A stretch of 64,000 nt of DNA from the NCBI RefSeq assembly GCF_009914755.1, contig NC_060940.1. The stretch is one strand, 5' to 3'. The notes beneath the pieces were generated by a model that ran no database searches, was not told the origin of the DNA, and worked only from the letters and a program-made list of their open reading frames with translations. Made by a program: the position numbers and the translations under genes. Shown one piece after another: positions 1 through 64,000 of the stretch; within the stretch, counting starts at the first letter, position 1; each line of letters starts with the position of its first letter. The stretch comes from the human T2T-CHM13v2.0 reference genome, Homo sapiens.

Positions 1-321
1 CTTTTAGGCGATTACCAAGGTATTTCCATTGACTAAATTGTCCCAAATTATTCAAGTCATCACTGAAGTATGGCAAATGTTGAACCACAAACTGATTAAA
101 AATTAGTTGAAAAAAAGGGAAGAGTGTAAATATCATAGTGGAGTCTTAAACAATATCATGTATTATGTGGATTAAGTATTTTACTCTAATTATGTAGGCA
201 CTATGTAGAAAGCATATAAAAATCTAATCTTTGAGAATATATTATTTAACTCATATAGTGTTAAATTACTTTGTATTTTTTCCTAATGATATTAATTGGC
301 TTTAAGAAAATAAAGGCAACG

Positions 322-685
<364 letters not shown>

Positions 686-1359
686 TTATTATAATTAAAC
701 ACAGCCAAGATTCCTGATGTATAGGATATTTATAGAGAGGTGATGTGTGTGTGTATGTGTCTGTGTGTAGTAGTCATATAAAATTGAAATACATTATTAT
801 TTTTTACTCAAAATGATTTAAAATTGTTATAATTGTATCTATAATAAATAAATATATTCCATTAGTATGTCATACTCATCTGGGTATGGTTTGCTGTAAG
901 TTTCAAATGTTGTGCACTCAAAATATTAATAAAGCCCATTTTTAAAGAAAATTTAAAAGAAGCAATGTAATAAAGAATCTTTGAATTATCCATTATACAT
1001 TTACTTTTGGAATGTATTCATCTTTATGCACTTAATCATTTGGGAAGCAATTTGTCTATTAATGGCCTTATGATAATTTAATATAAATTCAATTTATATA
1101 AAATGTGTTCAATGTCAATTGCTACTAGATTAAATATGTGATTTGAATAGGAATTAAACATTCACAGTTACAAACATTGTAAAGATAATGGTCTCCCTGA
1201 TATGATCATTTCTCTTCATCACCAATCTTTTTTTTCAAGGTTTTATTCTTATTAAAATTTTCTAAAGAATTAGCTACATTCATTGACACCTCTGACTATT
1301 TTTAAGATGGATAAACAGTTTGTGATAGATATATTATTTATATTAAAAAATAAAGTAAA

Positions 1360-1471
1360 GCCTGGCTCACATTTGTAATCGCAGCACTTTGAGAGGCCGA
1401 GGCAGGTGGATTGCTTGAGCCCAGGAGTTCAAGATCAGCCTGAGCAACAAAGGGAGACCCCATCTCTACAA

Positions 1472-1510
<39 letters not shown>

Positions 1511-1683
1511 CCAGGCCTGTTGGCATGCACCTGTGGTCCCAGCTGCACAGGAGGCTAAGGTGGGAGGATTGCTTGAGCCCAGAAGGTTGAGGCTATAGTG
1601 AGCTGTGTTCATGTCACTGTACTCCAACCTGGGTGACAGAGAGAGACCATGGCTCAAATAAATAAATAAATAAAATATAATAA
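1360..1683 (+). mobile_element. AluJ with (AAT)n expansion in the linker
   Basis: J-type ggattgcttgagcccagg in both arms; (AAT)n at about 1471-1510; TSD taa(a/g)aaataaagt at 1344-1356 and 1684-1696. Confidence 0.9.
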
Positions 1684-2110
1684 TAAGAAATAAAGTTAGA
1701 TGTATCTAGCTTTGTGAATCCTCAAGCTGCTTGAATATGTGAAGATGATTTTGGAGTGTCTGGACTCTGCTGGATTAACCGACTGGACTTGATGTTCATG
1801 TCAGTATAGCATGAGAGGGAGTTAGGCCGTATATGGTTTGGTGAAAGTGGACCAAGACATGCAAGAGACAGAAGTTCTGTTTAAAAGTTTTGCTTTTAAA
1901 AAAAGTAGACCAAACATGTCAAACCTTTCAGAAAGTTTTCCCCAATTAACCAATTTCTCAATCCTCAGTACCCCTTTACTCTACAATCATACTCTATTTT
2001 ATGTATCACTTAAAACTGAAAGCCTTCTTGATTCTCTTATTCTCATATGCGTGCTCTTCAATCAAATTAGAAAGCCTATGAACATGAACTATGTCTTTAT
2101 GATGCATTGA

Positions 2111-2711
2111 TGTTTTTCTCATGGACAAATAGAGGCCCTACATTTTATGATGGGACCTGTTGATGAGGGAGGGCATAAGCGGATTGGTGAATGAATGGAA
2201 ACCAGGAGTTGTTTGGGTACACAGTCTTCATCTGCCTTCTCAGATTCCCCCAACTGTCCATCTTTCTCTCTTTCTTGGCTCTCATCTCTTCTATGCCAGG
2301 CTTTTGGAACCAGGTGAATCTCACACTTCAGGGTATGAAATTTGGTTTTCTATGTGTCTTTCACGTGGTTTGGAGGGAATTAGCTGGCCAATAGGTGAAA
2401 ATTAACCCCACACGAAATGGGAGACAGGAGGGAGCCAGGTGAGTAAATTCCCCTTTTCTCCTCCCCAGGATGAGATTCCTTCTTGGAACATTTTTGTAGA
2501 ATGCTCAAGTGCTGAGTGAGCATTCCTGTGACCGGCTGTGCCACTTTATGGAACAGCATGAAGCAATAGCTGTCGTATTGCGCAGCATCTTCCTTAACCT
2601 CCCTTTCTTTTCCCCTCACTTTCCTCTGCTGTAGGCTGTACCACCTAAGTAAAATTTTAGCAGAAGATCCTTTCCTTAGGCCCTGTTTTCTAAAGTTCCT
2701 GGGCTAAGACT
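2111..2711 (+). mobile_element. Old ERVL-class LTR (5' boundary approximate)
   Basis: Ends ...ccctgttttctaaagttcctgggctaagac, like ERVL LTR 3' ends, and is followed directly by ERVL-internal-like sequence. Confidence 0.55.
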
Positions 2712-3175
2712 ATTTGTAATGGAAGTATTTTAAAGATGCATATCCTCAAGACGGGTTTTAGGATTCAGACAGTCACTCAAATGAAAGTAATCATTGTTGG
2801 TCCCTGTGACTGGTGAGTAGGGTGGTAATGATCCCTAGCATGCAGTGGCTGGGTTTACTTAGAAGGAAGTACTAGCTCACAGCAGTGCCCTCAGAGACTG
2901 AGCAAGTCTCGCTGTACACTAGGATAATGGAATAGGATGGCTTCTGATGGAACTTACAAAAATAGATGACAATTTCAGGACAGTCAACTGCCAATTTAAG
3001 ACATGTTTTGAAAGCCAGTGGGCCTCAATTACAGCCTTGAGGGAGACTTGCCTGTACCCTCAAAGAACAATGTGTTAAGAATCAGGCTTAGGTTCTGAAT
3101 ATAAAGATGACAAAGTTGCCAGAAAATCTAAATGTACAACCCCAGTAGATCTCCTGTGTCAAAAGAGAGTCTTGA

Positions 3176-3176
<1 letters not shown>

Positions 3177-3206
<30 letters not shown>
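3177..3206 (+). repeat. A30 homopolymer
   Basis: 30 consecutive A inside the ERVL fragment, no TSD. Confidence 0.95.
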
Positions 3207-3208
<2 letters not shown>

Positions 3209-3590
3209 ATGGTCCTTCAGACTTAATTGGGGATATATGGTTGGCTAAACACAAGACCCCTTGATTTTCAAAGTTCCCTTCAAAGTATCCCTCCTTGCCA
3301 GAGGATATTGGCTTCCCTTGCTTGCTTGGAGACCATGTGAAGCCCTTACTGAAAAATAAAAAGCAGGTCTCTTGCAGGATAAAACTTGCTCTGTCCCCAC
3401 TGGCCTTCATTGCTTCCAAGTCAATAACCAAGGTCAGTTCTCAACAAGGAGGCAAGAGCCTTGCATTCAGGAAAAAAAAAAAAAAAACAGCCAACAAAGC
3501 AAAATGGATTGAAGACCTTAAAAATACATATCAACAAGAATAGGGATGCCTGAGTAGGGGTGAATTTTGAGGGTTTTGTACTGCTGCTCC

Positions 3591-3591
3591 T

Positions 3592-3629
<38 letters not shown>
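3591..3629. repeat. (TG)n microsatellite
   Basis: Seen directly. Confidence 0.95.
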
Positions 3630-3630
<1 letters not shown>

Positions 3631-3800
3631 AGATATAAAACCAAATATGGCATGATTCATTGACATGAGCACACTCTGCCATAATTCAAGAGTAAACATT
3701 TTAGTAACAACACCTGGAACTGATCCTAATAGTTTTCTTTGATGGTTCCATGGAGCAGATCAAACAAATAATCTACCGAATAAATGAAGTGAAAATAAAT

Positions 3801-3865
3801 ACTAGTAAATTAGGTTTTAAGGAGCATGTCACAAAACCAATTGTCTCTAAGACCTCTGACAGGCT
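3801..3865 (+). repeat. 65-bp dispersed direct duplication, copy 1
   Basis: 63/65 identical to 4819-4883. Confidence 0.97.
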
Positions 3866-4100
3866 TTGTATAATAAGGGAAGAAAAAAATTGGAAGAGTC
3901 TCGGAGGCGGGCAGGTTCATTTTTGATGTACAATCTGAAACTCCATAACTTGGTATAACTGACCTGCTTTACCCTGAGAAGCTCTCTTCTTTTGAATTAT
4001 TTGAAAACTAAAACAAGCAAAATATGACCAGCCAGTTTCCTCCAAAATGCACATAGTAGTGGTGTAGTAGATACATTAAATACTCTTTTGATGATTTATC

Positions 4101-4401
<301 letters not shown>

Positions 4402-4818
4402 TGATTTATCTTTTTTATTTTGCACTTGAAAGGTTGATAATTCTGAATTTGATGGTGACATCATATAGAGATGAGCTGTGAAAGAAATAAGATTGAGACC
4501 AACAAGACCTGTAAGTCAATGGTAAATTATTGGCAAATGTATTGAAAATTTTAAAATAAGTTATAAAGTTAGAATATGTAAGTAATTGATTTTCTTAAGG
4601 TGAGTTCTGTAATTAAGAGTCTTTATATCTGAATTCAAGTGTTGGTTCTGTCATTAAAAAATTAAAGTCATTTGAGGCAAATTGATTTACTCAACTTACT
4701 TGCTAAATAAGTTATGATTAAACTATTTAATAAACTTTTTGATAGGTTCTATACAGCATTTGTGAACTATGATTCATGTTGAAATTATTTGTGTGAGTTG
4801 AAAATGTCACCAACAGTC

Positions 4819-4883
4819 ACTAGTAAATTAGGTTTTAAGGAGCATGTCACAAAACCAAATGTCTCTAAGTCCTCTGACAGGCT
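4819..4883 (+). repeat. 65-bp dispersed direct duplication, copy 2
   Basis: 63/65 identical to 3801-3865. Confidence 0.97.
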
Positions 4884-5111
4884 AAGGCGACATACTTCTC
4901 TAAGTAAATTTACGAAACTAACTTTTAAAATGTGTTTTTAAATGCTAGATCTGTAGATTGAATCAATGAGGACTTTTATTAACAAATCTCAGTTATTTCT
5001 CAAGAACAACTGGTTACCTTTCTGGCTATCATTAATCTACTAAAAATAGCTGCCATCAAAATCTACTTCCATTAATGTAGAAGAGATATCATATGCTCTT
5101 TAATAATCTTT

Positions 5112-5333
5112 ATATATATATATTTTATTATACTGTAAGTTCTAGGGCACATGTGCACAATGTGCAGGTTTGTTACATATATACATGTGCCATGTTGGTG
5201 TGCTGCACCCATTAACTCATCATTTACATTAGGTATATCTCTTAATGCTACCCCTCCCCCGACCCCACAACAGGCCCCAGTGTGTGATGTTCCCCTTCCT
5301 GTGTCCAAGTGTTCTCATTGTTCAATTCCCACC
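5112..5333 (-). mobile_element. Short 5'-truncated L1PA (about PA5-6), 3' UTR only
   Basis: L1PA 3' UTR sequence; TSD ataatcttt at 5103-5111 and 5334-5342. Confidence 0.9.
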
Positions 5334-6775
5334 ATAATCTTTCAATAAAATGATTTACTTCGAATTTAACCAACTATCCCATAAATTATGTAATACACCG
5401 GAGCACCAGTATTGTCTAATAGTTTTAGATAGCCCAGTATTTATTTAACCAAGTATATATGTCTACTTTATACAGCTATAGATTAAAATATTTAAGAATA
5501 TCACTGTCATCCACTAAAATGAAAAATGAAGTTCTTATTGTTTCCAAGAATAAAATACAGTCAATATGCATCTCTGCATGAAGTGATCAATTAGTTCCTG
5601 AATTGTGCCTCAATACTTACAAATACACACACAATTACATGTGTATCAATGTTGACAGATTTGTAAAAAATAGTTCTAGATTTATTTAGATTAATGCAAC
5701 TCATTTCAGTGATTGACATTCTATACATTAATGTGAAATTATTTCAATATTTGCATTATTTAATTATATTTTACTGAAAGTATTTTCATTAAGACTTACT
5801 CTTTTTCTGTAGTTACACAACAAACTTGATTCCTAATGGAGAAATTTTTATTTATATCAATTTTATTGATTATCATTACTTGCCTTGCAAGTTTCTTTGT
5901 GGTGGCCTTAATCCAATTCAAATTATCTAGGGCCACATTTTGCAGTTCTATTGTTTTCCTGTATTTCCAATCTTGTGTGGCCACTATATCATATATTCCT
6001 ATGCATCATGGATCCAACGATCTGTTCCCACCTTTATTTTCAAATGTGCTGATTGAGGACAAGTAGAAGTTTGCAGTTATGTAGGATTTTTAACATACCA
6101 GTGATTATTTTTATACACTGATAATTATGCTGCCTTCTGTGGAAGTGATTCATATGACCCCATGATGCTGCCTGAAATGTTTTGATTGGAGGCCAGGAAA
6201 CCATGATGAGGTCAGTTTTGGGATCAGAAAGAAGAGAATAAAAATAGAGAATGTTCTTTTCCTAAAATTTCAAATTCATTTCTAACACTTGATCTGCTTT
6301 TAATCTGGCTGAAATTATACTGAAGATCTAACAATAATTTATACCATTATTTCTGGGAAAATAGGTTATAAATGTCCAGGATAAAATTAAGTTATTTTTA
6401 AAACAATCTATTTGTTGTTTAAACTTACCTCTTATAAAATACTTTTCATTAGTAGGTCTCTTATCTATTTGGACTGCTATAACAAAATACCTGTACTGGG
6501 TAAGAAAACAAGACACTTACTGTTTACAGTACAGGAGGCTATGAAGTTCAGATTAAGGTGCCAGAAGCTGCGCCTGGTAAGGGCTTGCTCTATGTTTTCA
6601 TATATGGCACCTTCTTGCCACATCCTCATGTGGTGGAAAGGATGATCAAGCATCCTTGGGTCTCATTTTTCAATGTTTTTAAAAAATTTTAAAAGTATTT
6701 TTTGATACATTCCATCTATACATATTTATGGGGTACATGTGAAATTTTGTTTCATGCATAGAATGTTTAATACTC

Positions 6776-7896
6776 TTTTTATTATTATTACTATTATACT
6801 TTAAGTTTTAGGGTACATGTGCACAATGTGCAGGTTTGTTACATATGTATACATGTGCCATGTTGGTGTGCTGCACCCATCAACTCCTCATTTAGCATTA
6901 GGTATATCTCCCAGTGCTATCCCTCCCCACTCCCCACCACCCCACAACAGTCCCCAGAGTGTGATGTTCCCCTTCCTGTGTCCATGTGTTGTCATGGTTC
7001 AATTCCCACCTATGAGTGAGAACATGCAGTGTTTGGTTTTTTGTCCTTGCAATAGTTTGCTGAGAATGATGGTTTCCAGCTTCATCCATGTCCCTACAAA
7101 GGACGTGAACTCATCATTTTTTATGGCTGCATAGTATTCCATGGTGTATATGTGCCACATTTTCTTAATCCAGTCTATCATTGTTGGACATTGGGGTTGG
7201 TTCCAAGTCTTTGCTATTGTGAATAGTGCCGCAATAAACATATGTGTGCATGTGTCTTTATAGCAGCATGATTTATAATCCTTTGGGTATATACCCAGTA
7301 ATGGGATGGCTGGGTCAAATGGTATTTCTAGTTCTAGATCCCTGAGGAATCGCCACACCGACTTCCACAATGGTTGAACTAGTTTACAGTCCCACCAACA
7401 GTGTAAAAGTGTTCCTGTTTCTCCACATCCTCTCCAGCACCTGTTTTTTCCTGACTTTTTAATGATCACCATTCTAACTGGTGTGAGATGGTATCTCATT
7501 GTGGTTTTGATTTGCATTTCTCTGATGGCCAGTGATGATGAGCATTTTTTCATGTGTCTTTTGGCTGCATAAATGTCTTCTTTTGAGAAGTGTCTGTTCA
7601 TATCCTTCACCCACTTTTTGATGGGGTTGTTTGTTTTTTTTCTTGTAAATTTGTTTGAGTTCATTGTAGATTCTGGATATTAGCCCTTTGCTAATATTCA
7701 GAATGATATCAGATAAGTAGGTTGCAAAAATTTTCTCCCATTCTGTAGGTTGCCTGTTCACTCTGATGGTGGTTTCTTTTGCTGTGCAGAAGCTCTTTAG
7801 TTTAATTAGATCCCATTTGTCAATTTTGGCTTTTATTGCCATTGCTTTTGGTGTTTTAGACATGAAGTCCTTGCCCATGCCTATGGCCTGAATGGT
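6776..7896 (-). mobile_element. L1PA4-like, 5'-truncated (about 1.1 kb)
   Basis: 3' UTR plus ORF2 C-terminus (ORFs 6999-7664 and 7474-7878, frameshifted at an A run); no real TSD. Confidence 0.93.
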
Positions 7897-8535
7897 AAGT
7901 CAGTGTATTTAGGGTATCATCACCTAAGAGTTTATCATTTCTATGTGTTGGGTACATTTCAAGTACTTTCTTCCAGTTAGTTTGAAAATGCAATACATTG
8001 TTGTTAACTATTGTCACCTTACTCTGCTATCAAACATTAGAACCCTTTTTTTTATCTAACTGTATGCTTGTACCCTTTAACTAATCTCTTTTCACCTCCC
8101 CTTTCCCATACATCTTTCTCAGTCTCTGGTATTCATTATTTTACTCCCTACTTTCATTCAGGATGTTAGTGCCCTGACAGATGAGTAGTTTACAAATATT
8201 TTTCCCTATTCAGTAGTTTTTTTTTTAATTCTGTTGTTTCTTTTGCTGTAGAAGCATTTTAGTTTAATATAGTCCCACTTGTGTATTTTTGTTTTGGTTG
8301 ACTGTACTTTGGAGGTCTTAGTCATAAAATCTTTGCCTAGATCAATGTTCTAGAGAGTTTTATCTATATTTTCTTCTAGTAGTTTAATATTTTTGGGTCT
8401 TATTTAAAGTCTTTATTCCATTTTGAGTTGATTTTTGTATAACGTGAGAGATACGGGTGCAATTTCATTCTTCTGTATGTGGCTATCCAGTTTTCCCAGG
8501 ACCATTTGTTGAAGAGGGTGTCCTTGACCCACGTA

Positions 8536-8987
8536 TGTAGGAGATCAGTCAGGGTGGTAGGAGAAATTATAGGAAAAGGATGCAAACCTTCTCAGAAGGC
8601 CAGAGGTTTGCATAGCTTCAGAAGAGGGTTTGGCTAAAGGCAGCTGAATTCTCTCAGAGTAGATAACAAGGAAGTGTAAGGGAATTGATCTAGATAAGTT
8701 AGTTTACTTAGGCCTCTGAACCTGGCCTTTAACCATCTGCGAGCGCAGGGTGGGCACCATGTGAATTGCCCACAAGTGGGTTGACTCAAGGCCTTTGTCA
8801 TTAAATCTGTGATGAATACATGCTCTCAGCGGCAGCTTGTTAGGGCTGCTGCTGCTGACTCTTTACAGGACCATCCTTGGTGTCTGTGAGCCGCCCAGTT
8901 CCCTAGCCTGCTCTTTCACTGGATACCTGTGTCTGAGTGCATTTGTTCATCCATCCTTCAGCCAGGGTCTGTGGGTCGGACCCGGCA
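8536..8987 (+). mobile_element. LTR22-type solo LTR (HERV-K HML-5)
   Basis: TG...CA termini, start tgtaggagatcagtcagggtgg, end gggtcggacccggca; 6-bp TSD cacgta/cgtgta. Confidence 0.8.
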
Positions 8988-9664
8988 CGTGTATGGTCTT
9001 GGCAGCTCTGTCAAAGGTCAGTTGCCTGTAAATGCATTGCTTTATTCCTGGGTTCTCCATTTTGTTTCATTAGTCTGTTTTTATACCAATACTTTGCTGT
9101 TTAGGTTACTATAGCCTTATAATATATTTTGAAGTCAAGTAATGTGATACCTCCAGTTTTGCTCCTTTTAGAATTTTTTTCTAATTATGTGAAAAATGAT
9201 GTTGGTATTTTGATAGTGACTGCATTGAATCTGTAGATTGCTTTGGGTAGTGTCATTTTAACAATACTAATTCTGATCCAGGAACATAGGATATATGTTT
9301 CATTTGTTAGGGTCCTCTTCAGTTTTTTTAATCAGTGTTTTATAGTTTTCCTTGTAGAAACCTCTCATCTTTTTGGTTAAATTTATGCCTAGGTATTTTT
9401 ATTTTGTGGATATTGAAAAAAGGCTTGCCTTGGGCCTCTTTCATGAGAGTAGAGCCCTGAGGACTTAGTCACCATCTAAAGGCCTTACCTCTTAATAAGA
9501 TTGCATTGAGGATTAGGTTCCTACGTATGAATGTGATGGAAGCACAATCATTCAGACCAAAGCAATAGGTTGTATTGTAATCAGAGGTATAAAGAGGTCT
9601 AGCTGACTAAACAAATTGGGTTTTGTGCAGGATGACAGTACCTCTGTGGCCACTCAGGATTCTC

Positions 9665-9905
9665 ATTTATTCATTCAATCAATTAGTCAACACTTATTCA
9701 TTGAGATACCAGATAGCAGGAATGCAGTTGTCTGCAAGACAGATATCTGTCTTGACTTCATGGGTCTTACAATGTAAATGAGACAGGCAATAGTGTGACA
9801 AATTGTAAGACTCAGAAGTCCATATACTCTGGAGTATATGATGCAGGCTTGGGGGAGTCTCAGCCTCATACAGGATGTGATTCTAACTTGAAATAGAAAA
9901 TGAAT
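9665..9905 (-). mobile_element. L2 3' fragment
   Basis: attcattca...caacacttatt tail followed by an L2-like body. Confidence 0.5.
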
Positions 9906-11199
9906 CTAGGCTGCTTTAGGTCCTAGCTTAGAGCCGTCTTGTCCCAGACAATTCTAGAACTGCTCCGTAGGTTTATCATTCTCTTGGGTCTGACCAGCAA
10001 TCACAGGGACACAGATATCTGATATGTAAAATAAAATTCCAAGTAAATTATTTATTATGAGGAATCAAAATTTTAGTAGGCAGACTTAAGCTGTTCACTC
10101 TCAAGGGCATCCTTTTACTGCCAGCGGGCTTAACGGTAAACTCAATTTTTAATTACATGGGCAATTGAATCATTTTTGTTACAAAGTTTAATAAAGTCAT
10201 GCTGAACTCTGTAAAAAATCATCCAGGTCTCAGATTAGACTGTATATCTTTTCATATAAGTTCGTGCACCCCTCTTTTAGTTTTCCTCTCTTCTGGGTAG
10301 TTCAGGGTATGTTTCATCATTCCCCAATTTTAAAGCAGTCTATCACCCTAAGTATGTTTAACTATCCTTTCTTCTTGAATGCCGCAATTCACTAAGATGG
10401 CCTTCAACCATATTCAACTTGCACACTAACACATTGTCTCAATCATATCACTAGCCACCATAAACATGAGAGGAATCATAAATAAAAACTTGGTTCAAAT
10501 CTCTGTTCTGCCACACATTTACTGTGTGACATTATCAAAAGTCAGAAACCTATTTAAATGGGGGAATCATTACAACCACACAAGATGCTTAACAGGATTG
10601 CTATTAAAAAGTAAAAAGTTTCAATATTAACATCCAGCATAGAGCAGACCAGGAAACATATGACACCAATTATTACTTTGTTGCTACTGCCAGTCCTTTC
10701 TTATTCTTACTTCCACCAAACTACTAATTTCCTCATTCACAATGTGTTAATTTTCTACACATCAGGCTGTCAGTGAGAAACCTGTTTCCAACATCTAGGG
10801 GAACCTTACATTGAATGGATGTATAAATTATGGGTGGTTATTTAAAGCAAGAAGTAGGTATCAGTAAAAGTATATGATCATTTTTGGACAAAGAATGGTA
10901 GACAATAGAAAATTTAAAAAGTGGGATAAGAGAAAATATAATTGTCAGGAAGTAAAGCTTGTAAGTGGTAGGATAACGAGTAAGGTGAGAAAAGAATGAA
11001 GGAACAAAAATCAGTGTTTTATTCAGATAACTGTTTCATTTATTTAAGCAACTTTTAAACCCCAAATATCTTTCTAGGAAGACTCTGATTTAAGTACATT
11101 TAAAATGTACTCTTTTAAGTAGGCCTGTGTTGGGTTTCTCTCTCTCTCCAGAGAGAAAAGAGAGAAAGAGAGAGAAGGAGGAGGAGAGAATAAAGCAAC

Positions 11200-11368
11200 A
11201 ACCCACTCCTGATTTGTAACTTTCGCCCATATCCATGGTGTAAACATTCCCACCATAGTCAATTTCAAGCTACTACCTGACGATCACTGAATGAAGAATT
11301 GAAAAAAAATAATTCACAGAGTTGACTTTCATGTGAGCTGGTACAAGCTGGCTCAAGAATACCTCTGC
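11200..11368 (-). mobile_element. MER63-like hAT DNA transposon relic
   Basis: ccatggtgtaaacattcccaccat...tttcaagctac...gagctggtacaagctggctc resembles the recalled MER63A consensus. Confidence 0.65.
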
Positions 11369-12759
11369 TTTTAAACCTTGTCAAAAGAAGAAAACGAATG
11401 CCAATAGCATTGTATTTGTAATGGTGACCACAGAATGGGTCTTAATACACATGCAAGGAGTCTAAGTGGGCCCAGCACATGTTGTGTTATGGACTCTTTA
11501 TGGGCTCTAAGCCTGCATGTTAGGGATTTCTCATTTCCTTCTGAGTTCCATGCATGGCTTGAATTACAGTTAATTGTGACCATAAAAACCATTAATCATT
11601 TGGCAAAGGCTACTTGGTTGTGTGGAGAAATCAGGAGAATAGATTAACACATTAGGCAGGTAATAATGGTTTTTCCATCATAAAAATTTTATTAGAAATA
11701 GCAAAACATAGCATATAACTATCAACTCTTATTATTTATATCAACATTAAGCCAATTTTAAAAGAGTACAAGCATAGAGGTCCAATTCAGCTGCGACTTA
11801 GCCTCCATCTCATTAACCCATAAATGTTACTGTTATTTCTCCTAAATCTAACATTTTTCCCCTTTGATAGACTTTAAAGAGATTTCTCTTCCCTCCTGGT
11901 GGTGCTTTGAGCATCAGAAAACCAAGGCCTTGACATTTATATGTGTTTTTCTGATTTAGCCACTTAACAGGTTTTTTTTTTTTTCCTGTTGTAAGTTTCC
12001 TCAATGCCTATTCTAAACACATCTTTGGGAGGACCTTCCGATGTGTGGAAGCCAGCAGAGGTGATGAGGCTGGTCCTGCAAGTGAATACTGAAATAACAA
12101 GCACATAGCTCTGATGAGGCAAATACAAATCACCCCTTTCATCTATCATCAAGGCAGTGGTAAAAGGCTGGGCCTGCTTAGCTTGATCAATGAGCCTGTA
12201 TTCTGCTACAAGGCACAGAAGAATGGACAACGGGGATGCCGAGGTGCTTTACTCCCCTGATGCATCAAGTTGGTTCCCTGAAGGTGCTAAACAGCCTCAG
12301 CCAGACTCACTAAGAAGCATTTTTTGAAGACATTCCAGCATAGAAATTGTGCTTCCCATCACAGAGATACTAGTTAGCTGTCCTCTAGAGGTGGTGTTGA
12401 AAGGTTAAAAGAACATTATCAATTCTTTCAGAAGTCAAACACTTTTTTAGATAAACATGGAAGGGTCAGTGGATTCCCCAGAACATTTATGCCATTAGAG
12501 GCATAGAGAGCTGTCGAACCAGGCGCCAGTTTGAAGTAATTGCAGAGAGCTGGTGGTGAGGTTGGCAACCACCATAAGCCACCTTTGGAGGCACAGGTAA
12601 TCCTTGGGAGGGAGTTCATCGTGGCCCAGATATCTTGTGCCACAGTTGTGATGTTTTCCTCCGTGTAAAAGGCATCAACTCTTGTTTACTCTTTAACATC
12701 CAAAGGGAACATGGAAAATGCTGCTTTTTTCTTTCATCACAGTATTTCACTTTTCCCTT

Positions 12760-13480
12760 CAGTTTTATTGAGCTATGATTGAGAACTAAAATTTGTATGT
12801 ATCTAAGGTATACATTTTTTTTTTTTTTGACACAAGGTCTTGCTTTGTTCCCTAGGTTGGAGTGCAGTGGTATGATTGTGGCTCCCTGCAGCCTCAACCT
12901 CCTGTGCTCAAGCGATCCTCCCACCACAGCCTCCTGAGTCCTGAGTAGCTGGGACTACAGGTGTGCACCACCATGTCCAGTGAAATTTTTTTTTTATGTT
13001 TTGTAGAGATCGGATCTTGCTTTTTTGCCCACGCTGGCCTCCAACTCCTGGCTTTAAGCAATCTTCCTGCCTTGGGTTCCCAAAGTGCTGGGATTACAGG
13101 TGTGAGCCACTATGCCTGGCCACAATGTGATGCTTTGATGTACATACACGTTGTGAAATGATTACCACAATCAATACCACAATCACTAATGAGTGTATCC
13201 ATCCTTCACATGGTTGCCATTTTATGTTTTTGTAGTGAAAACATTTGAGTTGTATAAGATACATCATTCAGGAATAAAATACATCATTATTAACTGTAGT
13301 CATCATGCTGTACATTAGATCTCCAGAACTTACTCATCTTATTACTGAAAGTTTGTACCCTTTGACCAACATCTCTCCATTTTCCCCCGCCCACCACCCC
13401 CTCCCCATCCCCTGGTAGCCACTCTTCTCCATTCCTTTGGGTTTGGCTTTTTTACATTCCACATATAAATACCATCATGC
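12760..13480 (-). mobile_element. L1MA (about MA7-9) 3' end interrupted by AluJ
   Basis: ttttattgag...catgctgtacattagatctccagaacttactcatctt. Confidence 0.75.
12815..13121 (-). mobile_element. AluJ
   Basis: gcagcctcaacctcctgtgctcaagcgatcctccc; poly-T at the left end. Confidence 0.9.
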
Positions 13481-13965
13481 TTTTTCTTAAGCCTACATAA
13501 AATCGATTTAAACTTAGGAATTCTGGAAGTTACCTAAAACTTACTGTAGAGACTCAGCTCAATCAGCAATCAAAGCGGTTGACTTAGGTACTTGAACTCT
13601 GAGCTGTAGGAATTAGTGCTTCAATATCCTAATGAGCTTTCAGCCTTCTCTAGGGTTCAGGTTTAGACGTGAAAGAACCTAGCACTTTAAAAAAGAATGC
13701 TTATATATAACATATTCGGAAAGAATTATTATCACTTACGTCACACTCTTATTTTCAGGTGCTTTGCTTAGAAATCAAAATTCATCATCTTATTTACTAC
13801 TCACTATTACAATGAGACAGGTGCCATATGCCCAAATTAAATGTGGGAAAACTCAGTTATAGAGTGAATATATATTGTTCCCAAGGATTTATAGTTAGGA
13901 AGTAACTTAAACTCGATGATTTGAGACTCCTAAGAGACTAATGGTTTACTACCTGTGGCACTGAA

Positions 13966-14006
<41 letters not shown>

Positions 14007-14070
14007 ATATATATGTGTATATATATATATGTGTGTGTATATATATGTATATATATGTATATATATATAT
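13966..14070. repeat. Compound (TG)n/(TA)n microsatellite
   Basis: Seen directly. Confidence 0.95.
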
Positions 14071-15332
14071 GTTTTAGACATTTAAGAAAAGTACTTAAAT
14101 TTTCCAAGTAGATTACTTAGAGAACTAAACGTTTATTAGGTTCCTATTTTATTTTTGCTTTTAATCTATCACCTGTGGTTATCAGAGAAATCTTAATTGT
14201 ATTTACACATGTATGATTAAGTAAAAAAAGGAAGGAATTACCAGGGTAAATCAGACTCATAGAAATGTTTTCATATGAATAGTTGAATATTTGAAGCTTT
14301 GTTTGTTTCTGGCTTTACTTATGTCTTTTGGTTTGGCTGATTATTTATTGAATGTAAAGGTAAAACCCAGTTTTTAAATTCTGTGGTATGTGGGGTGAGC
14401 AGATACTTAGGAAGTTTTCCAGTCCTTAAGGAAAGAAGTAAAGAAAGGACAGGAAAGCATTACTGAAGGGGCTTGAAATGGAAGCTCATCTGCAAGCGAG
14501 ATGATATTTATGGTTTAATATCTTGGAAAACCAGTTTTGAGCAGCTGATTTAGCATTCTACCATCATAGAGAGAATTGATCCTCTTGTCCTTGCCTGAAG
14601 TCAGATGTAGTTAGATGAGATGAAGCTGATATTATTTGTCTGCAAACTCAAATGAGCCAAATGTTAACCAGCTATTAAAAGCTGAAATGTTACCTCTTTC
14701 CTGTGTTTTAAAAGACAGCCAGAGCAGAGCCAGTCAGCATCACTCAAACGTTCTCTGCCTGTAGAGTTCAGTTAATTTATTTTATTTTATAAAATGTATT
14801 TTTTACTGTAAGAACCTCTAAAAAGGATTATCATAATTGTTTTTGCCTATGGAAAAGCATAAAGAATGCCAAAACTTGTATGGCATGTTTTTATCAGACA
14901 TGCAAACACAGCAATTCCTTTTACATTTGACTACCCAGCAATTTCCATAATATCTTCACAATTATATATTGTATAAATTATTTCACTACATAATAAATAT
15001 TTTTATTTCTTGAGTCAAAATTTTATGGTAGAAAGATCATAATGGCACCAAAAAAATGTGGAAAATTCCTCTTCTTTTTAATGCCATCTGGGTTTCTATA
15101 ATCTATGCCAAATGATTATATGGATTCTAAAAATTATATAAAATTGCTTAATTTCAATCTTACAGTCTTTAGAATTTGATATGTAATTAGATTAATTGTA
15201 TTTCACCTTACTGTTGATTTTTAAACATCTATTTTCAAAGCAGTGAGAAAAATCTGAAAAAATCTTTCCACGTAAAAGATTCCCACTATTATTTTCATGA
15301 TAAATGCATACAATTCAAGCAATGAAAAAAGT

Positions 15333-15996
15333 AAAAAAAAAAAATATGAGATTCTGGCAAAGTTGTGGACAAAAAGGAACTCTCATACACTGTTGGTGGA
15401 AGAATAAATTAGTTCAGCCATTGTGGAAAACTGTGTGGCAATTCTTCAAAGATCTAAAGACAGAAACACCACTCGACCCAGCAATATATACCCAAAGGAA
15501 CATAAATTAATGTAATGTAAAGACACCTGTACATGTATGTTCATTGAAGCACTATTCACAATAGCAAAGACATGGAATAAACCTAAATGCCCATCAGTGA
15601 TAAGCTAGATAAAGAAAATGTGGTACATATACATCATGGAATACTATGCAGCCATAAAAAGAACAGGATCATATCCTTTGCAGAGACATGGATGGATTTG
15701 GAGGCCATTATCCTTAGCAAACTAGCATAAGGACAGAAAACCAAATACCTCATATTTTCACTTATAAGTGGGAGCTAAATGATGAGAATACATGGACAAG
15801 TACAGGGGAACAATACACACTGGGGCCTTTCGGAGGGTAGGAAGAGGGAGAGTATCAGGAAAAATAACCAATGGGTAATACGTTTAATACATACCTAAGT
15901 GAAATAATCTGTACGACAAACCCCCATGACACAAATTTACCCATGTAACAAACCTGCACATGTAACCCTGAACTTAAAAGTTAAAAAAAAATAAAA
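15333..15996 (+). mobile_element. Older L1PA (about PA11-15), 5'-truncated
   Basis: ORF2 C-terminal remnant ([19 protein letters not shown]) and 3' UTR aaacccccatgacac; TSD gaaaaaagt at 15324-15332 and 15997-16005. Confidence 0.88.
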
Positions 15997-16363
15997 GAAA
16001 AAAGTGCACGTGTAGAAAAAAGGCATTTCCCCAAATCTCACCATCCAAAATGAATAATCATTTACATTTGGAGGAACAAATTCTAGTCACTTTAAAAAAA
16101 CACAGGTACAGAAAGCAAAATAGATAGATAGAAAAAAGTACATTCAAATAATAAAGTCTATTCTACAATTTAAATTAAATTATGTTATGGTAAACTCATA
16201 TATACAAGTCATAAAAAGCTAGACAAATTAACATCCTGTCTCCAAAAAACGATACAAATTAGTCTAACATCCTGACACCAAAAAACAGGAAACTAGGAAA
16301 CACTTCAAAGAAAATATTTGAGATGGTAATCAAAGAACAAGGAAGAATTTTCAAGGTAAGCAT

Positions 16364-16364
<1 letters not shown>

Positions 16365-16393
<29 letters not shown>
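16365..16393. repeat. (TG)n microsatellite
   Basis: Seen directly. Confidence 0.95.
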
Positions 16394-16396
<3 letters not shown>

Positions 16397-17735
16397 GTTG
16401 TGTGGTTAATGTGAGGGTAGGCAGTGTTTCTATGCATCCAGAACATCAGGTACTATATCGGGAAGCTACAAAGCAGCCTGAATCAATTGGTAAATTCCAT
16501 GTAGTGGTATAGATGAGATATAGACACAATGCAAGAAACTTAAATAAAGGAAATGAATTTGGTGAAGAAATTAATGCAGTAATAGAGGGCTTTGTATGCC
16601 TTGAAAAGGCACCTCATTCTGTAGGTGATGTTGTGCAATAGAAGATTTTAATCAATGAAGGACAAATTTATGCTGTAGAAAGATGACTGGCAGTTGTTTG
16701 TAGATTAGAAGCGATGAATGGTGAAAGCAAAACCATAGTGATAAGGCCATCATCATTCTTTCAGTGGGAGATGATGTGATCTTTTGTTTTATCAACATTC
16801 TTGGTATTGCTTAGAAAACACAAACAATTCAGGGAAAAACAGTACCTGAAACATGAAAAAAATATTTCCTGAAATGAAGAGCAATATGGTTTCATTTAAG
16901 GAAATTTGAGCAGGAGGATGTCTATTTTCAATATGAAAATTAAGTGCAGTGCAGGAATATAACATGAGAACTAATAAGCAATTGCAACAAGATAATATCA
17001 AGGTGTCTGTCCAAAATTTGCAGGTAAGTGACTGCAATGTTTCTATATTAGGGGAAATGATTGATCTTGATAAGATACTCAAACTCTCAAAGACATCTTT
17101 TGTCAATAAAATAGGTGAAGCATATTATCAAGATTTTGTTTTGTCAGAACTACAGAATCAGAACTTATACACAACAAAACTGTTTGAGGAGTATAGCCAT
17201 GAGAGTAACTTTGCAGTCATGTAAAATCTGTGGTAGTCAGGGATATGCAATAAAGCTCTGAGCAAACAGTTTGACAAGTGTAAGGTGATTGGGGCACATT
17301 TAACCTACAATGGGAATTAGTATCTTCTTTGCCATCATCATTCCCATTATTACCATTAATTAAATTCTAAGCACATAAGTACATTCTACTCTAAGAAGTT
17401 GACACTATTACAACACCTCTCTCTGTCTCTTTTAAATCTCCCTTTCTCTCTCGCTCTCTCTCTTTCTAGCCCAAGGAAAAATATGGTATTAAATGATTTC
17501 GGTTACTAGCCTCAGTCAATAACCAAGTCACTACCCAATCTGTCTAATTTTGGAGCCCATGCTGAAAGAGAACTCAAGGAATGTTGAGAGTAAGCCTTCT
17601 TCTTCTGCCTGATTCCAAGGGATGGAACTAGAACAGTCAGCAGATAGCTCTGGACTGAATGGCAGAAAGACATCATCAATAATATTTGCTGACCAAACAT
17701 AATAGATTTCTTTGAGATGACCCAAGCAAGACTAG

Positions 17736-18042
<307 letters not shown>

Positions 18043-18235
18043 CCAGACATGATTCTAAATGTTTTATATGTAATAAATCATTGAATCCTTATAATAATGT
18101 TTTCAACAGGTCCTATTATTGTCATTCCCATTTTATACATGAGGAAAATGAAGCTCTAGCCGGTTAAGTAACTGGCCCCATGCTGAAAGCTAGGAGCTGG
18201 GATTAAAACCCATGTAGCCAAGCTCCAGAGTGAGC
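18043..18235 (-). mobile_element. MIR
   Basis: MIR core cccattttatacatgaggaaaatgaagctc...ggttaagtaactggccc. Confidence 0.75.
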
Positions 18236-18290
18236 TTCCCTCTAGAAACACTTCAAGCATCAGAATGCATGGTTGAACTAAGTGAGTTTT

Positions 18291-21817
<3,527 letters not shown>

Positions 21818-23240
21818 GTTCCCTTCTAACCTTGAGACTCAGTGATCGTAAGCACTCAGCTGGCTGACACATTCTTATAGAATATCTCCACATAGCATCT
21901 CTTTGTGCACTGTCTGCCACATTTGGAAATTCTTTAAAAGAACTATCTTTGAAGGTCATTCATCTGCAAGTGCTATAATGTGAAGGGAATTGAAATCCTA
22001 ATTTGAAGAAATGCTCCATTTCCATCTATAGCAGCTTTATGATTTATGACAGGGAGAGTTTTCAGCTAAGATAGAGTTTTACAATGTAAGTGATTTTTCA
22101 TTTTCCAGTCTTAACAAGAACTTAGAAATAAAAAAATTAATCAATACATTTTAATGTTTATTAGAAAGAGTAATTTAAAAGGATATTTCCAAAGTTTTCA
22201 TGTTGAACACACTAGTTTACTAATTCCTTTGGTTGCAATCCCAATATAACAGGAAAATAAAGTCTCTCAAAGTGACAAGACAGAAAACATTTAAAAAACT
22301 CACAAAATTATAATGTAGTAGTTTGCTAATCATGAGAATTCTCAAAAATACTAGCACTTAACAGCTTGAGGAAGCTCATCAATACAAAAAGTGATTATTG
22401 TGAAGATTCATAAACGTTTATGACATTTGGCCCTTACTACACAACTTTCAAAATCCTATTTTTTTTTGTTTCTTTGAATTATCATGTATAGGAATGTCAC
22501 TAATACAAGTGAACACAGTAAAATGTGGTATTCACACCTTTCTATATTGCAACAAATAAAAGATAATTCAGGAATAGAATTATTATATATATAAAATTAT
22601 TCTTCTTCAAGCAGATTTTTTATCTAAATATAATAAAGATGAGATATTTTACATTCTCATGGAATAACATTTTTTTATCTTCTTCTCCCCTCAGTAGGCA
22701 GAGAATAGCAGCAGCAGTTATTGAAATGAACGCAGTGAGGAGATACCAGTGTGAAAGATAATGCACAACCCGGTTCATCTAAATAGTTTAGGAAATTGCA
22801 TTTCCACCAGATAATAGCTCCTAGAGAGTCAACTTCCTATCTTAGCTGAAAACTCTCATGTCATAAATCATAAAGTTGCATGTAGATGCAAATGGAGCAT
22901 TTCTTCAAATTAGGGTTTCAATTCCTTTGGAATGAATCAAATGGGAGTTTTCTGATTTTATTTCTCCAGGTCAGCATAGCTTGTCAGATTTAGTTATAAT
23001 CAGTGTTAATAACATATCCACTAACATTATGCTTATCCAAATGACACAGCTTAATAGTAGGAAAGTATTCCTTGAATAAAATAGAAGTTTAATGAACCAC
23101 TGATTGATTCCTGATTCCAAACAGGTTCTTACAATGTAAAGATAATTAAGTAATAAGCAACTGTAAAGAAATTTAAATATAAAAATTTGCCTAACTATAC
23201 AAGTGTTTGTATTTTTCATTAGAAATTTCAAAATTCTATC

Positions 23241-23531
23241 TTTTTTTTTTGAGATAGAGTCTCACTCTGTGGCTCAGGCTGGAGTGCAGTGGCACGATCT
23301 CGGCTCACGCAACCTCTGCCTCCTGGGTTCAAGCGATTCTCCTGCTTCAGCCTCCCGAGTAGCTGGGACTACAGGCGTGTGCCACCATGCCCAGCTAATT
23401 TTTGTATTTTTAGTACAAACATGGTTTCACCATGTTGGCCAGGCTAGTCTTGAGCTCCTGACCTCAGGTGATCCGCCCGCCTCGGCCTCCCAAAGTGCTG
23501 GCATTACAGGTGTGAGCCACTGTGCCTAGCC
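23241..23531 (-). mobile_element. AluSx-like
   Basis: ctcctgacctcaggtgatccgcccgcc; full dimer. Confidence 0.9.
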
Positions 23532-26500
23532 TATTTTTTTTTTATTAAAAATTTGCCCAAATTGCTCTTCTCCCCTCACTCTGGCCCATATAATTTATGA
23601 ATAGAATGATCATGAAGTGGAATTTTTGGACCTGGATCTCTTTACAACTCAAGTGTGATTACTTAAGAGTTAAGTGAACATTGTAAAGAAGGCAGTTGGG
23701 AATGTTAAGATGCAAGGTTTCCGTGTAATGGATGCTACTGCACCATATCCTAGTATATAGTTCCTAATGCACTAGACAATTATTAAAGCCGTCTCGTAAG
23801 ATTTTACCCATTTTAAAATATCTACTTGTGTGGAATCTTCTATGTCAGTGCTCCTTTTCAAACTTCAAGTTGAATGATGTGGAGAGTCGGAAGAGATAAG
23901 AAATTCCAAATTGACACATCTTCCAGAGAAAAACCTGAGCTAAATACTTGAAATGACAACTGGTTAACTAGTGGTAGCCAGAAAATAACTGCTCAACATT
24001 TTACATTTTTTGTTTTGCCTATGGATATGACTAAATTTTAGTGTTTTACCTGCATGAATTCAATCTCAAATCCTATTTTCAAAAGCAAGCCTCATGTGTT
24101 TCTAAATATCTCTGATGCTTGTAAATAATTTAATTAAAATGACCAGGAATTATTTATTATAATTGTATGAAGGAGACTATTGTGGGTTTTAAGTAATTTT
24201 ACAATATATAGGTACTTCAGGTGCCAATTAAATTATATATATACACACACACAGGATTTTGTTATATACATACATATAACACAGCCATATAATTTCCCTA
24301 TTTAATTAACAGCATTCATAAAAGAAAATTACTTACAGTAAAAATGGGGTACTAACTCTACTGAAACAATTTCAACAGAAAAAGGTTATTAATTGCCATA
24401 TATCAATAGTTGTATTAAATCCAAAATCCCTACTGCCAGCAATTTTATATTTGTCTCTCTCAGAGTTTCCAGATGGATGCTGGGTGAGATGAACTTGTGT
24501 TTTACAGAGGCAATTAGTTTATTCTTAGGATAATTTTTCAACAGTAAGAAGTATGTACACTTAGCAAGGAATTCATTTTGTTTTCCTTTGTGACAAATGG
24601 CAGTTCTTTGGTAGCTGGCCATTCAGCCCAAAGTGCCAGCTGGCAAACAAATCAAGACCATTTTTGTTTCCTTTCTTGGCATGTTGCCTATATGTTAAAT
24701 GCAGAAGAGATGCTTTCTAAATTATAGTACTAAATAGAGTCTTGGGTCCTGGCCTAGAAATGTATTAATGATTATGGAGATTTCAGATCACAGTATAGTG
24801 TGTGATTAAAGTTCCAACTTATAGGTATCTAATTTCTGTTTATTGCAATGCTGATCATTGTTTAAGAACCTGTCTATAGGTTATGTCAGGCAAAAAGAGA
24901 TCTGAAGGTCTTTGTATAATCTCATGACTATATTATATTCATCTGAGCAATAAATATCAGAGTAGAAACTTAAAGTATTTTAATGTTTCAGGAAAGTGGA
25001 AATTGTAAGAATGAGGTTAATTTTGGAAAATGGATTACTGAGGCAAACACACTTGCAGTCCTTGAATTAGAGCTTTTTGTGTGGCTTAAATTGAAATTAC
25101 TTTTCCATTTACATCTTAGTGACGTAGATAAGAGCTATACCAGTTACTTTCAGTATACGTTGGGCAGGCCATTTCACCCCTCTAAGGATTTATGTCCTTA
25201 TCTGTAACCATGATGTCAGTCATACCAACTTTACATGATAAATGTGATCCTATGCCAAAAAAAGAAAAAAAAAAAGCAATTGGCCTATTTCCTGGCAAAT
25301 GATATGGGTTATTGTACTTGCTCGCATGCATGGGAAATTTTTTTGAAACTTGGAAAATAAGCATCTTAACTGCCATGCATCAGGCATGATAAATGGTAAA
25401 CATTTATAAACATTAACTTATCTAGTCCACAGTCCAGCCCCGTATATATTAAAAGCAACAACAAACACTGAGTCTCTGAAATTTTAAATACCATGTCCAA
25501 GGTCATACAGCTACAGAGGTGTTAGGTGGCAGATCTGGCATTCAAATGTTTCTGCTTTCCAAACTCTGTGCTCTCATATAACAGGTTATTTTAGCTAATT
25601 GTTGTAAATATAATTTATAGGGAGATCTATATATAAATATGCATTAATCATACATAAAAGAAATATAAAGCAATTGAAAATGTATGTAAATTGATTTATT
25701 TCCTTTTATAATTTTTATGAAGTATATGTAGATGTAAATATAAATATGCTATATAAATATATAACACATAAGTTGCATAGATATGTGTCTGTGTGTGTGA
25801 GTGTGTATGTGTGTGTACGTAAATTGCTTTATCTTCTCTTGATCATTTCTATAGCAAAGTTTCTCATTACTCACAATGTTTCCCAGGCTTTACTGCACAC
25901 TTTCTTGGAGACCACACTGGTGTATCTGAAAGGTCACTGGGCTGGGAGGAAGAGAGACAGGTCCTGTTTCAGATTGTAACTTTACTTTCCTCATTTATGA
26001 AATGAAGGTGTTATCTAAGGATCATTCAGGTTCTAAGAAGGCCTTGTCCTAGGAAGGTGCTAACGATTTTCTAGTACTGTGCTGTGGTGAGAGAAGGAAG
26101 ATGAGCATCAGTAGACATTTCAGAAACATACCATCTGCCATGACTTTTACAACAATTCAAAAAGAATGATAACAACCGAAAAATTTCTGATCAAAGCCGT
26201 GGCTGAATTTATGAATTTGATTTTCATGCAAATTCAGCTCTGAACATGAAGTGAGTCGTGAAATGGAATTTGAAGGGGTCGTGCTCCATGCTCATGACTG
26301 ACTGAAACATCCATCTGCCCAGCTCTCTACCCAAGCCCCCATGCTCACAAAGAAGATCTCATTCAGGCTGATGTTTATCAGCTGCTGCAAAATGGACTTA
26401 ATCGTTTGAAAATAGGAAAATGAAGTTGTCTTTAGACTGGTAATGAAACTCCTATTTGTTTTGGAGACTTTTCCCCCATTGGAAACATTAAAACATTACA

Positions 26501-26722
26501 AAATCTTACCTACTAAAAATTGTATGCAAATATATCTTAGGAATATGCTTGATTGCCTAAGTCTGTAGAGAATCAGTAAAAATTCTGATTTGCTGCTAAA
26601 GTTGTCATAAAAGTTTATGAAAAATAACAGAAGAGAAACAAGAGGAAAGCCACATTAGTGTATAACTTTAACATCTTTCATTCAAATAATAAGGATGATA
26701 AAACAGAAAATATATATTTTCT

Positions 26723-26763
26723 GTTACCTCAGGGAAGAGTCCAGTCATCCATCATAAACCAGA
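26723..26763 (+). repeat. 41-bp dispersed direct duplication, copy 1
   Basis: 40/41 identical to 30094-30134. Confidence 0.95.
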
Positions 26764-27829
26764 TAATACATGTATTTGTAATTTTAACTTTAATGTATAG
26801 AACTTTTAATGATTTAGTACAGCTGAGTTTTCAAGCGTAGTGAATAATTTATGTTTTAATTGAACTGCTTAATCATATTAATAGTTTTCACATCGTACTT
26901 CCAAATGATAGTCTTTAGTGTTTCAGTTCAGATTAGTCTTCATTCTTCAGTCCAGATAAACATAACTCTCAAACCGAAGAAAAATAATTGATGCTATAAT
27001 TTACATCACGTTTGAATGGTTATTTCTATTTTATATTTCACCTCATATTGTATGATTGATTGAGAAGTTTCAAGGGATAGAATTTGTTCTGAAAGTCAAT
27101 ACAATAATATTGTCTTGCAAATTCAAAACCAATTTATTATTGTTTGTTTTTACAAACAGAATATGTCTTGTTTACTGGCTTTGATAATTTTGACCCACAA
27201 ATGCATATTATTGTATGTCTCAAAAATGACCATGAAATTAAAAAATAAGAAATTTGTATACAAGTAACTCCAATGTCCTAAAACTGAATTCAGTGTCACA
27301 GTTCTTTTATATCTAGATATGTAAAATAAAAATTTCAACCTTAAGTGATTACTAAGAAACCTCACAGTTCCAAGAACAGCTTTCATATTGTAAATTTGAT
27401 TTGTAAAACATAGATTCTCAGAGCTCCTCTGTGTTGCTTTTCCCATTGAAACAGAATAGTATTATTGTTCCTATCAATGTAATAACCAGAATGGCACTTT
27501 TAATATTGTATTTCTAGACTTTGTTTATGTTTTTAATTTATTTTCTTTACCATAGTTGTATTAACATTATTTAATCATAGGCCTGGCTATTTACTTTTCT
27601 GACAACAGGATATTATTTATTCGGAACACATAGTTTTCATATTAGCCAAAGCTTTCGAAATCATTCTTGTGTGTTAGTTGAATATATAATTAGGCATTTT
27701 TCTAAATACACAATAATTACCCAGCAGAAAATGCTACCATTTCTATTTCTTAGTTTTAATGTACACAGAGCGGTTAGTAACAATAACAGAAGTGAAAGAC
27801 CCAAACACTCTTTGAGTTTTAAAGTAAGC

Positions 27830-28510
<681 letters not shown>

Positions 28511-28699
28511 TATAGCCCTTGATGGATGAGGATGTTCATAATGGGGCTGAAGTAACTAAATGATACACCTGGTTCACATATTAAATTTTGACCTGTGTGA
28601 TGTGTGGAAAAGGGACTGCAATGAGTCACAGCATAGCTGTCAAGAACAGGTGTAAGAGGCTGGGACAGCTTGGAAGGTGGCCTTCGGGCAGAGGTAACT

Positions 28700-29800
<1,101 letters not shown>

Positions 29801-30093
29801 TACGAGATACTGAACAGATAGACAAATAACCCAAGCCAGAGTGAACTCTCTCTCCAGTAGTCATCATTCGAAGTTCCAGAACCAACTTCCTAGCTGCCAG
29901 ATTCAGCTAAGAGGTTGAACTTTCCCAAGGAGTGGCTTAAAGGCTTCCCAAGTAACTTCTTAATCACCCAGACCCCCTCAGGTCACCTGAGATATAGCAC
30001 ATGGCACAGAGACCACTCAACCAACAAGCAAAGCATTTGCAATCACAGTGCTAGGACAGCAATAAACGCCCTGCCCTGTGCTTTGCATCACCC

Positions 30094-30134
30094 GTTACCT
30101 CAGGGAAGGGTCCAGTCATCCATCATAAACCAGA
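30094..30134 (+). repeat. 41-bp dispersed direct duplication, copy 2
   Basis: 40/41 identical to 26723-26763. Confidence 0.95.
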
Positions 30135-31924
30135 GCACCAATGAACTTTGTTTCATGGCTCATCCTTCAGGTCTCAGATGAAAGACAATTCATGGTGGCA
30201 ACTTCTCTGTGGACTGCAAAAGCCTAGACATGAAGTTCTGTTTTGTTCTCCCACTTACCTAATGTTGATTCAATAAATATTTATTAAACACATAATTAAG
30301 TTCCTAGGGCACTTTGTAATGCCTAACCCACAATAGATGCTACAAGAAAATTTGTAAAATAAATAAAGAAATTAAAAAATGAATAAAGTCTAATAGAAGG
30401 AGTAATCAGGGTTGTTTTTTGTGGTAATTATCTCTCTGGAGCACATTTAAAAATTCTCTTGAACGTTGATATTTAATGTACTGAGAACAATATTTTGTAA
30501 TATGTTTACTTACTTTTCAAAAAATTACACCCTTTATAAAACATTGACTCCATTGTGGAATGGTATGAATATTTAAAACACCATCTTTATTTATTAAGAA
30601 ATCCTTCAAACAATTTAAATACATTATTTTATGCAACAAACTAATTTTTCCCTAAGCTCACGTGACATACCAACATAAGCAGCATATAAAAATAAGTCTA
30701 TGAAATTCTAAATTGTGTAGTATCCACTCAAAAAGAAAATACAGTGATCAACTAGGGCTTCAGTCAAACATATGCTAGAAGGAAGAAACCCTGTCTTATT
30801 GCCTTAACTAAAGATCTCACTAGAATTGTTCAAAAAGCTATTTATAGTTGAATATATAGACATTATTCAATATGGCTAGAAAATAATCAAATTAAGCACC
30901 TAGAAAGTATATTTTCTATTTTCTGACATTAGGGTGGTGACATTTTGTGACAAATAAATCCAAAAGTAGATATCTGGAGTCTTGCATTTCCTTCTTAACA
31001 TATGTAAATATATTGAAGCTATGCTTTATTTACCATTAGCTTGTTTCTTTCTTAACTAAAACTACAACACAATCCTCTCTCCCCATTGTAAAGGCTGAGA
31101 GTCCAGTGGATGTCAGTGTTAACTTATACTATGAAACATTTTTTTCTGAACTTTGCTTCCAGTTGTATGTGGTTTGAAAGCAGAAACCATGCTCAATTTG
31201 TGTTTTCTACCCAGATTTTAGAATAGCATCTGGCCTTTAGGAGGAGCATAATATATTTATTAAATGAATAAAGAAATGTATAAAAATCTTCCAGCATCAA
31301 AGCAGGAGCAATAGCTTGAATGCTGAAGTAATGACCCAGGACCGCTAACTATCACCAAAGCCTAGTGCTACATGTTCTTTAGAACATGATGAGTTCAACT
31401 AAGAGAGATTGTATGTAATTTAAAAGTATTTTCCTGCACAAGACTCATGAGGATGGTCTAGCATTAGGCACGCTACTATAGTTGCATCTGCACTCACTGC
31501 CCATCCTACCATTGTTTTCCTCTGCCTGATTGTGGTTTCACCTCCACATCCTAGTAGGATTCACAGTCACCATCCATGATGGTTGAAGGATTTCCTCTGA
31601 CCCTGCCCCTCCCCTGTTCTACCCTTAGACTGGGGAAGACTTTCAAGTATCAGCCTCACATTTACAGAAGACATCGGATCTGAACCATTCTTCTCAAATA
31701 CACAGATATGATGGGGCTGAAATGGGATTACAGAGGAGTACATAGCAAGCCTGCAACTCCATTAAATCTGTCCTCCTTAAGTTAATAGAGGCCCAAGATC
31801 ACCAGATTTGATGGTTGCACTTATGGCTTGAATTTAATTAACGTTTCTGTCAAGCCTATATAGCCATACCCCTTTTTTGAGCATCAAATTTTCATCTCTT
31901 ATGCATTTTTTTATTTTTTGTTGA

Positions 31925-32825
31925 TCCATTGAGTCAAACAAATAATTTTGGATGCTGACTTCAAGCCAGCCAATATTCAAATGCCTAAGGTATCATAGTA
32001 AACAAACAAAAAATAAAATCTCTATGAGGATAGATCTTATGTTTTGAGGTTGGAGGCTAGGAAAACATATGAGAAATAAACACATAAATGAAAGGGCAGA
32101 TAGTTATGCAAATCTTAAAGAAAAATAAAAAGGGTAAGAGGGATAAAGGGCCAGAGATATGGGTCAAGATTACTATTTTATTTATAGTTATCAGAAAAAT
32201 GCCATGGTCACAAATTGGTATTTGAATTGAGACCTGAGAACATGAAGAAACATAACATGTGGATATCAGAGCAATGGGCCTTCCAGGAAGATGGAACAGC
32301 ATGTGCAAATGCATAGAGATGAGAGCATGATCAATGTATCTTCAAGAAGGATGATCTGGATGAAGTGGCATGAATATATGTGATGGTAAATGATGTTATA
32401 AAGTAGCAGGTGGCTAGATTACATGGGACCCATGGGCCACAAATAAGTATTCTGGTTTTACTTTTACTTTAGTGAAATGATCTGACTTATAATACAAAAA
32501 TGGATGCTTTATGGAAAACAAACATAAGGGGATGAGGAATGCAGAGAGAGAATGAGTAGTTAGCCGACTACTGCAAAAATCCAATGAGATGATGTTGGAT
32601 GAAGAAGTTAATTATGGACGTACTGAAAAGTGGTTGGATTCCAAAGATATTTTGAATGGACAGCTGAGTAGTTTTATTGGTGGATTGGTTGTGGCTTGTG
32701 GCAAATAAAATGGATGTAAACAAAAAGAACTACAGGATAATTCCAAGTTTTTGGCCAAAGCAGCTGAAAAGATGGCAATATTATTTACTAAGGTGGGAGA
32801 AACCACAAGAAATCAGGTTTTGTGT
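31925..32825 (-). mobile_element. L2a-like fragment
   Basis: gagacctgaga...ccaggaagatggaacagcatgtgcaaa...aagtggttggattc...gataattccaagtttttggcc. Confidence 0.7.
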
Positions 32826-34499
32826 CAGAGGGTAGAATTCTTATCAGCTTCCAAGCTGTATTGCCTAGAACATTAAACAGGCGGTCTAAAATGTGGAAGT
32901 CATATTCATTTATGTGTGCTTTGAAATATCAATACAAAACTTATTTAAGTAGAAAACTATCTCTACCAATAATGTGTGTGTGCATGCACACATGTTACTG
33001 CAAATAAAACACACACAACCATAACAAAAAAGCCTTTAGACTTGAAGAAGTTCTAGTTTTCACTTCAAAGAATAGATGACTTTTCCCCTGATTTGATTTT
33101 TCACATCTAGACCTTGGTGCTTGGTATGGACTGTCATTCAGATTCTTCTCACTTGTGACATCAAAATACTGAATATATGAACAAGTGCCAAAAATAAATT
33201 TTCTGCTTCCTTAACATTTTTCTCTTGGCTTGAGTTTTCTAGGGGAAAATAAACCAAGCTGCAAATAGCAGCTGCATTCTGACTGACGAACTGTCACCAG
33301 ACCGAAAACAAACTATGTAACAAGTTTGAGATTAGAGTAGTTCTTGCTCCGGTGGTTACACAGGGATGGCATAACAGCCCCAGGACACACATGAGCTCAA
33401 GGCCTATCATCACATACCTGGGATGAAGGGTGTGCTTCTCTCCATTCTCAAATAAAGACTCAAATAGTGAATGTCCAGGCATCTCAACAATTTACCCCAG
33501 ATTGTTTCCTTGCATTGAGAGACAGGATAAGGCCAACTCTGAGGAGAATATAGTAACTGGAATATCTCTGATTCAGTCCCTCTTATTCCTCCATTGTTAT
33601 CCTCCTAATTACCTTCATTTTTTTCTCCACCAGTTACAGTTGTTGGTGACGATATGGGATCAATACACTATGAAATACAAACAGGAAATGTTGTCATACA
33701 ATGCCTTTGCATAGAAAATAGATTGTAAAGATTGCAATATGAACACTTAGCCTTCTATGTGTAATCTCCAAGATAATTAAAACTAAAAATGGTTAAAATA
33801 GGTGACACTGAGGACATAAAATTATAGGTTAGAAGAGTTTTAATTTTCATGACAAGTCCTTTGGCACTATTGATTTTTAACATGTGCATCAACTGCTTCA
33901 ATGGTGTATATTTTTAGGTAAATAAAAGTGGAATTTTAAAATTTGATAATGTCAATTAAATAAGCACTCTTATCTATGAATAGCTAATTATACACATAGC
34001 TATATATGAAGTCAAGAATATAATGAGTTACTCTCATAGTGTCAATACACCATTAACAATTGCAAAAAAAACGTACATGGTGCACTTTAATGGAAATGTC
34101 CATATGTAATTATCTGCTGTTCTTTGATCTTTTATTCTAAGAGAACTAAGACTAATAGGTCAATAAATGTCTGTAGATTGAAAAAATTGAAAGGTTCTGA
34201 AACTAGGATTCAATCCTCATTAGAGACTCATTGGAAGGGCCAATTAAATTTTGGAAGGCACAAGAAATTTTTGTGATTCGCAAAGTTCATTTTTATGAAG
34301 TTTATTTTAAATTTAAAACTATGCTATAGTTAATATACTAGCATCTTTTATTTTACTGAAAATATACGCTTCTAATTTCTGTGTAAACCCTACTGCCAAT
34401 CTGTTATTATATACCACAGAAGTAATATTTCTGGAGGAATCTGTGGGATATTTGTCACTAAAAATGCTACCCAGAATCTGAACACCCTTCTCAAATTAG

Positions 34500-34890
34500 T
34501 GGCAGGCCTTATTGTGTCAGGTGGGCAGGGTCCTGCCTTTCAACATGCAAGAAATCAGCTTAATCCTCTTGTGGTGGCGAAGGCACAGCCGTGTGTGATT
34601 TGGGTTCTTCAACTGAATGCACCCACGTAGGATTTGAGGGAGAGACATAAGTCCAGAAGGAATGGAAACATCAATGTCATTAATTATTCAGCAATGCAGG
34701 TGTTCACATCCAAAGAGTCGTCTTGGTTGTTTTTCCTACTGCCTGTCCTCTCTTTCAGTTCCTGACAGTTCTCCAACCTTCCAGGCATTTTTGAAGGCGT
34801 TCAGATCTCCCTCCTAGGCCTTATTTTTTCTACTTAAGTTATCCAGAGTTGTTTTCAGTTGTTTACAACCAAGAAGCATTACTGATAAAA
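34500..34890 (+). mobile_element. Old ERVL/MaLR LTR (LTR33-like)
   Basis: 3' end cttaagttatccagagttgttttcagttgtttacaaccaagaa...ctgata. Confidence 0.45.
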
Positions 34891-35095
34891 TAATGTAATG
34901 ATGACATACTAGAGTAAAATGAACTTACATGCATGCAAGTTAATTATCAGTATAAAGACTTCAACAATTATTAGCTACAACTTGCATTTTGCAGGACAAG
35001 TAATAGGGGTATCAGAGCAAACAGAGTGACTAAAAATGATTTTTAAAGGAACACAACTGCTTTTTAAGGGAATTAGAAAATATTTAAGGTCTCAC

Positions 35096-35266
35096 TGTGA
35101 TGTTTGATTTTATGTGTCAACTTGACTGTGGTACAAGTCCCCAGACATTCATTCAGACATTATTCTGGGTATGTCTTTGAGGGTGCTTCTTGCTGAGATT
35201 AACACCTGAATTAGTAGACCCGGCAGAGTAGATTGCCCTCCCTAATGTGACTGGGCTTTGTCCAAG
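35096..35266 (+). mobile_element. MLT2 LTR 5' fragment
   Basis: tgtgatg...ttttatgtgtcaacttgact...gattgccctccctaatgtg. Confidence 0.75.
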
Positions 35267-35361
35267 TGTAGGGGAGATGAATTGTCTGCCCATGGGGATG
35301 AGATGTAAAGGAGAAGTCCCAATTCACTTTTTCCTTTTGACTACTGAAGAATATAACTATG

Positions 35362-35999
<638 letters not shown>

Positions 36000-36074
36000 G
36001 CCACCAGGGAAAATAACAACGCTACTTTCAGATATTTTTCTCTTTCTTGCTTTAAGAAACTGATATTTGGCTAA

Positions 36075-36394
<320 letters not shown>

Positions 36395-37202
36395 AAAAAT
36401 CACGAAATGGCTTTTTAAATACCTTCAAACCACCAGTGAATAAGTTGTTGTAGAGCCTGTGACTTAGAATGAATACCTACAGCTATGAGAACTGTGGTTT
36501 CACCGCTCTGCCAACATTCTCTCTGCCTCAATTCCAGCCATGACCTGCAAAAGGGCTCCATTTTCACATTTCCTAGAAATTCTTATCACCATGATGCAAA
36601 CCAGTGACTTTTGATCATTTCATTTCTTTGTGTGTCATTCAGAGGGGTGGAAAGATGAGGAAAAGTCTGAACAGAATGTATAAAATTCTGTGGTCCAGTT
36701 TAGCCATTCACAATATGTAAATAGCCAAGGAGACATGTGTGTTCATGTTTGTGTGCAATGTCTATAAATTATCAGTGGCTAAAGCTCCAAAGACAGTACA
36801 GACCATGAAGACAAGTAGAATCATGATTGGAGAGAAATCCAATGGCAGGTTCACCAATCTGTCCCTGTGCCATTGGCTTTCTGTTAAGAAAATAGCTGTG
36901 TGAATAACTCTTAAAGCTTTGTATTTACTTGGTTACATATGTATAAAAATGTGATTTTTGAATTGTCTGTGAGCACTGGTGAGCTAAATGTTAGATCAAA
37001 CTAAGAGTACAGAGTGTGCTACAGAGAGCAGATATTCACAGCCATTCACCATCATTCTCTTGCTGCACGGTAGGTACTACCCTGGATATATCTCTACTCT
37101 GCTTCCTCTCTTCTCTTATCCTTCCTATTGGCACATGGATGTAATGAGATCTAAGTGAATATATGGAAATATGTGGGTATGAGCATGTGTGAAGGCACAT
37201 GC

Positions 37203-40200
37203 TTTTTATGTATTTTTGTGTTTTTTAGCTTTATTGAGGTATAATTGATAAACAAAAATTGTATATATTTAAAGTGTACAACATGATGTTGTGATATATG
37301 TGTACATTGAGGAAGGATGGCCACAAACTAACATATTTATGGTAGGAATACTTAAGATCAACTCTGTTAGCAAATTTCACCTATAAAATACATTATTATT
37401 AATATACCACCATGCTGTACATTAGGTCTCTAGAACTTATTCGTCTTATAACTGAAAGTTTGTACAATTTTACCAACATTTTACTATTTTCCCAACTCCA
37501 GCCCCTGGTAACCACTTTTCTACCCTGTTTCTATGAGTTCAACTTTTTAAGATTCTGCACGTAAGTAAGATCATGTAGTATTTATGTTTGTGTGTCTAGA
37601 TTATTTCATTTAGCATAATGTCCTCTATGTTCAACTCTGTTGTTGCAAATGGAGGATGTCTTTCTATTTTAAGACCAACCAATATTCCATTGTACACACA
37701 TGTACAATGGAATTGTAGAACACATCCCATGTGTCTTTATTCATTCATCTTTTAACAGACTCTTAGGTTGTTTCCATATCTTGGTTATTGTAAATAATAT
37801 TGTAAAGAACATGGGAGTGAAGATATATCTTCAAGATAGTGATATTATTTCCTTTGGGTATATACCAAGAAGTGGGATTGCTGGATCATATGATAGTTCT
37901 ATATTTAAAATTTAAAGGAACCTCTATACTAATTTCTATAACAGCTGCACAAATTTTCATTACCACCAAAGCGAAAAGGGCTCACTTTTCTCTGCATCTT
38001 AGACAACACTTGTTGTCTTTTGACCTTTTGATAGTAGCCATAATAACAAGCATGAAGTGATATCTCATGGTGGTTTTGATTTACATTTTACTGATGAGTG
38101 ATGTTGAGCATTTCTTCATATAATATTGGTAATTTCTGTCTTGTTTAGAAAAATGTTTTTTTCAGATTCTTAGCCCATTTTTTAATCAGGCTATTTATTT
38201 TTTGCTGTTGAGTTGTATAAGTTCCTTACATATTTTTGTTATTAACTCATTATTGGATAAATGGTTCACAAATATTTTCTCCCATTCAGTAGGTTTCTTT
38301 TTCATTTCATTGATTGTTTCTTTGCTGTTCAGAAACTACTTTTCAGTTTGATGTGGTCCTACTTGTTTATTTTTGGCTTGATTGCTTGTGCTTTTGGTAT
38401 CATATCCAAAAACTCACTGCTGAAACCAATGCATGGAGCTTTTCCTCTAAGTTTTCTCCTAAGAGTTTTAAGGTTTCAGGTATTATGGATAAGACTTTTA
38501 TCCATTTTGTGTTGAACTTTGTGTAAAGTATAAAATAAGAATTCAATTTTATTTTGTTTTGTTTTGTGTGGCTATTCAGTTTTCTCAACACTATTTACTG
38601 AAGAGATTATACATTTCCCATTGTGTATACTTGGTGCCATATGCTTGTTTTTGTGCCAGTGCTGTATTGTTATACTGTACCTTTGTAATATAATTTAAAA
38701 TAAAGAAGTCTGATGCCTCTGCTTTTGTTCTTCTTAATCAAGATTATTTTAGCTTTTTGAGATCTTTCACAATTTTAATTTGAAGATATATTTTTTCTAT
38801 TTCTGTCAAAAATACTATCATAATTTTAATAAGTACTACATTGATTTTGTTGATTATAAAGATTAGTATAAACATTTTGACAATATTGATTCTTCCAGTC
38901 TATGAACATGAGATATCTTTTCATTCATTTTTATCTTTTCCAATTTGTTTTATCAATGTTTACATTTTTCAGTGTACAAATCTTTCACCCCTTTGGTTAA
39001 TTTACTCTTGTGCATTTTATTCTTTTTGATGCTTTTGTAGATGGGATAATTTTCTTAATTTTGGAGGGATAGTGTATAGAAATGCAACTAATTTTTGTGT
39101 TTTGATTTTTGTATCCTACAACTTAGTGAATTCGTATGTTAGTTCTGTTTTTGGTGGAGTATTTAGGATTTCTATATATAAGAATGTGTCATCTGCAAAC
39201 AAAAACAAGTTAACTTCTGACTTTCTGATTTGGGTGTCTTTTATTTCTTTTTCTTGATTAATTGATCTGGCTATACTTCCTGTTGAATAGAGGTATCAAA
39301 AGTGGGAATCCTTGCCTTGTCCCTGATCTTAGAGAAAAAGCTTTCAAATTTTCACTGTTGTGTATGATGTTATCTCTGAGCTTATAATATATGACTTTTA
39401 TTGTGTTGAGGCACATTTCTCTATAGCTAATTTGTTGACAGTTTCTATCCTGAAAGGATATTAAATTTTTTCAAACACTCTTTCTGCATTTATTGAGACA
39501 ATCATATAATTTTTATATTTTATTCTGTTAATGTGGTGTATCACATTTATTGATGCATAGGTTGAACCATCATTGCTTCTTGGGGATAAACTCTGCTTGA
39601 TTATGAATAATGATACCTTTACTGTGCTGTTGAATTTGTTTGCTAGGATTTTGTTGAAGATTTTTTAAATCTATGTTAATCAGAAATATTCTCCTGTTAT
39701 TTTCTTTTCCTAGTGTTCTTGTTTGGCTTTGGTATCGGTATCAGGGTAATATGGGTGTTGTAAAATATGTTTGGAAGTGTTTTATTCCCTTCATTTTTTG
39801 GAAGACTTTGAGAAAGATTGGTATTAATTTTTACTTAAATGTTTGGTAGAATTAGCCAGTGAAGTCATCAAGTCCTGGAATTTTCTTTGATGGAAGACTT
39901 TTGATTACTGATTCAATCTCCTTACTCATTATTAGTCTGTTCTGATTTTCTGTTTATGATTCACTTTTAGTAGGGCATATGTTTCTAGGAATTTGGCTAT
40001 TTTTCTAGGTTATCCAATTTGTTGGCATATAATTATTCCTAGTAATTTCTAATGATCCTTTGTATTTCTGTGGTATCAGGTGTAATATATTCTCTTTCAT
40101 TTTGAATTCTATGTATTTGAGTCTTCTTTTTTCTTAATCTTGATGAAGTTTTGTCAATGTCATTTATGTTTCAAAAGAATACCTCAGTTTTGTTTATATT

Positions 40201-43200
40201 TTTATAGTGTGTTTCAGTCTGTATTTCATTTATTTCTGCTCTGATCTTTGTTATTTACTTCCTTCTACTAACTTTCGGCTGAGTGTGTTCTTTTTCCTAT
40301 CCCATGAGGTGTAATATTATTTATTTGAGATATTTCTTCCTTTTTAATGTAGGCATTTATTACTGTTCCCTCTTAGAAATACTTTTGTTGCATCCCATAA
40401 CTTTTGTGTGTTGAATTTTATTTATCTCAAAATATTTTAAATTTCCCTTTTGATTTCTTTTTTGACTTCTTCATTGATGAGGATTGTGTTATTTAATTTC
40501 CACATATTTATATATTTTCTAATTTTTCTCTTGTTATTGATTTCTAGTTTTATACCATTATGTTTGGGAAAGATGCTTTTTATGATTTCAGTCTTCTTAA
40601 ATTGTTAAGAGTTGTTTTGTGGCCTAATCTATGATTTATCCTGGGGAATGTTTTGTGTATGCTTGAGATAAATATGTATTCTGCTGCTGTTGGATGTTAT
40701 GTTCTGTGTATATCTGTTGGTTCCATTTAGTGTAAAGTACGGTTTAAGTCCAATGTTTTCTTACTGATTTTCCTGTCTGGATGATATATCCATTGTTAAA
40801 AGTGATGTATAGTAATCCTTTACAATTATTGCATTACTGTATTTTTCCTGTCAGACATCTTAATATTTGCTTCATTTATTCATTTGCTCCTATTTTGGGT
40901 ACATCTATATTTACAATTGTTATATCCTCTTGAGAAATGGACCCCTTTATTATTATGTAACAGCCCTCTTTATCTCTTTTTCTACTTTTTGACTTAAAGT
41001 CTATTTTGTTTTCTGATATAAGTACAGCTACTCCTGCTCTCTTGGTTTCCATTTGCTTGGAAAATCTTTTCCCATTACTTCATTTTCAGCCTGTGTGTGT
41101 CCTTATAGGGGAAGTGAGTCTTTTTAAGGTCGTCATATAATTGGATCTTTTTATTTTATCAATTCAGACACTGAATGTTTTTATTGGAGATTTTAATCTA
41201 TTTACATTATTGATAGGTATTACTGCCATTTTGATAATTGTTTTCTGGCTGCTTTGTAGATTCTTTGTTCTTTTCTTCCTCTCTTGCTCTCTTCCTTTTT
41301 AATCTTATCCTTTAATTATTTTCTCCTTATCTTTTGTGTATCTACTATAGATTTTTGCTTTGTAGTTACCGTAAGGCTTACATAAAACATTTTAGAGTTA
41401 TAAAGAGCTATTTTAAGCTAATAGCTTTACTTCAATCATATATAAAAACTGCACTCACTCCCAATAGTATGCTGCTTAGATCACAATTTATATCTTTTTA
41501 GACTGTGTACCTATTGTTATCATAGCTATAATTATTTTTAATACATTTGTTTTTTAAGACAATATACTTTCCATTTCATGTGCGTTTTGTACTTTCATAT
41601 GTTTTTATGTTACAAGTTAGTGTCATTTTCTTTCAACTCTTTATCATTTTGTGTAAAACAGCTCTAGTAATGATAAACCTCCTCAGCTTGTGTTCATTTG
41701 GAGAAGTCTTTATCTCCCTTTCATTTCTGAACAACAGTTTTGCTGGGTAAAGCATTTTTGGTTGGCAGTTTGTTATTCTTTTAGCACTTTACATATATCA
41801 TCCTACTTTTCCTTGGCCTGCAAGGTTTCGCTGATAAATCCACTGATAGCCTGATGGAATTTCCTTATATATCATTAGCCTCTTTTCTCTTGGTGCTTTC
41901 AAAATTCTCTCTTTATCTTTGATTTGTGTGTGTGTGTGTGTTCGTAATCTTTTATTGGAGTTTGATTCTATGTCTTGGTAAAGTCTTCTTTGGATTGAAG
42001 CTTATTGGAAATCTTGGAGCTTCATATACCTAGATGCTCATACCTCTACCTACATTTGAGAAGTTTTCAGCCATTATTTTTGTAAATAAGCTTTCTAGGC
42101 CTTTCTGTTTTTCTTCTCTTTATTATACAACCATTATGCAAAAGTTAGCTGTAATGATGGTATCCATAAATTTCATAGTCTTCCTTCATTCATTTTCATT
42201 CTTTTTTTTCTCCTTCCACTGGATATGTTCAAATAATCTGCCTTTGAGTTCACAAATTCTTTTTGTTTGCTTGGTCAAGTCTGCTGCTAATGTTTTCTAC
42301 TGCATTTTAAATTTCATTCACTGTCTTTTTCAGTTACAGAATTTTCTTTGGTTCTTTTTTATGATATATATCTTTTTACTGAACTTCCAATTTTGTTTAC
42401 ATATTGCTTTTCCATTTTTATTGACTTGCCTATCTGTGTTCTCTTGTAGCTCACTGAGCTTCCATTGAACAATTATTTTGAATTCTCAGGCAATTTGTCT
42501 AACTCCATTTCTTTGGAAGTGTTAGTAGAATATTTTTGTGTTCTTTTGGTGGTGTCTTGCTTCTGGAATTTTCTTGATCTGTGAGTCTTGTGTTGCTTTA
42601 TTCACATTTAAAGAACTCATCTCCTCCAGTTTTTACTGACTGACTACAGGAAAGAAATACCTTCACCAAACATCTCAGGAATTTCAAGGCTCTTTCAGAT
42701 CTTTTCTATAGATGTGACTGCTCTACATGTCTTGTTTTCTATGAGGGGGAATTCTTAATACCGTATGCCTTCTCTTGAACCTTCAAAGCTGGTGCTGATA
42801 CCCTCCTGTTGTTTTGGGGGTGGCACCCTAAAGTACTCAAGTTTGTGTACTTTTTCCCAGTCATGCAAAGTTGGGATGTCTGTACAAGCTGCTTGCAGTT
42901 GTCATTCACAAGGGTGTTTCTGATGAGCTGTCCTGGGTGAAAGAGTGAGGCACATTGAGCCTTTGAGGAGCCTGCTGGCCAGTTAGAAGGAGTTCACAGG
43001 TGACGCTTGCTAAGTGACTGATGGGTGGGCTTCCTGATGGAGTCTGTGGAGGGGTTAGTAGGGTCTGGAGTTTCACTTCTGTGCTCCCAGTCCCTCTCAA
43101 CCATTCAGACATGTTGATTACTTCAGTATTTTGGGCACGATGAGAAAAATATGGGCCTCTTGAGCAATACTCCAGGTAGCTGAAGGAGTCAGATGCTCTC

Positions 43201-43323
43201 TCACTATGCTGTAACTTTCCCTTGTGGGAGAAACAGCAAACAAGTAGGGTGTCTCTCGGCACTGAGCGATGCTGTCTCAGGGGTGGAAAACTCCTTTCCT
43301 GCCATTTTGCTGACATCACCTCT
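37203..43323 (-). mobile_element. Near full-span old L1MA (about MA7-9), decayed
   Basis: 3' end ctttattgaggtataattg; colinear ORF2 and ORF1 remnants; 5' terminus (reverse complement) agaggtgatgtcagcaaaatggcagg. Confidence 0.82.
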
Positions 43324-43357
43324 ATAGATACCTTTCAGATGTTTTATTAAAAGCTTA

Positions 43358-43646
<289 letters not shown>

Positions 43647-44086
43647 TTAATGATGAGTAGGTACAGAAAATAAATGTACAAAATGTATATGAGATTCGTG
43701 TTCTGATGACATACATTTAAAAATATGTTATGTATTGCTTCGTGTATTACTTCAACAAATATTAACTGCCAAATTTGTTTCAGGCTTGAATCAACGATGC
43801 AGAATGCTGAGAATAAAGTGATAAGTGATGCGTAACCCTTACCCTTGGGGAAACAAAATGTGTTTCTTTTAGCTAGACAGATGAAATTAATAAAACCTGG
43901 GGCATAAGATGAGTTATACTAAAGAGTTTAGCCTTTTCCCAAAGACTCTGGAAAGCAGATAGAGAATCTGGTTCATGTAATTACATGTTTATATAGGAAA
44001 TATCACTCTGGTTTTAGGTAAAAATGAAGGGAGGGGAAAAAGAGTGAGAGTGAAGTATGGAGATCAGAATGGAGTTGATACAGTCA

Positions 44087-44412
<326 letters not shown>

Positions 44413-44799
44413 TCAAAGGTGGGATATGATAGCTCCCAAATTAGGGCTCATGACTATGAATTAAGGAAAGTAGATGCATTTTAGAAATATTTATGATGTG
44501 AACTTGCCTAATTTGGTTAGTAGATATTGCAGAGATAAGAAAGAAAAAAGAGATTTTAAAAAAGCTTTATAGCAAATTAATGGGACACCCAAGTTAAACA
44601 TTTAACCAGTTTTTTATATACAGTCTTGAAACGTCCTAAAGATGGAAGTTTTCACTTGTCAGTTCATATATGTAGTATCATAATTAGTCTACTCATGTTG
44701 TGTTAATTTAGTATTTAATACTTTAAATAAGAAATATGAGGCAATAGCTCGTATTATGAAACTTTTTTCAACCTGCACAGAAAAGGTTTTGAAACCTAG

Positions 44800-45778
44800 T
44801 GTATTAGCTATTGCTTAAAACAATACAATTTATTATCTCATGTTTTCTGTGTCATGAGTTGAAGAATAATTTAGTTTGGGTCCCGTTTAGGGTTTAACAA
44901 AGCTGCAATCAATATGTTAGCCAGAGTACTAGTCTCATCTAAGGCTCAGTTGAAGAAGGAACTTCCTTTAAGCTCATGTGATTGTTGGCAAAATTCAGTC
45001 TTCTTGCAGGTTATCGGAATGAGGGTTATGACTTTTTTACCAGCTGCTGGACAGAGGCCACCCTCAGTTGGTTGTCATGTGGCCCTCTCCATATTCTAAC
45101 TCACAAGATGCTCCGACCTCCCGCCTGTGCGCCCCAGTGGCGCGAACCGGAGTGCGCCTGCGCGCGGGCCACAAAGCGCTTGCAGCCGGGAGCTGCGCGG
45201 CCGCGCTGAGAGTCACGTGGTGCGCCAGGAAGCCGCCTAGCTTCTTGGAGAGCTCACTGCCTCGCTCCGCTCCTTTCCTGGCGGGAGGCTCTGAGCCACC
45301 CCCACCTGCGCAGGGCGGCCAGGGGTGAGTGTCCACTAGGAGCGTCGCGCCCACCCGGACTGTCCACGCTGGGGCGCAGGCCGTCAGAATGTCTTGCCCG
45401 GACCAGGGGACAAAATGGCGGCAGGGTGCGCCTCTTTAACTTACACAATACTTTATCACTCTTAAAACTTGAAGTTAGTTTCAGACTTGTTTATTTTTCA
45501 CATTCTGTTTATTTGAAACTGACAAAAAGCAAGAAAACATATTGGAAATACACCAATGGCAGCTGGTTTCTTAAAAGCCAGCAAGGAAAATAGTGTCTTC
45601 TAGGAAGACAGCTGTTAAAATCTTACATGTCATAATTACATATAGCATGTCACTTTTGCTGTATTCTACAGGTTAAAACAAAGTCACAAGTCTGACCCAC
45701 ACTCAAAGGGAGAAGATTATGCAAGAGCAAAAGCACGAGATGGAAACCATGGGGCCATCTTATAGTCTGTCTGCCGGA
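44800..45778 (-). mobile_element. MLT1F/G-like MaLR LTR split into 44800-45110 and 45556-45778
   Basis: The halves rejoin as ...ctcacaagatg|gcagctggtttcttaaaagccagcaagg, matching MLT1 ctcacaacatggcagctggcttc. Confidence 0.82.
45111..45433. promoter_or_regulatory. CpG-island-like promoter fragment inserted in the MLT1
   Basis: About 34 CpG in about 320 bp (hand count), GC about 70%; NRF1 gcgcctgcgc 45154-45163, USF/E-box gtcacgtgg 45212-45220, ETS caggaag 45226-45232, YY1 caaaatggcggc 45411-45422, donor gtgagt 45325-45330. Confidence 0.75.
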
Positions 45779-46935
45779 GAAAGATGAACACAAATCCTGT
45801 GAGTCTCTAGATTGTGTTTTTTCTATATATGCTCAAAGATTTAAGGATAAAATGATACCTAAACCAAAACAATAGTATATTATACACATACCTTTCTTGT
45901 TTTAGCCTTACATGTTTGCTTTTCAGTATATCAAAAGTTGTGTTTGTCAACTTCAAATAAGTAATTATCCAGATATATTGACTCACGGAAAATACAACAT
46001 TATTTTCCAAAGCAGTGAAAATTGTGCTTTGCAGCTCTGGAGATGCTACTTTGAGCAAAAAAAAATAAGCTTAGAAAAAAATGTGCCTAAGTATCAGGGT
46101 GTCTTGTAATTCAATTCAAATTCTTAAAGCTTCTTTCTGTTCTAATATTCTTTGGTATAATCCCTGATGAGTATTCTGTGTATATGGTAACACAAACAGG
46201 CTTAAATTTGGGACAATTTTAATACTGACTGGTAAGAAACTTATAGAAGAGATGAAAGAGCTGTTCTTACTGTTGCTTGTTCATCTTTTCTCCTAAGTCT
46301 TATTGAGCAGAATGAGAAGAAAATAACTCCTAATACACATCACATAAGCAATGCATATAGACTACGTGTACTGTCATTCATAAAATTTGTCTCTAACAGC
46401 AACTATGCCAAAGCTACCAATGTTGCAGCCCATTTAGTCTTCTGTAATGCTTTTCATTCCTTAATTCTCTTGGCCGTGTTCTTGCCTATCTAAGACCAGT
46501 TACAAAAGATAGTTTACTTTCATTTTTTCTCCTTTTCCCATAGTTTCACATCATTTAGGTAGAGCAGCAACTCCCAAGTGTTCCTGTAATTATTTAGCAT
46601 AGAATTCTAAAGTATCCGGAAATGCAAAATTCTGTAATACTGTCCAATTGTTAATTTAATCACACATATACGAAAGAATTAAAAAACCTACAATGCTATT
46701 GCTAGCATGAGTGCTCCAAAATAAATTAGGCATGACTCTTGCCATCAAGGGGCATCCAATCTATTTTGAAAAATATATCTATGAAACAAAGCCTCGTGTT
46801 CAAAGTGCTGTGAGACTAACAGTAACAGAAGAGCAATGGTAAAACTACTAACAACTTAGTGTCAGGAACGGTATATACTTTTTACATGAATCATCTAGTT
46901 TAAAATTAGTCCCAATTCTGTGAGGATGAGTTCAC

Positions 46936-47468
46936 TTTATTAGTTTTTTTTATTGTGACTATTAAAAATTAACACAATTTTAGTGACTTAAAGCAGTATA
47001 AATTTATTATTTTACAGTTTTGTAGATCCAGGTCTAGCACAGGTTTTACTGGGCTAAAATTGAGGTGTGGCCAGGGCTGTGTTTCTCTCTGGAGGCCCTA
47101 GGAGACAATGTCTTTCTTTGCTCATTTAGATTTTTGGCAGAATTCAGTTATATGTGGTTGTAGGACTGAGGTCTTCATTTCCTTGCTTCTAGGAGCTACC
47201 CACATTCTATGATTCATGGCCTCTCTCTCCATCTTTAAAGCCACCTATAGTTGGTCAAGTCTTTGTCTTGCATCTGACATATTCATCTGCCTTGTTCTTG
47301 TGCTTTTAGAAACCCATGTGATTAGATTGTACCTACTTTAGTATTCAAAGATAATCTCATCTCAGGAAGATTTACTCTTGTCTACACAGTTCCTTTTGTG
47401 GTATAAGGCAGTATATTCACAGAAAATTAGGGTGTGGACATCTTTGGTGTCCACTATCTACCAACACA
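46936..47468 (-). mobile_element. MLT1E-like MaLR LTR inside a MIR relic
   Basis: ctgggctaaaattgaggtgtggccagggctg...ttggcagaattcagtt...gtaggactgaggtc...tgtggacatcttt. Confidence 0.78.
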
Positions 47469-48109
47469 GCAATCACTGTAGCCATTTAAAAGATGAGAAA
47501 AGTCATTTCCAAAGCTAAAAAGGACATTATTTAGACCCAGGGTGTATAATCTGTTTCAAGGCAATAATTAGAATCCATAATGAGTAGAGTAGAGACACAG
47601 AGGTGGGGCTCTATGTGGGTGGGGATGCTTATATTCTTCAAAGTTTAGCGATCACCATTTTTTGTTTTTGCAGTAAAAGTACTATAAACTCGACTGAAGG
47701 ATATTTTATCCTCAACTAAGGGCACAGGTTTATACATGGGTGGATAAACACTAGTCAAATTTCTCTGTTTTTATGTTCTCCAAAATCTGTTCTGTGGTCC
47801 ATGCTATCATATTAATATATGCGTGCAATGACCTTTTCACATATTCAGACTCATCCATACCTTACTATCATGTTTAAGTATAATAGCAGTTATTTAATCT
47901 AACTTCTGTATACAAATGTCCTGAACAAACTGGTCTCTCAGTGTTTTTTTCTGTTATCTGTTGACTTGTGCCTTAGATGATCTTCCTTTTTCCTGCCTTT
48001 GTCCTTCCATTTACACCAGCTGAATTATATGTTTGTCAAGAATTGGTTCTGTTCTCTTCAAAACTGCTTATGCTACTTGCAGTGGTTACGTGTTTTAATT
48101 AAAAACCAA

Positions 48110-48500
48110 AAATATGATTAAATGAGTTTAAAGTAGAGGAAGTTTGTGGTTCAATTTAAAATGAAATTAGAAGCTTTAGAGAGACTCTAAAGAGTAGATT
48201 TAAAATCTCACGAAATTAGGTGTCGAGGAGATAACTGTAGAAGACCAGAAAAATATTTGGATGAATTTAGCCCTCAGAATGACCCAAAAAATGTCTGATT
48301 TTTCACTCGGTTTGAAATGATGTAGAACTGGGACTCTAAAGAGATGCGTTATGCATTATTTGGATCTTGAGAAAATTAGAGAGACGGTATTGGATCACAG
48401 TCACAGAAAGGCCTTATATATTTTTCCAAGGACTATTAGGGGATAAATATATACATTTATGAGTTTGAAGTTAAAATATTAAGTCGATATCATTATTATG
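48110..48500 (+). mobile_element. Tigger13-like TcMar relic
   Basis: gctttagagagactc...aaattaggtgtcgaggagataactgtagaaga...agaaaggcctta resembles a recalled Tigger13a transposase start. Confidence 0.55.
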
Positions 48501-49321
48501 GTTCAGGTTTTAGTTAAATTTTAAATGACATATAATATACAATTTACATACTATAAAATTACCCTTTAAAGTATACAATTTATTTTTAATATATTTATAA
48601 AGCTGTCAACTACTGTTAGAAGAGCCATTCCTTGCTCCTCTCCTCCAGCTACTGGCAACCACTAATCTACTTTGTGTCTCAATGGGATTGTATATTCTGG
48701 GCATTTCATATAAATTGAATCAAACAATATGTAGCCTTGTGTGGTTGGTTTCTTTCACTTAGCATGTTTTCAAGGTTCGTGCACGTTCTTACATGAATCA
48801 GTAGTGCATTCCTTTTTATGGCTGAATAATATTTAATTTATGGATATAACAAATTTTGTCTATTCATCAGTTGATAGACATGGAATTTTTCACTTTTTGG
48901 CAATTATGAACAGTGCTGTGCGGAATATTCATGTATGAGCTTTTGCGTGGACAAATATTTTCAGTTCTCTTGGGGGCATACCTAGGAGTAAAATTGCTGA
49001 GTGATATGGCAATTCTATATTTAACTTTCTAGGGCAATATCTGCTTTCCAGAGAATTGCATATTTTACATTCACACAAGCAACATATCAGGGATTTGATT
49101 TCTCTACATCCTTGCCAACACTTTTTATTTTCTGCCTTTTAAAATTATAGCCATCTAAGAGAATGTCAAGTGGTATGTCACTGAGGTTTTAACTTGCATT
49201 TCACTAACGACTATTGATTTTGAAGATTTTTAAACATTAGTCACATATATGTCTTCTTTGAAGAAATGTCCACTGAAATCCTTTGCTTCTCCTTGTTTTT
49301 GTGCCATTTTTGAATGTTCTT

Positions 49322-49408
49322 TTTTATTTTTTAATTGACAAATAAAACATGTATTTGTTGTGTATCATATGATGTTTTGAAATACATTTACATTGTAGAA
49401 TGGTTTAA
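49322..49408 (-). mobile_element. Very short L1MA 3' end
   Basis: tttaattgacaaataaaa...cattgtagaatgg; TSD aatgttctt at 49313-49321 and 49409-49417. Confidence 0.7.
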
Positions 49409-49917
49409 AATGTTCTTAAATGGAATGAGTTGCATTGGGAATAAATGAGTTGTCAGTCAACAAATTAAGCACATGCTGGATGAGCATCTATATGGCCTTT
49501 ACAAATATATATAGCAAATGATTCATGATTGTCCAACAATGTGTATGTAAGTTGCATGAGCTATGATCTGATGACACTCATGTCTTTGCTACAGTTCTCT
49601 TGTCAAACCCTGATTCATTGAAGATATAAATCTCCTTGAAAAAGTCCTTTGCCCATTTTTAATTGTTATCTCATTTTGTGTGTTATCTTTTTACTTTTTT
49701 CATAATATCCTTTAAAATACAAAAGTTGTGAAGTTTATAAAGTTTAATTTGTCTGTTTTTCTTTGGTTGCTTGTGCTTTTGCTGTCAAATGTAGGTAAAT
49801 CATTGCTTAATCTAAGGTCACCAAAATATACAATTATGTTTTTAAGAATTTTACAGTTTTTACTCTTATATTTAGGATTTGGGTTTTCGATTCACTTGAG
49901 TTAATTTTTATAGATGA

Positions 49918-50421
49918 TGATGCAGCACAAGCAAGCCCCGACTTTTGGGTTCAGCCCAGAAGGGTTCTTGGCTTTGCACAGGAAAGAATTCAAGGGTGAG
50001 TCAGTGCTATTAGCAATCTCTTATAGAACGGTAGGTACTGTTCTTTGTAGAGCATGCCTACCTCATAGGCAGTGGACCCAGAGTCACCAACTTATGGGCT
50101 CTTGGCAACTGTATTTATACTCCCTTACATTCACTTTCAATTACATGGATGGGTGAGTCAATGCAAATTGATGGGACAGTTTGTTTATAACTTTCTAGGA
50201 AAGGGGTGGTAACTTCTGGGTGGTTGCCATCGTACTTGTAAACTGTCCATGGCGTTGGTGGGAGTATCCCAGGCCAGTGAGCAATGAGGGCAACTAGGGA
50301 TCGCTTTCATCGCCATCTGCTGGTTCCTGCTAATTTCTTCACTTTATCCTGTTTGGGCCAGATCCTGTTTTGATCAGCAGGGCTATGACCAGAAAACAAG
50401 TCGTGCCAGTCTCTTACCTCA
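49918..50421 (-). mobile_element. MER66-like ERV1 solo LTR
   Basis: Reverse complement starts tgaggtaagagactggcacgacttgttttctggtc and ends gcttgcttgtgctgcatca. Confidence 0.78.
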
Positions 50422-53400
50422 GTATATGGTCGAGTTCTGCAATCTTTTTTTTTTTTTTTTCGCATGTTGATATCCAGTTATCCCAGCCCATTTATAGAAC
50501 AGATTATTCTTCTCTACTTGAAGTTTTGACATCTTTGTTGAAAATTAACTGATCATAAATGTATGTCTTTATTTCAGGATTCTCAATTCTATTCCATGGA
50601 TCTGTATGTCTGTCCTCATGTTGGTACAAAACAGTCTTGATTACTGTAGCTGTGTATTAAGTTTTGAAATTGGAAAGTGTGAGTCCTCTGACTTTGTTTT
50701 TCATTTTCAGTACTATTGTGACTATTCAGGGTCCCTTGCATTTCCATTTAAATTTTAAGTTCACCTTATTTTGCATAAAAGGCAACTGAGATTTTGATAG
50801 TGATTCCATTGAATCTGTAGATCATTTTTGGAAATATTTCCATCTTTAAAAGATTGTCTTCCAATCTATAAATGTGAGATGTCTTTACATTTATTTGTAT
50901 TTTTGTAAATTAATTTCAAAAATTTTTGCAGTTTTTAGTGTACTCATCTTACACTTTTTGGTTATATTTATTCCTAGGTGTGCCATTCATGTTGTGCTAG
51001 TGAAAATGGAATTGATTTCTTAAATTCATGTCCAGATTGTTTATTGCTAGTCTGTAGAAATACAACTGATTTTTATGTATTGATTTTGTATCCTTCAAAC
51101 GTTAGAAACTGAGTTTCTAATAACTCAGTTACTGCCTCTAATTTTTTATAGATTCCTTAGGATTTTCTCTCTGCAAGATCATGTCATTTGCAAATAGAGG
51201 TAGTTTCATTCTTCCTTTCAAATATTATTACCTTGTTTCTTTTTCTTTCCTAAATGCCATAACTGGATCCTGTAGTACCATGTTGAATATAATGGATGAA
51301 AGCTGACATTCTTGTCTTGTTCCTGATATTAGGAGGAAAACTTTCAGTCACTAATCACTGAGAATGAAGTTAGCATTGAGCTTTTCATAGATGTCCTTTG
51401 TCAGGCTCCTTCCTATTGCCAATAGGTTTTTCTTTTTAATTATGAAAGGGTTTGAATTTTGTCATACGTTTATTTTCTGTCTACTGGGATGGTCATGTGG
51501 TTTTCATCCTATGGTATTTGTTGGTTTTTATGTGATATACCAACCATGCATTCCTCAGAGAAATCCCACTCATTCATTGTGTTTAATCCTTCATATGTTA
51601 CTATACCTGTACTAGTATTTTGATGAGAATTTTTGCACCAGTGTTCATGAGGGAAATTGGTGTGGTGTGTGTGTGTGTGTTGGGGGGTGGGGCTCTTTGA
51701 TTTTGTTTTCAGGATAATACTGGCCTCATAGAATGAGTTGTGAAGTGTCTCTCCCTCTCTCCTCTTCTATTTTTTTGGAGGAGTCTGTAGAAGATTGTTG
51801 TTGATTCTTCTTTAAACATTTGGTAGAATTCACCAGTGAAGCCATCTGGTCCTGTGCTTTTTCTTATAGGAAGTTTTTCACTGTTAATTCAGTCTTTTTT
51901 CTTGTTATAGGTCTGTTCCAATTTTATAATTTTTTTCTGTTTCTTTTTTTGAGTCTATTGTTTCTGTCATTTTGAGGATTTGACCATTTCATTTAGGTTA
52001 TCTAATTTGTTGCTATATGATTGTTTATAGTATTCCTTTACAATACTTTTAATTTCTAAGATAAGTAAAATATAAGTAAAAATACCTCCTCTTTTATTTC
52101 TGATTTTAGTAACTTGCATCTTCTGTCTTTGTTTCTTTATCGGTCTTATAGGTTGTTAATTTGGTTTGATCTTTTCAAAGAACCTACTTTTGGTTTTGGT
52201 TATTTTCCCTACTCTTTTTCATTTACTACCACTGTAATCTTTATTTTTTCCTTTCTTCTGTTTACTTTGGCTTTAGTTTCCTCTTACTCTAGTTACTTAA
52301 GAAGGTGCAAAGTTAGGTTATTAGTTTGAAAATGTCTTATTTTTTTAAGAGAAGTTTATAGCTATAAATTTGCCTATAAGTATTGTTTTAGGTGCATTTC
52401 ATGTATTTTAATATGTTGTGTTTTCCTTCACTTATTTCCAAGTCTTTTCTAATTTACGTGGGATTTCTTCTTGACCTGTTGGCTATTGAATAGTGTATTG
52501 TTAATTTCCACATTTTTGTGAGTTTTCCATATTTCATTGTTACTGATATCTAATTTAATTGCATTATAGCCAGAACACATACTTTGTATGATTTGAATAT
52601 TTTTAAATTTATTGGACTTTGTTTTAAGGACTACCATAGGGCCTAATCTGGAGTCTGTTCTGTTGGGTGGAGTATTTTATAGATGTTAGTTCCAGTTCAT
52701 TTATAGTGTTGTTCAGATGTTGTATTTCCTTCTTGAATTTCTTTCCAGTTTTTTAATTTATTGTTTAAAGGGGGGTTGATTTTTGCAGCTGTTACGGTTG
52801 ACATGTCTCTTCTTCAAATCTGCAATTTTTCTTTATGTATATTGAGCTCTATTGTTTATTATATGTTTTTAATAGTTATATTTTCTAGATGAATTAACCT
52901 CTTATTATAAAATCACCTTTGTATCTAATAACAATGTTTTGCCTTATAGTCTATATTGTCTGATGTTAGTATAGCCACACCAGTTCTCTTACTATTGTTT
53001 GCATAGTATTTCTTTTTCCATCCTTTTAATTTTAACCTGTTTGTGTCTTTGAATACAAAGTGTATCTTTTGTAGACAGGTTATAGTTGACTCATGTTTTT
53101 TATCCATTCTTCCAGTCTCTACTTTTAATTTGAGGGCTTACTCCATTATTATGTAATGCAATTACTGATAAGACAGGACTCACATCTGCCATATTTGTGT
53201 TTCTTTTATGTACTCCTTACGTATTTTTTAGTTCCATTAAATTACTGTCTTCTTTTGTTAGGTACTTAGAGCATACCATTTAATTCATTTGTCATTTCTT
53301 TTAATATGGTTTTGAGTTTTTTTAGTGATTGCTCTGAGGTTCACAATTAACATTTAACTTATAAAAATCTAGTTGAGATAATATCAACCTAATTTCAACA

Positions 53401-53769
53401 GTATACAAGAACTTTGCTCTCATAAAGCTCATTCCCTACTCTTTCAGTGTACGGTTTTGTCACACAAATTGCATCTTTATATATTGTACGTCCATCAACA
53501 TAGACTTATAAATACTGTTTTATACAGTTATCTTTTAAATCCCTTATGAGGAAAAAATTAGTTAATAACAAAATACATTTATATTCTCTTTTCTATTTAC
53601 CTATAAAGTTACTTTTCCCGTGCTTTTAATTTCTTTCTTTGAATTCAAGTTATTCTCTAGCCTCCTTTTATTTCAGCCTTAAAGAATCTCTGTAGAATTT
53701 CTTGTAGAGAACTTCTGCTAGTGATTTTTATAGTTTTTTCTTGCCCATTTAAAATAAATGATACATCTT

Positions 53770-54330
53770 TTCATTGACAGGCTTTCCCCCCACTTCTTTT
53801 TATTACCTTGCCACTTATCTGTTCATCAACCCTGGACATTTGTCCTGTAAGGTTTTCCATGGTATGGACTTCACTTGTTATGTACTAATGCTGTGGTTTA
53901 ACGTGTTTTTTGTCCTTGCTATTTCTTTAAATACTTGGTGATGGATCTCAGGCTTCAACAGGCTCATGTTCCATTGCATTGGAAAGACGGTAGGTGGTAT
54001 TGTGTTCTTTAATCAGGAGGTACGTGATGTCTAGTTGCCTCACTCTTTGTTATATTAGCGGCAGAATGCCCAATGATTAGATTCATTAATTAGTTATTTT
54101 TGAAAAATTACAGCATTTAAATTCTGTCAGATTTTTTCTTTTTAATTTGCTGTGATGTTTTATATGAAGACACTTTTTATGGGCTACTGTTTGATTAATT
54201 ACCTAATGGTACTTCCTATAGACGAGGCAGGATAAATGCTTGATACTTTCCCTTTGTTTACCATTTTTTATGCTATGATTCAGTTTCCTGTTGTCCTCCA
54301 AAGAATATTCTTTTTCTTAAATTTGTTTGC
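53770..54330 (-). mobile_element. Old L1MC-type 3' region fragment
   Basis: ttgtcctgtaaggttttcca...atcaggaggtacgtgatgtctagttg...aggcaggataaatgcttga. Confidence 0.5.
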
Positions 54331-55072
54331 TTGATACTATGTTGTTGTTGTTATTATTTTTGGTACTCTAGAAACCAGAAATATAAAATTGGACAGAATT
54401 AGAGTCCATGCCTTTGAAACCCCTGCAACCTATATTCAGATTAAGCCACATTTTGAAGCTATTTAGGGAAAATCACATAAAAAATGAGATCTTCTCTCTG
54501 ATTGTATGAAAACTTTGACCCTCCTGTACACATCTCTGGGATTCAAAAGTACTGAACAATTCCAATAATCAACAGCATTTGTAAGCACTAGAAAGGAATG
54601 AGGTCATAGAATTTAGAATAGAGAAAGGACAGACAATAAGCCAAAAAAAATTCATTTATAAATACACAAATATCCAAATATTGTAGATGTTCTGAATGAG
54701 TAAAATGTAGTGCAATGAGTAAATCTAATGAAGAACAACTCATTGAAACAGAATGGTGATTTGAAAAAATCAGTTTTTAAATTGGGTCTGGAAGAATGAG
54801 TGGAAGCCAACCAAGCAAAGACAAGGGAAAAACCTTTCAGGCCCTGAGAGCAACACATGTGGAGGGAGCTGAGGCATGAAATATCTTGGTGTAATTTAGG
54901 CAAAGACAGGAGGCTTCCCCTGAGAATGTTCCTTAACTTGACCTGGGAACTGCCAGGTACAACTTGAGATGCAATAATAAACATTATTTTTTCCCGGTTT
55001 ACAAATTAATTTTTTTCTGCACATGAACTTACTACTAATCAGTGAGAGTAAAGAAAATAACTGATGTCAACC

Positions 55073-55213
55073 TTTTTTGTTTGTTTGTTTGTTTTCAGCG
55101 ATAGGGTCTCACTCTGTTGCCTAGGCTGGTTTTAAACTCCTGGGCTCAAGCAATCCTCCTGTCTCAGCCTCCCAAAATGTTTGGATTACAGGCGTGAGCC
55201 ACTTTGCCCAGGC
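55073..55213 (-). mobile_element. FLAM/Alu left monomer
   Basis: Single arm aactcctgggctcaagcaatcctcc with (GTTT)n tail. Confidence 0.85.
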
Positions 55214-55489
55214 AACACATTCTTTATGTTTCGTCAAGCTGCCCTACCTAATATTAGATTTGCAACAAGTTTCCAAATCTCCAAGTGCAAAAACATTTGT
55301 TTCACTATCAGAGAGTCAAAGTTTTCCTCAGATTCTGTTTCTGAAATATTTCCAGTAACTGATAAGTGTGGACAAGTTCATGCACTAAAGGCAGGGTCTC
55401 TTTTACTCCTGGAGTTTCTAGGATGGAAGAAAGAATGGTTTACTCCATTCAGTGCCTCAGATACAGTTTCACTACCCTTTCTATTGCAG

Positions 55490-58220
<2,731 letters not shown>

Positions 58221-58896
58221 AGTGGAAGAGAAAAATACACAACAAAAATGATTGTTAAGTAGAACAATTAGTGTTTAGTGTGTACAAAAAATTGAATATG
58301 GAAAGTTTCTGGATGGGGGAAGAAAAAACACAAAGTTTATTTTAATAGTACACATAAAGAAACTAAAGATTCAATACAGACATATATAAATACATATAAA
58401 TATATTTAATTAAATATACACATTTAATTAAACCAGGAATTGTAAATAATGCTGAAAGCACCAATGCAATTATTATAGCGTGAATTAATCTGAAAGATCT
58501 TTCTAAACAGAATTCTCTGGATGAGCTTTGGAATACATAAACTTTGTAATAATTCTCCTAATTGTCATGTTTCCAACACCCTTCCCTGAATTTGAAAGAA
58601 GAAAATTACTTACTTGTACTCAGGTTTGTTTTCAGTCGGTAATTTACTATGTGGGCAGTTTCATATTCTATTATCTGTCTTACTTTCTCATGATGAGACC
58701 CAAAACCTCTTTGCTTTGAGAACCTTATTACAAATTTTAAATCCCTTGAAAATAGTCAATCCCCAAAACTCCAGTTCCTCCTCTTTTCAATAATTCCTTG
58801 AGTTTTGTTGTTATCTTGAAAAGTGTGTAGGGATACTCCAGAAGATTTTATATATTATCTCACGGTCAAATGATGTACAATTATAGATATTACTAT

Positions 58897-59619
58897 TGAT
58901 AAGGGAAAGGTTCCCTTGTCCCCCTGGCAGGGCATGCGATGAGGGTGTGGCTCGCTTCTTCAGTGCCCTGCTACTCAAACCTCTAGGGTAGCATACAGAT
59001 GGGTAGGCTGTGGGGCTCCAGACCCGTGGCAGTGTATAGGGGAGGATGTTTACAGCTCCTGAAGCCTCAGTAAGCGCATGTTACAGGGTGCTCTCTTAAT
59101 TTGCGTCTATAGGCAGCTTGTGTTAACCAGCAATTAGACCCCATTTCTTATCACAAGGACAAAGGGATTTCTGTATCCCGGGGTTTCTTGCTTTGATGTA
59201 TCGGAAGAATCAGATCCATGGGCTTGGAGTGTGAGTGCAAGGTTTTACTGAGTAGAAGTAGCTTTGAGCAGATGGGGCAGCCAGAAAGGAGATGGTTTTC
59301 CCCTGGAGTCGGGCTGCTGAGCATCTCCGACTGCCCCAGCCAGCCAGTTGTGTCTTCTTTCTCCCATGTGTTCCTCACAATGTCCAGTGGCTTCTCCTCA
59401 TGAGGATCTCAGGTTTTTATAGGCCCAGGATGGGGGTGTGGCAGGCCAGGTTGGTCTTGGGAAATGCAACATTTGGGCAGGAAATGCCTGTCCTCACCTA
59501 GGTCCCTGGGGGTGGAGCCCTAGTTAAGGACCCACCCTTCTCTACCCAGCACTTCCCTTCCCCACCTTCCATATCATTTAAAGGGACCATGCTCTTTCCT
59601 TCCCGGCACTCCTGTATCA
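58897..59619 (-). mobile_element. LTR1/LTR28-group ERV1 solo LTR
   Basis: tgata...tatca termini; the reverse strand has gcccaaatgttgcatttcccaagacc and cctataaaaacc; 4-bp TSD ctat/ctaa. Confidence 0.75.
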
Positions 59620-59712
59620 CTAAGTTAATTCAAAAATGATCCGAGAATGTTTTACTTTTATGCCAATTATCTTAAAACTTTACTTCGTATTTCCACCAGC
59701 CAATTTCTTGAG

Positions 59713-59715
<3 letters not shown>

Positions 59716-59755
<40 letters not shown>
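59716..59755. repeat. (TG)n microsatellite
   Basis: Seen directly. Confidence 0.95.
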
Positions 59756-59759
<4 letters not shown>

Positions 59760-60797
59760 ACATTAAACAGAAAATCTGGTCTCATCTGTAAAGCTTGACC
59801 CAATGACACTTTTGAAATAGATAATATTTGACAGATCTTTTCTTCAAAATACAACCTCACTTGATTGCACTCTATCTTGGGTTTTAGCTTTTCTTTAGTC
59901 AGTCTCTTCCTTCAACTAGGAAACTCCATATTGATTTTTTTTCACCTCAAATGGATTCATTGGTTTCATTAAGAAGTTCTAAATTTCACCATGTATATAA
60001 CTGAAATGGATGTCTCTTCAAGACAAATGGATGTGTATTTTGCTGATTCTTTCAGTTGATTAAATGACTTTATGTTTATTACATTATTATATACAAATGA
60101 TCATTGTAAAAGGAAGCACAAAGTATAAAAATTTAGTCTTTTCTTATATTTACCCTGACCCCACTAGTCAGATGTAATAGTAACAACTTGATTTGAGTCC
60201 TTCCAGATATATAGTGCTAGAAGATAGATAAATAGAATAAATGAAAAGTCATATGAGATAATTTATTAACTTGTTTTATTCCTAACTGTCTCCCACCATG
60301 GAATTTTAATACCACATATATCTATTTATCTGTGTGTGTATTGATGCATATCTATTGTTTTATACATAAAAATAATAAGGTTCTTTTTCTCCAAGAACCA
60401 TTTTTTCTTCCTTGGGTGAGATATTGCCCCTACAGAGAACCTGCGATTTAGATTATTGTGTTATTAAAGCTCTAATTTATACAATAAGACATGTAAGTGT
60501 TTCACAATTCTGAATACGACTTAATATGAAAGAGATTTATGAAAAGGAATCCCAAATAGAAGTTTTTAATAGCTATAATATCAAATAATAAAAACGACCA
60601 CCTTTGATGTTGATTAATTTTGATATCATGGCTATTTGCTTAAATTAGCCAGTTCTTACCTAACATATTCTATTTCATAGAATAGTTATGATGTGAACAT
60701 TATAAGATCCTTGTATGATTTAACTAAATAATCCAGGTGGCTTTTGAGAGGGAGAACACTTTTTTAAAAATAACTTTTGACTTTTCTCTTTTGTCAG

Positions 60798-61331
60798 CGT
60801 GCAGAAAAGTGTGACACTAAAAGAACCAACCTGATACTACTATCCTTAGAAAAGCCTGCATACAAGGTTGGCTGTCATCTGGGAATGTAGGTGATCAAGA
60901 GTTCTCTCCACTGACATAAACTTTGTTTAAATAATAAGGATGACTCATTGTGACTAGACTATGCAAATAATGGGATGTGTGTTAAACATCTCCTTTCCTT
61001 CTGGGAGTCTGGAATTTTGGTGTATGCTAAACAGTGGGTGCCTGCAAGACCAGCCTCAAATAAAAACCCTGGGCACTGAGTCTCTAAAAAGACTCCCAGT
61101 AGGCAATATTTCACACGTGTTCTCACAACTTACTGCTGGAGGAATTATGCACGCCTTGCATGACTCTATTGGAAAAGGACTCTAGGAATCTTGCACCTGA
61201 TTCTTACCGACTTCTCCCCATAATCTTTTTTTTCCTTGTATCCTTTCCATGTAATAAACCTTGGCCATGAGTCTTGCGAGTTCTTCTAATAATCATTAAA
61301 CTGGGCGCTGGTCTTGAAGACCCTTGACACA
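60798..61331 (+). mobile_element. MER68-like ERVL solo LTR
   Basis: gtgcagaaaag...ctatccttagaaaagcctgc...aaaaaccctgggcactgagtctcta...gacaca; 5-bp TSD gt(c/t)ag. Confidence 0.8.
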
Positions 61332-61362
61332 GTTAGTCTATTTGGGATTCCTACTAGAGTAT

Positions 61363-62468
61363 CGATATGAGTTGAACTGTGTTTCCCCAAGAAGATGTGT
61401 TTAAGTCCTAGCCCCCAGTAACTGTGACTGTGACCTTATTTGGAAATTGGGTCTTTCCAGATGTGATCAAGTTAAGATAGGGTCATACTGAATTAAAGTG
61501 ATTCTTAATCTAATGTGACTGGAATCCTTATGAGAACAGAGAGAGAGACAGACACAGAGGGAAGAAGTCCACATGAAGATGGAAGCAAAAGTTGGAGATA
61601 TACTGCCATAAATCAAGAAGCACCTGGGGCAGGTAGAAGCTGGAAGAGGAAAGAAAGAATCCCCTGAGCCCTAGAGGCTGTAGAGGGAGCGTGACCCTTT
61701 GAAAACCTTGATTTGGGACTTCTAGTCTCCAGAATAGTGACAGAATAAATTATATTCTGTATATTTTATGTAATTATATTCTGTATGTTTTATATAATTA
61801 TATAATAATTACATATATATATGTTCTACAATATAATTATATGATAAGGGATTACATTCAGCCTGTTTAATATATATAATATATAATTATATGTATCATT
61901 ATATAATATAAATAATCTAGGTGGCTTTTTAATATATATAATTATATGTTATGTATTTATATATCATTATATGTTAGATAATTATAATTATATGTTAGAT
62001 AATTATATATAATTATATGTTATATATATGAAACAGGCTGAATGTAATCCCTTATATATAATATATAATATGTGTTATATAATATATATTAATATAATAT
62101 ATTGCATTACTTAATATATAATATATAACATAATCATATAACAATTATATATAGTTATATAATTATATAATTATGTTATATAATATAATTATATAATTAT
62201 ATATAATATATAATATAATTATATAATTATATATAATATATAATATAATTATATATTATAATGTTATATAACATTATAATATATAAGATAATTATATTTT
62301 ATTATATATTATATAATGTATAATTATATATAATATAATATGTTAGATATTACAATATATTAATATTATATATTATATAATACATATTATATATAATTAT
62401 ATAATTATATTGTAGAAAGTCACCCACTTTGTGATACCCTGTAACACCACTCCTTGGGAACTAGTACA
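61363..62468 (+). mobile_element. MLT1C-like MaLR LTR with an internal AT-rich expansion
   Basis: gtgaccttatttggaaa...agaagctggaagagg...agaataaat [insert] aagtcacccactttgtg...aactagtaca. Confidence 0.82.
61748..62410. repeat. About 660-bp TA-rich low-complexity tract with nested inverted repeats
   Basis: (atataatt)-type units; perfect 25-bp IR at 61844-61868 and 62031-62055. Confidence 0.93.
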
Positions 62469-63093
62469 ACTGTCAATTTAGATTTTTTTTATTAGGGAAG
62501 AAAATTACCCATTATATTTAGTTTTTTAAATATGTTCATCATATACAAAATTTTATTTTTGTTCATTTTTGTAACTATAATAAACACTTAAAAACAGAAG
62601 TTTTGTCCGATTGTTCACTATGTATCTTAAGTGACAAGAACAGTGCCTGGACTAGTAGGCATTTTGTAAATATATTTAATAAATACATAAATATATTAAA
62701 TAAATAAATACATTGAATACAGAAATACATTCAAAAGAATAAATGAATGTATATAGAGAGGAGATTTGTTACCAATATGTGAGTTAAAATCAGAGTGATA
62801 TGTCAATAATTTGTTTTAATTTTCTATTATTATTTAATTTTCTATTATGGTTTAACATTGAAAATATATTATTACTTTCCTTTGTCTTCCCTTTTGATGA
62901 TTCTGTCAATATTATTCCACAGTGTTTTCCTTTGTGAAGAAAATACAGCTGTTCTGGTTTGCATTCAATTAACATTAACCTGGTTTTCATGATAGGATAT
63001 TTGTCAAATTTCTCTTTTTCCACTTGTGCTTTTGAAATCTTGTTTCATCTCCTTATTTTTTAAACTAGTTTTGTAAAGTTTCCTAATTATAAA

Positions 63094-63120
63094 TCTCTCT
63101 GTCTCTGTCTCTCTGTCTGT

Positions 63121-63174
<54 letters not shown>

Positions 63175-63180
63175 TGTGTG
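63094..63180. repeat. (TC)n/(TG)n compound microsatellite
   Basis: Seen directly. Confidence 0.95.
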
Positions 63181-63266
63181 ATAAATCTGTTCTGGCTGCA
63201 CATTCACCTTCTACAATTCAGGCCAGCCAAAGCCCATAAATTATAGGGTAACTTGTAATAAGCAAT

Positions 63267-63611
63267 CTAGAAGCATACTGTTCAGGAGAAATATAATGTG
63301 TACCACATATATTAATTTTAAATTTTCTAGAAGGATACTAAAAAAGGAAAAAGTAGATACAATTTAATTAATCAATTTTAATAGTACAATTTAAACATAT
63401 CGAAATAGTATTAAACATATCCAAATAGTATTAATTTAGCATGTCATCAATAGAATATTATTAACAAGGCATTTTACACTTTTTTGGTACTGTCTTTGAA
63501 ATCCCATATGCATTTTGTGCATATGACAGTTCTCATTTGGACTTGCCACACTTCAAATGCTCAATAGTCATATGTAGCTTGCAGCTACCTTATTGGGCTG
63601 CACACTTCTAG
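63267..63611. mobile_element. MER33-like hAT-Charlie element
   Basis: ctaga...agaaatataatgtg...ttggacttgccacacttcaaatgctcaatagtc...gctaccttattgg...tctag. Confidence 0.78.
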
Positions 63612-64000
63612 TGACATCTTGTCATTAGCACCAGTGTATGTTAAATATATCTGATTTCATTATTATTAAAACGTCCCCTGAGTAAAGGCAGATGCTGTTT
63701 CCCAGAGTTGCTGGCAAGCTTGATGTTTGATGAGTCTAGTAATGCATAGGATCTGTTCTCAGGTTGCTTCATCAGCCATAGCCCGTCTCCTGAAAGATGG
63801 CTCCCTCTAGTGTCTCTACTTGAGTTAGTGAGTCGATTTCAGGATGATGTAAATGCCCTTTCAGCCTTTTATCTTCTCCCACTAAGGATTTACCATATGT
63901 AGGACAGGTAACCACTGAATTTCTGAAACAGCCTCATGAAATCCAGTCAGTACATTTAGCAGCTATTTTGTATGGCCAGGGGAGAATTTAAAGGCTTAGA

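What the first reader, a model, noticed from the sequence alone, without database searches (positions are those of the whole stretch)
45111..45555. Captured CpG-island promoter inserted into an old MLT1 LTR without retrotransposition hallmarks
Seen: a 445-bp block splits the MLT1 exactly between ...ctcacaagatg and gcagctggtttc, and the two halves rejoin into continuous MLT1. Only 'atg' is repeated at the ends and there is no poly(A)/(T). The first 320 bp or so hold about 34 CpGs in an otherwise CpG-depleted window, with NRF1 (gcgcctgcgc), USF/CLEAR-type E-box (gtcacgtgg), ETS (caggaag), a perfect YY1 site (caaaatggcggc) and a 5' splice donor (ggg|gtgagt, 45325). Known: this motif set is typical of housekeeping CpG-island promoters, and methylated germline CpGs decay quickly. 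Inference: a promoter from another locus was copied here by templated break repair or EN-independent cDNA capture. It is either very recent or has stayed unmethylated, and could act as a new orphan promoter or first exon.
Basis: partly seen in the sequence, partly recalled or inferred. Interest (0 to 1): 0.85.

Follow-up and report, generated by a model that had tools for sequence, protein, structure and literature searches.

The report
Transplanted SCAPER-like promoter founds LINC02125
A 445-base patch, stitched from a copy of a chromosome 15 CpG-island promoter (probably SCAPER's) and one exon of a chromosome 21 transcript, was pasted into an old repeat and now supplies the promoter and first exon of the lncRNA LINC02125.

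Summary
Bases 45111-45555 are an insert that splits an old interspersed repeat. The two repeat halves are colinear, only ATG is duplicated, and there is no poly(A). The first 320 bp are a CpG island (34 CpG, o/e 0.84; window 0.23).

A search of the window's own genome shows the insert is a two-part chimera.
- Part A (45111-45436) is 83% identical to the middle of a 1-kb CpG island at chr15:74,764,213-546 (minus). That island lies 63 kb upstream of, and on the same strand as, the SCAPER_N exons, so it is probably the SCAPER promoter, exon 1 and start of intron 1.
- Part B (45437-45555) is 94% identical to chr21:14,638,756-874 (minus). There it is bounded exactly by a pyrimidine tract plus AG and by GTAAGA, so it is a spliced exon and RNA-derived.

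Each part has only these two copies in the genome.

RefSeq puts the LINC02125 start (45173) and exon 1 inside A. The exon 1 splice donor is the copied chr15 donor. Exon 2 lies in the repeat's 3' half.

Best reading: an old (roughly 15-60 Myr), RNA-templated break-repair insertion (class 2 templated sequence insertion) that carried a working promoter. It is a new member of a known kind.

The parts
44815..45110 (.).
   Evidence: 40 scored genome matches, non-self mostly 66-78% identical; colinear with the 3' half in family copies
45108..45110 (+). ATG, left copy of the 3-bp target duplication or microhomology
   Evidence: Family copies carry the triplet position once; corrected gap of -3 or -4 in the four best copies
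45111..45436 (+). Part A: copy of the chr15:74,764,213-546 (minus) CpG island, probably the SCAPER core promoter, exon 1 and first ~112 nt of intron 1
   Evidence: E 1.4e-75; 270 matches, 54 mismatches, 13 gap columns; only two copies in the genome; SCAPER_N exons 63 kb downstream on the same strand; no other large CpG island between
45173..45324 (+). LINC02125 exon 1 (RefSeq NR_110934.1), wholly inside part A; 62 bp of A lie upstream of the annotated start
   Evidence: Hub annotation in the finding; sequence read
45325..45330 (+). Splice donor GTGAGT of LINC02125 exon 1, copied from chr15 (GGGGTGAGTGTCC is identical in both copies)
   Evidence: Alignments
45437..45555 (+). Part B: copy of a 119-bp exon-like unit at chr21:14,638,756-874 (minus)
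   Evidence: 112 of 119 identical, no gaps; only two copies in the genome; on chr21 bounded by tcatcttctctaAG| and |GTAAGA; such signals 119 nt apart occur at 2 of 79,680 positions in 40 kb of chr21, this being one
45556..45558 (+). ATG, right copy of the 3-bp duplication
45556..45776 (.). 3' half of the same old repeat
   Evidence: Family copies align to bases 1-221 of the 45556-45830 query
45672..45798 (+). LINC02125 exon 2, mostly exonised repeat sequence (acceptor ttctacAG|, donor |GTGAGT)
   Evidence: Hub annotation; splice sites read

Best explanation
A germline chromosome break inside an old LTR-type repeat was repaired by a 445-bp patch copied from elsewhere. The donor loci stayed intact.

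The patch joins two templates in the same sense.
- Part A is 326 nt from the 5' end of the chr15 CpG-island gene, probably SCAPER. It runs from about 60 nt upstream of the present transcription start, through exon 1 and its unspliced donor, about 112 nt into intron 1.
- Part B is one complete 119-nt exon of a chr21 transcript.

B's ends are exon-exact, so at least B, and most simply the whole patch, came through RNA and reverse transcription. The join was made by template jump or end-joining with 1-4 nt of microhomology. This is a class 2 (L1-endonuclease-independent) templated sequence insertion. The event is old, roughly 15-60 Myr.

CpG-island promoters start transcription at scattered sites, so the copied RNA could carry the core promoter itself. 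At the new site that fragment stayed CpG-rich, which implies it stayed largely unmethylated in the germline. It now fires from 45173 and uses the copied donor at 45324/45325 to splice into an acceptor in the repeat's 3' half. That gave rise to LINC02125.

Shown: the insertion, both donors, the exon-exact ends of B, the absence of L1 hallmarks, and the coincidence with the RefSeq exon. Inferred: the RNA origin of A, the SCAPER name, hypomethylation, and the age.
For: Donors: chr15 (E 1.4e-75) and chr21 (E 5.7e-44) were the only non-self matches (3 of 3 candidates scored). Reciprocal searches with 1101 bp of chr15 and 821 bp of chr21 each found only themselves and chr16. Homology is limited to 334 bp and 119 bp.

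Direction of copying: on chr16 the homology is bounded by the two halves of a colinear repeat. On chr15 it sits inside a 1050-bp CpG island. On chr21 it sits in unique sequence.

RNA origin of B: homology stops exactly at a pyrimidine tract plus AG| and at |GTAAGA. Such signals 119 nt apart occur at 2 of 79,680 positions tested.

Both parts lie in the sense orientation of their splice signals.

No L1 hallmarks: the longest A run is 5, the duplication is only 3 bp, and the target reads AAGATG|GCAG.

Promoter use: per the hub's RefSeq rows, the start at 45173 and exon 1 lie inside A. The donor GGGGTGAGTGTCC is identical in chr15.

CpG retention: 34 CpG against 46 in chr15, with 24 shared. Nine chr15 CpGs read TG/CA in chr16, against one the other way.

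The class is described in print. Class 2 TSIPs have no TSD and no poly(A), show microhomology, and come from RNA-derived patches that include spliced cDNAs and intronic sequence (PMC5110952, passages read). Core promoters can be transcribed, reverse transcribed and operate at the new site (PMC2386082, abstract).
Against: Part A is unspliced and includes sequence upstream of the present start, which would fit a DNA template equally well. Whether A's 5' end is a chr15 transcription start could not be tested.

Today's chr15 has no GT at the A/B junction, so A and B were not joined by ordinary splicing. How a single exon with both ends exact entered the patch is unexplained.

A and B differ in divergence from their donors: 54/324 against 7/119, Fisher p = 0.003. 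At non-CpG sites the figures are 26/220 against 6/117, p = 0.05. That would also fit two events, or a constrained chr21 exon.

The SCAPER assignment is positional. A check for the neighbouring gene at the next CpG island found nothing: 71 ORFs, no EF-hand hit.

No methylation, CAGE or cross-species data could be consulted. CpG retention (37 of 46 chr15 CpGs not lost to TG/CA) is only moderately above what a methylated copy of the younger age estimate would keep.
Confidence: 0.7

Rival explanations
1. DNA-templated patch. Fragments of genomic DNA, or replication-based template switching (MMBIR/FoSTeS-like), copied 326 bp of the chr15 promoter DNA. A separate cDNA or DNA piece from chr21 was captured in the same break. 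No RNA stage is needed for A.
For: A contains non-transcribed-looking upstream sequence (62 bp before the RefSeq start) and an unspliced donor plus intron. The junctions show only 1-4 nt of shared bases.
Against: B's ends are exon-exact, so a spliced RNA was involved for at least half of the patch. Both pieces are in the same sense. CpG-island promoters start at scattered sites, so the upstream 62 bp can be transcribed (PMC2386082 abstract).
Confidence: 0.18
2. Two separate events. A was inserted into the repeat first, and B was inserted later exactly at A's 3' edge.
For: A is 16.7% diverged from its donor and B 5.9%, Fisher p = 0.003.
Against: The second insertion would have to land precisely between A's last base and the duplicated ATG. 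One 3-bp duplication brackets A+B as a unit. At non-CpG sites the difference is borderline, p = 0.05. GC-rich, CpG-rich sequence is expected to diverge faster (recalled, no call).
Confidence: 0.07
3. An ordinary L1-mediated retrocopy or L1 template-switch chimera whose poly(A) and long target duplication have decayed or been deleted.
For: Two RNAs from different chromosomes are fused head-to-tail in the same sense, which resembles L1 chimeric retrogenes (recalled, no call).
Against: There is no A-rich remnant at either end. B ends at its exon's last base, directly on the target ATG. The repeat halves are exactly colinear, so no flanking deletion occurred. The duplication is 3 bp, where class 1 needs at least 5 (PMC5110952). 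The target is not T-rich/A.
Confidence: 0.04
4. The block is a member of an unrecognised repeat family or part of a segmental duplication.
For: None beyond its compactness.
Against: Each part has exactly two copies in the 3.1-Gb assembly, and the homology does not extend into either flank. There is no Rfam family at E below 0.3.
Confidence: 0.01

Closest known systems
Class 2 templated sequence insertions / TSIPs (Onozawa and Aplan; PMC5110952, passages read)
   Same: A short patch copied from distant loci with the donors intact. No poly(A), no target duplication of 5 bp or more, no L1 target motif, and microhomology-size overlaps. The templates are transcribed sequence, including spliced exons and intronic RNA.
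   Different: This one is fixed and old rather than polymorphic, joins two donors, and carries a complete core promoter that became a gene's start. Whether two-donor patches were reported there I did not see in the passages I read.
Retroposed promoters (Okamura and Nakai 2008, PMC2386082; abstract and one methods passage read)
   Same: A core promoter copied along with the 5' end of a transcript works at the new locus. This is explained by scattered start sites in CpG-island promoters.
   Different: Their cases are L1-type retrocopies of whole mRNAs. Here only about 326 nt of unspliced 5' end was copied, without the gene body, so the promoter drives unrelated downstream sequence.
L1 template-switch chimeric retrogenes (recalled from Buzdin and colleagues; not read here)
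   Same: Two unrelated RNAs are fused in one orientation in one insertion.
   Different: Those carry poly(A), 10-20 bp target duplications and usually a small nuclear RNA as the 5' part. None of these is present here.
LTR/TE-derived lncRNA exons and promoters (general knowledge, recalled)
   Same: Exon 2 of LINC02125 is exonised repeat sequence.
   Different: The promoter is not the LTR's own. It is foreign sequence pasted into the LTR.

Membership tests
Class 2 templated sequence insertion | Inserted sequence is templated from a distant locus that remains intact | tested here: met
   chr15 and chr21 donors are present and are the only other copies
Class 2 templated sequence insertion | No poly(A) tract | tested here: met
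   Longest A or T run in the block is 5; B ends ...ACACCA directly on the target
Class 2 templated sequence insertion | No target-site duplication of 5 bp or more, and no L1 endonuclease target | tested here: met
   Only ATG is duplicated; target reads AAGATG|GCAG
Class 2 templated sequence insertion | End-joining marks at the junctions (microhomology, small deletions, untemplated bases) | tested here: inconclusive
   1-4 nt are shared at the A/B junction and 3 nt at the flanks; no deletion and no untemplated bases
Class 2 templated sequence insertion | RNA-derived template | tested here: met
   Met for B, which has exon-exact ends (2 of 79,680 positions). Not testable for A.
L1-mediated processed retrocopy (class 1) | Poly(A) tail, duplication of 5 bp or more, introns removed | tested here: not met
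   None of the three: no A-tract, a 3-bp duplication, and A keeps its donor and about 112 nt of intron
CpG island (Gardiner-Garden and Frommer criteria, recalled) | At least 200 bp, GC at least 0.5, CpG o/e at least 0.6 | tested here: met
   320 bp, GC 0.71, o/e 0.84
Retroposed promoter (Okamura and Nakai) | Homology to the parent extends upstream of the new gene's start, and the copy is the operative promoter | tested here: met
   62 bp of A (53 of 62 identical to chr15) lie upstream of the RefSeq start at 45173 (hub annotation). Promoter activity itself was not assayed.
Retroposed promoter (Okamura and Nakai) | Copy of the parental mRNA body accompanies the promoter | tested here: not met
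   Homology to chr15 ends 112 nt into intron 1
Interspersed repeat family | Many dispersed copies | tested here: not met
   Two copies of each part
Small structured RNA retrocopy (snoRNA and the like) for part B | Match to an RNA family, or a stable fold | tested here: not met
   No Rfam match at E below 0.3; fold z-score -0.73
MLT1 (MaLR LTR) for the flanks | Match to the Dfam/Repbase MLT1 models | not testable with these tools
   Shown only to be an old, multi-copy family

The most novel reading that the evidence does not exclude
A natural 'promoter transplant'. A single chimeric RNA-derived patch moved 326 bp of a housekeeping CpG-island promoter into a CpG-poor stretch of the window. The patch combined nascent unspliced SCAPER 5' RNA with one exactly excised exon of a chr21 transcript, which hints at a trans-spliced RNA, a free-exon splicing intermediate or an end-to-end reverse-transcriptase jump. 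On its own, that fragment has kept itself unmethylated and transcriptionally competent for tens of millions of years, and it created a new lncRNA gene.
Probability: 0.3. Interest if true: 0.65.

Novelty: new member of a known kind. Interest (0 to 1): 0.5.

Why it matters
It gives a concrete, datable origin for a human lncRNA gene. The promoter, the first exon and its splice donor were imported ready-made from another gene, and the second exon was recruited from the repeat that received them.

It is also a natural test of two ideas usually addressed with transgenes. One is that about 300 bp of CpG-island promoter can specify its own unmethylated, active state at an ectopic site. The other is that break-repair patches, not only L1 retrocopies, can spread promoters.

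The copy is 17% diverged from its parent, so short reads map uniquely. Methylation, CAGE and factor binding at parent and copy can therefore be compared directly.

I found nothing in print on the origin of this gene. A search for LINC02125 found 4 papers, of which 3 were listed. I read passages in one, where the gene appears only in expression tables. A search for SCAPER + promoter + retrocopy found 0 papers.

Tried and rejected
- **B as a small structured RNA.** It is 119 nt and ends ACA+CCA. There was no Rfam match at E below 0.3 in the window or on chr21, and the fold z-score was -0.73, with 43 of 200 shuffles folding as well. Rejected.
- **B as a coding exon.** One frame is open for 39 codons in both copies, but there were 0 PDB hits at E up to 10 and 0 Pfam hits. 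No support.
- **A promoter for the chr21 transcript.** The only CpG-rich blocks within 20 kb upstream of B are Alu elements.
- **Confirming the chr15 gene through its neighbour.** I scanned 71 plus-strand ORFs in the 13 kb after the next CpG island (chr15:74,790,351-74,791,300). None hit EF-hand, and there was one sub-threshold Ribosomal_S10 hit. Inconclusive, so the SCAPER name rests on position.
- **Conserved motif blocks as evidence of selection.** The longest identical run between A and chr15 is 23 nt. By my own arithmetic, about 21 is expected for 83% identity over 324 sites. Not used as evidence.
- **Cross-species dating, repeat-library naming, methylation and CAGE.** No tool was available.
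- **Splicing as the origin of the A/B join.** Today's chr15 reads ...CCCTT|TCACC with no GT. Not supported.

Full report
**1. What is there**

The window is human T2T chr16:82,646,001-82,710,000 (hub note; confirmed). Bases 45111-45555 stand out from AT-rich, CpG-poor surroundings.
- All 34 CpGs of the block lie in its first 320 bp (GC 0.71, o/e 0.84). Its last 125 bp have none (GC 0.28).
- The flanks have o/e 0.17-0.20 and the whole window 0.23.
No A or T run exceeds 5.

**2. It is an insertion into an old repeat**

The 296 bp to the left belong to a multi-copy family. The search scored 40 matches from 50 candidates, and the non-self matches are mostly 66-78% identical. I fetched 29 copies and compared both flanks with them.
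- In 13 copies both halves hit on one strand within 1.2 kb.
- In 11 of these 13 the halves abut (corrected gap -32 to +18, and -3 or -4 in the four copies whose alignments reach the junction).
- Two copies carry inserts of their own (348 and 435 bp).
- 16 of 29 had no 3'-half hit nearby.

In an alignment of 10 copies, 9 run straight across the junction and one has a deletion there. None has extra sequence or a repeated triplet. The window reads ...CACAAGATG[445 bp]ATGGCAGCTGG..., so ATG is duplicated and nothing is lost. I could not test the family name (MLT1).

**3. Where the insert came from**

A search of the window's own 3.1-Gb assembly gave exactly two non-self matches.
- Block bases 6-330 match chr15:74,764,213-546 on the minus strand (E 1.4e-75).
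- Block bases 327-445 match chr21:14,638,756-874 on the minus strand (E 5.7e-44).

With sensitive settings the chr15 alignment starts at 45111.

The block is therefore a chimera of two parts.
- Part A is 45111-45436. Against chr15 it has 270 matches, 54 mismatches and 13 gap columns.
- Part B is 45437-45555. It has 112 of 119 identical bases and no gaps.

Reciprocal searches with 1101 bp of chr15 and 821 bp of chr21 found only themselves and chr16, with homology confined to the same 334 bp and 119 bp. So neither part is a repeat or part of a larger duplication.

The direction of copying is clear. On chr16 the homology is bracketed by the split repeat. On chr15 it lies in the middle of a 1050-bp CpG island with 96 CpGs. 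On chr21 it lies in unique sequence.

**4. The chr15 donor**

The Pfam family SCAPER_N matches two exons at chr15:74,700,809-934 and 74,663,612-731 (70.4 and 44.5 bits, both over the cut-off). They are on the minus strand, 63 kb downstream of the donor in the gene's direction.

No other sizeable CpG island lies between them. The only other hits in that span are three blocks of 300-350 bp with 15-21 CpGs.

I therefore take the donor to be the SCAPER promoter island. This is a positional inference, and I put it at about 0.8.

The next island, 26 kb further up, fits my recollection of the neighbouring gene RCN2. The check was blank, however: 71 ORFs gave no EF-hand hit.

Part A includes a homologue of the exon 1 donor: GGGGTGAGTGTCC is identical in both copies. 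It continues about 112 nt into the intron, so the template was unspliced.

**5. The chr21 donor is an exon**

On chr21 the homology begins immediately after ...tcatcttctctaAG and ends immediately before GTAAGA. In 40 kb of chr21, both strands, an AG preceded by at least 9 of 11 pyrimidines together with GTRAG 119 nt later occurs at 2 of 79,680 positions, and this is one of them. Homology borders that coincide with such signals mean B was copied from a spliced RNA.

B is not a known small RNA and has no notable fold. Its 39-codon open frame has no Pfam or PDB relative. I could not name the transcript. There is no CpG island within 20 kb upstream of it, only Alu elements.

**6. Mechanism**

The insert has no poly(A), a 3-bp duplication and a target that is not T-rich. 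Both pieces are in sense orientation, and the A/B junction shares only 1-4 bases (window ...GCCTCTT|TAAC...; chr15 ...GCC-CTTTCAC...; chr21 aag|TAAC...).

These are the marks of class 2 templated sequence insertions. Such insertions are patches copied from RNA, including spliced cDNAs and intronic transcripts, and used to mend a double-strand break without L1 endonuclease (PMC5110952, passages read).

The step I cannot explain is how one exon with both ends exact came to lie between unspliced chr15 sequence and the target.
- Ordinary splicing is out, because today's chr15 has no GT at the junction.
- Candidates are an end-to-end template jump by the reverse transcriptase, a trans-spliced or cryptically spliced RNA, a free 5'-exon splicing intermediate, priming on an ATG at the start of the next exon, or a single-exon circle. 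The circle would need a 1-in-119 coincidence.
- A DNA template for A cannot be excluded.

**7. Age**

A differs from chr15 at 54 of 324 sites (25 transitions, 29 transversions). At non-CpG sites it differs at 26 of 220. B differs from chr21 at 7 of 119 sites, and at 6 of 117 non-CpG sites.

The contrast gives p = 0.003 over all sites and p = 0.05 over non-CpG sites.

With recalled neutral rates of 1.1-2.2e-9 per site per year, the K2P distances of 0.05-0.13 give roughly 15-60 Myr. That is far younger than the repeat, but not recent. The difference between A and B leaves some room for two events, or for constraint on the chr21 exon.

**8. What it does now**

The hub's RefSeq rows put LINC02125 exon 1 at 45173-45324, wholly inside A. 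That leaves 62 bp of copied promoter upstream of the start (53 of 62 identical to chr15). Exon 1 ends at the copied donor. Exon 2 (45672-45798) uses ttctacAG| inside the repeat's 3' half and |GTGAGT at its end.

The NRF1-like site, the CACGTG box, the GGAAG core and the ATGGCGGC site are all present in the chr15 parent too.

A keeps 34 CpGs against 46 in chr15, with 24 shared. Nine chr15 CpGs read TG or CA in chr16, against one the other way. The copy has therefore decayed a little more than the parent, but far less than its CpG-free surroundings. I read this as long-term germline hypomethylation. That is an inference, since no methylation data were available.

This matches the published idea that core promoters can travel with the 5' ends of their transcripts and work at the new site (PMC2386082, abstract). 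Here, though, the promoter travelled without the gene body and by a non-L1 route.

**9. Verdict**

The donor test it proposed is positive, 'very recent' is excluded, and 'first exon' is already RefSeq annotation. Two points are new: the second donor, and the exon-exact piece that argues for RNA.

This is a new, well-resolved member of known kinds (class 2 templated insertion; transplanted promoter), not a new mechanism. I found nothing in print on the origin of LINC02125.

Noticed in passing
L003 (chr21:14,637,256-14,640,374), around locus bases 1497-1624: The chr21 exon-like unit is flanked by TAAG on the left and gTAAG on the right. This near-direct repeat could be mistaken for a target duplication. 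It is most simply the overlap of the acceptor (AAG) and donor (GTAAG) signals.
   Followed up: partly
window 45438-45554 and L003:1501-1618 (minus): One reading frame is open across the whole 119-bp unit (39 codons) in both copies, despite 28% GC. There was no Pfam or PDB relative.
   Followed up: yes
chr15:74,790,351-74,791,300 (L053): A second large CpG island (950 bp, 101 CpG) lies 26 kb beyond the donor island. From recollection of the gene map it is probably the neighbouring gene's promoter. ORFs in the next 13 kb gave no family hit.
   Followed up: partly
L054:356-832 (+), chr15:74,794,356-74,794,832: An ORF has a sub-threshold Ribosomal_S10 (S20e) Pfam match (17.4 bits, cut-off 21.2). 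It may be a decayed ribosomal-protein retrocopy.
   Followed up: no
window 44731-44846: A long AT-rich inverted repeat just upstream of the repeat's 5' end gives a weak let-7-like hairpin match on both strands (19.9 bits against a gathering score of 53.5). Almost certainly chance.
   Followed up: no
window 43355-43653, 44085-44409, 29376-29692 and others: The other CpG-rich 300-bp stretches in the window coincide with ~300-bp masked repeats (Alu-sized). They are not further islands.
   Followed up: partly
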